DNA of 64,000 nt, taken from the IMG/VR virus record IMGVR_UViG_3300042549_006197, positions 1-64,000 of that record, one strand, 5' to 3'. Numbering within the stretch: position 1 is the first letter of the stretch; each line of letters opens with the position of its first letter. A program made the position numbers and the translations under genes. The DNA is from a virus (Duplodnaviria; Caudoviricetes). Shown here in pieces: positions 1-64,000 of this stretch. The notes beneath the pieces were generated by a model. That model was given only the letters and a program-made list of their open reading frames with translations. It did no database searches and was not told where the DNA came from.

Positions 1-1013
1 TCATGAGGTTGATCTACCGGCGCCATCCACGCTCGAAGTCCCTCATTAAGGAGGATGTTCTTTGTATAGAACGTTTCAAACTCCGGATCTTCTGCCGCTC
101 TAATCTCCTGAGATACAAAGTCGTATGCACGAAGGTTGAGAGCAAGACCGATGATGCCAATAGAGGAAGTCCAGAGGCCCATAACTGGAACAAAAAGCAT
201 AAAGAAATGCAACCAACGTTTATTGCTAAAAGCAATACCAAAGATCTGAGACCAGAATCTGTTAGCCGTAACCATAGAATACGTCTCTTCCTCTTGAGTC
301 GGTTCAAATGCTTTGAAAGTGTTTGCCTGTTCACTGTCTTCAAATAATGTGTTTTCTACTGTTGCTCCATGAATCGCACAGAGCAGTGCTCCTCCCAGTA
401 TACCAGCAACTCCCATCATATGGAAGGGGTTGAGGGTCCAGTTGTGGAAACCCTGAAGGAACAGAAGGAACCTGAAAATTGCAGCAACACCAAATGAAGG
501 TGCAAAGAACCAACTGGATTGACCCAGTGGATACATTAGAAACACAGAAACAAATACTGCAATAGGACCAGAGAATGCAATTGCATTATAAGGTCTGATA
601 CCCACCAGACGAGCAATCTCAAACTGGCGAAGCATAAAACCAATCAGACTAAAGGCCCCGTGGAGTGCCACAAAAGGCCAGAGTCCCCCAAGTTGGAACC
701 ACCTGACGATATCCCCTTGAGCCTCAGGACCCCAGAGAAGAAGAAGAGAATGACCCATAGAATCTGCTGGAGTACTAACTGCCGCAGTAAGAAAGTTTGC
801 ACCCTCAAGATAGGAACTTGCCAACCCGTGAGTATACCAACTCGTAACGAAAGTTGTCCCAGTAAGCCAACCACCAAGAGCAAGGTAAGCAGTGGGAAAA
901 AGAAGAAGTCCAGACCAGCCAACAAAAACGAAACGATCTCTTTTAAGCCAGTCATCGAGTACATCGAACCATCCTCTTTGTTGAATTGGTTGTGAAAGTG
1001 TAGATGAAACCAT
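1..1013 (-). CDS. psbD: Photosystem II D2 protein (3' end outside window)
   Basis: Manual translation from ATG at 1013: [35 protein letters not shown]...[10 protein letters not shown]...[18 protein letters not shown]; missing from the ORF track because no stop lies in the window. Confidence 0.98.
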
Positions 1014-1025
1014 TTATGTCCTCCG

Positions 1026-1052
1026 AAATAAAAAGGGGATCCGAAGATCCCC
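1026..1052 (-). terminator. Intrinsic terminator between psbA and psbD
   Basis: GGGGATC-TTCG-GATCCCC followed by TTTTT on minus strand (UUCG tetraloop). Confidence 0.85.
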
Positions 1053-1072
1053 AGTGAATATTGGTTGTTATA

Positions 1073-2152
1073 TCAACCGATTGCTGGAGCAGTGAGAGCA
1101 ACAGGAGTTGACTCAGCAGCAGCAAGGTCAAGAGGGAAATTATGCGCGTTTCTTTCGTGCATTACTTCCATCCCAAGACCAGCACGGTTCAGAACATCTG
1201 CCCAAGTATTGAGCACACGACCCTGAGAATCAATGATGGACTGGTTGAAGTTGAAACCGTTCAGGTTGAATGCCATCGTGGATACACCAAGAGCGGTGAA
1301 CCAGATGCCTACAACAGGCCATGCGGCGAGGAAGAAGTGAAGTGAACGTGAGTTATTGAAGGAAGCATATTGGAAAATAAGGCGTCCGAAATAACCGTGA
1401 GCAGCAACGATGTTATAGGTCTCTTCTTCTTGACCAAACTTGTAACCATAGTTCTGCGACTCGTTCTCAGTGGTTTCACGAACCAGTGAGGAAGTAACCA
1501 GAGAACCGTGCATAGCACTGAACAGAGAACCACCGAACACACCAGCAACTCCAAGCATATGGAAGGGGTGCATCAGGATGTTGTGCTCTGCCTGGAACAC
1601 AAGCATGTAGTTGAAGGTGCCACTGATACCCAGAGGCATTGCATCAGAGAAAGAACCTTGACCAAAAGGATACACCAGGAATACCGCACTCGCAGCGGCA
1701 ACAGGTGCAGAGTAAGCAACACAGATCCAAGGACGCATACCCAGACGGTAGGAAAGTTCCCACTCACGACCCATATAAGCATAGATGCCGATGAGGAAGT
1801 GGAAGACAACCAGTTGGAAAGGTCCACCGTTGTACAGCCACTCATCTAGGGAAGCAGCTTCCCAGATGGGATAAAAATGCAGTCCAATAGCATTGGACGA
1901 CGGAATCACAGCACCAGAGATGATGTTGTTTCCGTACATGAGTGAACCAGCAACGGGTTCACGAATGCCATCAATGTCTACAGGAGGTGCAGCGATGAAG
2001 GCAACGATGAAGCAGATGGTAGCAGCAAGCAGGCAAGGAATCATCAGAACGCCGAACCAACCCACATAGAGGCGGTTGTCGGTGCTGGTGACCCACTGGC
2101 AAAACTGTTCCCAAGTATTTGATTGTCGTTGTTGAGCGATTGAAGCAGTCAT
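1073..2152 (-). CDS. psbA: Photosystem II D1 protein
   Basis: Full-length D1: [40 protein letters not shown]; uninterrupted. Confidence 0.99.
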
Positions 2153-2167
2153 TTGTTTTTAAAAGGA

Positions 2168-2272
2168 TAGTAAGACCATCAGGGAAATGGTGGAGATACT
2201 ATGCTCCCCGCACCCTTAGCGGGGATATGAGAGACGTAATTTATACACCCATAGGTCTCGGTTAACGGGTGT
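2168..2272 (-). ncRNA. Structured psbA 5' leader, PhotoRC-II-like RNA motif
   Basis: Minus strand CACCCG..CCGAGACC..GGGTG..CGTCTCTC, CCCCGC-TAAGGGT-GCGGGG and ACCAT..ATGGT pairings; position and look match the cyanophage psbA-leader motif as recalled. Confidence 0.7.
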
Positions 2273-2321
2273 TGACAATGTTAAGGATTGTTAGAAATCC
2301 GTAACATTTGTTTACCTATTT

Positions 2322-2350
2322 ATCATAGCACGGTTTCCTGGGTTCGTCAA
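2322..2350 (-). promoter_or_regulatory. Sigma70-type promoter for psbA
   Basis: TTGACG-17 nt-TATGAT, overlapping an ATAAATA late-type motif. Confidence 0.75.
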
Positions 2351-2386
2351 CCACTCAGATTGTATGCGTTATTTTTTAGAGATTTA

Positions 2387-5300
2387 TTATAATGAATATC
2401 CTTTTATAACAATATATACCCATCCACCACTTCCACTATTTCCATAGTTATTAAAATAAATGGTTCTACCATCACTAGGGATATGCTGACTTGAAAACCA
2501 TAATCCATAATTTGGAGAATATCCATCAGCTTCACCATTATATGTGAGCGTTACTGCATGACGAGTTAATGTTCCAAATTGTCCCGATGGTTGTGCCCCT
2601 CTACTATCTACCCAGTTTTTTTGACTAGAAACTGAAGAACGACCAAGAACAATATTTTGATGATCACCACTATTTGCAGTAATAAAAACATCAGCGAGAA
2701 TATAACGTGTAGATGGTGGAATTGAATTGGTTGGTGTAACCGAAAACGTTTGAGTACCACTCCAAGAAAATTCAAAAACAACAGGTGTTATTTCTACCCA
2801 TTGAATTACAGTTGATCCAGATTGTTTAATTGTACCAGTATAATTAATATCTCCACTAACTGTAAGTGTACCAGAATTAATAGTCCCTACCGAAATATTT
2901 GGTGTTCCTGTCAGTCCTTGTGCATTAGTGGCAGTTGTCGCACTGGTAGCATTACCAGATAAACTAGCAGTAATAGTTCCAGCACTAAAGTTTCCTGAAG
3001 AATCACGAGCAACAATGGTTGAAGCAGTATTAGCACTTGTAGCATTACTTGTGACAGTAAATGTAGATGCACCAGAACCATTGTAAGTTGTTGAACCAGA
3101 AAGGCCTGTTCCAGATGTATTGAGAGTTAATGTATTTAAATTAGATCCAAGAGAAACACCAGAAATTGTAGAGTTTGCAAGATTTGCATTGGTAATTCCG
3201 GCAGAGCCACTCAGATTACTATTTGTAAGACCAGTAATTCCAGATCCAGATCCACTGAATGATGTTGCAGTAGTTACACCAGAAATATTAGCTCCAGTAG
3301 AAGTAATAATTCCAGTAAAGTTTCCTCTAGTTGCAGTTAAAACTCCAACTGAAATTCCATTAGATGTAGAATTTCCTCTTGAAGTTACTGAGTTTAAAGT
3401 ATCAGTCTCGGTATAAGAAGTTAGATACGTTGAAGAATCTACAGAACCATCTGCCTTCAAGAATTGTGATGAAGTTCCACCAGATTTAACAAATGATGAT
3501 GCCGTAGTAACACCAGAAACCTTTGCATCTCCTACAATATCAAGTGCTGATGTCGGATTTGTGGTTCCAATACCAACATTACCATTTTGATTTAAAACAG
3601 TAATTGATTCAGTATCAGTTCCATTAACTCTTCTCCAAATTCTTAATGGAACAGAACCACCACCAAAATCTTGTGTATCAATCCTCCACCCATAAAGATT
3701 ATTACCAGAAGCAAGATATAAATGAGGTAAAGTATTACCATTATAAGGTCCAATATGCAATGCAGTATTTGGATTAGTTTGTCCTATTCCAAGTCTTGTA
3801 GAAACATAAGCACCACCAGTCACTTGAAGTGGTTGTGATGCTGTTCCTGTTGAGGCATCAGTTCCAATTCCAACTTCTCCAGTAGAATGAACTACAACTC
3901 TATTGATTAAGTTTGCGGATGTAGCAATATTTTCAAAGGTATTACCACCAGTTGCAGTTGTATAAGTGTCAATTCTAACTTGAGATGCAGCAAGTCTTAT
4001 TCTATCCCATCCATTGCTTACCTCAGCATCATTTCCTTTGAATAGAAGAAGCTCCGATCTTTCTGTTCCAGTGCTCCAAACTCTTTCACCAATATAAGTG
4101 TGACTATAAGAACCAGGTTGATCACCATTGGTTCCATAAAAAGCAATATAGTTTGAAGTTGTCGAACCTCCGAGTCTTAAATTACCATCAACTTGAAGTC
4201 TTTCTCCTGGATTTGTTGTTCCTATTCCAAGATTACCAAAGATATTAGCTCCAGTAGAAGTAATAATTCCAGTAAAGTTTCCTCTAGTTGCAGTTAAAAC
4301 TCCAACTGAAATTCCATTAGATGTAGAATTTCCTCTTGAAGTTACACTATTTAAAGTATCAGTCTCCGTATACGATGTAAGATAAGTTGAAGAATCTACA
4401 GAACCATCTGCCTTTAAGAATTGGGATGAAGTTCCTCCAGATTTAACTATGGAAGTAGCAGTTAAAACTCCAACAGAAATTCCATTAGATGTAGAATTTC
4501 CTCTACCAGTTACACTATTTAAAGTATCAGTCTCGGTATAAGAAGTTAGATACGTTGAAGAATCAACACTGCCATCTGCCTTTAAGAATTGAGATGAAGT
4601 TCCTCCAGACTTAACAAATGATGATGCCGTAGTAACACCAGAAATCTTAGCATTTCCCAAAACATCAAGTGCTGATGTTGGTATACTAGAATTAATACCA
4701 ACATTTGATGTGGTACTAATTCCTGATACAGAACTGGTCCATTGAGATGTATTAGTAGAATAAATTGTAACTGCACCAGTACCATTTGTTGGGCTTATGG
4801 TGATACCACTTCCCGCTATGATACTAGTAACAATGCCAGGTAAACTTTGATAACCTCCACCGCCCGGAACCATATCAAAATCGGTAGCATAAACAGTTCC
4901 AGTTACATTTAAATTGCCAACAATTTTAGCACTACCATTATCAATAATTAGTGTTGTTGTTCCAGAACCAACAACATGAAGTTTATATGACGCATTTGTT
5001 GTGCCTATACCAACATTTGATGTTGTAGTAATACCTGTTGCTCCTGTGGTCCATTGAGAAGAAGTTCCTCCTCCGCTGCTACCACCACTTGGTAAATTTG
5101 TCAATAATGATCCATCACCAACAAACTTTGTGGCTGTAACCACACCACTAAATTTTCCATCACCAACGACAGATAATCTCGATGTTGGAGTTGTGGTTCC
5201 TATACCAAGATTACCAGACTGTAAGAATCTTGCCCATTCAGTTCCGCCTTGCCCAAATGCCATTCCATAAAGAGAACCATTTGGATTATACTCAATATAA

Positions 5301-6592
5301 CCTTGTTCAGTTACATCAGTTACATTAACTAATTTTGTGGATGCACTAAACCAATCACTTCCAGTAGCATTTCTTGTTGCTTTAATTCTTAAGTATGATG
5401 TATTTGTATTAACGTGTAAAAATTGTGCAACGGTAAGTGCCGAACCAACAGTTCCTGGTAAAGTTATTCCAGAACCAACATTGGAAATAGAAGCATTTGG
5501 AGAAAGTTGTAGTGCAACCGTTGGATTATTAGTTCCGATTCCAACAGAACCAGTTGTATTTCTTACAACAAAATATGGTGAATTTGTGAAATTAGTACTA
5601 TCACCAATACCCCAGAAAGTAGCACCTGTTGATATACCAGCGTGCATTGTTCCTGAACTATTTTGATATCTAATATAACTTTCACCTGTGCTATTTCTTT
5701 CTATAATAGCTCCAATTGCAGAACCACCAGTTAGATGAAATAGTGCTGATGGATTTGTTCTACCAACTCCAAGATTACCAGAAACATAAGCACCACCAGT
5801 AACTTGAAGTCTTTGTGATGCGGTTCCTGTAGAAGTTGCAGAACCAACTAGGAATGTTCCATTAGCATCTATTCTTCCTCTATCATTCGCACCACCTGTC
5901 TGGAATATAAGACTTCTGCCCGAATCTGCACGAAGAACAATATCTGTTCCACTTCCACCAAAAGCATTTAGAACTCCAATTCCACCATAAAAACCAGCAC
6001 CACTCCAGAAGTTTAGAGATCCAGATGCACTATCAATTCTAATATTACTACCAAGAACATGGAGTTTGTCTGATGGATTTGTGGTTCCTATACCGATATT
6101 ACCAGTTGCCTGTCTTAATATGAATGCATCAGGTGCGGCAGTTGAGAAGATTTTTAGGTCTCTGTTTTTGGTATCTAAGTTATTAAAAAGATTATAAGCA
6201 CCAAATTCCATAAAGGAACTATCGGCATTAACACCAAATGATACTCTTGGTCCAACAGCAGAAGGATCGAGTAATACGCTATAATTTGCTGCTGCTGGAT
6301 TTTGAACTCTTATTGTTGCACCAGTAGCACGAACATCCAAAGTAGAACCTGGATTTGTGGTTCCTATACCGACAGAACCAGAAACATAAGCACCACCAGT
6401 AACTTGAAGTCTTTGTGATGCGGTTCCTGTTGATGTTGCTGTTCCTACAAGTATATTACTTCCACTAAATGTTGTTGCTGAAATTGTACCAAAACCAATG
6501 CTCACATTGGAAGTTGTTCCGATACCAATGCTTACGTTATCAATAATTTGTACAAGTCTTCCAAACTGACTAAGTTCTCTATTAATAGCCAT
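2387..6592 (-). CDS. Tail fibre / virion fibre-like protein
   Basis: 1401 aa, G/S/T-rich, many GNVGIGTTNP..L.V.G repeats typical of cyanophage fibres; ATAAATA late motif just upstream. Confidence 0.8.
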   Translation of the reverse strand: MAINRELSQFGRLVQIIDNVSIGIGTTSNVSIGFGTISATTFSGSNILVGTATSTGTASQRLQVTGGAYVSGSVGIGTTNPGSTLDVRATGATIRVQNPAAANYSVLLDPSAVGPRVSFGVNADSSFMEFGAYNLFNNLDTKNRDLKIFSTAAPDAFILRQATGNIGIGTTNPSDKLHVLGSNIRIDSASGSLNFWSGAGFYGGIGVLNAFGGSGTDIVLRADSGRSLIFQTGGANDRGRIDANGTFLVGSATSTGTASQRLQVTGGAYVSGNLGVGRTNPSALFHLTGGSAIGAIIERNSTGESYIRYQNSSGTMHAGISTGATFWGIGDSTNFTNSPYFVVRNTTGSVGIGTNNPTVALQLSPNASISNVGSGITLPGTVGSALTVAQFLHVNTNTSYLRIKATRNATGSDWFSASTKLVNVTDVTEQGYIEYNPNGSLYGMAFGQGGTEWARFLQSGNLGIGTTTPTSRLSVVGDGKFSGVVTATKFVGDGSLLTNLPSGGSSGGGTSSQWTTGATGITTTSNVGIGTTNASYKLHVVGSGTTTLIIDNGSAKIVGNLNVTGTVYATDFDMVPGGGGYQSLPGIVTSIIAGSGITISPTNGTGAVTIYSTNTSQWTSSVSGISTTSNVGINSSIPTSALDVLGNAKISGVTTASSFVKSGGTSSQFLKADGSVDSSTYLTSYTETDTLNSVTGRGNSTSNGISVGVLTATSIVKSGGTSSQFLKADGSVDSSTYLTSYTETDTLNSVTSRGNSTSNGISVGVLTATRGNFTGIITSTGANIFGNLGIGTTNPGERLQVDGNLRLGGSTTSNYIAFYGTNGDQPGSYSHTYIGERVWSTGTERSELLLFKGNDAEVSNGWDRIRLAASQVRIDTYTTATGGNTFENIATSANLINRVVVHSTGEVGIGTDASTGTASQPLQVTGGAYVSTRLGIGQTNPNTALHIGPYNGNTLPHLYLASGNNLYGWRIDTQDFGGGSVPLRIWRRVNGTDTESITVLNQNGNVGIGTTNPTSALDIVGDAKVSGVTTASSFVKSGGTSSQFLKADGSVDSSTYLTSYTETDTLNSVTSRGNSTSNGISVGVLTATRGNFTGIITSTGANISGVTTATSFSGSGSGITGLTNSNLSGSAGITNANLANSTISGVSLGSNLNTLTLNTSGTGLSGSTTYNGSGASTFTVTSNATSANTASTIVARDSSGNFSAGTITASLSGNATSATTATNAQGLTGTPNISVGTINSGTLTVSGDINYTGTIKQSGSTVIQWVEITPVVFEFSWSGTQTFSVTPTNSIPPSTRYILADVFITANSGDHQNIVLGRSSVSSQKNWVDSRGAQPSGQFGTLTRHAVTLTYNGEADGYSPNYGLWFSSQHIPSDGRTIYFNNYGNSGSGGWVYIVIKGYSL
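3285..4645. repeat. Three near-identical intragenic repeats (~3285-3519, ~4242-4447, ~4458-4644)
   Basis: KSGGTSSQFLKADGSVDSSTYLTSYTETDTLNSVT.RGNSTSNGISVGVLTAT occurs three times with long exact DNA matches; the last two copies are in tandem with a 168-nt period. Confidence 0.9.
5777..6430. repeat. Exact ~54-nt duplication in fibre gene (~5777-5830, ~6377-6430; diverged copy ~3800-3850)
   Basis: accagaaacataagcaccaccagtaacttgaagtctttgtgatgcggttcctgt occurs twice (TGTASQRLQVTGGAYVSG). Confidence 0.9.
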
Positions 6593-6606
6593 TTATAGTT
6601 TTTTAG

Positions 6607-6634
6607 ATATTTATGAAAGCAGAAACATAAATAC
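6607..6634. promoter_or_regulatory. Back-to-back T4-like late promoters
   Basis: CATAAATA on minus (~6608-6615) and CATAAATA on plus (~6627-6634) between divergent genes. Confidence 0.65.
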
Positions 6635-6656
6635 TTGCAGTGTTTACACTCGAACA

Positions 6657-7118
6657 ATGAAAAGACTCATTTTAGCCTTTTCGTTATTCTTCACTACTCC
6701 TGCTTTTGCTGCTGAAATTACATCTAAAATCGTTGATTCCGTACAACTAAGCGTTCAGGGTGCTGCGGTACAATCAAATAGAGTCGGTGCTCAATACACC
6801 GTCTCAGGCACAAACATTAACGTCACAACTCTTGGTGGAGTTGGTGGTGCTGGTTCTTATGCGATCAACACGAATGGTGGGGCATTTACTTTCAGTGAAT
6901 CTTCAATTACTGCTGATACTAATGTCACCAGTCAGTCGGCAGCTTCTGGAACAATTGCTGCTCCCAACCTTTATAGCGACTCTACTACTCAGTTAGGTGG
7001 TTCGGCAGGTTCTCTTGCTGGAACTATCAATGCTGCTGGTGTTCCTACCATCACCGCTGGTGGTCCTGGAAGCACTGGTACTGCTCAAAGAACCGTTGAG
7101 TTAAGCGTATTCAAGTGA
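6657..7118 (+). CDS. Exported G/S/T/A-rich hypothetical protein
   Basis: Signal peptide MKRLILAFSLFFTTPAFA; first gene of plus-strand operon. Confidence 0.8.
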   Translation: MKRLILAFSLFFTTPAFAAEITSKIVDSVQLSVQGAAVQSNRVGAQYTVSGTNINVTTLGGVGGAGSYAINTNGGAFTFSESSITADTNVTSQSAASGTIAAPNLYSDSTTQLGGSAGSLAGTINAAGVPTITAGGPGSTGTAQRTVELSVFK

Positions 7119-7477
7119 GACACATAACTCCCGCTTTGCTGCTAGCAGCGGGACTTATTTCTCCTTGCTATGCAGCACCAGTCACTCCTAATTTTACGAG
7201 TGGCACAATTACTTCTGAGACTAAGACTCGTACTGAAGTGGTTGAAGTTATCAAACAAATAGAATATACTACTGGGACATCTTATACTGTTACTGGTACT
7301 AATATCAATATCCCTGGGACACCGGCTCCAGGAGCGAACTACACAATTCAAACGCAAGGTGCTCCGTTCCAGTTTAGTGAAACTCACTTGACTCCTGGAA
7401 TTGCGAAAGAAACATGGATAGATCGCAAAACGGTAGAAGAATCTACTACAAATACATTATCGGTCTTTACGCAATAA
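7115..7477 (+). CDS. Exported hypothetical protein
   Basis: GTG start overlapping previous stop; signal-peptide-like N-terminus. Confidence 0.8.
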   Translation: MRHITPALLLAAGLISPCYAAPVTPNFTSGTITSETKTRTEVVEVIKQIEYTTGTSYTVTGTNINIPGTPAPGANYTIQTQGAPFQFSETHLTPGIAKETWIDRKTVEESTTNTLSVFTQ

Positions 7478-8001
7478 TCGGTTTAGCATCTCCTGCATTT
7501 GCAGAAGCACCATCTAATACGAATATTGCAGGGCCCTCAGCATCTGCGACTGGTAATGTAACCAACCAGGCAGTACAGGTGCTTCAGGGTCCTTTTGCTA
7601 TGAATACTTATGGTGGGGGTGTTTCTTGTCAAGGACCTACACTGAACTTACAGACCTTTGGATACAATAGTTTATCCAATAATAATGATCCAACAACTTA
7701 TCAACAAAATTCTCTGAACGCTGGTTTATCCGCAGGTTTTTCCGTTCCGCTTGATGGTTCATTTCAAGAACTTTGTAAGGCAAGAGTTCGTACAGAAATC
7801 AGTAGACAGCAGGCAGAAGCAGATAAGGCACGTCTTGACTTTGAGTTAGTCAGGTTACTGAAGTGTGGTGAAGCAATGAAAAATGGAATTTCGTTTCACC
7901 CTCAAAGCCCTTATGCAAAAATCTGTGCCGATGTCGTTGTGAAGTATCCACGAGTACAGGATGTAGCAAATGGAAATCAAACCAATCCAAATAAGAAGTG
8001 A
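7414..8001 (+). CDS. Exported Cys-containing hypothetical protein (start uncertain)
   Basis: Signal-like segment ending PAFA; four Cys; amphipathic beta segments. Confidence 0.75.
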   Translation: MDRSQNGRRIYYKYIIGLYAIIGLASPAFAEAPSNTNIAGPSASATGNVTNQAVQVLQGPFAMNTYGGGVSCQGPTLNLQTFGYNSLSNNNDPTTYQQNSLNAGLSAGFSVPLDGSFQELCKARVRTEISRQQAEADKARLDFELVRLLKCGEAMKNGISFHPQSPYAKICADVVVKYPRVQDVANGNQTNPNKK

Positions 8002-8641
8002 ACCCCCACCTATTATTCCAACGATAGAGCCTCCTGTAACTCGCAGAACAGAACGTTCCGTGATACCTCAAATTGATATGCCCATCGTAAATATGCCCGA
8101 TACGACTATCAAGTATCCAGTGATTGATGTTCCTACTCAAGAAGAGTTTGATGCTGCAGTAAGAGCGGAACAGAAGAAACAACAAGAAGAGAAGGAAGAA
8201 AAAACCAGAGGACTTCCTGATGCTACCCCTACCCCTCAACTGCCTCCATCTGTTCAAACCCCCCAGGATAATCGGGTTATTTCCGATGATGCCCCCAAAA
8301 CCAATCTAGGAGTTCCCGTCATTGAAGTACCAATTATCGGGGAAGTTCCCATCCCACCTAAAGAGCAGGTTATTCTTGCTGGCACCACTGCTACTGCTTC
8401 TGTTGCTGCGGCTCTTGTTGGGAAATCTTTGGTGGAATGGATGGTAGGTAAGATGAAACCTATTGTTCAACAGATATTTGTAAGGGGTAAGAAACTCTTA
8501 AGCAGAGACCTTACCCCATATGAACTTCAAGTTTATTTTGCATTTGAGAAAAGTCAGTCTCTCAAGAAAGTCAATAAGTTACTCAAGAAAGAACAGAAGA
8601 ATCAAAAGAAAGAACAATACAAAAAGTTTCACTCAAAGTAA
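7970..8641 (+). CDS. Pro-rich protein with hydrophobic segment near C-terminus
   Basis: Pro-rich N-half, VILAGTTATASVAAALVG hydrophobic stretch, basic tail. Confidence 0.75.
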   Translation: MEIKPIQIRSEPPPIIPTIEPPVTRRTERSVIPQIDMPIVNMPDTTIKYPVIDVPTQEEFDAAVRAEQKKQQEEKEEKTRGLPDATPTPQLPPSVQTPQDNRVISDDAPKTNLGVPVIEVPIIGEVPIPPKEQVILAGTTATASVAAALVGKSLVEWMVGKMKPIVQQIFVRGKKLLSRDLTPYELQVYFAFEKSQSLKKVNKLLKKEQKNQKKEQYKKFHSK

Positions 8642-9055
8642 TTACTTTTTACGCTTCGCATCCAGTTCAGCAAAGTTCTTAACCTTAGTTCCACCATCAT
8701 AAGTCCAAGCATAACCCTCAGCGATCATTTGGTTATTCAATGAAGTCTCTTCACCATTGATAAACAGATGACCGATGATACGACCATACTTCTCTGTAGA
8801 GTCTGGAAGTTCGGTCTTGATAAGAATATCCTTTGCGTTCTCACAACGCTTCTTCAACCATTCTTTTGATTCAAGTCCGTATTTCTTTTCATTCGCATCT
8901 GCAGTGCGTGACTCAGGAGTATCAATCCCAGCAAGGCGAATTCGCTTAGTGAGAGAAATATCAAAGCCCAAATCAATGTCAGCATCTATTGTATCTCCAT
9001 CAACAACTTTATGAATCTCACGGATTCTGTAGATATAAGGATCTTTATTATCCAT
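8642..9055 (-). CDS. Staphylococcal-nuclease-like (SNase) protein
   Basis: VVDGDT...IRLAGIDTPE...KYGR motifs. Confidence 0.88.
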   Translation of the reverse strand: MDNKDPYIYRIREIHKVVDGDTIDADIDLGFDISLTKRIRLAGIDTPESRTADANEKKYGLESKEWLKKRCENAKDILIKTELPDSTEKYGRIIGHLFINGEETSLNNQMIAEGYAWTYDGGTKVKNFAELDAKRKK

Positions 9056-9267
9056 TAGAATGGCAATTTAAACTCTTTGGTATTTAGTTTGGGAAGTGGC
9101 AGAGCATCAATTGCTTTTTGTACCTGTTTCTCTACAACCATACCAACAAACTCTTCTGGGTTTTCAAGAATCTTCTGTGCTTTTTGGTAAGTTACATAAG
9201 CACCATAACAAAGTCCCGCACTAATTGTCAGACTTGTCGCGGATAGAATGATCGCTAGATGTTTCAT
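9055..9267 (-). CDS. Small membrane-anchored hypothetical protein
   Basis: N-terminal hydrophobic helix; coupled to neighbouring gene. Confidence 0.7.
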   Translation of the reverse strand: MKHLAIILSATSLTISAGLCYGAYVTYQKAQKILENPEEFVGMVVEKQVQKAIDALPLPKLNTKEFKLPF

Positions 9268-9373
9268 CGTCCATCTCCATATGAGCTAACCGTAATATGT
9301 AGTAAATGATATACGCAGTCATCGTAAGACCACAACATAATATTACAAGAACTCCCCACGGAAACTCATTCAT
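9221..9373 (-). CDS. 50-aa single-TM hypothetical protein
   Basis: Manual translation MNEFPWGVLVILCCGLTMTAYIIYYILRLAHMEMDD...; fills the gap between neighbours. Confidence 0.6.
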   Translation of the reverse strand: MNEFPWGVLVILCCGLTMTAYIIYYILRLAHMEMDDETSSDHSIRDKSDN

Positions 9374-9566
9374 TCCACCAACCCTCTTGTTTATGAATCC
9401 AAACTTTCAATTCTTTTACATAATTTCTTAAGGTTTCTGCTTGTGAAAGGTGCCAGTCGTCACCCGTTTTCAGGTGCAATCTCATATGCTCATCTACAGC
9501 ATCGAGACACTTTTTAATTACCGGGTTCCAGGGCTCCCGAACTGGCGTGTTCCATTCTCTTGGCAT
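9366..9566 (-). CDS. Hypothetical protein
   Basis: GAGG RBS upstream; in operon. Confidence 0.7.
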   Translation of the reverse strand: MPREWNTPVREPWNPVIKKCLDAVDEHMRLHLKTGDDWHLSQAETLRNYVKELKVWIHKQEGWWNE

Positions 9567-9583
9567 AATACCTCATGTTTTTA

Positions 9584-9931
9584 TTAGACTCCTGTACGTG
9601 GTTGAACAAAACCCTCACCTTCATCTACTTTAGTTTCAAGAGCTTCAACTCTCTCTTCTAAAGTTACAGACAGTTCTTCAACTGGAGGTTCTGGGGGAGC
9701 AACAACAAACTCCTCTCTACGTGGCTCTTCTTTTTTTTCATCATCTTCACCACCTTTCTTCATGGTGTTGATACCAAAGGTAGCGGCTGAAGCGGTAAAT
9801 ACTGTCGCAATGAATGTTGGATCCATCTTTGACAGCATACCTGCATAACTGGCAGTAAGAAGAGCAGCAGACCAACTCAAGATAGCAATACGAATAATTT
9901 GTCCCATAGCATTTTCCTTTTTCTTATCCAT
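9584..9931 (-). CDS. Two-TM membrane protein, holin candidate
   Basis: Two hydrophobic helices and a charged C-tail, directly downstream of the lysozyme; function inferred from position only. Confidence 0.55.
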   Translation of the reverse strand: MDKKKENAMGQIIRIAILSWSAALLTASYAGMLSKMDPTFIATVFTASAATFGINTMKKGGEDDEKKEEPRREEFVVAPPEPPVEELSVTLEERVEALETKVDEGEGFVQPRTGV

Positions 9932-9949
9932 CTTAGTTAGTGTGGTAGG

Positions 9950-10621
9950 TTAACTTTTTTTCCAGGCTTCGCCTTCTGCCTTTCTTCTACGTGCAAGACC
10001 TGCTTCTACATTTGAACCAGGATTGCGATACATATAAAGAGCATCGGGAACCATGTCCCACTCCTTATTCTTCAGGCGTTTAGTAATAGTATTAAAGTTA
10101 TCACCACCGTAAAAGCCGGCACCAAGATTATAAGCAAAGCTGAGCAGAGCGCCTCTTTTTCCATCTGACATTTCATTCCAATGAGGGATCTTACGAAGGG
10201 CAGGAAGAAACTGATTCTTGCACTGACTGATCAGCAATTCATCGGCTTCTTGCTGGGTAATTTTATCGCCAAGTTTGAAAGGTGATCCATCTTTCTTGCG
10301 AGTAGATCCCCAACCAATCGTGATTGGAAGTCCGCCAGATAAAGGATCTGGATATGCAGATAAATGACATCCTTCAAACTCTTTGATTAACTTGATGCCC
10401 ATCATTGGAACATCATCACCACCGCTAGTCACAGGAGCAGTTGCTGCAGCTGCCGGTGCTGCAGCGTTCGACTTTTTTCCGCGATAGATTTCTGCCCAAT
10501 CTACGTTGTCCTCAAGGAACTTAACAGGGAGATTATCTTCTAACCACTGAACTGCCTTGACGTGATTGGGGTTCTTCTCGTCATAGAACTTGAAAAAGTT
10601 GTGTAAATCGATACGTGCCAT
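9950..10621 (-). CDS. Lysozyme (GH24) with N-terminal accessory module
   Basis: IKEFEG...YPD...TIGWG catalytic region, LLSFAYNLG, GLARRRKAE; start moved to MARIDLHNFF. Confidence 0.9.
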   Translation of the reverse strand: MARIDLHNFFKFYDEKNPNHVKAVQWLEDNLPVKFLEDNVDWAEIYRGKKSNAAAPAAAATAPVTSGGDDVPMMGIKLIKEFEGCHLSAYPDPLSGGLPITIGWGSTRKKDGSPFKLGDKITQQEADELLISQCKNQFLPALRKIPHWNEMSDGKRGALLSFAYNLGAGFYGGDNFNTITKRLKNKEWDMVPDALYMYRNPGSNVEAGLARRRKAEGEAWKKS

Positions 10622-10635
10622 TGTTTGTTCTCCTA

Positions 10636-11307
10636 TCAGTCGAAAATTCTGCCCCAGCCATCGTTGCCACCTGGACACCAACGATGCTTAAGAACTGCTT
10701 TGGTATAAATGGTCTTCTTACCATTTGTCACAGGGCCTGTATAGTTGTCATTCAGAGAACCATATGGGTCATTAACATAATATCCTTTGCCGTCTGGAGT
10801 CTTACCGATTACAACACACATATGCCCACCAGTAGGTGCAGAAAGAGAACCCCTATGCAGGATACCAATAACGACAGGCTTCCCAGCGTCAAGACTTTTA
10901 TCAATATCAGCAAAAGAAAGATTGTAACTAAAGTGTGACTTAACTCCATAACCTGCCAGAACCTTTGTCTGTACCGAATGGTCAGTCGTGTCGCCAATCG
11001 CAAATACTTTCTTAACATACTCATCATCACCCTTAATCGATCCTGGCTTAAGGAAAGCAAGGCACATAGCACACGATGAACTGTTGCAAGTTCTATGTGC
11101 ATCTCTGTAGTTATCTACTTGGTTGAAGTATGGAACTGCAAGAACTTCTGGTGTAGGGGGTTTAGTTCTAAAAATTCCGATCCACTCGGTTTCTGCGTCA
11201 TCCATGAAGTTAGCAGGTAGGTTGTCTTCCAACCATTGAACTGCTGCTACATGATTTGCATTACCATCATCATAAAATTTGAAAAAGTTATGAAGATCTA
11301 ATGTCAT
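10636..11307 (-). CDS. C39-like (papain-fold) peptidase with the same N-terminal module
   Basis: VPYFNQ...TCNSSSCAM, GHMCVVIG, VNDPYG (Cys-His-Asp). Confidence 0.85.
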   Translation of the reverse strand: MTLDLHNFFKFYDDGNANHVAAVQWLEDNLPANFMDDAETEWIGIFRTKPPTPEVLAVPYFNQVDNYRDAHRTCNSSSCAMCLAFLKPGSIKGDDEYVKKVFAIGDTTDHSVQTKVLAGYGVKSHFSYNLSFADIDKSLDAGKPVVIGILHRGSLSAPTGGHMCVVIGKTPDGKGYYVNDPYGSLNDNYTGPVTNGKKTIYTKAVLKHRWCPGGNDGWGRIFD

Positions 11308-11331
11308 TGGATATTAATCTAAACACTGGAG

Positions 11332-11362
11332 TATTTATAAAAAAAGCGCCCTTTCGGACGCC
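11332..11362 (-). promoter_or_regulatory. Terminator followed by late promoter for the lysis-like block
   Basis: GGCGTCC-GAAA-GGGCGC-T run, then TATAAATA at 11332-11339. Confidence 0.8.
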
Positions 11363-11370
11363 TTGATTAT

Positions 11371-11898
11371 TTAAACTGTAGTGCCAACTTTTACATTTGC
11401 TGACACATACTCTAGAACAACTTCAGGAGTAGTCTGCTCATAAGGGTCGGAGTCGGCATTGTCCCGTTGCCCCACTTCCACGAATAGTTTCTCGATGACT
11501 CCGTTATCCACGACAGCAGCATAACGCCAAGAGCGATCACCGAAACCAAGGTTAGACTTGTTGACAAGATATCCCATAGAACGTGTGAAGTAAGCATTGC
11601 CGTCTGGAATGAGTTTGACTTTCTCAATGTTCTGGTCCTTAGCCCAGGCATTCATGACAAACCCATCATTAACAGAAACACAATAAATGTCATCAATACC
11701 AAGTCCAATGAATTCTTCATACTTCTCTTCAAATCCAGGGAGTTGATAAGCAGAGCAAGTAGGAGTGAATGCACCAGGCAGACTGAAAATAACCACACGC
11801 TTACCATCGAAAAGTTCCGAAGATGTACGAGTTACAAATTCACCGTTCTCGCGGAATGTAAATTCAACTTGAGGAATTTGATAATTCTCTTTACGCAT
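11371..11898 (-). CDS. Peroxiredoxin (Prx5 / type II)
   Basis: FSLPGAFTPTCS, SVNDGFVM.AW, RSWRYA; start moved to MRKENY. Confidence 0.93.
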   Translation of the reverse strand: MRKENYQIPQVEFTFRENGEFVTRTSSELFDGKRVVIFSLPGAFTPTCSAYQLPGFEEKYEEFIGLGIDDIYCVSVNDGFVMNAWAKDQNIEKVKLIPDGNAYFTRSMGYLVNKSNLGFGDRSWRYAAVVDNGVIEKLFVEVGQRDNADSDPYEQTTPEVVLEYVSANVKVGTTV

Positions 11899-11909
11899 GT
11901 TCACTTCCA

Positions 11910-12029
11910 TCAAAATACGCCGGGAATAATTTGACCAGTAGTAAGATATGAACCGGCAGCGGCCAGAAATCCAAGCATTGCCAGGCGTCCATTCCAACGC
12001 TCAGCGAATTCGGTAAAAATTTTGTTCAT
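11910..12029 (-). CDS. hli: High-light-inducible protein (39 aa)
   Basis: Manual translation MNKIFTEFAERWNGRLAMLGFLAAAGSYLTTGQIIPGVF; AGGAG RBS. Confidence 0.93.
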   Translation of the reverse strand: MNKIFTEFAERWNGRLAMLGFLAAAGSYLTTGQIIPGVF

Positions 12030-12040
12030 TGTGTTTCTCC

Positions 12041-12127
12041 TTAGTAAGTTTCGGAAAGTTGTTCTACAGATACTGCCAACAATACAAAGAAAGCGACAGA
12101 AGTAATTGTAAAGATTGCTTCAGTCAT
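12041..12127 (-). CDS. 28-aa single-TM peptide
   Basis: MTEAIFTITSVAFFVLLAVSVEQLSETY; ATG overlaps the upstream hli TGA. Confidence 0.6.
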   Translation of the reverse strand: MTEAIFTITSVAFFVLLAVSVEQLSETY

Positions 12128-12321
12128 CAGAAGATACCGAAGAAGAAGTTGCCAGTGCTAATATAAGATACGAGACCAGCAACAAAACCGACCATTGCCC
12201 AGCGCCCATTGGTTCTCTCCTTTACTTGGTTGGGAGTCAGTTGTCCGTAGTTCTCATAATACATGGTGGGTTCTTTAGCAAACATATTTTGCTGACCACG
12301 CTCATTAGTTGTTACAGTCAT
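12127..12321 (-). CDS. hli: High-light-inducible protein
   Basis: ERTNGRWAMVGF motif; start moved to MTVTTNERGQQNMFAKEP. Confidence 0.9.
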   Translation of the reverse strand: MTVTTNERGQQNMFAKEPTMYYENYGQLTPNQVKERTNGRWAMVGFVAGLVSYISTGNFFFGIF

Positions 12322-12348
12322 TTTCGTTTTATTACGAATTGTTACACA

Positions 12349-12386
12349 ATTATATAGCAAAAATAAAGGGGAGTCAAGCTCCCCCT
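12349..12386 (-). promoter_or_regulatory. Sigma70 promoter for hli operon overlapping a terminator hairpin
   Basis: TTGACT-17-TATAAT; the -35 sits in the GGGGAG-CTTGA-CTCCCC-T-run hairpin. Confidence 0.75.
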
Positions 12387-12404
12387 CGTGATTTTATTAG
12401 CAAA

Positions 12405-12860
12405 TCAGAACTTGTATCCAACACCAACAGTTGGGGTGTAGGTCGTAGAAGAACCAAACCCAAACTTAAGATCGGTGAACAGGACTACATTTTTTGCCAC
12501 TTCACCTTCTACGCCAAGCACAGCAATGCCTGCAACTTGATTATTAGTGTTGATGGCAGTACCTGCTCCAAATCCAGCGCCGCCGCCGACATAGGCATTT
12601 ACGTTGTTAGCAACAGGAACATCATAAGTTACATTAACGTTACCACCAGTTGCGCTGCCAATGGTAAGTTGAGGACGAAGAGAAACGGGAATCGTAGATC
12701 CAAGAGTACGAGAATCTAAACGACCACTCACGGAACCTGCAGTTCTATTTGAATTGGTTCCAATCGCAGCACCAGCTGCAGCATAGTTACCAGTCAGTCC
12801 ACCAGCAAAAGCGGGGCTAATCAGGAAAGGAGCACATGCAGCAAAAAGTGTATACTTCAT
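12405..12860 (-). CDS. Small outer-membrane beta-barrel protein
   Basis: Signal peptide ending AFA, alternating amphipathic strands, YVGGGAGF, C-terminal VGVGYKF beta-signal. Confidence 0.8.
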   Translation of the reverse strand: MKYTLFAACAPFLISPAFAGGLTGNYAAAGAAIGTNSNRTAGSVSGRLDSRTLGSTIPVSLRPQLTIGSATGGNVNVTYDVPVANNVNAYVGGGAGFGAGTAINTNNQVAGIAVLGVEGEVAKNVVLFTDLKFGFGSSTTYTPTVGVGYKF

Positions 12861-12942
12861 ATTAAATGTTTTTAATAAACTACGGTAAATCCTAAGACAT
12901 TCTTAAGATTGGTATCCAATCTAACACGAATTTTTAAGATTG

Positions 12943-13737
12943 TCAACCCTGAGCAACGGCTGAGTTTTCCACAACTCTTCCAAGATAAGGATCATAATCC
13001 ATAAGTTCCTCAATCTTCAATTCAGCTCCACGCTGACTCCAGAAATTAAGAAGACCATCATGATTACCCTTGTGGAACGCATCAATATGATCTGGATGAA
13101 TTGATGATCCAAGTTCAATTTTATAAAGAAGAAGAGGAATACTATAAGTATTACCCGAATTATAGATAAGATCGTCCGCAACAGGACGTGGCTTGCATCC
13201 ATTATCGAGTTTATACTTTTCTCCTCGAACATGATGCTTCATTAATTTTTCAGCATGATGACGAGTGATCATATAACAAGCAGTAGAAAAATCATTCACG
13301 AAACGCTTGTGCAATTTGACATGAAGATCTCCAGTGCAAATAATTGCAATCTGCACTACATCCCAATCATAAGGAATGCGACCATAGAAATCATTCCAAG
13401 TAAAATTCCAGAACCTTACAAGATCTAAATTGCAATCATCTTCCATCATGATAGCATAGGGACTATCGGACGTTTCGAGCCAATGTTTGATTGCTTTTAG
13501 GTGTGATGTGGTACATCCAATTTCACCTGAAGTCATCATCTCTGGATAGCGACCAGAAATAATATCACTCAGATCATCTTCTCTACCATCATATGCGGAG
13601 ATTCGAGTATAGTTTTCAATCTCCCAATACTTGAACTGATCTTCCATGTATTGCCATCTATCTGGTTGCCCATCAAGATTGATGCAATAGATTGGACCAA
13701 TATTTTTTAATTTAAAAGTCGATTTATTTCTATCCAT
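12943..13737 (-). CDS. Glycosyltransferase family 25-like
   Basis: YCINLD...R, GEIGCTTSH, IMMEDD. Confidence 0.85.
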   Translation of the reverse strand: MDRNKSTFKLKNIGPIYCINLDGQPDRWQYMEDQFKYWEIENYTRISAYDGREDDLSDIISGRYPEMMTSGEIGCTTSHLKAIKHWLETSDSPYAIMMEDDCNLDLVRFWNFTWNDFYGRIPYDWDVVQIAIICTGDLHVKLHKRFVNDFSTACYMITRHHAEKLMKHHVRGEKYKLDNGCKPRPVADDLIYNSGNTYSIPLLLYKIELGSSIHPDHIDAFHKGNHDGLLNFWSQRGAELKIEELMDYDPYLGRVVENSAVAQG

Positions 13738-14519
13738 TAGACTTGATATACGGCTCCGTGTTGATAAGTAAACCCCGTGACGGGTTGAATGTTTTCTTGT
13801 GGCATGAACAGATTGACCCCTAAGAATTTAATAGGAGCATCACCCCATCTCTTAGTATAGATTCCACCATGTTCGCCAATCTTATTATAAAATTCCATGT
13901 AGGGACTTGTCAAGAACCAGTCCACTTTACCCAATTCAAAATTAGTATAGAACATCATACCCTCAGGTATATGATTTGGGTATAGGTCGTTTGTAAATTC
14001 CCACAATCCTTCAATTACTTTTGGATTATCAGTTTGAACAGCAGGAGCAATAAAACCATAATAACAATGATTACTTTCAGCCCAATCAAAAATATCATAA
14101 TTCAATGGAGTATGTATAAAAGAATCTGTGTCTAATCTCAAGTAATAATTATAATTTCTTATAATACTTTGATTATACATTTCGCCGGAGAAAAATCTAC
14201 ACATGTGGCGATACCCCATGGAAAATCCTGGATGCCCCCAGGCAACAGGACCATTTCCATGAGTTGGGTGTGGAAAAAATTCTGGTATGTGACGTGCAAT
14301 TTCATTGGAATATTCTGGCACATCAAATTGAACTAGATTGTACTTAAGGTTTAAATTTGTTTTAACCTTTTCCACATACGGAAAAAATGAATCTTCTACA
14401 AAAACAATTACATCTGCAGAAGTAAACTTAAGTACATTCTCTTCAAGAAGTGCAAGAGACTTATTGAACATTTCAACATCTTCATCAGAAGATCTGACAA
14501 GATAGATTATACAGTTCAT
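13737..14519 (-). CDS. GT15 (KRE2/MNT1-like) alpha-1,2-mannosyltransferase-like protein
   Basis: YRHMCRFFSG, YYLRLD, FYTNFE, GGIY..RWGDAP motifs. Confidence 0.8.
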   Translation of the reverse strand: MNCIIYLVRSSDEDVEMFNKSLALLEENVLKFTSADVIVFVEDSFFPYVEKVKTNLNLKYNLVQFDVPEYSNEIARHIPEFFPHPTHGNGPVAWGHPGFSMGYRHMCRFFSGEMYNQSIIRNYNYYLRLDTDSFIHTPLNYDIFDWAESNHCYYGFIAPAVQTDNPKVIEGLWEFTNDLYPNHIPEGMMFYTNFELGKVDWFLTSPYMEFYNKIGEHGGIYTKRWGDAPIKFLGVNLFMPQENIQPVTGFTYQHGAVYQV

Positions 14520-15928
14520 AACATTTGCCACTCTTTATAGGGTATCATGTTTGGGCTATGCGTACCAATAAAAGATTGAGGATAAAATACTTTTGTGTTT
14601 GGTTGATTTGAGTCTAAGAAAGCGGACCAAAAACTAAACGTTGATACATGCAAAATATGATACTCACATTCTACCATCTTTTGTAGTGATTGAAAAGCAT
14701 TCCCACCAAATATTTCGAAATGCATATCAAAGTTATCCCTAAACCAAGATAACTTATATCGTGCTTTATTATTATCGTCAGCAAAGATATAAACTTTACT
14801 CTTTGCAGGAATTTTTTCAAATACTTTTATATAAAATTCATCATCAACATAACCATTGACATGATCATCCGCAGGACGAGTGCAGAATCTTAGATGTAAT
14901 GAAACTGTTCCAGATACATTGCTGGTATTAGTACCAAGAACATCTCTAACATCATCAAGATTTTCTACAGAGCCAAATCTAAACATGTCATTGATAACAA
15001 ACTTAGTATCAAATGTTGTGGAAAGATTGCCTTGCCAATTTAGATTTGGAAAATATTTTTTCATGTCCGCATGAGTTCCATCATGTCCACCAAGAAGTTT
15101 GTCAGAGTTGTATGATGGTGGATATAAGTTGCCACCATTCCATAGATCCCATGTACCAAACTTTGGCTCTGGCAGATTAAACTTCTTGCAGAATGAAATA
15201 ACTTCTGCCATCTGAAATAAGTTATTACCAAGTCCACCGTGCAGTGTTGTACTAATAGTCCAATTGTTAAAATCTACTGGAAGATGTTTTGCTTTTGGAG
15301 AACTGTCAATATGAACATCAATTCCCAACCACCCTAAACAACACAGTTGATATTGAGTATTACCAAAAAACTCTGGAGCATCTACAATCAAAAAGTTATT
15401 TGGGTATTGCTCTTGCAACTCATTTGCAATACGATAATATTCATCCCAATATCTTTCCGTTGCATGAAACTCATCTCTTGAATCGCTGTAATTTGGAAAC
15501 TGACTTACAGCATATCGGTTATGACCAAATCCAATCGATCTATCCTTTACGTAGCAAGGATTGCGATATCCCCAAGACGTAGCTAAAGATTTAATTGAGT
15601 GCTCTCTTCTACCACGCAGACACAAGAATTTCATGTCCGGATAAAATTCCAGAAACTCAGGAACATACTTTAAATATGAATGTGTGATGTTTGAAATCAC
15701 CCACCCATCTTGATCATGATCAAAATGAAAGGATACTCTACGAATTCTTTCTTCCTTTGAAAGACTTTCTGCATCCCAGATCAATCCATTACCTTCACTC
15801 CAAGTCTCAAAACTATTTTGATACTTAGGACCTCCACCTTTATATTTGATTGGAGTGTGATCTCTTAGAAGATAATTGGCCCGAAGAAATCCACATCCAC
15901 CAGATCCGATAATATGAAAGTTACTCAT
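14516..15928 (-). CDS. Fusion: sulfotransferase-like N-domain plus GT11 C-domain
   Basis: N-terminal IIGSGGCG and KFLCLRGRRE..IKS; C-terminal GGLGNNLFQ, SLHLR, STFSFWSAFL. Confidence 0.65.
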   Translation of the reverse strand: MSNFHIIGSGGCGFLRANYLLRDHTPIKYKGGGPKYQNSFETWSEGNGLIWDAESLSKEERIRRVSFHFDHDQDGWVISNITHSYLKYVPEFLEFYPDMKFLCLRGRREHSIKSLATSWGYRNPCYVKDRSIGFGHNRYAVSQFPNYSDSRDEFHATERYWDEYYRIANELQEQYPNNFLIVDAPEFFGNTQYQLCCLGWLGIDVHIDSSPKAKHLPVDFNNWTISTTLHGGLGNNLFQMAEVISFCKKFNLPEPKFGTWDLWNGGNLYPPSYNSDKLLGGHDGTHADMKKYFPNLNWQGNLSTTFDTKFVINDMFRFGSVENLDDVRDVLGTNTSNVSGTVSLHLRFCTRPADDHVNGYVDDEFYIKVFEKIPAKSKVYIFADDNNKARYKLSWFRDNFDMHFEIFGGNAFQSLQKMVECEYHILHVSTFSFWSAFLDSNQPNTKVFYPQSFIGTHSPNMIPYKEWQML

Positions 15929-16736
15929 AAGCAATACCCCTCAATTCATACTCCCAACGAACATCCGTGTTCATTCTTGGAGTTCCATTCGCTTCAATAA
16001 TCTGCCCAACAAATATTCCATATTCCATTGGTTCATGTTCCGGGAATGGCCTGTTATCTTGACCGATAGGATAGATTTCAGAAAGTTGATCTCTCACATT
16101 ACCAGTAATATAAGGAATCAAACCAACACCATACGCTTGATCGTGAGGAACATGATCTCCTGGTTGAGTAGTTGGTTGTCCAGAAGGTTGAGTATTAGAC
16201 CAATGATCATGACATACATGATCAAAAGCAATCATAGGCCACACATGTCTATGTAAAATAGATTGATCATCCTCTCTATTATTTTGATGTGGGACATCAA
16301 GATTCAATTTCCCATACCGCTGATGATAGAGAGTATTATTAATACCAAACATTCCTGCCATGATTGAATAACCATGATTATGACAGTCTCTCATAAGATG
16401 ACATGCCTTATCTGTGGTTAACCATTCATCAACAGCTCTACGCTCTCTCCAAGATAATCGACTATCACAATCTCGACTAATCCACACATCAACAGTGTCA
16501 TCCAGAAAAGGAAGGAATCTCCAATTCAATGCGTCATAAGCACTGTATCTTTGACGAAGATAAACTTCTGCATCATAATCTTTAAGTCTCCAAGTATACT
16601 CCTCTGGAGTATCCTGGTCCACATAAAATCTTGCTGTCCAATCAGGATAGATTTCTTTTGCAAGTCTTGCGTTTTCTACCGCACCTTCGCAATAAAGTGG
16701 ATTAGAACCAAAGAGACTAAACGTTATCAGACGCAT
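15921..16736 (-). CDS. Putative glycosyltransferase-like protein
   Basis: FSLFG...WRFLP...SRDCDSR (DxD)...MRD..NH...AGMFG...DQ; located in glycan cluster. Confidence 0.6.
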   Translation of the reverse strand: MRLITFSLFGSNPLYCEGAVENARLAKEIYPDWTARFYVDQDTPEEYTWRLKDYDAEVYLRQRYSAYDALNWRFLPFLDDTVDVWISRDCDSRLSWRERRAVDEWLTTDKACHLMRDCHNHGYSIMAGMFGINNTLYHQRYGKLNLDVPHQNNREDDQSILHRHVWPMIAFDHVCHDHWSNTQPSGQPTTQPGDHVPHDQAYGVGLIPYITGNVRDQLSEIYPIGQDNRPFPEHEPMEYGIFVGQIIEANGTPRMNTDVRWEYELRGIAYE

Positions 16737-17313
16737 ACCACGCTCCATAATAACAATCAGATGAATGAAATCCTCCTTCAGATCCACCACTAAAAATTTT
16801 TCCAAAGTCACCTAAAACATCAGTAAAAGTTTCTTTAGTGATGAAGTGTGGGTGTGCTTCATCAGTTGCACTTCCAATACTTTCAAAAACTCTAATTACC
16901 TTTGAGGTTTTCTTTGCGAGTTCGAGTTGTTCTTGTGGGTCAAGTACGTGCTGAACGACATTGAAGAACCAAGTCTCATCAACTTGTTCTTCAATCTCAA
17001 GATCTTCATAAGGTGCTGCGATAATTTCTACTCCAATTGCTTCATAGTCCCGACGAATCTCAGCAGGCCAACGATCAATCAATGGTTCTACAATAATTCC
17101 TCTTTTAAAGTTGCCTTCAGTTAGAAGGATAGAACCCCTTGGGCCGGCACCAACTTCAACAATAACTTTATCTTTAAAGTCTTCTTTATAATCAAATTCA
17201 AGATATTTTGCAATGATTGAAGATGCATGATTATATGCTTCTCTACTTAAATCTTGATGATGTGAAAACTCCGTAGTTTGTGCCACATCCCACCTATCAA
17301 TATCAATTCGCAT
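16717..17313 (-). CDS. SAM-dependent methyltransferase
   Basis: IVEVGAGP motif I, FNVVQHVLDP. Confidence 0.8.
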   Translation of the reverse strand: MRIDIDRWDVAQTTEFSHHQDLSREAYNHASSIIAKYLEFDYKEDFKDKVIVEVGAGPRGSILLTEGNFKRGIIVEPLIDRWPAEIRRDYEAIGVEIIAAPYEDLEIEEQVDETWFFNVVQHVLDPQEQLELAKKTSKVIRVFESIGSATDEAHPHFITKETFTDVLGDFGKIFSGGSEGGFHSSDCYYGAWYASDNV

Positions 17314-18127
17314 AAGGTAACTCTCGATGTTCAACAATTCTTCTGGTATTTATCAGATCTTTATGACGCTCATAAAAGATCTTACTATTTTTATGGTGCG
17401 CTTTTAAAAGCCATGGAGCAGGAGATCCCGTTTCCACTCGTGTTCCCCCCCAACAATCTTCACTTTCATAATCAATCCAATATGCACCTACAACTTTTCC
17501 AAGTTGTTTGTATGCTCGATAACAGAGATCATGATCATCCATATCCTGAGGTTCAAATGCTTCATCAAGATAATCCAATTTCTTAAGATCATCATGATCA
17601 ATCATCAACGGACCACGATTTACAGAACACCTAACAGCAAATACATCACGAGGTAGTGTATGTTTACGATCAGCATGATCTACATGATTGACAATATCAC
17701 ACCAACAATCATCAAGATCCTCTTCCATCCTCAAATGTTTTGAGTCTGGATTGAATACCCAATTATGTGCAGTTCTGGAGGTCACTGCAAATACATCATC
17801 AAAAGCTCTGAAGGGTTTTTCTAATCTTTTATTCCAATCTTGCTCCTTGATAATCATATCATCTTGAACGATGATAATCTTATCACCCTCAGCATTTTTC
17901 ATGCCAAGATTATTTGCCTTTGTTTCAAAAACATTTGGCGCATGAAGAAATTTTCTTTTAACAGGAGTACCACTCAGAGAGTCCCAGATAATCTTTTCAG
18001 AATTATCTGTGCATCCATCAATCACCACAATTAACTCATAAGGTTCTGCAGTATACTTGTAGATACCTTCGATGACTCGCTCAATCAACCAGTCTTTATT
18101 GTGGACTGTAAGAATAATACTATGCAT
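17303..18127 (-). CDS. Glycosyltransferase family 2
   Basis: SIILTVHN, VVIDGCTD, IVQDD, DDHDLCYR. Confidence 0.88.
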   Translation of the reverse strand: MHSIILTVHNKDWLIERVIEGIYKYTAEPYELIVVIDGCTDNSEKIIWDSLSGTPVKRKFLHAPNVFETKANNLGMKNAEGDKIIIVQDDMIIKEQDWNKRLEKPFRAFDDVFAVTSRTAHNWVFNPDSKHLRMEEDLDDCWCDIVNHVDHADRKHTLPRDVFAVRCSVNRGPLMIDHDDLKKLDYLDEAFEPQDMDDHDLCYRAYKQLGKVVGAYWIDYESEDCWGGTRVETGSPAPWLLKAHHKNSKIFYERHKDLINTRRIVEHRELPYAN

Positions 18128-18860
18128 CTTCTTTAATTGCATTTAAGAACTGATCGATCTGACGACCAAATCCTACACCGCCACGTTCATACCAGTAATC
18201 ATAATCACATTCGACATAATTACGAAACTCATGGCCTCCAACAGTCAAACCATCTCGAATTGCAAGATTAGTCAGAACACTTTGATCGTTTCTGTGTGCA
18301 ACAAAACCTTCCAGTTCTTCACCTTCCACACTTGGATCATTGTTAATGATGCGAGGATCTAAACAATATTTTTGCCATTCAGCAATCATTTCTCTTGTTT
18401 TGTCAGTGACTTTCCAGACCATAAAACCACATTCAAGTTGACGCTCATTCCAATAGTCTTCCTCATCACAATCCATTAGAATAAAACAGTCGCGTTTAGT
18501 ATACTGACCGTTCATATTGTTGCTGATTAACAACATTGAAATGTCATCCGTATCATTCATCTCCTTCTCAACATACAGTCTCAAACCAGGAGAGAACATA
18601 TCACCACAGTCACAGTAGAGAACATAATCTCCGTCTGCAGCGTGTTCCATTGCTTGCGAAATGACATAGGGTTTCCATGCCCACCACCCAGCTCCAACTG
18701 GAGCATCAAGAAGTTCTTTATTCTCAGCATAAAAATCTGTGGTTTCTAACCATTCCCGATTATATGCATGATGACAAAATTCTTCCTCATGAATATCATG
18801 AAGATACTTTTGTTTGTCTAAAAACTTTTCGTTTGCAAATGTTACCAAATGCCAAGTCAT
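18120..18860 (-). CDS. Putative GT-A-like glycosyltransferase
   Basis: GWWAWKPY, LYCDCG, HRNDQSVL motifs. Confidence 0.6.
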   Translation of the reverse strand: MTWHLVTFANEKFLDKQKYLHDIHEEEFCHHAYNREWLETTDFYAENKELLDAPVGAGWWAWKPYVISQAMEHAADGDYVLYCDCGDMFSPGLRLYVEKEMNDTDDISMLLISNNMNGQYTKRDCFILMDCDEEDYWNERQLECGFMVWKVTDKTREMIAEWQKYCLDPRIINNDPSVEGEELEGFVAHRNDQSVLTNLAIRDGLTVGGHEFRNYVECDYDYWYERGGVGFGRQIDQFLNAIKEDA

Positions 18861-19735
18861 TTTAGTCTCTCCCTAACGTAATCTTGGTTCTCGTAGTATT
18901 CGATCAGTTGTTCTTTTGAAAGTGTTTTTAAGTATTCCCACAAAGCATTATTATTTTGCATATGTGGATTATGGAACCAAGAGTTTTGAGTTCTTTGATG
19001 TTCCAGATGATACGCATGATTATCTACTCTACCAATATTATACCCTAAAGTTTGCCATCTGTGGTGCCGTTCACAATCTTCTGGAGCATATGCAATAAAA
19101 CCTTCGTTCTCCAGATATCCATCCATATAAACTTTGCGGTTGAAGAACTGTACCATTCCATATTCAGCCCAACCTTCTCCTTGGTTGCTTGGATAGTAGA
19201 AGAATCGATCATCAAAACAGGTTGAATCATATTCTTTGATAAAGCGAGATACAAACTCATCTTTCTCAAAGTTGTCCATATCATCTTGAGTTTCAATCGT
19301 AAACCCAAGATTTACTTTGCGCTCTCCGTGATTGCCATAACGATATGGATAAACTACATCATACTCACCCTGGAGCATTTCTACAACTTTGGTATAAGTA
19401 TCTAATGGGAGAAGAAGATCAGTATCATAGTTGACCACAATATCACACTTGGATCCCATGATCATATCGTTAAGAACCTTTGTACGATGAAATGCATCAT
19501 CCGTCCGAGTTTCTTCTTCAAAGATAAAGTTTAAATTAGTAGTGTCAACCAATCTTTTAATGATGGGAAGTGCATAAGTTTCAAACCTACGCTCAGAATC
19601 TACTTCTTTGATTGTGACAGTGCAGTCAAAGTGATGTAAAAGATAAGACGTAGAAAGGATTACATTCCTCAAACGATCTCCAGTATCAATTCTTAATGGG
19701 ACAATAAAGTCCACATTTTTCAAATCAGTTTTCAT
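18857..19735 (-). CDS. GT2/GT7C-like glycosyltransferase
   Basis: R.RN, FHRTKVLN, YDTD, ENEGFIAYAPED, HLEH. Confidence 0.75.
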   Translation of the reverse strand: MKTDLKNVDFIVPLRIDTGDRLRNVILSTSYLLHHFDCTVTIKEVDSERRFETYALPIIKRLVDTTNLNFIFEEETRTDDAFHRTKVLNDMIMGSKCDIVVNYDTDLLLPLDTYTKVVEMLQGEYDVVYPYRYGNHGERKVNLGFTIETQDDMDNFEKDEFVSRFIKEYDSTCFDDRFFYYPSNQGEGWAEYGMVQFFNRKVYMDGYLENEGFIAYAPEDCERHHRWQTLGYNIGRVDNHAYHLEHQRTQNSWFHNPHMQNNNALWEYLKTLSKEQLIEYYENQDYVRERLK

Positions 19736-20534
19736 TTACCATACTCCATTCTTCTGGGAATAAATCCTTCGTTAATTTATCTGCATTATTAGGTCCAAAC
19801 CATTTTGATGGATAGACAACTTTCTTATCTTTGTTTCTAGAAAGCCATGCACCCCACCAAGAGAATGTGGAGTTAGCAATAATAAAATCAGAACACATTG
19901 ACATCAAACACAAGTCCACATAAGAACTGCCGCTTTCACATACGGAAAATCTATCTGATGAAAACAGTTCTTGTTCCTTACACCAGACAGGATCATCAGA
20001 AAAGATAACTACGTTTTGATCTTCAGGAAACTCTTTCAAAGCATTCTCATAATATTTCATAGACAAATTATGATGATTTAAAGAGTTAATTAAAAAATCT
20101 CCACGACGTATATGAAGTGCAATTGAACCCTGCATATAGGGTCTATGTGGTTCACATGCCTCTAGATATTCTCTTTTAAAAGTAAATTCATTTCGAATAT
20201 CTTCTTCAATATGCTTGAAGTATTTTTCAGATTGAAAGTATCCAATAATCGTCACATTGTCTGGACAATTATCAAGAATATCTTCATCAAAATGAAAATG
20301 CATTTCTGTTCTTGCACCATCAGCCAATAGATACCCAGTCTGTTGTGGTTGTATATCAAATACATCAAACAACTCAATTCTAAGAATGTTCCCTAGAGAG
20401 TCTTTGATTTTTTCTGAGTGATCTGGAATGGTATAACCATATCCACGTTTAGCAGCAATGCCCCTAATAGCAGCATACTGGAACATCTGGTTTCCCAGTT
20501 GTCCCATTCTACCAAGATAATTTAATCCAATCAT
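19725..20534 (-). CDS. Glycosyltransferase family 11
   Basis: GQLGNQMFQYA, GYFQSEKYF, HIRRGD, NSTFSWWGAWL. Confidence 0.92.
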   Translation of the reverse strand: MIGLNYLGRMGQLGNQMFQYAAIRGIAAKRGYGYTIPDHSEKIKDSLGNILRIELFDVFDIQPQQTGYLLADGARTEMHFHFDEDILDNCPDNVTIIGYFQSEKYFKHIEEDIRNEFTFKREYLEACEPHRPYMQGSIALHIRRGDFLINSLNHHNLSMKYYENALKEFPEDQNVVIFSDDPVWCKEQELFSSDRFSVCESGSSYVDLCLMSMCSDFIIANSTFSWWGAWLSRNKDKKVVYPSKWFGPNNADKLTKDLFPEEWSMVNEN

Positions 20535-21351
20535 CGGGAAGTAAATCTTTAGTGTCGTTATCTTTTAAAAGTTCTGGACCAAACCAGGGATCTGGTGCAA
20601 CCACAGGATTTGTACGATTCTTTTGTAACCATGCACCCCACCAGCTCAATGTGCTAGGAGAAATAATGGCACCATTACAAAGACTCATCAAACATAGATC
20701 AGTATAAGGGATAAAAGAGTTTCTGTAAACCCCATCACCTTCCATACACTTATGAGAATATTGTTGCACACTTTCATTAATTAAGAATCTTTCATCGGAG
20801 AAAAATTCTTGTTCCTTACACCATGCAACATCATCACTACAAATCAAAACCATTGCATTATCGTCAAAGTTCTCCAGAGCCTTACGATAATAATCAAATG
20901 TAGGAACTGGATGCAGATGCTCTCTACCTACATTGTCTCCACGACGAACATGAAGGAAGATGACATTATTAAACTGATCTATAAAGTCTTCACAAGGAAT
21001 TCGAATGTCATCAATGAATTCAAAGTCTTCACGAATTTCATCTTCAATATGCTTGAAGTATTTCTCAGACTGAAGATATCCATCCAGGTTTGTATTATCT
21101 GTAAAATTTTCAAAAAGATCTTCATCAAAATGAAAATGTGCCTCATCTCTAGTTGGATAAGGCACTTCACCAATATTTTTAAGATGCTTCAGTTTAAATG
21201 GATGGTGAATTCCATAGTTGGCAGTGCGACTACCATCCTCAGGAATACACCAATGATAACCATGCTTAGCTGCGATGCCACGTAAAGCGGCATATTGGAA
21301 GAGTTGATTTCCAAATCTTCCATTAATACCTAATCGATTATAACCAATCAT
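20509..21351 (-). CDS. Glycosyltransferase family 11
   Basis: GRFGNQLFQYA, HVRRGD, STLSWWGAWL. Confidence 0.92.
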   Translation of the reverse strand: MIGYNRLGINGRFGNQLFQYAALRGIAAKHGYHWCIPEDGSRTANYGIHHPFKLKHLKNIGEVPYPTRDEAHFHFDEDLFENFTDNTNLDGYLQSEKYFKHIEDEIREDFEFIDDIRIPCEDFIDQFNNVIFLHVRRGDNVGREHLHPVPTFDYYRKALENFDDNAMVLICSDDVAWCKEQEFFSDERFLINESVQQYSHKCMEGDGVYRNSFIPYTDLCLMSLCNGAIISPSTLSWWGAWLQKNRTNPVVAPDPWFGPELLKDNDTKDLLPDDWIKLSW

Positions 21352-22463
21352 AACTCAATCCAGAATACTTCTTCGTTAGGAATACCAAAGATAATTCTAT
21401 CATCACATTGAGATTTTACATAGTCCTCAACGACATAAACCCTATAACCGTGATTCAAAAGGTTCAAGCACAGACGATATTGCTGACTCTCAGTAATGAT
21501 ATCTGTTCCTTCTTTGTAGGAAACATAATGAAATGCAAAAGGAAGATTCCTTTCATTCTTCTTCATGAAATAGTTCGTGAGGAAGATTGCATGTTCATCA
21601 TTAAAATTATCAGTTGTATATCCAAGGTTATAAACGAGACCCATCTTCTTAGCGAAAGATGCAAAAGAGCGATTGTCTCTTGGCAGACATGGACCACCAT
21701 ACCCATAACCATACTTAAGGAACTTTCTTCCTACTCGACTGTCATCACCGATAGCACCAAGGACTGTATCAATCTCATCTTCAAGGCCAGCGAGAGTCAT
21801 AACTTCGCCAAGCATATTTGCATAACTGATCTTGGTGGTAAGGAAACAGTTCGTTGCAAGTTTTACAATCTCTGCTGCCTTTGTAGACATGAAGTTAATC
21901 TTTGGTTCGGTTACCTGAATTGCATGATACATTTCAGATAATTTATCATACACATCATTATTGTAACCTCCAATCAGAACCATATCAGCTCTTTGAAGAT
22001 CTCGAACGATTGTTCCTTGTGCAATGAACTCTGGATTATAAAATACATTGACTCCACATTCATCTAATGCATCTTGGAATGAATCACAGTCTCCTGGATT
22101 TGTGGTGCATCCAACGATCAGAGTTTTACCTTCAACAGAAAACTCTGCATTTTGGAAATCCTTTACTACTTCCCACACAGCACTTACATCATAATCCCCA
22201 GAAGGAAGTGATGGTGTTGCAACAAGAGTAAAGATAAGATCACACTGTTTAATAACTTCTACGTTATCAACAACTGCCACAAAATTCTTAGCATCATCAA
22301 GCAGTTCTTCTACTTGAGGCTCATTAGTGGTAATGACTCTATTGTTCAGACCGTCAACATAATCGTGGCGGCAATCAGAAACGATAACATCATAACCTGC
22401 TTTTTCCAGAAGAAGAGCAAGGCAGATACCAAGTCTGCCTGCTCCGATGACTCCAATTTTCAT
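21348..22463 (-). CDS. UDP-glucose/GDP-mannose dehydrogenase family protein
   Basis: GAGRLG Rossmann motif, NPEF, GYGGPCLPRD. Confidence 0.9.
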   Translation of the reverse strand: MKIGVIGAGRLGICLALLLEKAGYDVIVSDCRHDYVDGLNNRVITTNEPQVEELLDDAKNFVAVVDNVEVIKQCDLIFTLVATPSLPSGDYDVSAVWEVVKDFQNAEFSVEGKTLIVGCTTNPGDCDSFQDALDECGVNVFYNPEFIAQGTIVRDLQRADMVLIGGYNNDVYDKLSEMYHAIQVTEPKINFMSTKAAEIVKLATNCFLTTKISYANMLGEVMTLAGLEDEIDTVLGAIGDDSRVGRKFLKYGYGYGGPCLPRDNRSFASFAKKMGLVYNLGYTTDNFNDEHAIFLTNYFMKKNERNLPFAFHYVSYKEGTDIITESQQYRLCLNLLNHGYRVYVVEDYVKSQCDDRIIFGIPNEEVFWIEL

Positions 22464-23200
22464 AGTTTAAATGTGGGGATGGGTTCCATTTTATGTTTGT
22501 TTTGGGAGTTGAATTTTTGAAGAACTTCAACACCAGGACCAGTTCCGTACTCCATTGCTTCTTCCAGTTGAACATATGAAGCTCCAAGTTGATCTTCATC
22601 TGTTCTACCATCATCCCACAGACCATCTGTAGGAGCAGCGTTAATAATACGTTCGTCTACACCAAAGTGTTTGCCAAGTTCCCATACTTCAGTCTTATAC
22701 AGATCTGCGATAGGAGCAATGTCAACTCCCCCGTCACCATATTTAGTATAGAACCCGACACCATAATCTTCAACCTTGTTACCAGTACCCACTACAATAC
22801 CACCGACAGTTGTAGCAACTTGATAAAGAGTTACCATGCGAAGACGTGAACGACTGTTTGCAAGAGCGTGTTTGTCAGCACCAAATTCGCGCATGGTGAA
22901 TTCAAAGGTATTAAACACTTTTGAAAGATCAAACTTTTGAACTACAACGTTACTAAAGTTTGATTCAAGCCACTCAAGGTGAGCATCAGAAAGAGTTTCT
23001 TGTTCTTCCTTTTGATAGATTGGCATTCCCAGCGTGTACACAGGAAGACCAGTCTTAGCAGCAAGAGTTGATGACACTGCAGAGTCAATACCTCCAGAGA
23101 CACCAATAACAAATGCTTTAATATTAAATTGTTCTGCGTAGTCCTTTAACCAAGAAACGATACGTGTTTCAAGTTCAGAATAGTTTTCAATGCGGTTCAT
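22460..23200 (-). CDS. nadE: NH3-dependent NAD+ synthetase
   Basis: GVSGGIDS, RLRM, GTGNKVE, GFYTKYGDG, DLYKTEV, QLG. Confidence 0.93.
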   Translation of the reverse strand: MNRIENYSELETRIVSWLKDYAEQFNIKAFVIGVSGGIDSAVSSTLAAKTGLPVYTLGMPIYQKEEQETLSDAHLEWLESNFSNVVVQKFDLSKVFNTFEFTMREFGADKHALANSRSRLRMVTLYQVATTVGGIVVGTGNKVEDYGVGFYTKYGDGGVDIAPIADLYKTEVWELGKHFGVDERIINAAPTDGLWDDGRTDEDQLGASYVQLEEAMEYGTGPGVEVLQKFNSQNKHKMEPIPTFKL

Positions 23201-24258
23201 TGTTCAGCGTGTTTTTTCTCAATTTGTTCGTTAATCCATGCGTATGTTTTAGCAATACCCTCTTCGAGAGTCATGGAGTAGTCCCATCCTAACTTAGAAC
23301 GAATAAGATCGTTGTTACTATTGCGACCACGGACACCCAATGGTGCATTTAAAATATGTTCTTTATCAACATATTTGTTTGCTACCTTTGCAGCAGTATC
23401 CACAAGTTGATTGATAGTAACCATTTCTTCAGATCCAATATTCACTGGACCCATGAAATCACTTTCCATCATTCTACGGGTTGCTTCGATGCATTCATCG
23501 ATGTACAGGAAGGAACGAGTCTGTAAACCGTCTCCCCACACCTCGATTTTTCCTCCTGCGACTGGAAGATAGGCCACCTTGCGGCAGATTGCTGCGGGTG
23601 CTTTTTCTCTTCCACCTTCCCAGGTTCCTTCAGGACCAAAGATATTATGGTAGCGAGCGACCCGTACAGGGATGCCATGGTTACGGTTATAAGCGAAAAA
23701 GAGTCGCTCACTAAAAAGTTTTTCCCAACCGTACTCTGAGTCTGGAGCAGCAGGATATGCAGATTCTTCACGACAATCGGGATTATCGGGATCAAGTTGA
23801 TTATATTCTGGATACATACAAGCAGAACCAGAATAAAAAATCTTAGTTACATTTTTACCAAGGCGCTCGTTCATCTGACGCTGCATTTCAAGAATGTTCA
23901 GATTGATTGCGCAGGAGTTATGCATGATTTCTGCATCGTTTTCTCCAGTGAAAACGAAACCTGCTCCCCCCATATCAGCTGCAAACTGATAGATCTCATC
24001 AAATGGTTGAATATAACGATAAGGAACTGACTGATAAAAATTACCAGCATCTCCTTTCCATTCGAGAACACGAGCAACAAAATCTACATCGCGGAGATCT
24101 CCAACAACAAATTCATTTGCCTCTGTTTTGGAAAACTCAGGACGCTTAAGATCTACACCACGAACCCAATATCCTTCAGCTCGCAGTCTTTTTACCATGT
24201 GACTTCCAATGAAACCACCAGCACCAAGGACCAGTGCCTTCTTAACGTATTGACTCAT
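23197..24258 (-). CDS. NAD-dependent nucleotide-sugar epimerase, GDP-mannose 3,5-epimerase-like
   Basis: GAGGFIG, AADMGGAGF, SACMYP, YGWEK, GGREKAPAA, GVRGRNS. Confidence 0.88.
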   Translation of the reverse strand: MSQYVKKALVLGAGGFIGSHMVKRLRAEGYWVRGVDLKRPEFSKTEANEFVVGDLRDVDFVARVLEWKGDAGNFYQSVPYRYIQPFDEIYQFAADMGGAGFVFTGENDAEIMHNSCAINLNILEMQRQMNERLGKNVTKIFYSGSACMYPEYNQLDPDNPDCREESAYPAAPDSEYGWEKLFSERLFFAYNRNHGIPVRVARYHNIFGPEGTWEGGREKAPAAICRKVAYLPVAGGKIEVWGDGLQTRSFLYIDECIEATRRMMESDFMGPVNIGSEEMVTINQLVDTAAKVANKYVDKEHILNAPLGVRGRNSNNDLIRSKLGWDYSMTLEEGIAKTYAWINEQIEKKHAEQ

Positions 24259-24284
24259 AAAATTATTAATTGTTCTCTGTATAT

Positions 24285-24313
24285 ATCATACAGAAAAAGG
24301 AGGTTATTGTCAA
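24285..24313 (-). promoter_or_regulatory. Sigma70 promoter for glycan cluster
   Basis: TTGACA-17-TATGAT; the -35 overlaps the stop codon of the upstream oxygenase gene. Confidence 0.7.
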
Positions 24314-25347
24314 GTACATGGGATGTGTATAACATCGTTAAATTGTTCCATTGAAAGTCTTGTAAGTGCTAAAAAAGTTCCAGCTTTAATTGCAAAAGAA
24401 AATCTATCCATCTGTGCCAAATTTGAAAGAGGCATTACTTTGTGTTTAATTGAAGAATCAAAAACTATAACTCTCCCCGGCTTAAAATCGACTGCCTTAT
24501 GAAAAGGTGAATCTTCGCTGTAAAATTTAATATCTCCAGCCCACACATCATCCCATTCAATATTTGGATATATTAGAATTGTTACTCCATTTGAATTATT
24601 TGAAAGATCGACGTGAGCACTTGTTGTAGTTGATTTTGTATAATGCCCAATATAATATTGTGTGAGAAATAGATCTTGTCCCAATTCATTTGCAATTCTT
24701 CTAAAATATGGTATCAAACCAGTTCTTATAAGATCCTCTTTAGACAAGTGGGAGGCAAATCTGGTGGATCGATCTTTATCTTTAGAAAAACCGTTACTTA
24801 CATGTGAACAGATATATTGTGAGTTTGTCGCAAAAGCATATAAACTATGCGTAAAATGATATGGAAACAAATTATCCATTATTTTAATATCATTTTCGAC
24901 TGAATTTTTTGAAAATGGATTTATTTTTCTATTTAAAGAATCTAAAAGAATATTATATAATCGTATATAATAATCGGATTTATTTGAGTTTAAAGATATG
25001 AGATTTACCTTACAAATTTTTACTATATCGGATAATGTTTGATTGTCCCAACTAAAATTTCCCCTTAAAATATCATTTTCTCTGTCTTTTAATAAACACA
25101 TTTCATATACTAATTTTTCAGCATATTCTCCTATTTCATTTCGTATCAATTCTCTATCATTTTCTATTGTTTGAACAGTCACATTAAAATAGCAAGTGCC
25201 GTAGATTGAATGATACAATCCTGCATTACATACGTCTTCCGACATATTTTCTTTTCTTAATATTTCATATACTTCAATACAATGGTTGATAAATTTTTCG
25301 GTTGCAATTGGAGATTGTTTAACCAATTCAATAAATTTTTCTACCAT
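24310..25347 (-). CDS. HD-like N-domain fused to 2OG-Fe(II) oxygenase
   Basis: H...AGLYHSIYGT N-domain; HVD...W..G...PGRVIVFDSSIKH...R; TATAAATA at 25373-25380. Confidence 0.8.
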   Translation of the reverse strand: MVEKFIELVKQSPIATEKFINHCIEVYEILRKENMSEDVCNAGLYHSIYGTCYFNVTVQTIENDRELIRNEIGEYAEKLVYEMCLLKDRENDILRGNFSWDNQTLSDIVKICKVNLISLNSNKSDYYIRLYNILLDSLNRKINPFSKNSVENDIKIMDNLFPYHFTHSLYAFATNSQYICSHVSNGFSKDKDRSTRFASHLSKEDLIRTGLIPYFRRIANELGQDLFLTQYYIGHYTKSTTTSAHVDLSNNSNGVTILIYPNIEWDDVWAGDIKFYSEDSPFHKAVDFKPGRVIVFDSSIKHKVMPLSNLAQMDRFSFAIKAGTFLALTRLSMEQFNDVIHIPCT

Positions 25348-25382
25348 AATTACATTCAAATTTTTAAAAAAATATTTATACT

Positions 25383-25409
25383 AAAAAGGGAGATTGATAT
25401 CAATCTCCC
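25383..25409 (-). terminator. Intrinsic terminator after RNA modules
   Basis: GGGAGATTGA-TA-TCAATCTCCC-TTTTT. Confidence 0.8.
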
Positions 25410-25416
25410 AATGATT

Positions 25417-25507
25417 CAGGCTCGCCACCAATTCTTTAACTGGAAATTGGAAACCAGGCGGGGTTGCCCCATCCGCACCACTTGTTTTTTAAAGAAACAA
25501 GAAACTT
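25417..25507 (-). ncRNA. Tandem pseudoknot RNA modules 3-4 (wcaG/manA-like motif)
   Basis: GTTTCTTGTTTC..AAAAAACAAG-TGGTGCGG..CCGC-CTGGTTTCCAATTTCCAG..AAAGAATTGG-TGGCGAGCC; lies upstream of a nucleotide-sugar epimerase. Confidence 0.75.
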
Positions 25508-26216
25508 ATTTTTTTCTAAAAAACCTAAATGGGCATTTGGAGATTTTATTAGAATCAAATATAATATCATGATATTTAAATCCCAAACTGTGTCGTTTTG
25601 AATTTACAAAAAATATTCTTTTATACATATCCGAAAGTTGTCGTGGATTGATTTCATCATAAATTAAATTAAAATTATCATTATGATTTTTACTATGAAA
25701 TTTTATACAGTATAAAGGATCTCCTCTATTAATAATTATAGGTTTATCTCTATCCACAACAACTGCCCCAATATTAATTAATCTGGGCCAATTACTCAAA
25801 TTAAACCACCCACCACAATGATAAAAATTATTTTTTAAAGATGTTAATGGGTGAGGAAGAATTGATATCCAAATGTTTTTATCTTTAGTCCAAAAAAAAT
25901 TACTATACAAATTTGCAATCTGAATTATTGAATGTTTACCGTTATTCCAATTTTTTGCAAGACTAACGTATTCATCAAATTCGTTTTGATTTAAATTATT
26001 TGAATGAACATAATCAGAATTTGTATCTATTTGTAGATGTAAATTTGATGATGCATAGACAGTAAAAATTTTAGAACTTTGATGAGCCCATACTGGACAA
26101 GATGAAAGAATAGAATCTTCCGAATAACTTGTATCAATTTTTATTGGTACATGCAAATTCTCCACAGAAGATGGAGATTTTGGATCAGGATGATAAAAAA
26201 TTTTTTTACTTTTCAT
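25506..26216 (-). CDS. AT-rich hypothetical protein
   Basis: 236-aa ORF with CP.., GGWF, RGDPL..I.F and KCPF motifs. Confidence 0.75.
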   Translation of the reverse strand: MKSKKIFYHPDPKSPSSVENLHVPIKIDTSYSEDSILSSCPVWAHQSSKIFTVYASSNLHLQIDTNSDYVHSNNLNQNEFDEYVSLAKNWNNGKHSIIQIANLYSNFFWTKDKNIWISILPHPLTSLKNNFYHCGGWFNLSNWPRLINIGAVVVDRDKPIIINRGDPLYCIKFHSKNHNDNFNLIYDEINPRQLSDMYKRIFFVNSKRHSLGFKYHDIIFDSNKISKCPFRFFRKK

Positions 26217-26220
26217 TTTA

Positions 26221-26264
26221 GGTCAAATTGACTCCACCACTTAGTTTTTCGAAACTAAGAAAAG
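26221..26264 (-). ncRNA. RNA module 2 (manA-like)
   Basis: TTTCTTAGTTTCGAAAAACTAAG-TGGTGGAGTCAATTTGACC, same architecture as modules 3-4. Confidence 0.6.
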
Positions 26265-26474
26265 TTGGGATAACTTTGATATTTCGGAGATACCAAAGAA
26301 TGCACATAAGAATAGCACATCCCAAAGTTTAAGTTTAATTGCAAAAGGTATTGTAAGTAAACCTCCAACACATTTTAACAACAAACCATTTTTAAAATCT
26401 CCCCATAACATGATTTGATAACCAGTAATAAGGAAAAGGTTTCCAAGATACCTTAAGATACTTGATTTAGACAT
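26241..26474 (-). CDS. Small multi-TM membrane protein
   Basis: Three hydrophobic segments; similar to 56319-56576. Confidence 0.7.
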   Translation of the reverse strand: MSKSSILRYLGNLFLITGYQIMLWGDFKNGLLLKCVGGLLTIPFAIKLKLWDVLFLCAFFGISEISKLSQLFLVSKN

Positions 26475-26475
26475 A

Positions 26476-26519
26476 GGGGGTTTGCTCCCGACCAGTGCTG
26501 TTATAGACCATCCGTGTCT
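26476..26519 (-). ncRNA. RNA module 1 (manA-like 5' part)
   Basis: AGAC-ACGGATG-GTCT..TGGTCGGGAGCAAACCCC; shares the TGGT..G.A junction with the other modules. Confidence 0.55.
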
Positions 26520-26743
26520 TCATCATCACGTACATAACAAGGTACACCTTCAGGATCAAGCCATTTGGTGTATTCAAAATCTTCCATAGCAGTTGCCAAT
26601 TGCATTCCATTATCACACAAGTACATGTCAGAATAACGCTTAGTCCAACTATCTGCTTTTTGAATTCGATAGTCGGGGAACCCATTTTCTAGGGTTCCAC
26701 ATTCTACATAACGATAAGGAAATCGTTCAAGAATAATGTTCAT
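26501..26743 (-). CDS. Hypothetical protein
   Basis: 80-aa ORF coupled to upstream gene. Confidence 0.75.
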   Translation of the reverse strand: MNIILERFPYRYVECGTLENGFPDYRIQKADSWTKRYSDMYLCDNGMQLATAMEDFEYTKWLDPEGVPCYVRDDEDTDGL

Positions 26744-26955
26744 GCTACTTCGACAGATTCGAGATCATTGAAGACATATTCCATAAGCATTTCATAGTCA
26801 TCCAGAGGATCACCAGAGAATACCACACCTTCGCTTTCATAGTAACGACGAACCTTTTTATAAAGTTTTGGATTCTTTACATCAAGATAGAAATCGCCGC
26901 TAGCTGCGCCACGAAGAGTTTGAATGTCTTTCTTGAATTTTGCTGTGAGAGTCAT
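26740..26955 (-). CDS. Hypothetical protein
   Basis: 71-aa ORF downstream of a promoter. Confidence 0.75.
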   Translation of the reverse strand: MTLTAKFKKDIQTLRGAASGDFYLDVKNPKLYKKVRRYYESEGVVFSGDPLDDYEMLMEYVFNDLESVEVA

Positions 26956-26977
26956 TGTTTTGAATGTTGACCTTGAT

Positions 26978-27007
26978 ATTATACTAGTTTGACAGGTGAC
27001 CTGTCAA
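26978..27007 (-). promoter_or_regulatory. Sigma70 promoter with perfect palindrome over the -35
   Basis: TTGACA-18-TATAAT; TTGACAGGT-G-ACCTGTCAA at 26989-27007. Confidence 0.7.
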
Positions 27008-27008
27008 G

Positions 27009-27081
27009 TGCTCCTTGAGGGGATTGAACCCACCTTAGCCGAATTATGAGTTCGGTGCATTCACCAGATTGCTAAAGGAGC
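27009..27081 (-). tRNA. tRNA with CAT anticodon (elongator Met or Ile2)
   Basis: GCTCCTT/AAGGAGC acceptor stem, CCGAA-CTCATAA-TTCGG, GGTTCAATCC. Confidence 0.9.
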
Positions 27082-27085
27082 ATTT

Positions 27086-27166
27086 TGGGCGAGGGTGTCT
27101 GACCACGATAATCTACGATTCAGCGGAGGGGACCCTTCGTTTAATACAACGTCCCTTGTTGTACCC
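27086..27166 (-). ncRNA. Unassigned structured RNA between two tRNAs
   Basis: GGGT/GCCC-A closing stem, ACAAC/GTTGT, AGGGT/ACCCT and CTGA/TCAG helices. Confidence 0.5.
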
Positions 27167-27168
27167 AA

Positions 27169-27240
27169 TGGGAACACTGGGAGTTGAACCCAGACTAACC
27201 CGTTATAAGCAGGCCGCTCTGACCATTAAGCTATGCTCCC
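27169..27240 (-). tRNA. tRNA-Ile(TAT)
   Basis: GGGAGCA/TGTTCCC acceptor stem, anticodon loop CTTATAA, GGTTCAACTCC. Confidence 0.88.
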
Positions 27241-27462
27241 TTATGATCCCTCTTCGTGATCGGTGTGGATGCGTATGACTTCCTCATCCACTTTAGGTTC
27301 TTCAAATATTTCTATGACTTCATTATAAGGAACCATAACAGCGTTTCCGTGCTCGCTTGTTATGATAAACGATTCTCCATTTTCTACTCTATCCATTAGA
27401 GAATCAAAGTCTGCCTGAAATTGTTCTACAGTAAATGATTGAAGTTCTTGATTCATTTTCAT
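27241..27462 (-). CDS. Phd/YefM antitoxin-like protein
   Basis: FTVEQFQADFDSLMDRVENGESFIITSEHGNAVMVP matches the Phd N-domain pattern; start moved out of the tRNA. Confidence 0.65.
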   Translation of the reverse strand: MKMNQELQSFTVEQFQADFDSLMDRVENGESFIITSEHGNAVMVPYNEVIEIFEEPKVDEEVIRIHTDHEEGS

Positions 27463-27475
27463 AAGTAAGTTAATA

Positions 27476-27547
27476 TCGGGGCGACAGGGCTCGAACCTGT
27501 GACCTCTGGTTCCCAAAACCAGCATTCTACCGCTGAACTACGCCCCG
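27476..27547 (-). tRNA. tRNA-Pro(TGG)
   Basis: CGGGGCG/CGCCCCG acceptor stem, CTGGT-TTTGGGA-ACCAG. Confidence 0.93.
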
Positions 27548-27663
27548 TTGTCTTTCTTTGAATGTACAGCTATAATACCAAGAATTGGAATAATTGTCAA
27601 CCCCATTCCACAAAGTCCCAACCAAATCTGACTTGCTGCTAATGCCTCTACAAGATGAAACAT
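27538..27663 (-). CDS. 41-aa membrane peptide
   Basis: MFHLVEALAASQIWLGLCGMGLTIIPILGIIAVHSKKDNGA; start overlaps the upstream stop. Confidence 0.5.
   Translation of the reverse strand: MFHLVEALAASQIWLGLCGMGLTIIPILGIIAVHSKKDNGA
27572..27600 (-). promoter_or_regulatory. Sigma70 promoter for tRNA-Pro unit
   Basis: TTGACA-17-TATTAT. Confidence 0.7.
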
Positions 27664-27857
27664 TAGTATCCCCTCCAAGTCTTGAACTCATAATAGAAGT
27701 ATTGATCCATATCACCACTCAACGGTGCGTTAACATCCTTATGAGCCCATTCCATACAAAACTCTTTTATTTTTATATCACTCATTGCACCTCTTCCCCA
27801 CATTCTCACAAATGCAGAAGCAGCAAAGTGATATCTTTGTTTAATTTGTGGTTCCAT
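27663..27857 (-). CDS. Hypothetical protein
   Basis: 64-aa ORF in a tightly packed run. Confidence 0.7.
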   Translation of the reverse strand: MEPQIKQRYHFAASAFVRMWGRGAMSDIKIKEFCMEWAHKDVNAPLSGDMDQYFYYEFKTWRGY

Positions 27858-27861
27858 TTAA

Positions 27862-28041
27862 TTACTTGTCTTTTAATAGTTCTTCTACTCTTTTACGCAT
27901 GTTGGTACTATCTTGATTGAGATAGTCCCTCAAAGAATACCCACGATGACCTCGTAGGATACATGTTCCTTGATAGAACATCGTGGAAGCAAAAACTAAT
28001 AACAGTATACAACCAATTAGTTCAATGTGATTTTGAGCCAT
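27862..28041 (-). CDS. 59-aa single-TM hypothetical protein
   Basis: Manual translation MAQNHIELIGCILLLVFASTMFYQG... Confidence 0.6.
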   Translation of the reverse strand: MAQNHIELIGCILLLVFASTMFYQGTCILRGHRGYSLRDYLNQDSTNMRKRVEELLKDK

Positions 28042-28220
28042 GGCAGTAATGGTGGAATGACACCTATGAGTCTGAGGAGACCTTCAGCAAATAAAGCAAG
28101 AACGACCCAACCGACACACATAGAAATAATTGCGGCATTGCGGTTGTGCTGACGAATTGCATTATCGATCATCTCCTGTACTTCAGACCGACTTACAAGT
28201 TCATCTTGTTCTTGAATCAT
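28017..28220 (-). CDS. Membrane hypothetical protein
   Basis: HNRNAAIISM..G hydrophobic C-half. Confidence 0.7.
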   Translation of the reverse strand: MIQEQDELVSRSEVQEMIDNAIRQHNRNAAIISMCVGWVVLALFAEGLLRLIGVIPPLLPWLKITLN

Positions 28221-28366
28221 TTTTCATCTCCAAGAAATTTTGCTAAGGGATCTCTTCTGGTTTTTACAATTTCAACTGCTCTTTTATAGAACATATTATC
28301 CGTATTACCAGAAGATTCAAAGGTTTCTTTGATCTTCACCCAATTATCATAGGTGTGTTGATCCAT
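28217..28366 (-). CDS. 49-aa hypothetical protein
   Basis: MDQHTYDNWVKIKETFESSGNTDNMFYKRA...; ATGA overlap with the next gene. Confidence 0.7.
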   Translation of the reverse strand: MDQHTYDNWVKIKETFESSGNTDNMFYKRAVEIVKTRRDPLAKFLGDEK

Positions 28367-28461
28367 GAGTTTGTAGTGATAATACTACTATATACTAATC
28401 ACTACAGTTCAAAAGTCAACCATTGTGTTCATTATGTAACACTGTTTAAGAAATTATTAAA

Positions 28462-29634
28462 TCACCAGAAATTTATATAGGTATCCTTAAACTCCATTTT
28501 TTGTCCCATCATACCAGCATGAACTTGAAGATAGTCTTCATATCCAAAACATCCAATGTTGAAATATTCATTTGAAGAGAATTTTCTATCGTGTTGAAGA
28601 GCATCTTCATAATATTCTTTATTTGTATTATATGAAATATTCAACAAATCATTTGCCCTTTCTTTAACATCAACCCAAAACGAAGTTTCATGTTTTGACC
28701 CATAGCTATAATGCCATGCTAAAGACAATTGATAATCAAACATGTCTTTGTAGTATTTTTGATTATATTTTATATAATTTTCGTGTTTTTTATCTTCAAC
28801 AAATTGACAAATATGGGCGGCAAATCGTTTGTAATAGTATAATGATAGGGCTTGTAATGGTTCCAAAAACATTAATCTATTTCCATTATAAGAACAAAAA
28901 CGATTTTGAATCATTTTTTTGCAATATTTTGGTTCCCAAGATATATGTTTTACATCTTCACATCCAATACTTTTTCTTGCATCTTCAATACTTGTAAATT
29001 TTGAATTAAAAAGATATCCGTGTTTGATTAAGTTTTTATCTGGAAATGGAAGACCAAATTGCCAACCATGTTCTGTTGATAAATGATGTGTGTATGGTTG
29101 ACTATTAGAGCACTCTTTAGAGTAAACAAATGCATTGTTCACCGTTTCAAAAATTGGTTTTCTATATTCATCTCCCCTATCCCATCCAGAACAACAAATT
29201 AAGTGATCATACGGAATATCATTAATGATTACTTTTTCTGCATCCAAATCCACATCATATTTTTCAATTTTAAACGCATGGTATTTAACGCCACGATTTT
29301 CTAAAATATCATGAATAAATTTATTGAATATTCCACTTTCAAAATGAAAAGCAATCGCATTGGAATTAAAATAATGTCGGAAAGTATTTCCTATTCCCCA
29401 TCCGTCAAATAATATACCATTTTTAAGTGAAACAATATTTTCATCTATTAAATCGCCTATTGAGATATTTAATGTTTCTTTAATTATTCCTGCAATATGT
29501 GGAGTTGTAGATTCTCCAACATTCAAATGCGGTTTACTTGGATCATAGTATATCTCAACTTTATGTCCACGTCCAATACATGTAAGTGCAGTTATAATAG
29601 CAGACGTACCTTTTCCTAAAATTGCTATTTTCAT
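28462..29634 (-). CDS. Flavin-dependent tryptophan-halogenase-like protein
   Basis: ILGKGTSA FAD motif, VGEST, HGWQFGLP, FLEPLQA. Confidence 0.8.
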   Translation of the reverse strand: MKIAILGKGTSAIITALTCIGRGHKVEIYYDPSKPHLNVGESTTPHIAGIIKETLNISIGDLIDENIVSLKNGILFDGWGIGNTFRHYFNSNAIAFHFESGIFNKFIHDILENRGVKYHAFKIEKYDVDLDAEKVIINDIPYDHLICCSGWDRGDEYRKPIFETVNNAFVYSKECSNSQPYTHHLSTEHGWQFGLPFPDKNLIKHGYLFNSKFTSIEDARKSIGCEDVKHISWEPKYCKKMIQNRFCSYNGNRLMFLEPLQALSLYYYKRFAAHICQFVEDKKHENYIKYNQKYYKDMFDYQLSLAWHYSYGSKHETSFWVDVKERANDLLNISYNTNKEYYEDALQHDRKFSSNEYFNIGCFGYEDYLQVHAGMMGQKMEFKDTYINFW

Positions 29635-29651
29635 TTGACACTACTTATAAA

Positions 29652-29736
29652 CGGAAGGGGTGGGATTCGAACCCACGGATGCTTTCACATCGCTAGTTTT
29701 CAAGACTAGAGCCTTCAACCACTCGACCACCCTTCC
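29652..29736 (-). tRNA. tRNA-Ser(TGA)
   Basis: Long variable arm; CTAGT-CTTGAAA-ACTAG. Confidence 0.95.
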
Positions 29737-29741
29737 AATAT

Positions 29742-29990
29742 TTAACGAATGTCAAATTCGAGTTTACGAACTTTACGCTGTCTCCTTGCCTCCTGAAAGG
29801 CAAGGTCTTGGGATGAAAGAATACCAGATTGTTTTTTCTGGTTATGCGATTCTACCACAACTATTTGAGATAAGTCAATCGCAGAGATCTTGTCCTCTTT
29901 CACTGACATCTGATTTGGGCAACCGCAAACCTGTAGTTTGGATGTACCAATCAATTCTTTGTTGCAGCATTTGCATCTGACTACTAACAT
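29742..29990 (-). CDS. Small Cys-rich (zinc-binding) protein
   Basis: CKCC...CGCPN. Confidence 0.75.
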   Translation of the reverse strand: MLVVRCKCCNKELIGTSKLQVCGCPNQMSVKEDKISAIDLSQIVVVESHNQKKQSGILSSQDLAFQEARRQRKVRKLEFDIR

Positions 29991-30090
29991 GATCCAATTT
30001 ACCTTTAATCTCTTCTAATTCTTCGTGAATATCTTGATGATGAAACCTCAAGGGTCCCTGAATAAGTTTACTAATAGTTTTCTTTTTCAT
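29875..30090 (-). CDS. Hypothetical protein
   Basis: ATGA overlap with the Dps stop; long overlap with the next gene lowers confidence. Confidence 0.45.
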   Translation of the reverse strand: MKKKTISKLIQGPLRFHHQDIHEELEEIKGKLDHVSSQMQMLQQRIDWYIQTTGLRLPKSDVSERGQDLCD

Positions 30091-30524
30091 TCTTTTAAAA
30101 AGGAACGTAACATCCAAACATTTTTACCATGTGCTTCCATTAAATCTTGAACTAGATTTGCTGTAGCATATTGTCTTTGTTTTTCCGACTCTTCTGAAAT
30201 TTTAGCACACATTTCACAAAATGTCTTGTTATCAGCAAGCAATTGACTGACCATCGATTCTGCAGTTGATGAAGTTTTTGCCTCAGGAATTTCCGAAGTT
30301 TCAACAACCATACTAATTGGACCTATGGCTTTCATGCGAAGATATCGCATGTGTTCTGTAAGGCGATCAATTTCACTAAACATTGTTTCATATTGATTGC
30401 CAAACAGTTTATGCAATTGTGGAAAATCAGATCCCACTACATTCCAATGATAAACCCAGGTTTTCTGAAATAAACAGAAAAGACTTGTTTGTGCTTTATG
30501 AAGAAGTTCGTATAACTCGTCCAT
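30087..30524 (-). CDS. dps: Dps / ferritin-like protein
   Basis: HWNVVG.DF..LH..F..QY...D..E, WML; TATAAATA at 30538-30545. Confidence 0.88.
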   Translation of the reverse strand: MDELYELLHKAQTSLFCLFQKTWVYHWNVVGSDFPQLHKLFGNQYETMFSEIDRLTEHMRYLRMKAIGPISMVVETSEIPEAKTSSTAESMVSQLLADNKTFCEMCAKISEESEKQRQYATANLVQDLMEAHGKNVWMLRSFLKE

Positions 30525-30547
30525 TATCTTTTTGAAGTATTTATAAG

Positions 30548-30619
30548 TGGGCGAAGAGGGGATCGAACCCCCGACAGCTTGCTTGTAAGGCAAGAGCTCT
30601 ACCGCTGAGCTATTCGCCC
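30548..30619 (-). tRNA. tRNA-Val(TAC)
   Basis: CTTGC-CTTACAA-GCAAG; complete cloverleaf. Confidence 0.95.
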
Positions 30620-30623
30620 TAGG

Positions 30624-30696
30624 CTCCCCCACCTGGACTCGAACCAGGAACCCCAGTGTTAACAGCACCGTGCTCTGCCAATTGAGCTATAGAGGA
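30624..30696 (-). tRNA. tRNA-Asn(GTT)
   Basis: CGGTG-CTGTTAA-CACTG; complete cloverleaf. Confidence 0.93.
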
Positions 30697-30716
30697 ATAA
30701 GAACCCGAAGGTTCAG

Positions 30717-30788
30717 AGCGGATGACCCGATTCGAACGGGCGACGAACTGCTTGGAAGGCAGCCATTCTACCACTGAATTACATCCGC
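30717..30788 (-). tRNA. tRNA-Gly(TCC)
   Basis: GCGGATG/CATCCGC acceptor stem; loop CTTCCAA. Confidence 0.95.
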
Positions 30789-30796
30789 ATGAGACA

Positions 30797-30825
30797 ATTA
30801 TAGAGTAATTGAGTATAATTGTCAA
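30797..30825 (-). promoter_or_regulatory. Consensus sigma70 promoter for tRNA-Gly/Asn/Val
   Basis: TTGACA-17-TATAAT, perfect match. Confidence 0.9.
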
Positions 30826-30899
30826 CAGGTCCAGCAGGACTCGAACCTGCGACACACAGCTTAGAAGGCTGTTGTTCTATCCATCTGAACTATGGACCC
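30826..30899 (-). tRNA. tRNA-Arg(TCT)
   Basis: ACAGC-CTTCTAA-GCTGT; complete cloverleaf. Confidence 0.95.
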
Positions 30900-30918
30900 T
30901 AACGACTTTCTTATTATA

Positions 30919-31332
30919 CTAGTCCTTGGGGCAGTCGTCAACCCATATAGAACAGATTCTCATTGGTGGTGCAAGTGCTTTACATTCATCAGTGTAGCAC
31001 ACAGTCTCATCATTTTTTTCTTCCACATATTTTTGTTTATATTTACGAGTATAATCGGAAATAATCCGATCATACTCTGGCGTAACATCACGAATCGCTT
31101 TGTCTACATCTCTTTTGACTCTGCGTTCTACTTTGTCAGGATCTTGAATAAGAATCTCATTAAGAATAGTTTGTGGAAAATACTTTCTTTGAATTTCATC
31201 CAATAAGTCCCAAAGTCCATCTTCTGATGCTCCAGTGCATTGTGAGAGTGTTGCAATTATACTTGATAATACTACACTAAGTATAAGTAATTGTTTTTTA
31301 TCTGGTTTCTTTTTACCAAAATTGAAGTTCAT
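30919..31332 (-). CDS. Membrane-anchored hypothetical protein
   Basis: N-terminal TM followed by Cys; C-terminal Cys cluster. Confidence 0.75.
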   Translation of the reverse strand: MNFNFGKKKPDKKQLLILSVVLSSIIATLSQCTGASEDGLWDLLDEIQRKYFPQTILNEILIQDPDKVERRVKRDVDKAIRDVTPEYDRIISDYTRKYKQKYVEEKNDETVCYTDECKALAPPMRICSIWVDDCPKD

Positions 31333-31498
31333 CTTCTAGACCTTCAAGATAAATTTTTAGAGCTTTTTCTAATTCTTCCTCAGTTAAATTTGGCTCATAA
31401 TGTAAGTATGTATCAAGAGTAATTTTACAACGAGTCTTAAGTTGATTATCACTCGACCAACTTAAAAGTTTTGATACAACCTTTGCTGAGATTGACAT
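31313..31498 (-). CDS. Hypothetical protein
   Basis: 61-aa ORF overlapping the next start. Confidence 0.6.
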   Translation of the reverse strand: MSISAKVVSKLLSWSSDNQLKTRCKITLDTYLHYEPNLTEEELEKALKIYLEGLEDELQFW

Positions 31499-31518
31499 AT
31501 AGAAAATTCAATCCAATG

Positions 31519-33228
31519 CTATTTATTTGGAACGTAAACTATCTGATTAATTTCGGGAAGATACAAATATTCCAATTCAGATCTTCTTAGAGTGTTCAAA
31601 GCATCATCAATAGTTTCTACTATTGGATCTCCAGCAAGATTAAAAGATGTATTAAACAAAATTGGAACACTAGTTTTTTTATAAAAGTCTTTAATCAAAT
31701 TATAGTAATGAAAATTTTGTTCTTCAGTTACAGTTTGAATTCTACATGTATTATCAACATGAATCACCGAAGGAATAATGTCTTTTACTCCAGGCAATGC
31801 ATCAAAAGAATACATCATATGTGGAGATTCCTCAATCAAAGACATATCAAACCATTTATGAGATTCTTCTAATAATACTGAACACGCAAAAGGTCTGAAA
31901 GGTTCTCTTCTCTTAACTCGATTCACAATATCTTTTCCATTTTTAATTCTCGGATCAAAAAGAATACTTCTATTACCAAGTGCTCTAGGACCAGCTTCAG
32001 ATTTTCCCTGAAAAATGGATACTATATTTCCACCAATTAACAAATCTGTCACATCAGAATAACTTGCATTTTCAATTAAATTTTCATTAATTTCAATTTT
32101 AAAATTGTAATCGGAGAAATTTCCACACAAATATAAATGATCCGGAACAATTAATTTTTTATGATCATTATGAATGGAATGTAATTGACATACGCCAATA
32201 CTATTTCCCTCATCTCCACACAAAGGATCTACATATAAATTAATTTCTTTTGAAAGATTTTTTTTAATAAAACTATTTGCAACAATATTTAAAGTTACTC
32301 CTCCAGTAAGTATTAAATTTTTGCATGAATGTTTTTTTAGTATTTTTTGAATATAATTGAGTTCTATTTTTTCTAAAGATTTTTGAGTTTCATAAGAAAA
32401 ATCTAACAACATTTCTTCATTTTCTTCAATATTTGTTTCCAAAAAATTAAATTCTTCTACATTTATTTTTTTACCACAAAACAAATCTGGTTTAAATGAA
32501 CCCCCATCACAAATTAAATTTGATAGAAATTTATTTTCTTTTCCGTAAGAATGTAATCCCATTAATTTGCCACAATCTTCCTCATCATATCCAAAATGTT
32601 CAGCAACATGACTATAATAATGCCCAATATCATGGATTGTCCCGTTTATTTCGGGTTTAAAATCCGATTCTATTTTATAAGCTAAAATGGCATTATTTGC
32701 AACGTATTCTGTAAAAAATATTATTTTTAAATTCTTTAAGTCTGATTCAATTTTAGATTGGGGACGATATACTTTTTTATTCAGCAATTTAAAACCTTCT
32801 TCGTAAGATGCATGAAAAACAGATGTTGTTTCATATGCATTTGTCCCATCACTCAAATTATAATTTGATCCTCTTCCATCCCAAACAATAATTAATGCTT
32901 CCTCAAAATTGGAGGAAGAAAATGCTTTAGATGCATGACATAAATGATGTGGTTTATGATATCCGTAATAATCTTTTACATTAAATCCAAGATAACGAGC
33001 GACACTATCTACAGCATAATAGGTGTCATTGTTGTGATTGTAATCAGTTATAAGCAACAAATCTATTTCTGTCGTTATTTTTTTTATTTCTTGCAAACAA
33101 TTTACAGGAATTCCCCCACATTTTTTTCTTTTAGATAATCTTTCTTCTTGATTGAAATATATTAAACTTCCATTATCAAAAAGACACGCAGAACTTAAGT
33201 GACCAATATTAACACCAAGTATTTTCAT
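31519..33228 (-). CDS. Carbamoyltransferase (NodU/CmcH family)
   Basis: EERLSKRK, HHLCHA, DGRG, GKLMGL, EAGPRALGNRS, KRREPFRPFA, NTSFN. Confidence 0.92.
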   Translation of the reverse strand: MKILGVNIGHLSSACLFDNGSLIYFNQEERLSKRKKCGGIPVNCLQEIKKITTEIDLLLITDYNHNNDTYYAVDSVARYLGFNVKDYYGYHKPHHLCHASKAFSSSNFEEALIIVWDGRGSNYNLSDGTNAYETTSVFHASYEEGFKLLNKKVYRPQSKIESDLKNLKIIFFTEYVANNAILAYKIESDFKPEINGTIHDIGHYYSHVAEHFGYDEEDCGKLMGLHSYGKENKFLSNLICDGGSFKPDLFCGKKINVEEFNFLETNIEENEEMLLDFSYETQKSLEKIELNYIQKILKKHSCKNLILTGGVTLNIVANSFIKKNLSKEINLYVDPLCGDEGNSIGVCQLHSIHNDHKKLIVPDHLYLCGNFSDYNFKIEINENLIENASYSDVTDLLIGGNIVSIFQGKSEAGPRALGNRSILFDPRIKNGKDIVNRVKRREPFRPFACSVLLEESHKWFDMSLIEESPHMMYSFDALPGVKDIIPSVIHVDNTCRIQTVTEEQNFHYYNLIKDFYKKTSVPILFNTSFNLAGDPIVETIDDALNTLRRSELEYLYLPEINQIVYVPNK

Positions 33229-33284
33229 AGTAATAACGTATATTCATGGGGAGAATTAATCTCCCCAATATTTATTCTATTGTA

Positions 33285-33920
33285 TCAAACTTCTACCGTG
33301 ATCAGTCGAGACACATAATCATGTGCATAATCTGTTCGGGCACCATGATGACCCCAACCAATCCAACTATACGCATAGTCCATGTAGCGATGAATTGATT
33401 TCCCAGGAGTTTTCATCTTCTCCTCAATTCTTTGCCACTGAACTTCATTTGTTAGATAACGAAGTTGCGTGTGAAGTGATGATGGAGAACCACCATACTT
33501 CTTAGCAAAATCACCCAATCCATAATATCTGTTGGCAGATGTCCATTGAATCAGTCCGTAACCGCGGCCGCAGTTACTCCAACTGGTTCTGCTACCTCCT
33601 TCACAAATGTTAGGAACAAAAGTTGATTCCTGACGAATATTACCCATGATGGTAGCAAGGGCGTTTCTGTCTTTAATACCACGATCCTGGAAGTATGCCA
33701 GGGTAGCATTTTCATTTTCATTACACGCTTTACAAATTAGCCTTTTTTCTTTTGGTTTTTCAGGCGGAGCAACCTCCTTGGTCGCTGTCAGTGTTTCAAA
33801 CTCCTTAATGATTGAAAATGGCACTGGAGGTGCCGTCAGAGGAGGAAACAGGGGCAGTGTTGCCACATTGGTTGTAACCGTTGCCAGAAGGGGCAGGGCT
33901 ACAGTAAAGAATTGTTGCAC
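33285..33920 (-). CDS. Phage tail-type lysozyme domain protein with N-terminal hydrophobic segment
   Basis: ALATIMGNIRQES, GYGLIQWT; GTG start inferred. Confidence 0.75.
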   Translation of the reverse strand: MQQFFTVALPLLATVTTNVATLPLFPPLTAPPVPFSIIKEFETLTATKEVAPPEKPKEKRLICKACNENENATLAYFQDRGIKDRNALATIMGNIRQESTFVPNICEGGSRTSWSNCGRGYGLIQWTSANRYYGLGDFAKKYGGSPSSLHTQLRYLTNEVQWQRIEEKMKTPGKSIHRYMDYAYSWIGWGHHGARTDYAHDYVSRLITVEV

Positions 33921-33931
33921 TAGGTTAAATT

Positions 33932-33995
33932 GAACTCTACATCCCAATAGAGAAAGCACACTTCCCCCATCTCTGGGGGCAATCTCCTGGGCTCT
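33932..33995 (-). promoter_or_regulatory. Structured 5' leader of the lysozyme-like gene
   Basis: Nested helices GAGC/GTTC, CCCA/TGGG, GAGA/TCTC, CCCC/GGGG. Confidence 0.55.
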
Positions 33996-34020
33996 AATTG
34001 TCACATCAATGACTCATAAT

Positions 34021-34082
34021 AAAAAACCCACTCTTTAGAAGTGGGTTTTGTGCATTATAAGTGATTATTTATTATTTGTCAA
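34021..34082 (-). promoter_or_regulatory. Sigma70 promoter immediately followed by terminator-like hairpin
   Basis: TTGACA-17-TATAAT (34082-34054), then AAAACCCACT-TCTAAAG-AGTGGGTTTTTT. Confidence 0.7.
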
Positions 34083-34296
34083 GAATGTCAATCTCTTGAT
34101 CTCCAAATCCAGGGGGTCTCTCAAGTACAAGACACTGCAGGTAGTTAGGACCTTCTGGAGGATGAATCCATTCATCAAATTCTTCCGCAATTGCAACCGC
34201 ATCAAACTGACTTTTCAGATCTCCTTCTGCAAGTTCATGGATACGATCAATACTCCATTGGCGAGCATACTTAACTGGTTCAATCGTCTTTTCCAT
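34072..34296 (-). CDS. Hypothetical protein
   Basis: Start moved to MEKTIEPV. Confidence 0.65.
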   Translation of the reverse strand: MEKTIEPVKYARQWSIDRIHELAEGDLKSQFDAVAIAEEFDEWIHPPEGPNYLQCLVLERPPGFGDQEIDILDK

Positions 34297-34723
34297 AGTA
34301 ATCTTTTCGGAAGTACCTGCTGAGGATGTTGCTATTGTACCACGCTGGGCTTCCATCGTCAAACGATTCTGTGAGTACATTGTTTGCAAATAACTGGCGG
34401 GTTTCTTCGAAGTTTGTTTTGCCGCCTGTTTTATGTACTGATAACATAGTTCGACTAAAATTTTCTCTGCCAAACTTGATAACGTCTTCTTTAAGTTCCG
34501 GACAAGACCCATAATACTTTTTCCAATCAGATTCAGATTTTACTTTTCGACTTTTACCCTTTGGTTTTCGAAATGACCAGAAGTATTTTCTTCCAATATA
34601 TTTTCTACCGTTTAATTTGTTTTCAATCAAATAAACGAATCCAAAGTTGTCTCCAATATTGTCGGAAAGAAACACTTGCCCATTATAGTACCATGGGTTC
34701 TCATAGTCAATATCGGTACTCAT
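34280..34723 (-). CDS. GIY-YIG endonuclease-like protein
   Basis: GFVYLIEN..NGRKYIGRK, YYGS, E, YN. Confidence 0.82.
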   Translation of the reverse strand: MSTDIDYENPWYYNGQVFLSDNIGDNFGFVYLIENKLNGRKYIGRKYFWSFRKPKGKSRKVKSESDWKKYYGSCPELKEDVIKFGRENFSRTMLSVHKTGGKTNFEETRQLFANNVLTESFDDGSPAWYNSNILSRYFRKDYYGKDD

Positions 34724-34868
34724 CAATAAAATTAATGACTTGATTCAGATATTTATGGGCAAGGCCTTTCATATCCATATCATGCCTTACATGTTCATTA
34801 TAAAGATTATCTTTTAATTCCAACACACGAGTTTTGATTTCTTCTTTACTAATTAGATTTCTAGGCAT
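34707..34868 (-). CDS. 53-aa hypothetical protein
   Basis: Manual translation MPRNLISKEEIKTRVLELK...AHKYLNQV..IDEYRY. Confidence 0.6.
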   Translation of the reverse strand: MPRNLISKEEIKTRVLELKDNLYNEHVRHDMDMKGLAHKYLNQVINFIDEYRY

Positions 34869-34894
34869 AAAAAAAGAGGAGACTATTGCTCCTC
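34869..34894 (-). terminator. Terminator after nrdB
   Basis: AGAGGAGGC-AATA-GTCTCCTC-T run. Confidence 0.75.
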
Positions 34895-34918
34895 TATGTA
34901 TATTGTTTTATTTAAATA

Positions 34919-36100
34919 TTACAATTTAAAACCACTAAATGCATCTTTCTTCATATCTTGTTTGATTCCACCTACCACATACGATTCTACCTCCGTTTCC
35001 TGGGGAGCTACCTGAAGTCCTTTAGAAGAAATCCAGTGCTGAGTCCATGGAAGTGGATTATTGTTTGCAGGAATATCATATTGTGGTTTAAGTCCAATCG
35101 CTTTTAATCGACGATTTGCAACCCATTCTACGTACTGTTGAAGAAGTTTATCGTTAAGTCCGATCATGCTTCCATCTTTGAACAGATAGTCTGCCCAACG
35201 CTTTTCTTCATTTACTGCACGATCAAACATTGCATAAACCCATTCCTCTTCTTCTTTTGCAATTTGCTTCATTTCTGGATCATCACCATCACGCCACTTG
35301 TTTAAAATATTTTGCGTGATTGCTAGGTGTTGGTTTTCGTCTCTTGCGATAAGAGAGATGATCTTAGCGGATCCTTCCATAAGCTTAAGTTCACCAAAGG
35401 CGAAACTACAAGCAAAACTAACGTAGAACCGAATACCTTCAAGAATGTTAACGTTTGCGACTGCTCTGTACAATTTTCGTTTAACATCGTTGAGTGTTTC
35501 CTTAGCGTATGAAACTCCTTCAAGATTATGCATCCAAGCATTAGATGCGCCATAACTCTGAGCGGAGTTTATGAAATCATCATATGATTCCGTGACACTC
35601 GAAGATCTTTCCAAGATACGTTCATCGGTAATAATCGTATCAAATACTTCAGATGGATCAGAATAAACATTCTTGATAATGTATGTGTATGAGCGACTAT
35701 GGATCATCTCCATAAATCCCCACACTTCCATACAAGCTTCCAATTCAGGAAGCGAGCAATAAGGCAAGAATGCCATTCCAGGTCCACGGCCCTGAACACT
35801 GTCAAGCATGATTTGATACTTCAGATTAGAAGTATAGATATGCTTTTGCTCGGGACGGAGCGTTTGATAATCTCCGCGATCTTTTTGAAGAGAAACTTCT
35901 TCTGGTCTCCAGAAGTATCCTAATTGTTGAGTTGTAAGTTTTTCAAAAATTGGATATTTGTATGAATCATATCTTTGGATTCCAAGTGGTTTTCCGAAAA
36001 ACATTGGTTGTTTTTTAGAATCAAAGTGATCAGTATTAAATACTGTCATTCCTTTGACTTGCATTTGGTTTTCCTTGGTGGATGAAATTTTAAACTGCAC
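34919..36100 (-). CDS. nrdB: Ribonucleotide reductase class Ia beta subunit (start uncertain)
   Basis: FWRPEEV, LDSVQGR, EMIHSRSY, LEGIRFYVSF, RDENQH. Confidence 0.96.
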   Translation of the reverse strand: MQFKISSTKENQMQVKGMTVFNTDHFDSKKQPMFFGKPLGIQRYDSYKYPIFEKLTTQQLGYFWRPEEVSLQKDRGDYQTLRPEQKHIYTSNLKYQIMLDSVQGRGPGMAFLPYCSLPELEACMEVWGFMEMIHSRSYTYIIKNVYSDPSEVFDTIITDERILERSSSVTESYDDFINSAQSYGASNAWMHNLEGVSYAKETLNDVKRKLYRAVANVNILEGIRFYVSFACSFAFGELKLMEGSAKIISLIARDENQHLAITQNILNKWRDGDDPEMKQIAKEEEEWVYAMFDRAVNEEKRWADYLFKDGSMIGLNDKLLQQYVEWVANRRLKAIGLKPQYDIPANNNPLPWTQHWISSKGLQVAPQETEVESYVVGGIKQDMKKDAFSGFKL

Positions 36101-38390
36101 AGGATTCACACTCTCCCTCCTCAACTTTACTTAACTCATTAATTAGATTTTCAAGATTGGGTTTCTTATCTTCAGTTACCTCATCAGTTTTGGCATCATA
36201 TGTGTTTTGGTAATAAGAAGTTTTCCACCCGTATTTGTATGTAGTCAAAAAGTCATTTGCCATGACCGAAACTGGAACTTCATTATCTGGATAATTTTCT
36301 GGATTGTAACTCCAGTTACCAGAAATTGCTTGATCAAAGAACTTTTGCATCATAGCAACAATTTTAATGTATCCCTCATTACTCTTCATATCCCATAACA
36401 ATGTGTAATTGTTTTTCAATGATGTGTATTGTGGAACAACTTGCTTAAGAGGCCCCTTCTTCGATTTCTTAATGGACAAGAATCCACGAGGGGGTTCGAT
36501 TCCATTGGTTGCGTTTGACACAACGGAACTGCTCTCCGATGGCATCTGTGCGGACAGTGTACTGTGTCGGAGACCATGCTCCAGGATAGATAGTCTAAGA
36601 GTTTCCCAATCATGTTGATACTTAGGGGCAACGATTTCGTCTACTTCTTTTTTGTAAGTGTCAATGGGCAGTATGCCATCTGCATACTTGGTACGACCAA
36701 AGTTTTCGCAATAGCCTTTCTCCTTGGCGAGTTGATTTGATGCCTTCAGGAGAAAATACTGGAATGATTCTGAAAGACCATGAACAGCGTTCCATGCTTC
36801 TTGAGAATCATATTTGAATCCAAGTTTTGCCAAATAGTGCGCTAACCCAATAAACCCTATACCGAGCGAACGACGTGCCTTGGTGGCGATTTCTGCTGCC
36901 TTTACGGGATAGTTCTGATAATCAATCAACTCATCCAGAGAACGAACAGAAAGATCACAAAGGTCTTCAAGTTCTTCATCAGATTTTACCTTACCAACGT
37001 TGATGGCTGAAAGAATACACAAAGCAATTTCACCATGCTCTTCATCGATATGCTGAATTGGATAAGTTGGTAGAGTAATTTCTTGACATAGATTGCTCAT
37101 CTCAATCTTATCCTTAAAGGATGAGTGAGAATTGCAATGATCAAGGTTCATGATGTAGATACGACCTGTCTCAGCACGTTCTTTGAGGAGGTCAAGAATG
37201 AGTTCTTGTGCCTTAACAGTTTTTTTCTTAATGGACGGATCTTTTTCATATTGTACATAGAGATCGTCAAAGCGATCTGATCCGAAAGCATCATAAAGTC
37301 CAGGTACATCGTGTGGAGAGAAAAGAGTGATCTCGCCATCTTGAATGAATCTTTCATAGAATAACTTACTAATCTGAATTGAGTAATCGAGTTTACGGAC
37401 ACGATTATCTTCTGTGCCTTTGTTGTTCTTAAGAACAAGAATATCTTCTATTTCTTGGTGCCAGATTGGAAAGTGGACAGTTGCTGATCCACCTCTGATG
37501 CCATTTTGAGTACAGCATCGGACAGTTGCCTCAAACTTTTTGAGGAATGGGATAACACCAGTGTGCTGTACTTCGCCACCTCGGATTTTAGAGTTGATCC
37601 CACGGATTCGGCCTGCGTTGATACCAATTCCCGCTCTTTGAGCAACATACCGACCAATTGCCATATCAGAGCTGAAGATGCTATCAAGGGTGTCATCAAC
37701 ATCAATAAGAACACAACTTGCAAATTGGCGAAGTGGGGTTCTAACACCTGCCATGATTGGCGTAGGAATGTTGATTTTGTGCTTACTGATTGCGTCGTAG
37801 TATCGTTTGACATAAGACAGACGAGTCTCCTTTGGATATTCTGTGAAGATAGTCAATGCAATCATGATATACATGAACTGGGGAGTTTCATAAACTCCAC
37901 CGTTGCTACGATCCTGTACAAGGTACTTATCTACAACTTGACGAAGACCAGCATAAGTGAATAGAAAGTCTCTTTCATGATCGATGAAACTATTTACTTT
38001 ATCGATTTCTTCTTGAGAATACTTTGTGTAAATATCATGATCGTAAACTTCGGCAGAAACACAATCAATAATGTGTTGCTCAAGATGAGGAAGTTCTCTC
38101 ATCTTACCATAAAGATTTTTACGCAAAGCAAACATGAGCAATCTTGCTGCAACATATTGATAGTTTGGATGATCCAAATCAATCAAATCTGAAGCAGAAC
38201 GAATCAAAATTTCTTGAATTTCTCCAGTGGTGATTCCATCGTAAAATTGGATGCCTGATTGCATTTCAACTTGACTCGCAGAGACCCCTTTAAGACCCCT
38301 ACATGCCTCTTCAACCATCAAATGCATCTTATCTAAGTCAAGAGTTTCAATTGAACCATTTCTCTTGACAACCTTTGTTCCGTTACTCAT
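36090..38390 (-). CDS. nrdA: Ribonucleotide reductase class Ia alpha subunit
   Basis: ATP cone VVKRNG, PTPIMAG, SNLCQE, C-terminal CESCAV; no intein or intron. Confidence 0.98.
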   Translation of the reverse strand: MSNGTKVVKRNGSIETLDLDKMHLMVEEACRGLKGVSASQVEMQSGIQFYDGITTGEIQEILIRSASDLIDLDHPNYQYVAARLLMFALRKNLYGKMRELPHLEQHIIDCVSAEVYDHDIYTKYSQEEIDKVNSFIDHERDFLFTYAGLRQVVDKYLVQDRSNGGVYETPQFMYIMIALTIFTEYPKETRLSYVKRYYDAISKHKINIPTPIMAGVRTPLRQFASCVLIDVDDTLDSIFSSDMAIGRYVAQRAGIGINAGRIRGINSKIRGGEVQHTGVIPFLKKFEATVRCCTQNGIRGGSATVHFPIWHQEIEDILVLKNNKGTEDNRVRKLDYSIQISKLFYERFIQDGEITLFSPHDVPGLYDAFGSDRFDDLYVQYEKDPSIKKKTVKAQELILDLLKERAETGRIYIMNLDHCNSHSSFKDKIEMSNLCQEITLPTYPIQHIDEEHGEIALCILSAINVGKVKSDEELEDLCDLSVRSLDELIDYQNYPVKAAEIATKARRSLGIGFIGLAHYLAKLGFKYDSQEAWNAVHGLSESFQYFLLKASNQLAKEKGYCENFGRTKYADGILPIDTYKKEVDEIVAPKYQHDWETLRLSILEHGLRHSTLSAQMPSESSSVVSNATNGIEPPRGFLSIKKSKKGPLKQVVPQYTSLKNNYTLLWDMKSNEGYIKIVAMMQKFFDQAISGNWSYNPENYPDNEVPVSVMANDFLTTYKYGWKTSYYQNTYDAKTDEVTEDKKPNLENLINELSKVEEGECESCAV

Positions 38391-39355
38391 ATTTTTTTCC
38401 AAGTAGTAAACTTTAACTTTGCTTCTAATCCACTATAAGTATTCGATTCTATCACAGACTGAACATTAAGTCCAGACAAAACCATATCATTAATGTCCTT
38501 TTGGTTTATACTAGATGACCAAATGACGACTCTTTCTCCTCTTGATATAACATTGGAGATGCGGGAGTGTATTTCTGCATTTCGTGGTTCGTTATCATAG
38601 ATCCACACAGGATTGCTAATCCCCCACTTACTAAGATCACCATCAGCTCCACACAGAGCAATCGAATTTGAAATGAATGTTGAGTCAAATGGTCCTTCCG
38701 TAACATAAACTGTTTTCTTCTTGTTAAGGTCATCGAGTCCATAAATCTTTGGTGCATCATCAAAAAGCATGACAGTGATATATTTATTGGGAGATGGACC
38801 CAATGCTCTTCCCTGAAAACCGATTAGATCTTTTTGATAGTACAGAGGAATTATGATGCGAGACTCTTCGTAATCTGTATTTGCAAATGTTGGTTTAAGC
38901 GAGTTAGTGAACTCCTTAAACTTTTCTGCATAATAAAACTTCGTTGGGTCGAGTTTACGTTTCTCAAGATAGGTTCTACCACGCTCCACTTCAGAACATA
39001 GAGGGAGAACAATCTTGGTTTTAAATACAGGTTTTTCAAAAACGAAATCTGGTTCATCAGTAATAAAGTTTCTTCCAGTATGCCCCTCTTTAAACTTTTC
39101 AAACGTATATTGTTTATACGTTGTAGAATCTAACTGCTTCAGAAAATTATTGAAAGAAACATTGACTCCACAGTTGTGACACTTGAAGTTTGTATTATTC
39201 TTGACTTGATACAGATATCCTCTGGATTTACTCTTGTTCTTCTTTGAGTCTCCACAAATCGGACATCTAAAATTATAAAGATTATTTTTTACTCTTTTAA
39301 AATTTAACAGTCTTGCAGAAATCAAATTGATGTATTTAACATCAACATAATCCAT
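38387..39355 (-). CDS. gp61: DNA primase (T4 gp61-like)
   Basis: CPICGDS...CHNC zinc finger, TEGPFDS, DNEPRN, KDIND. Confidence 0.95.
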   Translation of the reverse strand: MDYVDVKYINLISARLLNFKRVKNNLYNFRCPICGDSKKNKSKSRGYLYQVKNNTNFKCHNCGVNVSFNNFLKQLDSTTYKQYTFEKFKEGHTGRNFITDEPDFVFEKPVFKTKIVLPLCSEVERGRTYLEKRKLDPTKFYYAEKFKEFTNSLKPTFANTDYEESRIIIPLYYQKDLIGFQGRALGPSPNKYITVMLFDDAPKIYGLDDLNKKKTVYVTEGPFDSTFISNSIALCGADGDLSKWGISNPVWIYDNEPRNAEIHSRISNVISRGERVVIWSSSINQKDINDMVLSGLNVQSVIESNTYSGLEAKLKFTTWKKI

Positions 39356-39357
39356 AA

Positions 39358-39738
39358 TCAAACTCTATAATTTCGCTGCTCCATTATAGGACTTTGACTG
39401 CCTGGTGTCAAGAACTGCACAATCTTTGTATTCATTAAAAATGTCAAGCAGGCGATTGCTCCAATAGCCATCCAAACACGTTTCTCGATCAGCGATACTC
39501 TTGACACAATGATGTCATAATCGCTGTCAACCTTATCACGGAGTTTGTCAATTTTTGTAAAGAGTATACTGTCAGATTCTTCTTGCTTAGTGATTCTTTC
39601 TTCATGTACCGCGAGCATCTTACTCACATTACTATTTACTTCACTAAGTTTTTCAATAGCATTATCAATCTTGACAATAATATCTTTTACATCTTCTAGT
39701 TTTTGTTCTAGAACTGCGACTCTAATTTCTTCGGCCAT
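39358..39738 (-). CDS. Coiled-coil protein with C-terminal TM
   Basis: MLAVHEERI; hydrophobic segment near C-terminus. Confidence 0.75.
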   Translation of the reverse strand: MAEEIRVAVLEQKLEDVKDIIVKIDNAIEKLSEVNSNVSKMLAVHEERITKQEESDSILFTKIDKLRDKVDSDYDIIVSRVSLIEKRVWMAIGAIACLTFLMNTKIVQFLTPGSQSPIMEQRNYRV

Positions 39739-39791
39739 GGTGAGAATTCTTTACTCCTAGGTCTCAACAAATGGCATTTTGTAGATCAAAA

Positions 39792-39995
39792 TTATTTATC
39801 ATTTTTCCACCTTTTACGAGAACCAGGAGGTAACTTAATCTGTGGTCCTTTTCTTCTTCTCAATCCCATTACAGGATCAAATCCAGCGGTTGGTCCTTTT
39901 GGATCTGAAGAACCACTAAACCCACCAGAACCCCCTGGAGCATTCGCTACCATTTGTTCTCTTATTATTTGAATGATTCTATCAAGATTGGCCAT
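39792..39995 (-). CDS. Hypothetical protein
   Basis: Gly-rich middle, basic tail. Confidence 0.7.
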   Translation of the reverse strand: MANLDRIIQIIREQMVANAPGGSGGFSGSSDPKGPTAGFDPVMGLRRRKGPQIKLPPGSRKRWKNDK

Positions 39996-40371
39996 TTTTA
40001 CAAATGCTCTGAAGTTCTGATAGGCATGTTATATCCACTGGAACATCGTGTATATAACATCTTGGAGTCTCTGGTAATTTATTTAAAAATAAAATAAATG
40101 TTTTTACTGTAGACCAAAGATCATTTTCAATCTTATAAAATAACATTGGAGTGGCAGCATCACTAAAAATATTATAAAGAATGATAAAGTGATTCAAAAG
40201 CAAATGCGCTTTCAATTCTCCAGTGTTCTTATACTTTTTAAGCAAACGCTTAATGTATTTGAAATGCTGTAGGTCTTTATCAAAATCTTCTTTGGTTACT
40301 GCCTGAGGATTTTCATAATGTTTGATGGCAAAGAGAAGAAAGTTTTCCTCATTCAATTCATTAAAAATCAT
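39982..40371 (-). CDS. Conserved T4-like hypothetical protein
   Basis: FLLFAIKHYENP...KYIKRLL...LLLNHFIILYNIF. Confidence 0.8.
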   Translation of the reverse strand: MIFNELNEENFLLFAIKHYENPQAVTKEDFDKDLQHFKYIKRLLKKYKNTGELKAHLLLNHFIILYNIFSDAATPMLFYKIENDLWSTVKTFILFLNKLPETPRCYIHDVPVDITCLSELQSICKNGQS

Positions 40372-40377
40372 AAATTA

Positions 40378-40902
40378 TCAAGCAACCGTTGGATCGCCGT
40401 CGTAAATTGGAAGATTGCCAGTAGTGATACCAGACATTGCAACCAGAGTCTCGGTCTTAACTCTTAAAGTTCCAGTATTGTCATTGTAAGTTGTAACACC
40501 AACCCAACCTTCGTGAGTTAATGCATATGAAGTCCCTTGAGCAGCAGCAATACCACCTTCAGCAACACCATAAACGTGTGGTTCGTAGTTGGTATTAATT
40601 TCACTCCAACGACTATCAAGAACAGTATACTTAGGTTGTTCACTGATTTGGAAGTCAGTGGCAGCAACTGCAACACCACTCAACCCAGCGGTTGATGCAA
40701 TGGAGAGTTGTGTGGTACTTGCAATACCAACGATTACAGCATTTCCAATTTCTCCTCTTGGACCAAAACGAATTACATCTCCAGTCGCAGCTGCGCCAAC
40801 TTGACCAAAGGTTGTACCACTACCAGTTACAACAAGGGTTGAATAATTAAGAGATACTGTTCCACCGGAACCTTTATTGTCATTATTTCCCCAGAGTGCC
40901 AT
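40378..40902 (-). CDS. Putative virion structural protein
   Basis: MALWG start, HEGWV, RVKTETLVAM; late promoter upstream. Confidence 0.7.
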   Translation of the reverse strand: MALWGNNDNKGSGGTVSLNYSTLVVTGSGTTFGQVGAAATGDVIRFGPRGEIGNAVIVGIASTTQLSIASTAGLSGVAVAATDFQISEQPKYTVLDSRWSEINTNYEPHVYGVAEGGIAAAQGTSYALTHEGWVGVTTYNDNTGTLRVKTETLVAMSGITTGNLPIYDGDPTVA

Positions 40903-40932
40903 GTTCTTTTCCGTAAAAAATTTTGCTAGAAA

Positions 40933-40972
40933 TATTTATAAAAAAAGGAGACCTTACTTTTGGTCTCCTTTT
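40933..40972 (-). promoter_or_regulatory. Terminator plus late promoter
   Basis: GGAGACC..GGTCTCC-T run, then TATAAATA. Confidence 0.8.
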
Positions 40973-40991
40973 TAATTGAGTTTAAACTTTA

Positions 40992-41171
40992 TCAAGGAGT
41001 AATATCCTTTGCACCTTTGTTCTTCAACTGTGCTTGCACTTGTAAAAGAATGAGTGAGAGAATACCGTTTGACTTGACTTTTGGGTTTGCTCCGAGTGCT
41101 TCAGAAACTGCAAACAAAACGGTTGCAATTAAAGCCTGGTTAGCAAGACACCATGCTACTAAAGCGGACAT
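40992..41171 (-). CDS. 59-aa membrane hypothetical protein
   Basis: GGAGG RBS; MSALVAWCLANQALIATVLFAVSE. Confidence 0.7.
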   Translation of the reverse strand: MSALVAWCLANQALIATVLFAVSEALGANPKVKSNGILSLILLQVQAQLKNKGAKDITP

Positions 41172-41214
41172 AATGACCTCCATGTAAAAAGTGTATCCTG
41201 TCCTATTTAGAAAA

Positions 41215-42594
41215 TCAATCCCTTGGAGAATGCATTGCGTCTTGTGCTCTTTGAGCGGAATCGCGGCGTCTTTTAACTTTTTCTGCAGGAGTGATCTGTG
41301 TAGATGGTTTTTTCTCACCAGGAACTTTTTTCTTTCCTCTTGGTTGAACACCCATTCTACCCGCACCCATAGATTTTGAAATTAATTCAAATGCTTTATC
41401 TCTGGGTTTTCTTGGAGTTCCCTTTTCTTCTCTTCTTCTTTCATCAATAACTTCACCTTCTGGTTCATAAGAGGCACTGATTCCAGTTACACCCGATCTT
41501 ACTGCTCTTTGCTTTTGCTGTAACAATTGCAGCATTCTCTGCTGCTGTTGCTTTTCAACTTTTTTTTCGGCAGGATCTTGAGATTCTGCCTCAGCTAACT
41601 TTTTTGCTTGCTTCGTGGCAGTAGCATACATAACTTCTTTACCACGACCAGGATATCTCTTTTCAAAATCGCCTGCACTCTTCTTCATCGACTTAACGAT
41701 TTGCTCTTTCTTCTTTGTTTCTGCAGGAGTCAGAGTCTTTTCATCAAGTTGATATTCTTCATTATGTGCTGGTGATTGGCCGATACGATCAAATCTTTCC
41801 TTTTCTTTCTGTCTGGTGATTGCACTTACAATCTTTGAAGATTTCTTTTGTGCAACTTCTTTTTTCTTGCCAGTTGAAGAAACTGCAGTGCGAGCAAGGT
41901 TACCTGCCCTACGGTACATTGCACCTTCTTTCTTTTTATCAATTGGTTGATATGCTTCATCAACTTCAACAGTCTCAAGAAGAACTCCACCAAGATCTTC
42001 TACTGCTTCTTTGAAGTCGGGATTAATTACAACTTTGTTGTTTATGTTTTTCTTCTCTTTAATCTGATTATGCTCTTCTTCCTTTTCAATTTTGTCCATT
42101 ACTTCGGCAAGATCTTGTCTCCAGTTAGAGAATGATTCTTTGCGAGTTGCAATAGCAGTACCACGAACCTTACGACGGTTTAAAAGATACTTATCAGACT
42201 TATCATGATCTCCATCATTATCAATATCTTTATCTTCCTTTCCAACGGGATCAAGAGATTCTCTTGTCATACCAGGAATATGCTTTCCTTTAGTTTTCTT
42301 ATCAATGTAAGAAATTTGGTGTCCCTGATACTTTCCATAATTCTTACCCTCGCTTGGAGGGAGTTTCTTAGTTAAAGTATCACCTGCCCTTCTTTCTGCA
42401 GAAGCAGCCTTTCTCATTTCAGTATCTTGTCCTCTAACTGCCTCTGCAACTTCTTTCTTGTCCTTAAGAGCCTTCTTCATTGACTCTTTTTTATTACCAT
42501 CCTTATCAAAGTCAAGATAATCTGGTTTTGCCGCTTCAGTGGCAATCGTCTCTAAGTAAACCTTAGAGATATCGTTAAGAATATTCATCGACAT
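41215..42594 (-). CDS. Charged modular protein, candidate internal head protein
   Basis: K/E-rich modules separated by hydrophobic-X-E motifs; DxDxDG motifs; ATAAATA upstream. Confidence 0.6.
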   Translation of the reverse strand: MSMNILNDISKVYLETIATEAAKPDYLDFDKDGNKKESMKKALKDKKEVAEAVRGQDTEMRKAASAERRAGDTLTKKLPPSEGKNYGKYQGHQISYIDKKTKGKHIPGMTRESLDPVGKEDKDIDNDGDHDKSDKYLLNRRKVRGTAIATRKESFSNWRQDLAEVMDKIEKEEEHNQIKEKKNINNKVVINPDFKEAVEDLGGVLLETVEVDEAYQPIDKKKEGAMYRRAGNLARTAVSSTGKKKEVAQKKSSKIVSAITRQKEKERFDRIGQSPAHNEEYQLDEKTLTPAETKKKEQIVKSMKKSAGDFEKRYPGRGKEVMYATATKQAKKLAEAESQDPAEKKVEKQQQQRMLQLLQQKQRAVRSGVTGISASYEPEGEVIDERRREEKGTPRKPRDKAFELISKSMGAGRMGVQPRGKKKVPGEKKPSTQITPAEKVKRRRDSAQRAQDAMHSPRD

Positions 42595-42606
42595 GGTAAT
42601 TTGAAT

Positions 42607-43869
42607 TTATTTTTTCTTATACTTATTTATGAAATTAATACCATATGACTTTCCACCATACTGAAGATTTTCTTTTCCGACACCTAAAGATCCTGGTGTC
42701 ATTTTTGCTGCTGTTTTAAAATAACCAGTGGTTCCAATTAATGTATTTGGTTTCTTTGGAGTTCTCATCTGCTTATCCATCTTGACTTCAGTATATTCCA
42801 TCAAATCTTTAATCCAAGACTTGAACATCCAACCTTCTTTGGTTACACAGATTAAGTGATTGGCTCCACGACGCATTACTTCACCAACCAAACCAGTGTT
42901 TAAATTCTCTACAAGGTCTCCAAGTCTAAAAATCTTTTTGGTTATATAATTTTCACGGAGATTCCACATATCAAACTTAGGAGCAATCTCCCAAAGATTA
43001 TATGACTCTTTTGTAGATACTCTCATGGATTTACGGAGAGCATTGAAAAGATTTTTTGTTTCTTCCGGACCTAATGACTTTGGAATTCCAGATTTAAAAG
43101 TCTCAAAATCATTATCCGCTGCTGCCTTTCTCAATTTAGATGCAGACATTCCCTCTACACCCTCAGCATCAGCGTCACGTTCGCCTGCAGATACGACATT
43201 AATCATATCAAAAGTATAAAGATCTCCATTATACTTATTAGCTAAGTTCTTAAATTCACCAAGACGATCTGCACCAACAACAATAGTTACATCAGTAAAT
43301 CCGTCTTCATCAGCAACTTTTAGAACATCAAAGATTGATTTCATATTGTCATCATCAATAATATTCTCCTCATATTTGGGGAACATTTTCTTCATGTAAT
43401 CAATCTTCGTTGAAGGATCTAATGGATTCTTCTTTGCATCTTGAGTTCTGGATGGGTAGATTCTCAATTCGGATCCAGCAGAAATGTTTGATGCAGAATC
43501 AAGAAGTTTTTTATGACCCGTTGTTGGTGGATTGAAACGACCAAATACAACTGTCACACCTTTACCATCTTCATCACCACGAAGAACTTCTGCTTCTTTT
43601 CTTTGTGGTTGTTGCTCTTGTGGTTTCGTTGCAGATTGAGTTGCAGCAACTTGCTGATTCGCTTTTGTTCTTTGTTGAGGAATATCCCTTTGCCCAGTTC
43701 TTTGCCCCTGATTATAAAACTTCAGTTCTCCACTTTCTGTTTTTGCAACAAATTCTCCCTGGGGATTGTACCAACCGCCGTGGCCATCACCCTTGAGTCC
43801 CATGCGTCGTGCCTGCATTGACGCTTGGGATTCTTTTGCTTCGTTCAGAAAGTTGAAAAACTGTTTCAT
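42607..43869 (-). CDS. Cytidyltransferase-like nucleotidyltransferase
   Basis: FGRFNPPTTGH, VVGADR, SAGERD, MSASKLR. Confidence 0.88.
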   Translation of the reverse strand: MKQFFNFLNEAKESQASMQARRMGLKGDGHGGWYNPQGEFVAKTESGELKFYNQGQRTGQRDIPQQRTKANQQVAATQSATKPQEQQPQRKEAEVLRGDEDGKGVTVVFGRFNPPTTGHKKLLDSASNISAGSELRIYPSRTQDAKKNPLDPSTKIDYMKKMFPKYEENIIDDDNMKSIFDVLKVADEDGFTDVTIVVGADRLGEFKNLANKYNGDLYTFDMINVVSAGERDADAEGVEGMSASKLRKAAADNDFETFKSGIPKSLGPEETKNLFNALRKSMRVSTKESYNLWEIAPKFDMWNLRENYITKKIFRLGDLVENLNTGLVGEVMRRGANHLICVTKEGWMFKSWIKDLMEYTEVKMDKQMRTPKKPNTLIGTTGYFKTAAKMTPGSLGVGKENLQYGGKSYGINFINKYKKK

Positions 43870-43895
43870 ATTTATCTTAATATAAACTTATTTAT

Positions 43896-44618
43896 TCAAA
43901 ACTCTACAGTCAGAGCATTTTTAGGTGGTTTTTTTGCTGTTACGATTCTTCTTCCAGAATCTCCTCTACTTGGAGATCTTCCAAGAATCAATGGAAGACC
44001 TTTAGAATCTTTCTTGGTTGGCTCAAAAGGTTGGTCTTCTCTTCTTTTTCTAAGTCTCAAATATAAATCATTATCTTTAGCATATTTCTTTGCTTCATAA
44101 AAATTACCATTAACTCTTAACGTACCACCAGAAAATGAGGATGTAACATCCATGGGTCCAATGTACATATAGTGAATTGGTCCACCCATTTTTTTATTGC
44201 CAACAACAATTGTTTCTTTTAAAGAATCACTAACTTTTCCATACATATCTGGAAGCCCAGACATTCCTGCCTTGAATCCTTTTTTCTTATACTCTGATAA
44301 TGCTGCTTCCAAAAACAATTTAGTTAAACCTGGAACAGCAAGTTCTAATCCAGCTAATCCCCCACCTGCAATACTAGGAGCACTTTCACCTTTATTTGAA
44401 ACATTAATTTTTTTTGTTGTAGTTGTAATAATCACATCAGTATATGGTTCAGTTCCAGCAGATGATCTTCCCTCAAATTTTTCTGCTGAGATTACATTAG
44501 TTATTCTCACTCCATTTGCACCAACGAGAGTAAATGGTTTTGCTCCATTTTTTCCATATCCACTATTAATAGCATCAACCAATCCTCTTTCTTGACGCTC
44601 AGCGAGTAACCCTGCCAT
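43896..44618 (-). CDS. Hypothetical protein, possible PD-(D/E)xK nuclease
   Basis: E...PYTDVII...NVSNKG pattern. Confidence 0.5.
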   Translation of the reverse strand: MAGLLAERQERGLVDAINSGYGKNGAKPFTLVGANGVRITNVISAEKFEGRSSAGTEPYTDVIITTTTKKINVSNKGESAPSIAGGGLAGLELAVPGLTKLFLEAALSEYKKKGFKAGMSGLPDMYGKVSDSLKETIVVGNKKMGGPIHYMYIGPMDVTSSFSGGTLRVNGNFYEAKKYAKDNDLYLRLRKRREDQPFEPTKKDSKGLPLILGRSPSRGDSGRRIVTAKKPPKNALTVEF

Positions 44619-44652
44619 CCTTTGGAATTTATTATTCTTCTGTAATATTTAG

Positions 44653-44725
44653 TGGAGATAAGGAGACTCGAACTCCTGACATCCTGCTTGCAAAGCAGGC
44701 GCTCTACCAACTGAGCTATATCCCC
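44653..44725 (-). tRNA. tRNA-Ala(TGC)
   Basis: GGGGATA/TATCTCC with G3:U70; CCTGC-TTTGCAA-GCAGG. Confidence 0.96.
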
Positions 44726-44749
44726 AGAAAACCCCGAAGGGTAATTTAT

Positions 44750-45163
44750 TTATAGATCTCCTTCAACACGATTTTCGGAACGATAAACATCAAACGCACC
44801 CTCAGGATAACGAGCACTCAGTTTATCAAAGTTCATTTGCAGAACTTCTTCAAAGTTTGTATCAAGTGCCATACATGCTTGTGCAAGATACCAACAGATA
44901 TCTCCAAGTTCACGCTTCAGGTGAAATACATTTTCTTCGTTATATGGTTTACCTTGGAGAAAAATCTTTTTCACCACTTCAGTAAACTCACCCGCTTCAG
45001 CAGTCATGCCCAGAGCTGCTGTCAAAAGGCGAGGAACATCGGCATCAAACTCAACTTCAAGTTGTGACAGGCGAGAAACTAAATCTGCATAGTTGCTACT
45101 TGCAGGACTTGTAGTTTGACGAACGAATTCAATATACTTGTTTGTATCAATAATTTTAGTCAT
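44750..45163 (-). CDS. mazG: MazG-like nucleotide pyrophosphohydrolase
   Basis: EAGEFTEVVKK, RELGDICWY, KLSARYP. Confidence 0.93.
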   Translation of the reverse strand: MTKIIDTNKYIEFVRQTTSPASSNYADLVSRLSQLEVEFDADVPRLLTAALGMTAEAGEFTEVVKKIFLQGKPYNEENVFHLKRELGDICWYLAQACMALDTNFEEVLQMNFDKLSARYPEGAFDVYRSENRVEGDL

Positions 45164-45227
45164 ATAATTAAGTGATTTTTTTGGTTTTTGTAATTGTAGT
45201 CGTTATCTTTTTTGGCGTCAAGTAAAT

Positions 45228-45746
45228 TTATTCCATAAGATATTCGGCATTTTTAGTAAACCACATTGCCAATGTATATCTTGGATTATTTTTAATTAAA
45301 TTGACTCCATGTGGATAATAAGAGGGAAAAATAACAACCTTTCCTTTTTTTGGTATGCATGAATAATTATGTTTTGGTAAAAAAGTTTCCCCCCCATCAT
45401 AATCATCATTTAAATAACATATTGAAGTATAGTGTCGCATAATCACATCTGGATGTCCATTATCAACATGAATTTTCATATTCATTTCTGGATACCATTT
45501 TACAATATCACAAAATTCGGGAAATATAAATTCTTGATATTGAATATATGCTTGTTGTGTTACTTTGTAGATAACAGATTTTATTTTTTTTCTCAATGGC
45601 ACATCTCCAATTTCGGAAATACAAAGAGTTCTTCCACTGAAAAAATCTATATTTTGAGATGTGGTTCTTTTTTGAGAATATTCAAAATACTCAATTATAT
45701 TATTGCATAAATTTTTTTCTATGAGATCTGGAAATTCATGAATCAT
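45228..45746 (-). CDS. 2OG-Fe(II) oxygenase (prolyl-hydroxylase-like)
   Basis: HVD, YLNDDYDGGET, HGV, RYT. Confidence 0.9.
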   Translation of the reverse strand: MIHEFPDLIEKNLCNNIIEYFEYSQKRTTSQNIDFFSGRTLCISEIGDVPLRKKIKSVIYKVTQQAYIQYQEFIFPEFCDIVKWYPEMNMKIHVDNGHPDVIMRHYTSICYLNDDYDGGETFLPKHNYSCIPKKGKVVIFPSYYPHGVNLIKNNPRYTLAMWFTKNAEYLME

Positions 45747-47122
45747 CAGAATTTAAATCCTTCAAATGATTTTTTTGGTTTCTTTTCTTCGTAATCATAC
45801 TCCTCTTCTTTCTTATTGTCAAGGATATCATCTTGAGCAGATTGTTCACAATCATAAAGACGCATCTTAGCGCGATCAATTCCAATCACAAAACGTTTAT
45901 GAATAGTAGGATCATTATAACGATTCTTTAATTGCTTTACAAGAATTTGTCCAAGTCCCTCAAGTTCTTCTGTACTGATCAGAGCAAACATAAGGTCAGC
46001 AGTAGCAGGAAGACCAAAGGATTCTGAGGTATCAGTAAGTTCAACGTCAGAGCTTCCATAACCAGAACGAGTGGTTTGAGTAGCAGAGACAATCGGAACA
46101 TTAAATTCAACTGCAAGTCCCCTAAGTTCCTCAGCAATTGCCTTGATATACGAATAAGAGTTAACAGAAAGATTTCCCTTATAACGTGAAGATGCACAAA
46201 TATTCAAATAGTCGATGAAAATAATATCTGGTTTAAATGACTTCTTAAGTGCGAGTTCATTAAGAAGTGATTTAAAATGTCCGCTGTGTGCAGATGCAGT
46301 TGGATACTCTTTAATGATTAGAGTGCCTTGAGTTTTCTTTGCAAGGTTAGTTACTTTATTTTCAAAGATTTGCCTCGGCAATTCTGAGATTTCTTGGATA
46401 GGGACGTTAAGGAGATTTGCATCAACTCGTTCTGCAATTCGCTCCTCAGCCATTTCAAGAGTGATATAGAGAACGTTTTTTCCTTGCAATAAGACGGAAG
46501 CAGCCACATGGCACATGAATAAAGATTTTCCGACACCCGTACCAGCAAGAGCGATGTTGAGAGTCTTATTAGGGAGACCGCCTTTTGTAATCTTGTTAAA
46601 GAACTCAAGGTCAAACTCAATCTTTTCTTCCTTTTTGTGATATGACTCGTAACGTTGCTCATAGTCTTCTAAGTAATCGTGACCTACATGATTATCAAAA
46701 GAAACTGCTAAAGCATCTGACAGAATACTAGGAATGCTATCCCGATTCTTTTTTTCGTCTTTGCCATCAGCAATATGAATAGACTCCATAAGAGCCAAAT
46801 AAATTGCACGATCACGACACCACTTTTCTGTAGTATCGACAATCCAATTCATTTCAATAGGTACATCATTAAGATTATCAATCAAATGGACAATCTCTTT
46901 AAATGATGTATCCGTAATATCTTTACGATTCTCTACTTCGATGCAAAGAATTTCCTTTGTTGCAAGTTTGTTATATTCTTGTACAAAGGAAACAATCTCT
47001 TCGAATACAATTTTTTGATTTGCATCTTCAAAATATTCAGATTTGATGAACGGTAAAACTTTTCTTAAATACTCCTCATTATATAATAAATTTCTAAGAA
47101 TTAGAAATTCAACTTGCTCCAT
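45746..47122 (-). CDS. gp41: Replicative helicase (T4 gp41-like)
   Basis: AGTGVGKS, IDYLNI, SATQTTR, SESFGLP. Confidence 0.96.
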   Translation of the reverse strand: MEQVEFLILRNLLYNEEYLRKVLPFIKSEYFEDANQKIVFEEIVSFVQEYNKLATKEILCIEVENRKDITDTSFKEIVHLIDNLNDVPIEMNWIVDTTEKWCRDRAIYLALMESIHIADGKDEKKNRDSIPSILSDALAVSFDNHVGHDYLEDYEQRYESYHKKEEKIEFDLEFFNKITKGGLPNKTLNIALAGTGVGKSLFMCHVAASVLLQGKNVLYITLEMAEERIAERVDANLLNVPIQEISELPRQIFENKVTNLAKKTQGTLIIKEYPTASAHSGHFKSLLNELALKKSFKPDIIFIDYLNICASSRYKGNLSVNSYSYIKAIAEELRGLAVEFNVPIVSATQTTRSGYGSSDVELTDTSESFGLPATADLMFALISTEELEGLGQILVKQLKNRYNDPTIHKRFVIGIDRAKMRLYDCEQSAQDDILDNKKEEEYDYEEKKPKKSFEGFKF

Positions 47123-48116
47123 AACTAAATTCCTTTTGTGCGATTTCGTCCAACTGTTGCATCACTTCTTCAGTGAAATATTGATCAGGATTCTTTAGAA
47201 TCTCTTTTGCGTAAAGTTTTTTACCATTAATCTCATAACGCCCAGCAACGTTCTTCCAGAGTCCACCAATCTCACCAAGTTCCAAAAGACCATAGTAACG
47301 ATCAAGACCGCGCTCATCATAATACAGACGGACTTCAACGTCTTTATTTTCCTTACTCAAACGCGACTTAGCAGTCTTAGCTTTGATAATATTGCCGACC
47401 ACTTCTGTTCCATCTTTCTCTTTCTTTTTGCTGAGATAGATGATCGTAGATGCTGCATATTTGAGTCCAGAACCTCCGCCCATTTCTTTTGTTGGTACGT
47501 AAGCTCCAATGACATCGTATGTATGATTTGTGACAATGAGCGGAACATTTGCTTGGCCTAATTTGAGTGTGAGCATTCGAAATGCACCTTTGACAAGTTG
47601 CGATTTAGTCATGTCACGAACTTGCTTGTCATTCAGTGCATCAGTAATTTCTTTCTCGGTGGAAAGCATACCCAAAGAGTCTAACACAAAAATACAAGGT
47701 TTGCGTTCTTCTACAGGTTTTTTTAAGTAAATGTCTACTGCCTTAAGTGCCTTAGTACGAAACTCTTCGATTGTCACTACATTAACAACAACCGTTCTAT
47801 CAGTATCCACTCCACGAGATTCTAAGAGTGACTTGGTAATAGCAGCCTCAGTATCAAAGTAGAGACAATAACCATCGGGATTAATATCAAGAAAGTTCTT
47901 AACCACTGCGAGAGAGAAAAAAGTCTTTCCAGTAGAAGACTCTCCAGCAATAGCAGTAATCTTATTCCCAGATACACCACCAAATATGCTACCCGAAACC
48001 AGTGCATTAAAAACGTATGAACCTGTATCCACATACGTTTCAGTTTCGTCAATATCTGATGCTAACTTGGTGTAGTCATCACCAATTTCTTTTACAATAT
48101 CCTTTAAAAAGTCCAT
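47109..48116 (-). CDS. uvsX: RecA-like recombinase
   Basis: GESSTGKT, FDTE, DSLGML, MGGGSG. Confidence 0.96.
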   Translation of the reverse strand: MDFLKDIVKEIGDDYTKLASDIDETETYVDTGSYVFNALVSGSIFGGVSGNKITAIAGESSTGKTFFSLAVVKNFLDINPDGYCLYFDTEAAITKSLLESRGVDTDRTVVVNVVTIEEFRTKALKAVDIYLKKPVEERKPCIFVLDSLGMLSTEKEITDALNDKQVRDMTKSQLVKGAFRMLTLKLGQANVPLIVTNHTYDVIGAYVPTKEMGGGSGLKYAASTIIYLSKKKEKDGTEVVGNIIKAKTAKSRLSKENKDVEVRLYYDERGLDRYYGLLELGEIGGLWKNVAGRYEINGKKLYAKEILKNPDQYFTEEVMQQLDEIAQKEFSYGAS

Positions 48117-48122
48117 AATAGT

Positions 48123-48761
48123 TTATAATCGCGGAGTAATAACATCAAATGCAATGGTAATTCTAGGTTTAAATGAATAATGTGGAGTTGTATAATGAAA
48201 AATATATGAGGGAAATATAGTCATTTCTCCGTTTTGATTTTCAATATCGATAACATCTGGATCATTTAATTGATTTATTGGTGACATATACACTGTTGAA
48301 GTATTTTTTACCTGGACATTAAAATGTCCACTCAAATAACAAAACGGTCGCGTAGAATGCATATGTGGTTTTATTTTTTGACCAAATCTCAAAACATTGT
48401 ACCAACACTGTATTCTCAATTGATTTGGAGTATTATTTCCACACTCACTATTATATTCAATTAAATTTTTAATTATATTTTGTTTTAATTTTGGTATCTC
48501 TGGATGATCCCAAGTCAAAATATTATATTGATTTGCCCTTGATGTAGTGCTATTTGAGCCCAATCCAGTATATCCATCAAATATTTTTTCCTCTTCGTAA
48601 AATTGTATAGGAAGTTTTTTTACTTCCCGTTCTTTTCTTAATAAAAATTGAGAAAGAGATTTAGTATCAATATCTTCACACAAAGAAGTTCCAACTCGGA
48701 AATCCCAAGTTGGTGCATAAGGAGTTAAAGGGGGATCACTTGAAAATCTTTTAAAATTCAT
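48123..48761 (-). CDS. 2OG-Fe(II) oxygenase-like protein
   Basis: WYN...PHMH...LSG, IFPSYIFH, RITIAFD. Confidence 0.82.
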   Translation of the reverse strand: MNFKRFSSDPPLTPYAPTWDFRVGTSLCEDIDTKSLSQFLLRKEREVKKLPIQFYEEEKIFDGYTGLGSNSTTSRANQYNILTWDHPEIPKLKQNIIKNLIEYNSECGNNTPNQLRIQCWYNVLRFGQKIKPHMHSTRPFCYLSGHFNVQVKNTSTVYMSPINQLNDPDVIDIENQNGEMTIFPSYIFHYTTPHYSFKPRITIAFDVITPRL

Positions 48762-48925
48762 TATACTACTATCCCATATTGTTCGCGTAAAATTTTTTTA
48801 TACGGAAGTTTTTGATCTTTAAGTTCTTTAACAAGTTTAAGTTTTTGATACAATGCCACATCACCTCCAAAAGCCATGGCATTAATAATCGTATTTAGTT
48901 CTTCATCGGTGATTGGTAAATCCAT
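48761..48925 (-). CDS. 54-aa hypothetical protein
   Basis: Manual translation MDLPITDEELNTIINAMAFGGDVALYQKLK... Confidence 0.7.
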   Translation of the reverse strand: MDLPITDEELNTIINAMAFGGDVALYQKLKLVKELKDQKLPYKKILREQYGIVV

Positions 48926-49540
48926 TTATAAAACTCTCAAATTTGCACTAATTGTAATTCTTGGGTCCTCGGTTTTTTGTACTAATACTCCATGAGGAAC
49001 ATATGACGGAAAAATTATTAGATCATCTTCTTTAACATTCAATTCATGACAGATGTGTACAATTGAATGATTTATATCATCACGATTATAAACATTTTTT
49101 ATTTTTTTATTGCAGGAATAATATGCATGATAATTTGTATAATTGTGAAATGTTATTTTTGGATGAGTATCATTAATTCTTAAAAAATAAACGAAACTAT
49201 ATATCGTTCTATCATTGCTAATATGATCATGATATTCTTGATTGTATCCGTTTAAATAATAATTATACCATATATCATGTATTTCATAATTATGGAAATT
49301 CAAATTTAATTGTTTAGAAAATTTTTCATATTCTCTTTTAAAAGATAAAATTATAGAAGAAAAATCAATATTATTGTTTTCTAATAAACTTGTATGAACT
49401 TTACACCCCCAATATGGGTGCAAATAATCTTTATTTTCTATAAAATTTTTTTGAATCTGATTAAAAATATCAGTTTTAATTGATTCTTCAAGGTTTAAAG
49501 AAGTTTTCCATATTTTAGATGGAAATAAATTTTGAATCAT
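48926..49540 (-). CDS. 2OG-Fe(II) oxygenase-like protein
   Basis: WYNYY...QEYHDH, IFPSYVPHGV, RITISAN. Confidence 0.85.
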   Translation of the reverse strand: MIQNLFPSKIWKTSLNLEESIKTDIFNQIQKNFIENKDYLHPYWGCKVHTSLLENNNIDFSSIILSFKREYEKFSKQLNLNFHNYEIHDIWYNYYLNGYNQEYHDHISNDRTIYSFVYFLRINDTHPKITFHNYTNYHAYYSCNKKIKNVYNRDDINHSIVHICHELNVKEDDLIIFPSYVPHGVLVQKTEDPRITISANLRVL

Positions 49541-52032
49541 GAGAAAAAAGAATCTAAATTCACAGTTTTTTCCACATTCCAACCAATCGCATCTAGGATT
49601 GATTTCAGTGGTTCAAGAAATGCTTTCTCAAATTGTAGGTCATGATCCACATATTTGTCAAGACCCAGTTCTTTGGGAAAGTCTTGAATAAAAGAAATAA
49701 TATTTTCTTGAATAGTATTCGGTTTTTTCAAATATACAAACTTAATCTTTTCACCATTTCCAATCAAAGAATACTTATTCGTAAGTTTTTTCTGTTTGAC
49801 ATAATGATTGAACAGTAAAGCTCCACGCACATGAATGGGTGTACCCTTACTATAAATTTCTGATGAAGAATGATATTTTTGAACATCAGATGCTGTTCTT
49901 GGGAAGGCAATATCTTCTGGGCGAAGCGATCTAAACTGTTCACGACACTTATCAATAAAATTAATCACATCATCTTCACTACCAGTCATCATGATCTTAA
50001 GAGCATCTTTAATCATTTTACGACAAGGTGCTGGTGTAGATGATTTGACTGCTTCTATTCCCATGATCTTAAGTTTGGGTTCAGAATATGCAACACCTTC
50101 ACTGTTCCACACATTCAGAATGTAGCGTTTCTTTGCAGTCCAGATTCCACGATCTGCAATATTCTCACGCTTCATCTGCATCTTCTGATCGTATGCATTC
50201 ACATAGTCAGCCAATTCTTGGTAAGAACCTTCAATATACTTTTCAAGTTCCATTTCACAGACCTTATCAAGGAATGAAACAATGCTCTCAGTAGTTTTCT
50301 CTCTTGACTTGAATACACATTCAACCAAAGGACCCATATTAAGGTATATAGAATCAGTATCTGAAGCAATAACGTAATCAACATCATTTGTCTTTAGAAT
50401 TTTATTGAGATAAGAATTCATCTTTCCTTCAATCCAGCGGATACTGACTTGTCCAGAAAGAGTAATTGCCTCGGCATTGGCTAATTTATAGTAGCGGAAA
50501 TACTGATTACCGATAGCACCATAAGCAGAGTTAAGAGAAATCTTTTTTGCCATCTGGATGTTGTTGCATCTTGCAATTTCCTTTTCCAGTTCTTTCGTCG
50601 GAGTTTTTTCATACTTCTTTTTTGCCTCAATCATTTTCTTTTTGAAAATGACTCGTTCATTATACATCTTCTCCATGAGTTCTGGCAGGAACCCACGAAC
50701 ATCCTTACGGAACATTGCTCCGTTAGCACAAACTGCTTGATCTTTATAGAGTTCAAAATTAATTTCTTGATTTAAGATCCTTTCAACATTTGCAGTGGGA
50801 TGTCTTTCGTCCAGGAGGGTTTCTGGCGAAATGTTGTACTGCATAATAAGATGGGGATAAAGAGAATTAAGGTCAAAGTTGACCACCCAATCATATACCC
50901 CAGGATTCGGTTCCTTAACATATGCTCCCGCATACTTAGTGTCCTTTGCTGTACGTTCTTTAGGCGGAATTACAATATTCCTCTTCTTTAGATAGTTATA
51001 AATGATGTTATCCCACATGCGAACTTGATAGAAAACGTCACCAAAGTTTACCTTTGCATCGAAAGCCATGGTGAGAGCAAGTTCAATCAGTTTCATCTTG
51101 TCTTCCAGACGGTCAACAAGTTCCACGTCAACAATATTGTACTCTACAAACTTCTGCCAACCTTTGCTGTAGAAGTCTTTAAACGTATCAAACTCTGAGT
51201 GATCCAGTTTTTTCTGACCAAGTTCAACTTCGGCAATGTGATCTAGGCGATATGATTCTTGAGCTTTATAAGTGAACTTTTTATAGAGATCCAAATAATC
51301 AAGTTGAGTAATACCACCGACATCAAAATAAATCTGCTTTCTACCGCTTACATAAATTTCATTTTCCGTATTCAATCCCCAGGGGGACATACGTTTCATT
51401 TGCTTTTCACCCAAAACTCTATTGAGTCTACGGCAAATGTATGGAATATCATAAAGTTGTACGTTCCATCCAGTAATCACATCTGGATGATTATTGTCCC
51501 ACCATTCAATAAAAGTTTGTAGTAGATTATACTCATCACCACATTGATGGTAAGTGACATTATCTTGTTTATTTTTAAACGGATTCGTACCCCAGGTAAT
51601 AATCTTTTTTGTATTATAATCCTGAATCGTGATCAGAAGAATTTGTTCCGAGGCCGACTCTACATTTGGAAACCCGTTTTCGGATGCAACCTCAATATCC
51701 AAACTGTACAAACGAATTTTAGAAATATCAAACTTAATTTCGTCTTCTGGATATTTTTCAGAAATATATTGGGAAACGTATCTATCATTTCCATAGATAC
51801 GAAACCCGTCCACACCCTCATACTTTTTGTAGAACTCTCTACAATCTCTTACAAATCCGGGTTGAATCGGTTCAACACTTTCTCCCTCAAGAGTTTTATA
51901 CTTAGATTCTTTTTTTGTTGGAATAAAAAGAGTTGGAGTATATTCCTCCTTAAACATTACATAATTTCCATTATCATATGCACGAACTAAAAACTGATTT
52001 CCAATTAATTGTACGTTGGTGTAAAATTTCAT
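49537..52032 (-). CDS. gp43: Family B DNA polymerase (T4 gp43-like)
   Basis: DIE exonuclease motif, DLNSLYP, KISLNSAYG, SDTDS. Confidence 0.98.
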   Translation of the reverse strand: MKFYTNVQLIGNQFLVRAYDNGNYVMFKEEYTPTLFIPTKKESKYKTLEGESVEPIQPGFVRDCREFYKKYEGVDGFRIYGNDRYVSQYISEKYPEDEIKFDISKIRLYSLDIEVASENGFPNVESASEQILLITIQDYNTKKIITWGTNPFKNKQDNVTYHQCGDEYNLLQTFIEWWDNNHPDVITGWNVQLYDIPYICRRLNRVLGEKQMKRMSPWGLNTENEIYVSGRKQIYFDVGGITQLDYLDLYKKFTYKAQESYRLDHIAEVELGQKKLDHSEFDTFKDFYSKGWQKFVEYNIVDVELVDRLEDKMKLIELALTMAFDAKVNFGDVFYQVRMWDNIIYNYLKKRNIVIPPKERTAKDTKYAGAYVKEPNPGVYDWVVNFDLNSLYPHLIMQYNISPETLLDERHPTANVERILNQEINFELYKDQAVCANGAMFRKDVRGFLPELMEKMYNERVIFKKKMIEAKKKYEKTPTKELEKEIARCNNIQMAKKISLNSAYGAIGNQYFRYYKLANAEAITLSGQVSIRWIEGKMNSYLNKILKTNDVDYVIASDTDSIYLNMGPLVECVFKSREKTTESIVSFLDKVCEMELEKYIEGSYQELADYVNAYDQKMQMKRENIADRGIWTAKKRYILNVWNSEGVAYSEPKLKIMGIEAVKSSTPAPCRKMIKDALKIMMTGSEDDVINFIDKCREQFRSLRPEDIAFPRTASDVQKYHSSSEIYSKGTPIHVRGALLFNHYVKQKKLTNKYSLIGNGEKIKFVYLKKPNTIQENIISFIQDFPKELGLDKYVDHDLQFEKAFLEPLKSILDAIGWNVEKTVNLDSFFS

Positions 52033-52274
52033 TTAGTCAGTTGCTCGTATTTTTCAAGAAGTGATGGTTTGGGATCAGTAATTGTAATAATTTTATCAGA
52101 GTGAATCATAAAGACATTTTGATTTGTCACCTCAAATAACCAAGGTTCCAAATTTCCATCCTTTACAACAAAAGGATTTGTCAATTTACAATCAGGTTCT
52201 CCCATTTCAGAACCAACTTCTTCTATTTGTGTGATCAAAATTTGATCATCAGATAAAACTAACAACTTAATCAT
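52029..52274 (-). CDS. Hypothetical protein
   Basis: GEPDCKLTNPF; ATGA overlap with gp43 start. Confidence 0.75.
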   Translation of the reverse strand: MIKLLVLSDDQILITQIEEVGSEMGEPDCKLTNPFVVKDGNLEPWLFEVTNQNVFMIHSDKIITITDPKPSLLEKYEQLTK

Positions 52275-52294
52275 AGCATTTCTCCAATGCATCT

Positions 52295-52350
52295 ATTCTA
52301 CCAATAAAAAAGAGGGGAGTCAACTGGATTGTGCCAGTTTCCCCTCTGCG
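52295..52350 (-). promoter_or_regulatory. Terminator hairpin overlapping a sigma70 promoter
   Basis: AGAGGGGA-AACTGG..CCAGTT-GA-CTCCCCTCT-T run; TTGACT-17-TAGAAT. Confidence 0.75.
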
Positions 52351-52370
52351 CCGACGATATTCAATTCTAT

Positions 52371-52802
52371 TTAGATATAATCTTTTCGTTGATGATGTTG
52401 AGGAACAATTTTTTTCAATTCAATTGAAAGAAGTCCGTCTTCAAATTTAACTTCTTTGACTTCCGTATCATCTGCAATTGTCCATGCTCTCTGGAAACTT
52501 CTTTGAGCCACTCCTCTATGGATGTAGTTTGACTCGGAAGATTTATCTTCCTTTTGCCCTTCGACAAAAAGTTTTCCATACTCGGTGTACACATGAACTT
52601 CCTCCTTTTTAAATCCTGCAAGTGCAAGTTCTAAGCGAGATTCTACATTACTTACTTGAACAAGATTGTATGGAGGATAATTTGAATTGGATTCAAAGTT
52701 AAACAGACGATCAAGGTATTCGTCCATACCAATACTATTGCGAGTAATCTTATCCATCAATGCAGGAAGATCCGCAGCAGTATAACGTGTAAGGTTAGTC
52801 AT
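52371..52802 (-). CDS. hsp20: Small heat shock protein
   Basis: NYPPYN, ELALAGF, HRGVAQRSF, FEDGLL; AAAGGAG RBS. Confidence 0.95.
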   Translation of the reverse strand: MTNLTRYTAADLPALMDKITRNSIGMDEYLDRLFNFESNSNYPPYNLVQVSNVESRLELALAGFKKEEVHVYTEYGKLFVEGQKEDKSSESNYIHRGVAQRSFQRAWTIADDTEVKEVKFEDGLLSIELKKIVPQHHQRKDYI

Positions 52803-52877
52803 TATGGTAGCTCCTTTAAAAGCGAGTTTGTGTTTTGTGGACCCTTGCGGCATCCACTACTAATTATACAAGAAATA

Positions 52878-52903
52878 TAAAAAAAAGGGAGTGTTGAACT
52901 CCC
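52878..52903 (-). terminator. Terminator after regA
   Basis: GGGAGT-TCAAC-ACTCCC-T run. Confidence 0.75.
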
Positions 52904-52910
52904 TACAAAA

Positions 52911-53354
52911 TCATTCGGTTTCTTCAACTGATGATTTTTTCTTTCCAATATTATATTTCTGCTCCAGGATCCACTCACCTTTATCTCTGTGAGCAATTAC
53001 TTTAATTTGATTCAAAGGAGCAATATCTTGAACCAGATCTTCGTTAACAATAGTGATTAATCCCCAATCACCAAGTAAACGAACAATTCTATTGCGGCGC
53101 TGAACATCGTTTACAGTAAGATTTGCATACTTGCCATCAAGGGCAAATAATTCCTTAAAGTGAACAATATAATACTTACCTTGTTTATGTAAAATGTGAC
53201 AACTTTGATAGAGTTTTTTCTCTTTTCTTGATGCCACTCCGATACGAGTCAAAGTTTCACGTACCTTTAGAAAATCGTCAGGTTCATTTAAAAGGACTTC
53301 TACCATCATATGAGGAGCCCAATTTACCTGAGGTTCAGTTGTTTGGTTTACCAT
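52911..53354 (-). CDS. regA: Translational repressor RegA
   Basis: DDFLKVRETLTRIGVAS, LYQSCHILHKQG, HFKELF. Confidence 0.97.
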   Translation of the reverse strand: MVNQTTEPQVNWAPHMMVEVLLNEPDDFLKVRETLTRIGVASRKEKKLYQSCHILHKQGKYYIVHFKELFALDGKYANLTVNDVQRRNRIVRLLGDWGLITIVNEDLVQDIAPLNQIKVIAHRDKGEWILEQKYNIGKKKSSVEETE

Positions 53355-53718
53355 TGTTTCCACCAGTTTCAAGTCGTTTTTTTATGAAGTCGATTTGTTG
53401 TTTAGATAAAATCCTCAAAGCTTGAGATGCTTTTTCATTACTATAACCATAGTACTGCTTAATGCATTCTAAATCTTTGATATTATCTTTTCGGATCCAA
53501 GGAGAGAATCTCTTTTTTTTCCTTAGACTATTTAGATAAAAGGAATATTGTAGATTTTTATCGAGATGATGATTCATGTTCATTTCATTTGCAAACATGA
53601 TGCAATCAATATGTCCAGATAAACATCTATTGATAATATATGGTGGATAAGATTTTATCTCTTCAGATAAATCTTCTTTTGTAAAGTTAATTGAATTTAA
53701 CCAGTCTTTGAGTTCCAT
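53335..53718 (-). CDS. gp62: Clamp loader small subunit
   Basis: YPPYIINRCLS, ANEMN, KKRFSPW, YYGYS. Confidence 0.92.
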   Translation of the reverse strand: MELKDWLNSINFTKEDLSEEIKSYPPYIINRCLSGHIDCIMFANEMNMNHHLDKNLQYSFYLNSLRKKKRFSPWIRKDNIKDLECIKQYYGYSNEKASQALRILSKQQIDFIKKRLETGGNNGKPNN

Positions 53719-54833
53719 TATCTAATAATTTGAATTTCATCATCATCTGTCCAGAGTTCGACCTTAGTTCTGAATCGGTTTTCTTCCTTTAATTTTTTAT
53801 ATCGTTTTACTGCTTTCTTCTTCCACCAAGAAATAATATTTTCTACATAAAACTTATCCCAATTTAAACCACGAAGAAGTTCTTTCTGTTCGCCAAGAAT
53901 TACTTCCCTAACATTTGAATAACCATAATCGCAGATATAAAATCTTTTCTTTTGAGTTAATGCAAATGCGGCGCCAATTACAGAATTAAATTCAGCAAGT
54001 TTTTGTTTATCTTGAAGTGAATTGCGAATAATGGAAATCATCTTTGTCTGGCGCTTCATCTTTTTGGATGAAGCTTTGTTATCCGTCAATGGAGTATTAT
54101 TATTCAATAAAGTAAATCTGTCATGCAACTTATGGAATACCTCATCATGAAGAAGCGGAAGAAATTTACTTTCTGTCAATCCTTTGTACCGCATAAAAGG
54201 TTTTAGACCATCATACTGAGATGCATCTGTTGTGGATCCATAAAGAGATGTAGTTTCAAACAGAGCAATATCCTTTTCAAATATTTCATTTAGAGACTCT
54301 CTTGCAAGATGCGAGCAACAAAGAAGAGCAAGAAGTTTACCACCAAGATAGTTGTATCCAAAAGGTTGTGATGGAACAATTACAAATCCCATGGCTGCAT
54401 GTCTATTAAAGATAGTAAGATCTGGTGACTTGCCCAACCATTCATTTCTGGGTTTTGAATTGATTGTGGGTGAACCGAAACGAATAAATCCAAGAACTTT
54501 TTTGGTGTTCTTTTCAAACACCATCCAACGCAATTCGCGTCCAGGAATGTTTGATTCATTATTATGTGAAGAAACTGCTCTCAGAAGATTGACATAATGT
54601 TCTTGAGGAACAGAATTTTGAAATCTAGTTCCAACAAACTTAATATCAAAATCCATTTCTTCTGGATGAATATCTTCATTAAAAAATTCGTCATGCAATG
54701 ATACAAGAGAACTTGTAGATGCAATCACTTCTCTTTTCACAAATCTCAAATAGTCTTCAATGTTAGACATATGAGAAAAATATTCAATAAATTCATTTGC
54801 AGCCCAAACTGCATCACTTTCACTAATAATCAT
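53718..54833 (-). CDS. DUF4338/DruA-like domain protein
   Basis: PFGYNYLGGKLLALL, ETTSLYG, SQYDGL; family assignment from memory. Confidence 0.6.
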   Translation of the reverse strand: MIISESDAVWAANEFIEYFSHMSNIEDYLRFVKREVIASTSSLVSLHDEFFNEDIHPEEMDFDIKFVGTRFQNSVPQEHYVNLLRAVSSHNNESNIPGRELRWMVFEKNTKKVLGFIRFGSPTINSKPRNEWLGKSPDLTIFNRHAAMGFVIVPSQPFGYNYLGGKLLALLCCSHLARESLNEIFEKDIALFETTSLYGSTTDASQYDGLKPFMRYKGLTESKFLPLLHDEVFHKLHDRFTLLNNNTPLTDNKASSKKMKRQTKMISIIRNSLQDKQKLAEFNSVIGAAFALTQKKRFYICDYGYSNVREVILGEQKELLRGLNWDKFYVENIISWWKKKAVKRYKKLKEENRFRTKVELWTDDDEIQIIR

Positions 54834-55375
54834 TTTGAATACATTGGAATACTAATGCTCAATCTGTCAGAAAGTGGTTCAAACAAATGAAATTGCAAGG
54901 AAGGAATAAAAATTGAATTTCCTGGTTCAAGAATATACAACTCTTTAATGGTTACGTTTGCATCAGGAAATACTCCGGCACAATCCGAAAATTCATTATA
55001 AACAGTAACTTTTGATTTACCAATACACTGGACAATTAAATTATCTGGATTATCGGCATGAATAGAAAAAGATCGACTCCCAAATTTTCCCATGTAAATA
55101 TGAGATTGTGCATTAACATTATTATTATTTTCTACTTCTTCGATTACTTTTCTAACTTCAGGAGTTACACAACTTCCATGTACAATAAAGGAATAACATT
55201 CTTCCCACAAATTTTTTAAAACAGCCATATCATAACGTTTTTCCCAAGGAGTTTGCATGATATAAATGCTTGGGGAAATTCTCTGTCCCGTTTCTGGATG
55301 AAGTATTTCTACAACATCGTCAGTAACATAAGTTGTTTCAATAAAATACCAAATTTGTTCAAATGTGATGATCAT
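54830..55375 (-). CDS. JmjC/cupin-like oxygenase
   Basis: SF.IHAD..D.LIVQCIG, PG..IFIP...H, RLSIS. Confidence 0.78.
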   Translation of the reverse strand: MIITFEQIWYFIETTYVTDDVVEILHPETGQRISPSIYIMQTPWEKRYDMAVLKNLWEECYSFIVHGSCVTPEVRKVIEEVENNNNVNAQSHIYMGKFGSRSFSIHADNPDNLIVQCIGKSKVTVYNEFSDCAGVFPDANVTIKELYILEPGNSIFIPSLQFHLFEPLSDRLSISIPMYSK

Positions 55376-56316
55376 TTAAATTCACACTCCACCATAATTT
55401 CAGTTAATGCTGCAAGAAGATTAATCTCTTGATCTGCTACGAAAGCAATCTGATATTGGTATTTAGCTATAATCAAAACAGCAGCAGGAATAGAACTAGG
55501 AACAAGAAACTCATAAGATGAGTCATAAATGCGGCGAAGCAAATCAGAAGAATCGTTGTCCAAATTATTGACCACCCATTTACGGACTTCGGGAAAATTT
55601 TTCTCTTTAAGATTCTTAATAAGTTCATTGACGGAAACATCAGAAAAAGATGCAAGAATTGCTGAGTCTATTTTACCATTAGATGCATATCTTTGACACT
55701 CATTCAATACGCGGCGCCAATCTGGAAAGTGTTTATTGATCAGTTCAATCAAAACTTTCTGATCAAATTCTACACCTTCGGTTTGAAGGATTTCTTGAAG
55801 GCGGTTATAAAAACCTGCAGCAAGTTTGGCTTTGTCTTTTCCTTTAATTCCAAATTCAACGACTGCACATCGGGAGTGAAGTGGTTCGATGATTTTGTTT
55901 TTGTAGTTGCAGGTGAAGATGAATCTGCAATTTTTACTAAATTCTTCAATAGATGCCCGTAAGAGGAGTTGAACATCCGAGGTTGTGTTATCTGCCTCAT
56001 CAATGATGATGACTTTGTGTTTAGCAGTTGACGAAAGCGATACGGTCGAAGCGAAGTTCTTCGCATTGTTTCTGACAGTATCGAGGAATCTACCTTCGTC
56101 GGATCCATTGATGACATAAAAATCTACTCCCAATTCATTACAGAGTGCTTTTGCAACTGTGGTCTTACCAATACCTGGAGGACCAGCAAGAAGCATATTT
56201 GGAATTTCACCTTTATTTAGAAAGTCGATAAAGGTTTTCTTAATACTTTCTGGGAGAATACACTCATCAATTGTTTTGGGTCGATACTTTTCAACCCAAA
56301 TAAAATCACCGTTCAT
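55372..56316 (-). CDS. gp44: Clamp loader large subunit
   Basis: WVEKYRP, GPPGIGKT, IDEAD, LHSRC. Confidence 0.96.
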   Translation of the reverse strand: MNGDFIWVEKYRPKTIDECILPESIKKTFIDFLNKGEIPNMLLAGPPGIGKTTVAKALCNELGVDFYVINGSDEGRFLDTVRNNAKNFASTVSLSSTAKHKVIIIDEADNTTSDVQLLLRASIEEFSKNCRFIFTCNYKNKIIEPLHSRCAVVEFGIKGKDKAKLAAGFYNRLQEILQTEGVEFDQKVLIELINKHFPDWRRVLNECQRYASNGKIDSAILASFSDVSVNELIKNLKEKNFPEVRKWVVNNLDNDSSDLLRRIYDSSYEFLVPSSIPAAVLIIAKYQYQIAFVADQEINLLAALTEIMVECEFK

Positions 56317-56318
56317 AA

Positions 56319-56576
56319 TTAAAAAAAGAAAATTTCAATAAGCTTTGCTAGTTCTATGATAGCAAAGAAACTACGAATAGTCATCATGTCCCACATTCTC
56401 ACTTTATAAAAATATGGAAATGATAAAAGGTTTCCAAACAAGCGGAAATAAATTCCTAGTTGCACACTATTAAAAAGAATTACTGCATATCCAAAAATAA
56501 AGAATGCATTACCAACGATTCGCAACCAACTTAATCTTGGATACTGTGGGTGTATAAATTTATCAGTTGAACTCAT
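56319..56576 (-). CDS. Small multi-TM membrane protein
   Basis: LRIVGNAFFIFGY; similar to 26241-26474. Confidence 0.7.
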   Translation of the reverse strand: MSSTDKFIHPQYPRLSWLRIVGNAFFIFGYAVILFNSVQLGIYFRLFGNLLSFPYFYKVRMWDMMTIRSFFAIIELAKLIEIFFF

Positions 56577-56577
56577 T

Positions 56578-57087
56578 TTAGATCCATTCAGGTTTACGTT
56601 CAGGCATACGGAGATAATTAGTTGCAACCCAAGGTTTAGATGCAATATACATCTTATAAGCAGTAAAAGTGTCAATGCTAGTATCATATTTCCACTCTTC
56701 AGGCATCGCTCTTGCGAATGGTGTTACTTTAGTAAGTTTACCTTTAGGAAACAAATAGTATGCCTCTACAAGCGCATTTTGACATGCATGTATTTTATTA
56801 TAGCGCAAAGTGTATTCATCACACAAGTTCAATCCCCACTTAATAAGCCAATATGCATTATCAATAGATTGTGCTGCCCATTGTGTACATGGATGATTGC
56901 GAAACGCGCCTTTTACAGTTGAATACGGAGTGCCATCAGTTTTATGAATTTGTCCATAGTTATGATACCACTTGGATGCTACGATAGAAAGCATCTGACA
57001 GCACTCAAGTGGCATTTTAACAATGTGTTTGTCTGGAAGACAAATTGCACTTTCTGCAGGAAAAGGATTAGTTACAAAGATGTTCAT
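56578..57087 (-). CDS. Pyrimidine-dimer DNA glycosylase-like family protein
   Basis: MNIF...DKHIVKMPLECCQML, NHPCT.W, EYTLRY.K.H. Confidence 0.7.
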   Translation of the reverse strand: MNIFVTNPFPAESAICLPDKHIVKMPLECCQMLSIVASKWYHNYGQIHKTDGTPYSTVKGAFRNHPCTQWAAQSIDNAYWLIKWGLNLCDEYTLRYNKIHACQNALVEAYYLFPKGKLTKVTPFARAMPEEWKYDTSIDTFTAYKMYIASKPWVATNYLRMPERKPEWI

Positions 57088-57749
57088 CCAAAAGTAGAAT
57101 CAGGTTCGAGAGCTACATAATAGCAGAGATCGTGATTGGTACTAGTAAAACGCGACAAAAGTTTAGAAGAGACAACCACTTCATATGAACCAGGAAGAAT
57201 CTTAATATTCTCAACTTTAAAGTTAAACACGAAATCGGAATTGGTTTCTCCAACTACAACAGAGAAATCATTGGAGGTGTCATTCTTCTTATCACGAACA
57301 ACTAGTTTGATTACGCCCGCTTCACCAATTGCAGAAAGATCTGGAAGTTGATACACAGCAGCTGCCTTCAGGAGTTTATCCAGTTCCTTAGTATCAAGAA
57401 CAAAACAAACATCTTCACTAGGAAGATTGATAGACTTGTCGGGAGGAACGACAATTACATTTGGATCTGCAAAGAAATATTTTGAGCGCGACTTACCTTC
57501 ACGAATCACAACGTAGTTCTCATTCTGAAAATCTAGTTCTGCACTTTGATGAAGTGACAGGCCATTCAGAAACTGGTTAAGATCATAGATACCAAAGTCT
57601 TTGGGAAATTCTTCTTCGATCGTTGCTTCTGCGAGGATATTTTTCATCACAGAAATAGTACGAAGTTGCTTACCTTCCTTAATCAGAATAGACTGATTGA
57701 TATTGGAAAAGTTTTTCAGAAGATTTACAGTTTTATCAGAGAGTTTCAT
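57084..57749 (-). CDS. gp45: Sliding clamp
   Basis: LLKNFSNINQSI, FGIYDLNQFL, YYVALE. Confidence 0.95.
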   Translation of the reverse strand: MKLSDKTVNLLKNFSNINQSILIKEGKQLRTISVMKNILAEATIEEEFPKDFGIYDLNQFLNGLSLHQSAELDFQNENYVVIREGKSRSKYFFADPNVIVVPPDKSINLPSEDVCFVLDTKELDKLLKAAAVYQLPDLSAIGEAGVIKLVVRDKKNDTSNDFSVVVGETNSDFVFNFKVENIKILPGSYEVVVSSKLLSRFTSTNHDLCYYVALEPDSTFG

Positions 57750-57772
57750 AGTTTTGTCTTTCAGTTTCATAA

Positions 57773-58201
57773 TCAACGGAATTCGGTAAGTCCATTATCT
57801 TTGCGAGAATAATGGCCATCGAAGTGAAGCAGTAGCATAGCATAGTGAATGACTTTCATCAAGTCACGCTTGTTGCGACCATCCTTATCACCATAACGGC
57901 TTCCATACTTAAGGATGTTTGCCTGACAAAAACCAGCAGCAAGTTTCTTCGCTGCCATTAAGTCAATAGTTTGGATATCGCTGTAACCATCTTCATCTCC
58001 ACAGTAATGACCGTGATAAGTGCTAGTCACATAATCTTCAACATCCTTGAGAATTTTATCTTCGTTGTATTTCCAAAGATGATTTTTAGGTTCGTTCATA
58101 ACAGGTGTTTTTTCAATTACAATTTTATGATCACTATTCAATGCCATAGTGAACTGGTATTCAGAATAAGGATACTCATCCATAATAAAGGGGAAGGTCA
58201 T
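57773..58201 (-). CDS. Conserved hypothetical protein (start uncertain)
   Basis: TY.GHY, FCQANILKY.SRYG.KDG, DLMKVIHY. Confidence 0.75.
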   Translation of the reverse strand: MTFPFIMDEYPYSEYQFTMALNSDHKIVIEKTPVMNEPKNHLWKYNEDKILKDVEDYVTSTYHGHYCGDEDGYSDIQTIDLMAAKKLAAGFCQANILKYGSRYGDKDGRNKRDLMKVIHYAMLLLHFDGHYSRKDNGLTEFR

Positions 58202-58222
58202 AGTTTACCTCCCACAATTATA

Positions 58223-59329
58223 TCAAATGTTGGGGGGATAGTCAACTTTCTCAGGCATCTGAAAATCAGCATCTACTTTATCGTAGAGTTCGATAAAAGC
58301 AGTCTTAGTTTCATCATCAAATCGTGCAGTGCAAACATCAATTGCTTTTGCTTTATTGCCAAAGATGCTGTAGGCACGGATGATATGAACCAGGCGACGG
58401 GTGCTGATGATTTCTTCAATACCACCATCATAGAATGTCTTACGAATGATATCAGCCCAATCTGCAAGTCGCTCACAGAAAGCAGAGTCATCAACACCAA
58501 CGGATTTAGCAACACCTTGCAAAATGCGACATTCGATTTTAGCAGTAGGATATTCTTGCTCCAGAGTTACAGGGAAACGCTCAAGGAATGCCTCATTAAG
58601 CACGTTGGTGCCGATGAAGCGACCGTCATCAGAACCCTTACCCTTGGTGTTTGCGGTGGCAACCACATTAAAACCAGCAGCAGGTTTCACAAAGCGACCA
58701 ATTTTTTTCAGGAAGACACCCTTACCTTCCAGAACAGATTGGAGACACAGAATCTTGTTAGAAGCAAGGTCAATCTCATCCAGCAGAAGAATTGCACCAC
58801 GCTCCAGTGCCTCAATCACAGGGCCATTGTGCCAGGCAGTTTCACCATTCACAAGACGGAAACCACCGATCAGATCATCCTCGTCAGTCTCAATCGTGAT
58901 GTTGACGCGAATCAGTTCACGCTTAAGTTGAGCACACGCTTGTTCCACCGAGAACGTTTTACCGTTACCCGAAAGACCCGTAATGAACGTAGGATAGAAA
59001 AGACGGGACTCAATAATTTTTTTAATATCGTTGAAATTACCAAACTTGACGAAGGTATCATCTTTATCGGGAATAAGGTTTTGTTGCACAGGAGGAATTG
59101 CAGCAGGAGCTTGAAAAGTACGTTCAATTTCATCAACTTTTTGTTGAGTGACTTCCAAGTTCCACTTGCCACGACCAACTTTAAAGCAGTCAAGTCGTTT
59201 GGTTACCGTAGGATAGGAAAGATTTTTTGACGCACAAAAACCACGAACATCAGCTGCGGTGATATAAGAACCAAAAGTGGTTTTGAGATCAGCAAGAATT
59301 TGATCGTCGGTCATTTGAATGCGGGACAT
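58223..59329 (-). CDS. cobS: CobS-like (MoxR family) AAA+ ATPase
   Basis: GLSGNGKT, DLIGG, LLDEID, TANTKG, LERF, STRR. Confidence 0.88.
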   Translation of the reverse strand: MSRIQMTDDQILADLKTTFGSYITAADVRGFCASKNLSYPTVTKRLDCFKVGRGKWNLEVTQQKVDEIERTFQAPAAIPPVQQNLIPDKDDTFVKFGNFNDIKKIIESRLFYPTFITGLSGNGKTFSVEQACAQLKRELIRVNITIETDEDDLIGGFRLVNGETAWHNGPVIEALERGAILLLDEIDLASNKILCLQSVLEGKGVFLKKIGRFVKPAAGFNVVATANTKGKGSDDGRFIGTNVLNEAFLERFPVTLEQEYPTAKIECRILQGVAKSVGVDDSAFCERLADWADIIRKTFYDGGIEEIISTRRLVHIIRAYSIFGNKAKAIDVCTARFDDETKTAFIELYDKVDADFQMPEKVDYPPNI

Positions 59330-59359
59330 AATGTGTGTTTTTCACTGAAGCCATTATAA

Positions 59360-59391
59360 GGGCAGAGTGGGGCAGAGTCGGGGCAGAGTGG
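59360..59391. repeat. Three tandem GGGCAGAGT units in the cobS-like promoter
   Basis: gggcagagtg-gggcagagtcg-gggcagagtgg next to a TATAAT at 59353-59358 (minus strand). Confidence 0.85.
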
Positions 59392-59411
59392 TCAGTTTCA
59401 AAATTGAACAC

Positions 59412-61598
59412 TCATGCGATCAAAGAAATAAATTCGCCAAGAACTTTCTTATTTAGTTTCTTGGTTTTAAGAGATTTGATAAACGCAGATTTAATTTCAG
59501 ACTTAGTTGCAGCATCATCAACATTGAATTGGGAATTTTGAGAAAGTGCAGTTGCAGACATTCCAAAGTATGCGTCATATCCAGATTTTTTGATAGTAAA
59601 ACTCTTTTGTTTTTTCCAATCATTTTGAATTGTCAGGTAATCTTTATCAGAAGTTGAATGATAAAGACTAATAAAACGATGAATGTTACGTCCCTCAAGA
59701 ACACGAATGCCAATAAAGTTTACAGAAGAAAACTTATCCTTCAAATTACGAAGAAGAACATCAGTAAATTGGTGATATCCATAATCAATTTTGTAATTTG
59801 TGCCCAGTTTACGATCACGAAGGAAAGTCAAACCGTTAGCCGTTCCACGAACACCCAAATAAGGTTCGGACTCCCATCCTCGTTTTACTTCAACATGGTA
59901 TGGAAGATGATTGGATTCCCCATCAGTCAAAACAATACACTGAACTTTTTGAACTTTATTTTCTTTCTGGAAAGTTGGAAGGATTTGATGAAGAGAAATC
60001 AATGCCTCATTCAAAGGAGTTCCAGAAAGAGCCAAGCGATGAGGAAAAGTAAATGGGCAATGATACATATTCGAAAAACTAGAAGCCAAACGCCAAATAT
60101 TATTCATCTGATGTTCAAGATCTTTTCCAGATACTTTACTGGTGAGAAGATTCATCATAGAAAACGTTTCATCAACATAAAACACATATTCTTTTTTCTC
60201 ATAGTGCGGAGTAAGATCGCAAGATTTGTAGGTTCGATTATCATAATCATATTCGCGGCGGCGCCACTCATTTGTGAAGGCATAAACTTCAAACGGAATC
60301 GCAACTTTCTTGCAGAACCAAACAAGATTGAAGAGTTGCTTGACCGTATCCAGCATAACGTCACTCATTGAACCGGACCAATCCAACACAAACACCAGAC
60401 CATGGTTCTTTCCATCTGCAAGAGTGGTAACTTTCTTGAACAAGTCTTCATTGTATTTGTAAGTATGAAGTTTGGAACAGTCCAGAACACCAGTGCGGGC
60501 AGTTGACGCACGGGCATAAGAGTCCGCAGCTTTTTTACACTCAAACTCTTTAACCAGATAATTGACTTCCTTTTGTGCAGATTGTTTGAATTTCTTAAAC
60601 TCCAAATCAACGGTCTCAAACAAGTTCATAGCTTTGAACTCATTCTCTTTCGCATGTTCATTATGCATTTCTTGTTGCTTGGAAAAGCACAAGTCAATAT
60701 CATTATGGACTGCACTATTCTTTGCAATTACAGTGTCAAGATTTACTTTGGTAACTTCAACATAAACATTTTCCCAAGTATTTTCCTTTACAAGATCACG
60801 AATCTTTTCTTCCAAAGAATCTGCTGTACGAACTTCTGGTTCGCAACTATCACCAGCAGCATTTTCCATTTCAATTTGATCGCCATCAATTGATTGTCCA
60901 CTAGAGTTTTCAGTATTCTGCGAACTAGAATCATTTTCTTCTTGATCAGAAGAAGAATTATCACCTTCTACAATATCACTTGGAGGCGATTGAGAATCTG
61001 ATTGTTGTTTAGGAGGTTCTTGATTTTCAATCTTTTTTTCTTCTTCTTTCTTTTTCTTACAATACTTATAAAGTTCTTCTGCAGCAATCAAAACATCTGC
61101 AAAAGATTCAGTAGCAGAAATCATATTAACAATTTCCATCTCTTCACCGCGATCAATCGGCACTTCGGCAAAATTACCAATTTTGAACCACAGATTTACT
61201 CGGTCAGCAAGATTCATTTTGCTCACATCTTCTTCACTAATTTGAAAGAAATCGTCATCAGTAAGTTCTTTATATCCATTAAAGAAAGTCTTTGCCAGGC
61301 CAGGATAGCGACGCTTCATCAGTTTCTCAATGCGAGCATCCTCTACCACATTGACAAACTGCGGGGGAATCTTGTGTTCCTTTATCCAATCCTCATCGGG
61401 AGTATAGAGAGCATGACCCACCTCATGACCCACCAGAAGGTCATACACGGTGTTGCTTGCCTTCTCCCACATCGGCAGGGTCAACACACGAGTGTGAACG
61501 TTGAAACAAGCAGTCTCTACATTCTTGTGCTCAACCACAAGGTCTTCAGTGGCAAGAAGTTTGGCAAGTTGGGACTTGATTTCGTGCGAAATAGCCAT
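59412..61598 (-). CDS. HEXXH metallopeptidase-like / acidic linker / vWA domain protein (CobT-like partner)
   Basis: HEVGH, NVVEDARIE, LDWSGSM MIDAS, GTPL, LTDGE. Confidence 0.85.
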   Translation of the reverse strand: MAISHEIKSQLAKLLATEDLVVEHKNVETACFNVHTRVLTLPMWEKASNTVYDLLVGHEVGHALYTPDEDWIKEHKIPPQFVNVVEDARIEKLMKRRYPGLAKTFFNGYKELTDDDFFQISEEDVSKMNLADRVNLWFKIGNFAEVPIDRGEEMEIVNMISATESFADVLIAAEELYKYCKKKKEEEKKIENQEPPKQQSDSQSPPSDIVEGDNSSSDQEENDSSSQNTENSSGQSIDGDQIEMENAAGDSCEPEVRTADSLEEKIRDLVKENTWENVYVEVTKVNLDTVIAKNSAVHNDIDLCFSKQQEMHNEHAKENEFKAMNLFETVDLEFKKFKQSAQKEVNYLVKEFECKKAADSYARASTARTGVLDCSKLHTYKYNEDLFKKVTTLADGKNHGLVFVLDWSGSMSDVMLDTVKQLFNLVWFCKKVAIPFEVYAFTNEWRRREYDYDNRTYKSCDLTPHYEKKEYVFYVDETFSMMNLLTSKVSGKDLEHQMNNIWRLASSFSNMYHCPFTFPHRLALSGTPLNEALISLHQILPTFQKENKVQKVQCIVLTDGESNHLPYHVEVKRGWESEPYLGVRGTANGLTFLRDRKLGTNYKIDYGYHQFTDVLLRNLKDKFSSVNFIGIRVLEGRNIHRFISLYHSTSDKDYLTIQNDWKKQKSFTIKKSGYDAYFGMSATALSQNSQFNVDDAATKSEIKSAFIKSLKTKKLNKKVLGEFISLIA

Positions 61599-61607
61599 GG
61601 GTTTGTT

Positions 61608-61766
61608 TCAGATGAGGCTATAATACGACGAAGGGTTGCCTTTTGAGCAACCCATGTGACGCTTTTTGAACTGGGCAAGGCGTGCCTTTGCCTGTCGCAA
61701 CGCTTGCGGTTTTAGTTTACGCTTTTGCTCCTTCTTGGAGTGGTGTTGCCAGTTTGGAGTGTTCAT
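61608..61766 (-). CDS. Small basic hypothetical protein
   Basis: MNTPNWQHHSKKEQKRKLKPQALR. Confidence 0.65.
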   Translation of the reverse strand: MNTPNWQHHSKKEQKRKLKPQALRQAKARLAQFKKRHMGCSKGNPSSYYSLI

Positions 61767-61779
61767 TGTTCTATGGCAG

Positions 61780-63492
61780 TCAGGCCACCATACTAGAAAA
61801 ACCTTTGAGTTTTTCGAATCGAAGGACACTTTCGAATCTGTCCTCCAATCCAGACTTGTGAGAAATCACAAAAACATTTGCATTTGTAATGACATAACGA
61901 ATAATCTTAAGAAACTCTTCTGTTCCAAATCCATCGAGAGAAGAATCAAACACTTCATCCATAATCAAAAGATTTGTGTTAACTGAGTTTTTAAATCGAG
62001 CAACTTCCCGCCACGTAAAGAGAAGAGATAAATCAATTCTCATTTTTTCACCTTCACTAAAAGAAGCATAGGAAAAATCTTCATGAATTGGAGACTGAAC
62101 GGTTTCGTTGAACTCTTCATCAAGAGTAAAATTAATATAGAAGTCCATCATTTGAAGGAACTTATTAACCTGCTGATTAATCAGAGGAAGATACTTCTTG
62201 ATAATTTGAGATTTAACTCCACCGTCTTTGAGTAAACTATACGAAAAATCGTAATGTCTGATAGTGTCCTTTTTAGAAGCGAGCTCGTCGTATGTTGTTT
62301 TTAAATTGTCTTTGAAGGATTCTAATTTCTCATGTTCAGAATTTCTGTTTGCAAGGTTCTCGGTAATAGTTTGAATTTCAGATTCAAGATCTCTGATTTG
62401 TCTCTGACATCCAGCGATCTTAGTATTATTTTGAGAAATGCCATGCGTTAGTTTAGTGATCTCCTTCGATAGTGTAGTAAATTGACGCTCTCGCTCTTCT
62501 TCTTCTTTAATTGCTTCCTCTAACTCTTTATAACCAGATTGCAACTCCTTTGCTTTATCTTGAGCGTCTGCAATTCTATTTAACCGAAATTCTTCCTCAA
62601 TCGTTTGAGTGCAAGTAGGGCAGACCGTATTCTCTGTGAAAAACTTATGCTCAGCAGTAATCGTTGATACCTTCTGCGATATCTTTCCTTTCAGATTTCC
62701 CAACTTACGAAGTTTATCGCTAGCACCAATTACATTCTCTTGTTCTTTCGTATATTGCTGCATATATCCTTCAAGAATAATATTTGCATCAGCATATTCA
62801 CCAACTTCAGAATCTAACTTGGCAATCTTTTCCTTATTGGCATTGATATTGGCATTACCACGATTCTCTAACTCTTCAATAAAGTTCTGCTGCATCTCAA
62901 CTTTATCTTTCAAGTTTTCTTTCTTCAACTCCAGAGTTTTAATTTCTTCTTTGAGTTGACGGATCTTTTCTTTAATTACAATATTCATTGATGAAAAGAT
63001 CTTAATATCCAAAAGATCTTCAATCACTTCTCTGCGATTTGCAGCCGACAGTTGCATGAACGGAACAAAAGTACTTGAACCCAAAATTACAATTTGAGTA
63101 AAAGACTTATAGTTCATTTTAAGAACATTCTGTTCCAACCATCTTTGTTGATCTGATGTAGCAGATGATTGATCCAACAAAGAATCGTTTCTATAAATTT
63201 CAAAAAGATTTGGTTTAATTCCCCGAACAACTTTCCAATTTGTTGTTCCAATAGAAAAGTATACCTCAACTAAACAATCCTTTTCATTTACACTATTGAT
63301 TAGTTGTGGTTTATTAATTTTGCGAAAAGGTTTTCCAAACAAAGAAAAAGTAAGTGCATCCAACACAGTACTTTTTCCAGCACCATTTGATCCAACAATC
63401 AATGTTGTGTTGTGTTTTTGAAAATTAATTTCGGTAAATTGATTGCCAGTAGAAAGAAAATTTTTCCAGCGAATCTTTTCAAATAAAATCAT
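61780..63492 (-). CDS. gp46: Recombination ATPase (Rad50/SbcC-like)
   Basis: GSNGAGKS, CPTC hook, FSEGE, MDEVFD, ISH. Confidence 0.96.
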   Translation of the reverse strand: MILFEKIRWKNFLSTGNQFTEINFQKHNTTLIVGSNGAGKSTVLDALTFSLFGKPFRKINKPQLINSVNEKDCLVEVYFSIGTTNWKVVRGIKPNLFEIYRNDSLLDQSSATSDQQRWLEQNVLKMNYKSFTQIVILGSSTFVPFMQLSAANRREVIEDLLDIKIFSSMNIVIKEKIRQLKEEIKTLELKKENLKDKVEMQQNFIEELENRGNANINANKEKIAKLDSEVGEYADANIILEGYMQQYTKEQENVIGASDKLRKLGNLKGKISQKVSTITAEHKFFTENTVCPTCTQTIEEEFRLNRIADAQDKAKELQSGYKELEEAIKEEEERERQFTTLSKEITKLTHGISQNNTKIAGCQRQIRDLESEIQTITENLANRNSEHEKLESFKDNLKTTYDELASKKDTIRHYDFSYSLLKDGGVKSQIIKKYLPLINQQVNKFLQMMDFYINFTLDEEFNETVQSPIHEDFSYASFSEGEKMRIDLSLLFTWREVARFKNSVNTNLLIMDEVFDSSLDGFGTEEFLKIIRYVITNANVFVISHKSGLEDRFESVLRFEKLKGFSSMVA

Positions 63493-63748
63493 GGTGTGGT
63501 GGTGGAACTACAATGTCGTCTTGTGTGATTAAAGTATATCTACAATCTTGTATTTCGCAAGTTTTAAGGATTAAATCATCATCTACTTCTATAACATGCA
63601 TTTCTGGAAATCCTTGTTCCTCAAGCATCATCGCAAATCTACATGCATCGTCTTCTTCTTCGAACAAATAGAGAATAGAATCTCCATCATCATCTACAAC
63701 CGAATATGCTCCTTTGTGTTCTTTTCCTTCTATGGTAATAATAAACAT
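63479..63748 (-). CDS. Acidic hypothetical protein between gp47 and gp46
   Basis: GAYSV, LFEEEDDA.RFA. Confidence 0.8.
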   Translation of the reverse strand: MFIITIEGKEHKGAYSVVDDDGDSILYLFEEEDDACRFAMMLEEQGFPEMHVIEVDDDLILKTCEIQDCRYTLITQDDIVVPPPHHDFI

Positions 63749-64000
63749 TAAACCAACTCGCAGGCTTCTTGATAGATTTCTTGAAGAAGTTTTTGAACTG
63801 TCGATTTGTTTAAATCTACTTCTGCTTCCTCAACATATCTATTTAAGATAGAAAGAGTATCTTCGGATTCAAAATCTGCTAGATCTTCTTTACCATACCA
63901 ACCAGTAAAATCAAAGTTTTCAACTACCTTTAATTCAGAAACATTTGCAGAATAAAGTTTATCAATAAATTTTTCAAACTTTTTAATGTCTGATTTTTTT
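63748..64000 (-). CDS. gp47: C-terminus of recombination endonuclease subunit (partial)
   Basis: ...FEKFIDKLY...KVVENF...EDTLSILNRYV...IYQEACELV*; position upstream of gp46. Confidence 0.85.
   Translation of the reverse strand, partial: KKSDIKKFEKFIDKLYSANVSELKVVENFDFTGWYGKEDLADFESEDTLSILNRYVEEAEVDLNKSTVQKLLQEIYQEACELV

What the first reader, a model, noticed from the sequence alone, without database searches (positions are those of the whole stretch)
25383..26519. Modular pseudoknot RNA whose units are interleaved with protein-coding genes
Seen: four related minus-strand RNA units, each ending in a TGG junction and a small hairpin. Unit 4 is a clean H-type pseudoknot (S1 CUGG/CCAG, loop UUU, S2 CCAAUU/AAUUGG, A-rich loop). 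Unit 3 has the same design with different pairs (AAG/CUU, CUUGUU/AACAAG), and unit 2 keeps S2 as CUUAGUU/AACUAAG, so S2 covaries across copies. Units 1 and 2 are separated by a 77-aa membrane ORF, units 2 and 3 by a 236-aa AT-rich ORF, and the array ends in a terminator. Recalled: the cyanophage manA/wcaG motifs carry such units contiguously near tRNAs and sugar-epimerase genes. Inference: the units act independently (processing or stability signals, protein-binding decoys, or mimics of type III antitoxin repeats) and their junctions accept gene cassettes.
Basis: partly seen in the sequence, partly recalled or inferred. Interest (0 to 1): 0.85.

Follow-up and report, generated by a model that had tools for sequence, protein, structure and literature searches.

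The report
Split wcaG RNA array in cyanophage
A known cyanophage RNA motif (wcaG) turns out to be the end of a longer chain of small folded RNA modules, and in this phage two protein genes sit between the modules, which suggests the modules work one by one and that their joints are places where genes come and go.

Summary
Units 3+4 (25414-25509, minus strand) are a full-length Rfam wcaG RNA (102.9 bits). Units 1 and 2 are real too. A model built without the window finds unit 1 only at 26485-26528 (51.7 bits, E 5e-15). A profile of 44 other loci finds unit 2 at 26220-26270 (E 6.6e-16).

In 79 of 80 non-redundant wcaG loci from viral contigs, extra modules lie upstream. They are contiguous in 31 loci and separated by ORFs or gaps in 48. 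One contiguous upstream pair scores as wcaG above Rfam's threshold (45.9 vs 42 bits). So the window's units 1+2 read as a second wcaG-like motif split by the 77-aa gene.

Near-identical relatives lack one or both ORFs, with clean joints. The ORFs between modules fall into 12 sequence clusters.

The array runs from a consensus promoter to a terminator. wcaG therefore ends an operon here rather than leading one.

No manA match was found. Unit 2 has no pseudoknot. Function is untested. My best guess is autonomous intercistronic processing, stability or protein-binding modules.

This is a new variant of a known RNA family, of moderate to high interest.

The parts
26978..27007 (-). Consensus sigma-70-type promoter (TTGACA, 18 nt, TATAAT). 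The -35 element lies in a small inverted repeat. It sits just upstream of the 71-aa ORF and is the likely start of the transcription unit that carries the array.
   Evidence: 12 of 12 hexamer matches; sequence read. Consensus match only; not shown to fire.
26740..26955 (-). 71-aa ORF, the gp205-like first gene of the unit.
   Evidence: phrog_552, E 1.1e-25. Syntenic with syn9 gp205.
26501..26743 (-). 80-aa ORF (gp206-like). Its last codons and its stop codon (26501-26503) lie inside unit 1.
   Evidence: phrog_481, E 3.4e-45; sequence.
26475..26528 (-). Unit 1, a 'type II' module. It has hairpin AGAC/GUCU (26505-26519) with loop ACGGAUG, and an A-rich spacer. Junction CUGGUCG is at 26489-26495 and the connector hairpin GGG..CCC at 26476-26489. 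The AUG of the next ORF follows at 26472-26474.
   Evidence: R2 (built without the window): 51.7 bits, E 5e-15, the only hit in 64 kb. Family hairpin paired in 97.7% of cells, with all 4 pairs compensatory. Loop position 2 pairs with the spacer as CG 79, UA 29, other 1.
26241..26474 (-). 77-aa hydrophobic ORF between units 1 and 2. Its stop codon (26241-26243) lies in the 3' arm of the unit 2 hairpin.
   Evidence: phrog_2318, E 5e-20. The same family sits in this slot in 28 of 80 loci. It is absent with clean joints in L071. Membrane location is judged from composition only.
26221..26262 (-). Unit 2, a 'type I' module without a pseudoknot. It has hairpin CUUAGUU/AACUAAG (26240-26259), junction UGGUGG (26234-26239) and connector GAGUCAAUUUGACC (26221-26234).
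   Evidence: nhmmer E 6.6e-16; R1 27 bits, E 2.1e-5; Rfam wcaG 24.8 bits, E 0.045. Stem covariation; no pseudoknot.
25506..26216 (-). 236-aa AT-rich ORF between unit 2 and wcaG. Its stop codon (25506-25508) overlaps the 5' pseudoknot strand of P1.
   Evidence: phrog_17480, E 1.6e-32; 43 homologues; 25.9% G+C. It is absent with clean joints in L119 and L071. It is only 71.9% identical to the L072 allele, while the flanks are 92-98% identical.
25414..25509 (-). Canonical wcaG RNA, units 3+4: P1 25481-25501, P2 25459-25471, P3 25428-25450, with two pseudoknots.
   Evidence: Rfam RF01761, 102.9 bits, E 1.1e-18, model positions 1-98. Pseudoknot covariation across loci.
25383..25409 (-). Intrinsic terminator: 9-bp stem GGGAGAUUG/CAAUCUCCC followed by UUUUU. 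Its loop holds a -35-like TTGATA (25398-25403), and TATAAA follows at 25375-25380.
   Evidence: The same layout is seen after wcaG in relatives: hairpin plus T5 in 59 of 76 unique contexts, -35-like in the hairpin in 43, -10-like after the T run in 52, both in 36. In the window the -10 is off-consensus and was not listed.
24310..25359 (-). 349-aa ORF (DUF6817 plus 2OG-Fe(II) oxygenase), downstream of the terminator. It is absent in L071.
   Evidence: Pfam PF20680, 1e-16, and PF13640, 2.1e-7; alignment.
24285..24313 (-). Second promoter-like site (TTGACA, 17 nt, TATGAT) carrying half of a terminator. It is a degenerate copy of the composite that follows wcaG in L071.
23197..24258 (-). 353-aa NAD-dependent sugar epimerase/dehydratase, the WcaG-like gene class that gave the RNA its name.
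   Evidence: Pfam PF01370, 3.5e-36; phrog_540, 3e-79.

Best explanation
What it is:
- The region is one early transcription unit of a T4-like cyanophage. It runs from a consensus promoter (26978-27007) to an intrinsic terminator (25383-25409).
- It carries a chain of small, self-folding RNA modules of the wcaG family.
- The last two modules are a canonical wcaG RNA.
- The first two (units 1 and 2) are the halves of a second, upstream wcaG-like motif. In other phages these halves are contiguous. Here the 77-aa gene splits them.
- A 236-aa gene sits between this upstream motif and wcaG.

Module design: an H-type pseudoknot or hairpin, then an invariant single-stranded YUGGUSG, then a small GGA-bearing connector hairpin.

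Shown:
- Homology and covariation of all four units.
- Contiguous and ORF-bearing forms in relatives.
- Precise ORF-sized indels at the joints.
- One array per genome.
- A terminator after wcaG.

Inferred:
- Each module folds and works on its own, because the ORF-bearing forms still keep stems and junctions under selection.
- The joints are tolerated insertion slots, and the conserved modules serve as flanking homology for gene exchange.

My committed guess for function, at about 35%: the modules are intercistronic and 3'-terminal signals read by one trans-acting factor (an RNase or an RNA-binding protein). They would process or stabilise the early polycistronic RNA. They are not a 5'-UTR riboswitch for the downstream sugar genes.
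For: Identity:
- Rfam wcaG 102.9 bits.
- Unit 1: R2 51.7 bits, E 5e-15.
- Unit 2: nhmmer E 6.6e-16, with wcaG P1 as its second hit.

Structure:
- Compensatory changes in both unit types, including G-U pairs, which fit this strand only.
- An isolated loop-spacer pair, CG 79 / UA 29 / other 1, that played no part in selecting the sequences.
- Pseudoknot covariation.

Modularity:
- 79 of 80 loci have extra modules. 31 are contiguous and 48 have ORFs or gaps.
- The contiguous pair in L026 scores 45.9 bits with Rfam wcaG.
- Series L071 / L119 / L072 and window.
- 51 ORFs in 12 clusters, including 2OG-Fe(II) oxygenases.
- ORF stop codons fall within -26 to +8 nt of the next module in 46 of 51 cases.
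- Mosaic identity: 71.9% in the cassette against 92-98% in the flanks.
- RNA-library contigs of relatives join across the 236-aa ORF.

Operon end:
- Promoter and terminator.
- Hairpin plus T5 after wcaG in 59 of 76 contexts.

Single locus:
- R2 hits lie only beside wcaG in 3 of 4 complete genomes. Syn9 has only one weak hit (E 9.9e-4), elsewhere.
Against: - No RNA ends, probing or binding data exist. The RNA contigs cannot show transcripts, ends or strand.
- Unit 1 is not stable by energy (z +0.26), and the MFE fold does not use its family hairpin.
- Unit 2 has lost its pseudoknot, as expected of a decaying remnant.
- Contiguous arrays without ORFs have no cistrons to separate, which fits a binding or sponge role as well as processing.
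- In about 7 of the 17 of 76 contexts that lack a terminator, an ORF follows wcaG directly, as a 5'-UTR element would.
- The loci were collected with one 15-mer of the P1-P2 junction, and the units were picked by a regex that demands perfect stems. Paired percentages are therefore inflated. Even so, 158 of 184 junction contexts had a hairpin.
- The array is at one locus per genome, so it is not a general recombination device.
Confidence: 0.55

Rival explanations
1. Protein sponge or decoy. The transcript, or pieces of it, acts in trans early in infection. Its repeated YUGGUSG/GGA sites would soak up a host or phage RNA-binding protein or nuclease, for instance RNase E, a GGA-binding regulator, or the toxin of an RNA-antitoxin system.
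For: - The same single-stranded motif is invariant in every module, and copy number varies from 2 to 5.
- Contiguous ORF-free arrays exist in 31 of 80 loci.
- It is driven by an early-type promoter and ends in a terminator, like a 3'-end-derived small RNA.
- Type II loops all carry GGA-like cores.
- An abiF RNA motif lies in the same tRNA region of L012 and of S-CREM1 (PMC9964418, Table 4, passages seen).
Against: - No partner is known.
- There are no near-identical tandem repeats.
- No defence or toxin family was found in six neighbouring proteins.
- That GGA-in-loop sites are typical of CsrA/RsmA targets is recalled, not tested, and I did not check whether the hosts have such a protein.
Confidence: 0.22
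2. Riboswitch or other cis-regulator, the published view of wcaG. The pseudoknots would bind a metabolite and set read-through of the terminator into the downstream oxygenase and epimerase genes. The upstream units would be extra aptamers.
For: - Weinberg et al. 2010 rate wcaG as a probable cis-regulator and riboswitch candidate upstream of exopolysaccharide and high-light genes (PMC2864571, passages seen).
- An aptamer-like fold is followed by a terminator.
- A WcaG-like epimerase lies downstream.
- An ORF follows wcaG directly in a minority of loci.
Against: - Terminator stems vary freely and show no evident pairing with conserved wcaG bases.
- A promoter-like site overlaps or follows the terminator in 52 of 76 contexts, so downstream genes need no read-through.
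- Downstream genes differ widely: hli genes, tRNAs, oxygenase, epimerase.
- Aptamers split by whole genes have no precedent known to me (recalled).
Confidence: 0.12
3. Units 1 and 2 are only a decaying tandem duplicate of wcaG, kept because they overlap gene ends and start sites. The real element is wcaG alone, and the interleaving is an accident of gene insertion.
For: - Unit 2 has no pseudoknot.
- Units 1 and 2 fold weakly.
- The Rfam score of the split copy is below threshold.
- Syn9 has wcaG alone.
Against: - Compensatory changes persist in units that follow an ORF. The protein ends they encode change with the stems.
- Junction bases are invariant over 45 and 109 distinct sequences.
- 79 of 80 loci keep at least one extra module.
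Confidence: 0.08

Closest known systems
wcaG RNA motif (Rfam RF01761; Weinberg et al. 2010, Genome Biol 11:R31; passages read)
   Same: Units 3+4 are a full-length member, with three stems, two pseudoknots and a cyanomyovirus setting. A sugar-epimerase gene lies further downstream.
   Different: - As seen in the main text, the published motif is a single roughly 98-nt element placed in presumed 5' UTRs.
- Here it is the last part of a longer array of 3 to 5 modules, genes sit between the modules, and it is followed by a terminator and a promoter-like site.
manA RNA motif (Rfam RF01745)
   Same: It shares the habitat (marine, T4-like cyanophages) and is also a pseudoknot-bearing riboswitch candidate. 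In S-CREM1 it lies about 370 nt from wcaG (PMC9964418, Table 4).
   Different: No manA match was found in the window, its record, four complete relatives or five ORF-free loci. The control genomes did not ring either, so those two searches are weak.
PeSLs, the composite promoter-terminator motifs that flank shuffled ORFs in T4-like phages (Arbiol 2010, PMC2839356, listing and abstract start only; Comeau 2014, PMC4122927, one passage)
   Same: - Conserved short structured elements at the borders of variable ORFs in a plastic region of a T4-like genome.
- The terminator/promoter composite after wcaG, and its half-copy before the epimerase, look like PeSLs.
   Different: - The wcaG-family modules carry no promoter and are pseudoknotted RNAs with covariation.
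- They occur at one locus per genome, not many.
- The PeSL passages I read do not mention cyanophages (0 occurrences). Puxty 2015 found few PeSL-like sites in S-PM2 (PMC4503421).
Intercistronic RNase III sites of the T7 early operon (recalled, not checked here)
   Same: Structured elements between the cistrons of an early phage polycistronic RNA. They work one by one and leave stable 3' hairpins.
   Different: T7 sites are long irregular duplexes cut by a known host enzyme. Here the elements are short pseudoknots with a conserved single-stranded motif, and no cleavage is known.
Type III antitoxin RNA repeats such as ToxI, and phage mimics of them (recalled)
   Same: Tandem small pseudoknot-forming RNA units that act one by one, each binding a protein. 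Phages can carry mimics.
   Different: There are no near-identical direct repeats, the units are of two sub-types, and there is no toxin gene nearby.

Membership tests
wcaG RNA (RF01761) | Scores at or above Rfam's gathering score (42 bits) with the family covariance model | tested here: met
   Units 3+4 score 102.9 bits over model positions 1-98. For units 1+2 as they stand in the window it is not met: 24.8 bits, E 0.045, covering unit 2 only. The contiguous counterpart in L026 meets it at 45.9 bits. L071 does not, at 27.0 bits.
wcaG RNA (RF01761) | Three stems P1, P2, P3 with covariation | tested here: met
   The Rfam alignment shows all pairs standard. P1 and P3 stems vary with compensation across loci.
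wcaG RNA (RF01761) | Hairpin loops pair with upstream flanks (two pseudoknots) | tested here: met
   P3: at least 4 bp in 40 of 43 unique loci, with six or more covarying pair sets. P1: at least 3 bp in 67 of 71 (mean 3.73 against 2.95 with shuffled flanks). That the family has two pseudoknots is partly recalled. The figure legend seen names a pseudoknot for manA only.
wcaG RNA (RF01761) | Lies in the 5' UTR of exopolysaccharide or high-light genes (cis-regulatory placement) | tested here: inconclusive
   An oxygenase and a WcaG-like epimerase lie downstream. However, a terminator and promoter-like sites lie between them and the RNA, and the RNA directly follows the stop codon of the 236-aa ORF.
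manA RNA (RF01745) | Match to the family covariance model | tested here: not met
   There was no match at the gathering score in the window, none at E up to 10 in 25300-26800, and none in ORF-free relatives at E up to 1.
PeSL (promoter-early stem-loop cassettes of T4-like phages) | Early promoter joined to a stem-loop or terminator, in many copies, flanking variable ORFs | tested here: not met
   The RNA modules hold no promoter and occur at one locus per genome. Only the element after wcaG is of this kind: 36 of 76 contexts have the hairpin, a -35-like site in the hairpin and a -10-like site after it.
Type III toxin-antitoxin antitoxin RNA | Near-identical tandem repeats next to an endoribonuclease toxin gene | tested here: not met
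   Tandem Repeats Finder found only an unrelated 12-nt repeat. PADLOC gave 0 families for six neighbouring proteins.

The most novel reading that the evidence does not exclude
The wcaG locus of T4-like cyanophages is an RNA-defined cassette array. It is a chain of autonomous pseudoknot modules, each read by the same trans-acting factor. The joints between modules serve as expression slots where genes (membrane peptides, 2OG-Fe(II) oxygenases and others) are swapped between phages. A structured RNA family can thus be split by whole genes and keep working. If so, wcaG is not a riboswitch for sugar genes. It is the conserved end-piece of an early-operon scaffold, a functional analogue of integron or PeSL cassette systems built from RNA modules.
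Probability: 0.25. Interest if true: 0.8.

Novelty: new variant of a known kind. Interest (0 to 1): 0.62.

Why it matters
wcaG has been an orphan riboswitch candidate since 2010.

This analysis makes three points:
- It is usually the last part of a longer modular array.
- It sits at the end of an early operon, in front of a terminator.
- Its modules tolerate whole genes between them.

Together these change which experiments make sense. End mapping and protein pull-downs become more useful than ligand screens. The analysis also names natural 'deletion series' among cultured and uncultured phages to run them on.

It further gives a concrete, datable example of gene gain and loss at fixed joints in a plastic region of cyanophage genomes. 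It also flags wcaG RNAs that are annotated as proteins in public records.

Tried and rejected
- **The genome search with RF01761 on the window's own record** gave no usable answer. I did not repeat it.
- **manA:** no match anywhere I looked. In some searches the control genomes did not ring either, so those two say little.
Natural ORF-free relatives were used instead.
- **Cellular genomes:** a 17-mer of the P1-P2 junction hit 120 or more stretches of genome contigs. None of the 80 listed loci holds a wcaG by R1.
- **RNA evidence:** three metatranscriptome runs hold 5-6% of the sampled words, as contigs only. Laid on the stretch, they show relatives' sequence over wcaG, unit 2 and the upstream ORFs, with joints that skip the 236-aa ORF. 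They show no ends, strand or expression level. Parts without cover mean nothing.
- **gp205-like and gp206-like proteins:** no Pfam family. The Atlas gave only viral hypothetical clusters. They give no hint of RNA binding.
- **A peptide encoded across wcaG** was rejected. Frames differ between loci after indels in the P2 loop, and the window has a stop codon there (read).
- **Frameshift or read-through signal** was rejected. No conserved slippery site exists, and the stop codon lies inside the pseudoknot strand.
- **Literature:** three searches on wcaG and cyanophage RNA terms found Weinberg 2010 and genome papers that merely list wcaG. None describes upstream modules or genes between them. Supplements, including Weinberg's Additional files 1-3, were not available to me.
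Full report
**1. What is at the coordinates**

On the minus strand, 25414-25509 is a full-length match to Rfam wcaG (RF01761): 102.9 bits against a gathering score of 42, E 1.1e-18, model positions 1-98.

- The window is most of a 73-kb viral contig.
- Its DNA relatives in the phage collection are T4-like cyanomyoviruses: 303 records, 238 of them named Synechococcus phages.
- In syn9, S-CAM1, S-SRM01 and S-RIM4, wcaG sits at the same place, after the gp205/gp206-like genes of the tRNA region.

**2. Are units 1 and 2 real?**

Yes, on comparative grounds.

How the loci were gathered:
- I collected loci from viral contigs with a 15-base pattern of the P1-P2 junction (120 stretches, capped).
- A covariance model of wcaG (R1) found full-length wcaG in 69 of the 85 sources searched.
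- It also found weaker second hits upstream on the same strand in many of them, including the window's unit 2 (27 bits, E 2.1e-5).
- A regex survey of the window and all 124 loci then held (123 carry the pattern; 99 have a P1 hairpin; 86 have P1 and P3) showed two recurrent module types.

The two module types:
- **Type I:** UUUC, a 6-7-bp stem, a loop that pairs with the 5' flank, then GUGG(U/C)G. P1, P3 and unit 2 are of this type.
- **Type II:** a 3-5-bp stem with a 7-nt loop holding GGA, an A-rich spacer, then CUGGU(C/G)G. Unit 1 is of this type.
- Each is followed by a small connector hairpin.

Unit 1:
- A model of type II built from 109 distinct units, none from the window, hits the window once, at 26485-26528 (51.7 bits, E 5e-15). 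The next hit scores 8.0 bits.

Unit 2:
- An nhmmer profile of 44 solitary type I units from other loci hits 26220-26270 at E 6.6e-16. Its only other hit is P1 of wcaG (E 0.0053), so units 2 and 3 are detectably related.

Structure support:
- Type II hairpin: 97.7% of cells paired, with changes on both sides at all four pairs.
- Loop position 2 pairs with the third base before CUGG as C-G in 79, U-A in 29 and otherwise in 1 of 109 sequences. This pair played no part in choosing the sequences. It makes type II a minimal H-type pseudoknot of the same topology as type I.
- Solitary type I stem: 94.8% paired, with 4 of 7 pairs compensatory.

Caveats:
- The units were picked by a regex that demands perfect stems, which inflates paired percentages.
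- As a check, 158 of 184 distinct junction contexts upstream of wcaG have such a hairpin. The other 26 are mostly chance matches inside genes.
- By energy alone, unit 1 is unremarkable (z +0.26). Unit 2 is modest (z -1.56). wcaG plus terminator is z -2.95.

**3. Pseudoknots**

- The unit 4 pseudoknot is solid: at least 4 bp in 40 of 43 unique loci, with several covarying pair sets.
- Unit 3's is shorter but present: at least 3 bp in 67 of 71.
- Solitary type I units in ORF-free arrays mostly keep one (12 of 15).
- Those that follow an ORF, including the window's unit 2, do not: 2.27 bp against 2.25 for shuffled flanks.

So the array is not four clean pseudoknots. It is two clean ones, one bare hairpin, and one hairpin with a single tertiary pair.

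**4. Interleaving with genes**

Of 99 true wcaG loci, 15 had too little upstream sequence and 4 were duplicates. Of the 80 analysed, 79 have at least one extra module within 1.1 kb upstream.

| Arrangement | Loci |
|---|---|
| Contiguous arrays (e.g. II-II-wcaG 15, II-I-wcaG 6, I-II-II-wcaG 4) | 31 |
| ORFs or gaps over 90 nt between modules (commonest: II-[ORF]-I-wcaG, 19) | 48 |
| wcaG alone (syn9) | 1 |

- The window's form, II-[77 aa]-I-[236 aa]-wcaG, is shared with L072. It is one of six loci of the pattern II-[ORF]-I-[ORF]-wcaG.
- The 51 ORFs called between modules fall into 12 clusters:
  - the 77-aa hydrophobic protein (28; phrog_2318),
  - a 48-74-aa coiled-coil-like protein (10; phrog_35121),
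  - a 59-67-aa protein (3),
  - the 236/250-aa protein (2; phrog_17480),
  - singletons, including 2OG-Fe(II) oxygenases and a DUF6171 protein.
- ORF ends fall within -26 to +8 nt of the next module's start in 46 of 51 cases.
- In the window, all three upstream stop codons lie inside modules.

The four-way alignment of L071, L119, L072 and the window is a natural deletion series on a backbone more than 90% identical:
- L071 has neither ORF, and its epimerase gene follows the terminator directly.
- L119 adds the 77-aa ORF exactly between the unit 1 connector and the unit 2 hairpin.
- L072 and the window add the 236/250-aa ORF exactly between the unit 2 connector and P1.

Further points:
- Rfam's own wcaG model scores the contiguous upstream pair of L026 at 45.9 bits, above threshold. 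The window's units 1+2 are therefore best read as a second wcaG-like motif split by a gene.
- Contigs from three RNA libraries carry relatives' sequence that joins across the 236-aa ORF. This shows only that such forms exist.
- Between the window and L072, the flanks are 92-98% identical, but the 236-aa ORF is 71.9% and the unit 2 module 81%. This is the pattern expected if cassette alleles are exchanged by recombination in or near the modules. Faster drift of the ORF is not excluded.

**5. Transcriptional setting**

- A 12-of-12 consensus promoter lies at 26978-27007, just upstream of the 71-aa ORF.
- A 9-bp terminator with a T run lies at 25383-25409.

After wcaG, in 76 unique contexts:

| Feature | Contexts |
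|---|---|
| Perfect hairpin of at least 6 bp plus T5 within 85 nt | 59 |
| -35-like hexamer inside the hairpin | 43 |
| -10-like hexamer just after the T run | 52 |
| Both -35-like and -10-like | 36 |

- The remaining 17 contexts include a G+C hairpin plus TATAAT plus a tRNA gene, or an ORF that starts directly.
- This composite resembles the PeSLs of other T4-like phages.
- A half-copy precedes the epimerase gene at 24285-24313, so the 349-aa ORF is itself flanked by such elements.
- Hence wcaG here ends an early-type operon. The downstream genes have promoter-like sites of their own.

**6. Scope**

- In four complete genomes, type II modules occur only beside wcaG: two in S-CAM1, two in S-RIM4, one in S-SRM01. 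Syn9 has none there, only one weak hit (E 9.9e-4) elsewhere.
- The window has only this locus.
- The array is therefore one functional locus, not a genome-wide joint like PeSLs.

**7. Mechanism**

Shown:
- Homology of the four units.
- Strand-specific structure, since G-U pairs occur.
- Modular copy number.
- Tolerance of ORFs.
- Position at the end of an operon.

Inferred:
- The modules fold and act singly.
- The invariant single-stranded junction plus the GGA connector is a recognition site for one trans-acting factor.

I commit to intercistronic or 3'-terminal processing and stability modules (about 35%). The sponge or decoy reading comes next (about 22%), then riboswitch (about 12%), then a decaying duplicate (about 8%).

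The type III antitoxin idea fails on repeats and neighbours. The manA link fails on every search.

**8. Novelty**

- wcaG itself is known (PMC2864571).
- Later papers that I could search only list it.
- I found no description of the upstream modules, of the split form, or of the terminator placement.

Verdict: a new variant, in the sense of an extended and gene-interrupted architecture, of a known RNA family.

Noticed in passing
window 2191-2283 (-): A full-length PhotoRC-II RNA (RF01717), 83 bits against a gathering score of 39.
   Followed up: no
window 27009-27081, 27169-27240, 27476-27547, 29652-29736, 30548-30619, 30624-30696, 30717-30788, 30826-30899, 44653-44725 (all -): Nine tRNA genes on the same strand. 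The array lies at the downstream edge of this tRNA region.
   Followed up: no
L001 2017-2175 (syn9 gp208); L003 2107-2313 (S-SRM01 gp295): Public records annotate hypothetical protein genes that overlap the wcaG RNA (L001 2073-2167; L003 2117-2214). These are probably RNA annotated as protein. In S-SRM01, the stretch holding the type I module and the likely 77-aa-type ORF is unannotated.
   Followed up: partly
window 25506-26216 (-): The 236-aa protein gives a confident model (pLDDT 88.9, pTM 0.84). Its best PDB matches are trimeric dUTPases and a dCTP deaminase-dUTPase. The matches are weak: E 7e-5 and up, TM 0.3-0.6, rmsd 6-13 Å, 5-12% identity. This is a lead only. It has no Pfam family.
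   Followed up: partly
window 24285-24380 (-) and 25375-25409 (-): The 349-aa DUF6817 plus 2OG-Fe(II) oxygenase ORF is flanked by a terminator/promoter composite and a half-copy of it. L071 lacks the ORF and has a single composite. This looks like a PeSL-style cassette next to the RNA array.
   Followed up: partly
L012 13624-13660 (+): An abiF RNA motif (RF03085, 50.7 bits against a gathering score of 37) lies among tRNA genes, 1.7 kb downstream of that locus's wcaG. The S-CREM1 paper reports the same neighbourhood.
   Followed up: no
L009 and L042, +88 to +122 after the P1-P2 junction of wcaG: A third type I unit follows wcaG directly, so arrays can also extend downstream.
   Followed up: no
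L031, L032 (77-aa ORF followed by a type II unit): The same ORF family is followed by a type II module instead of the usual type I. ORFs and modules therefore re-assort.
   Followed up: no
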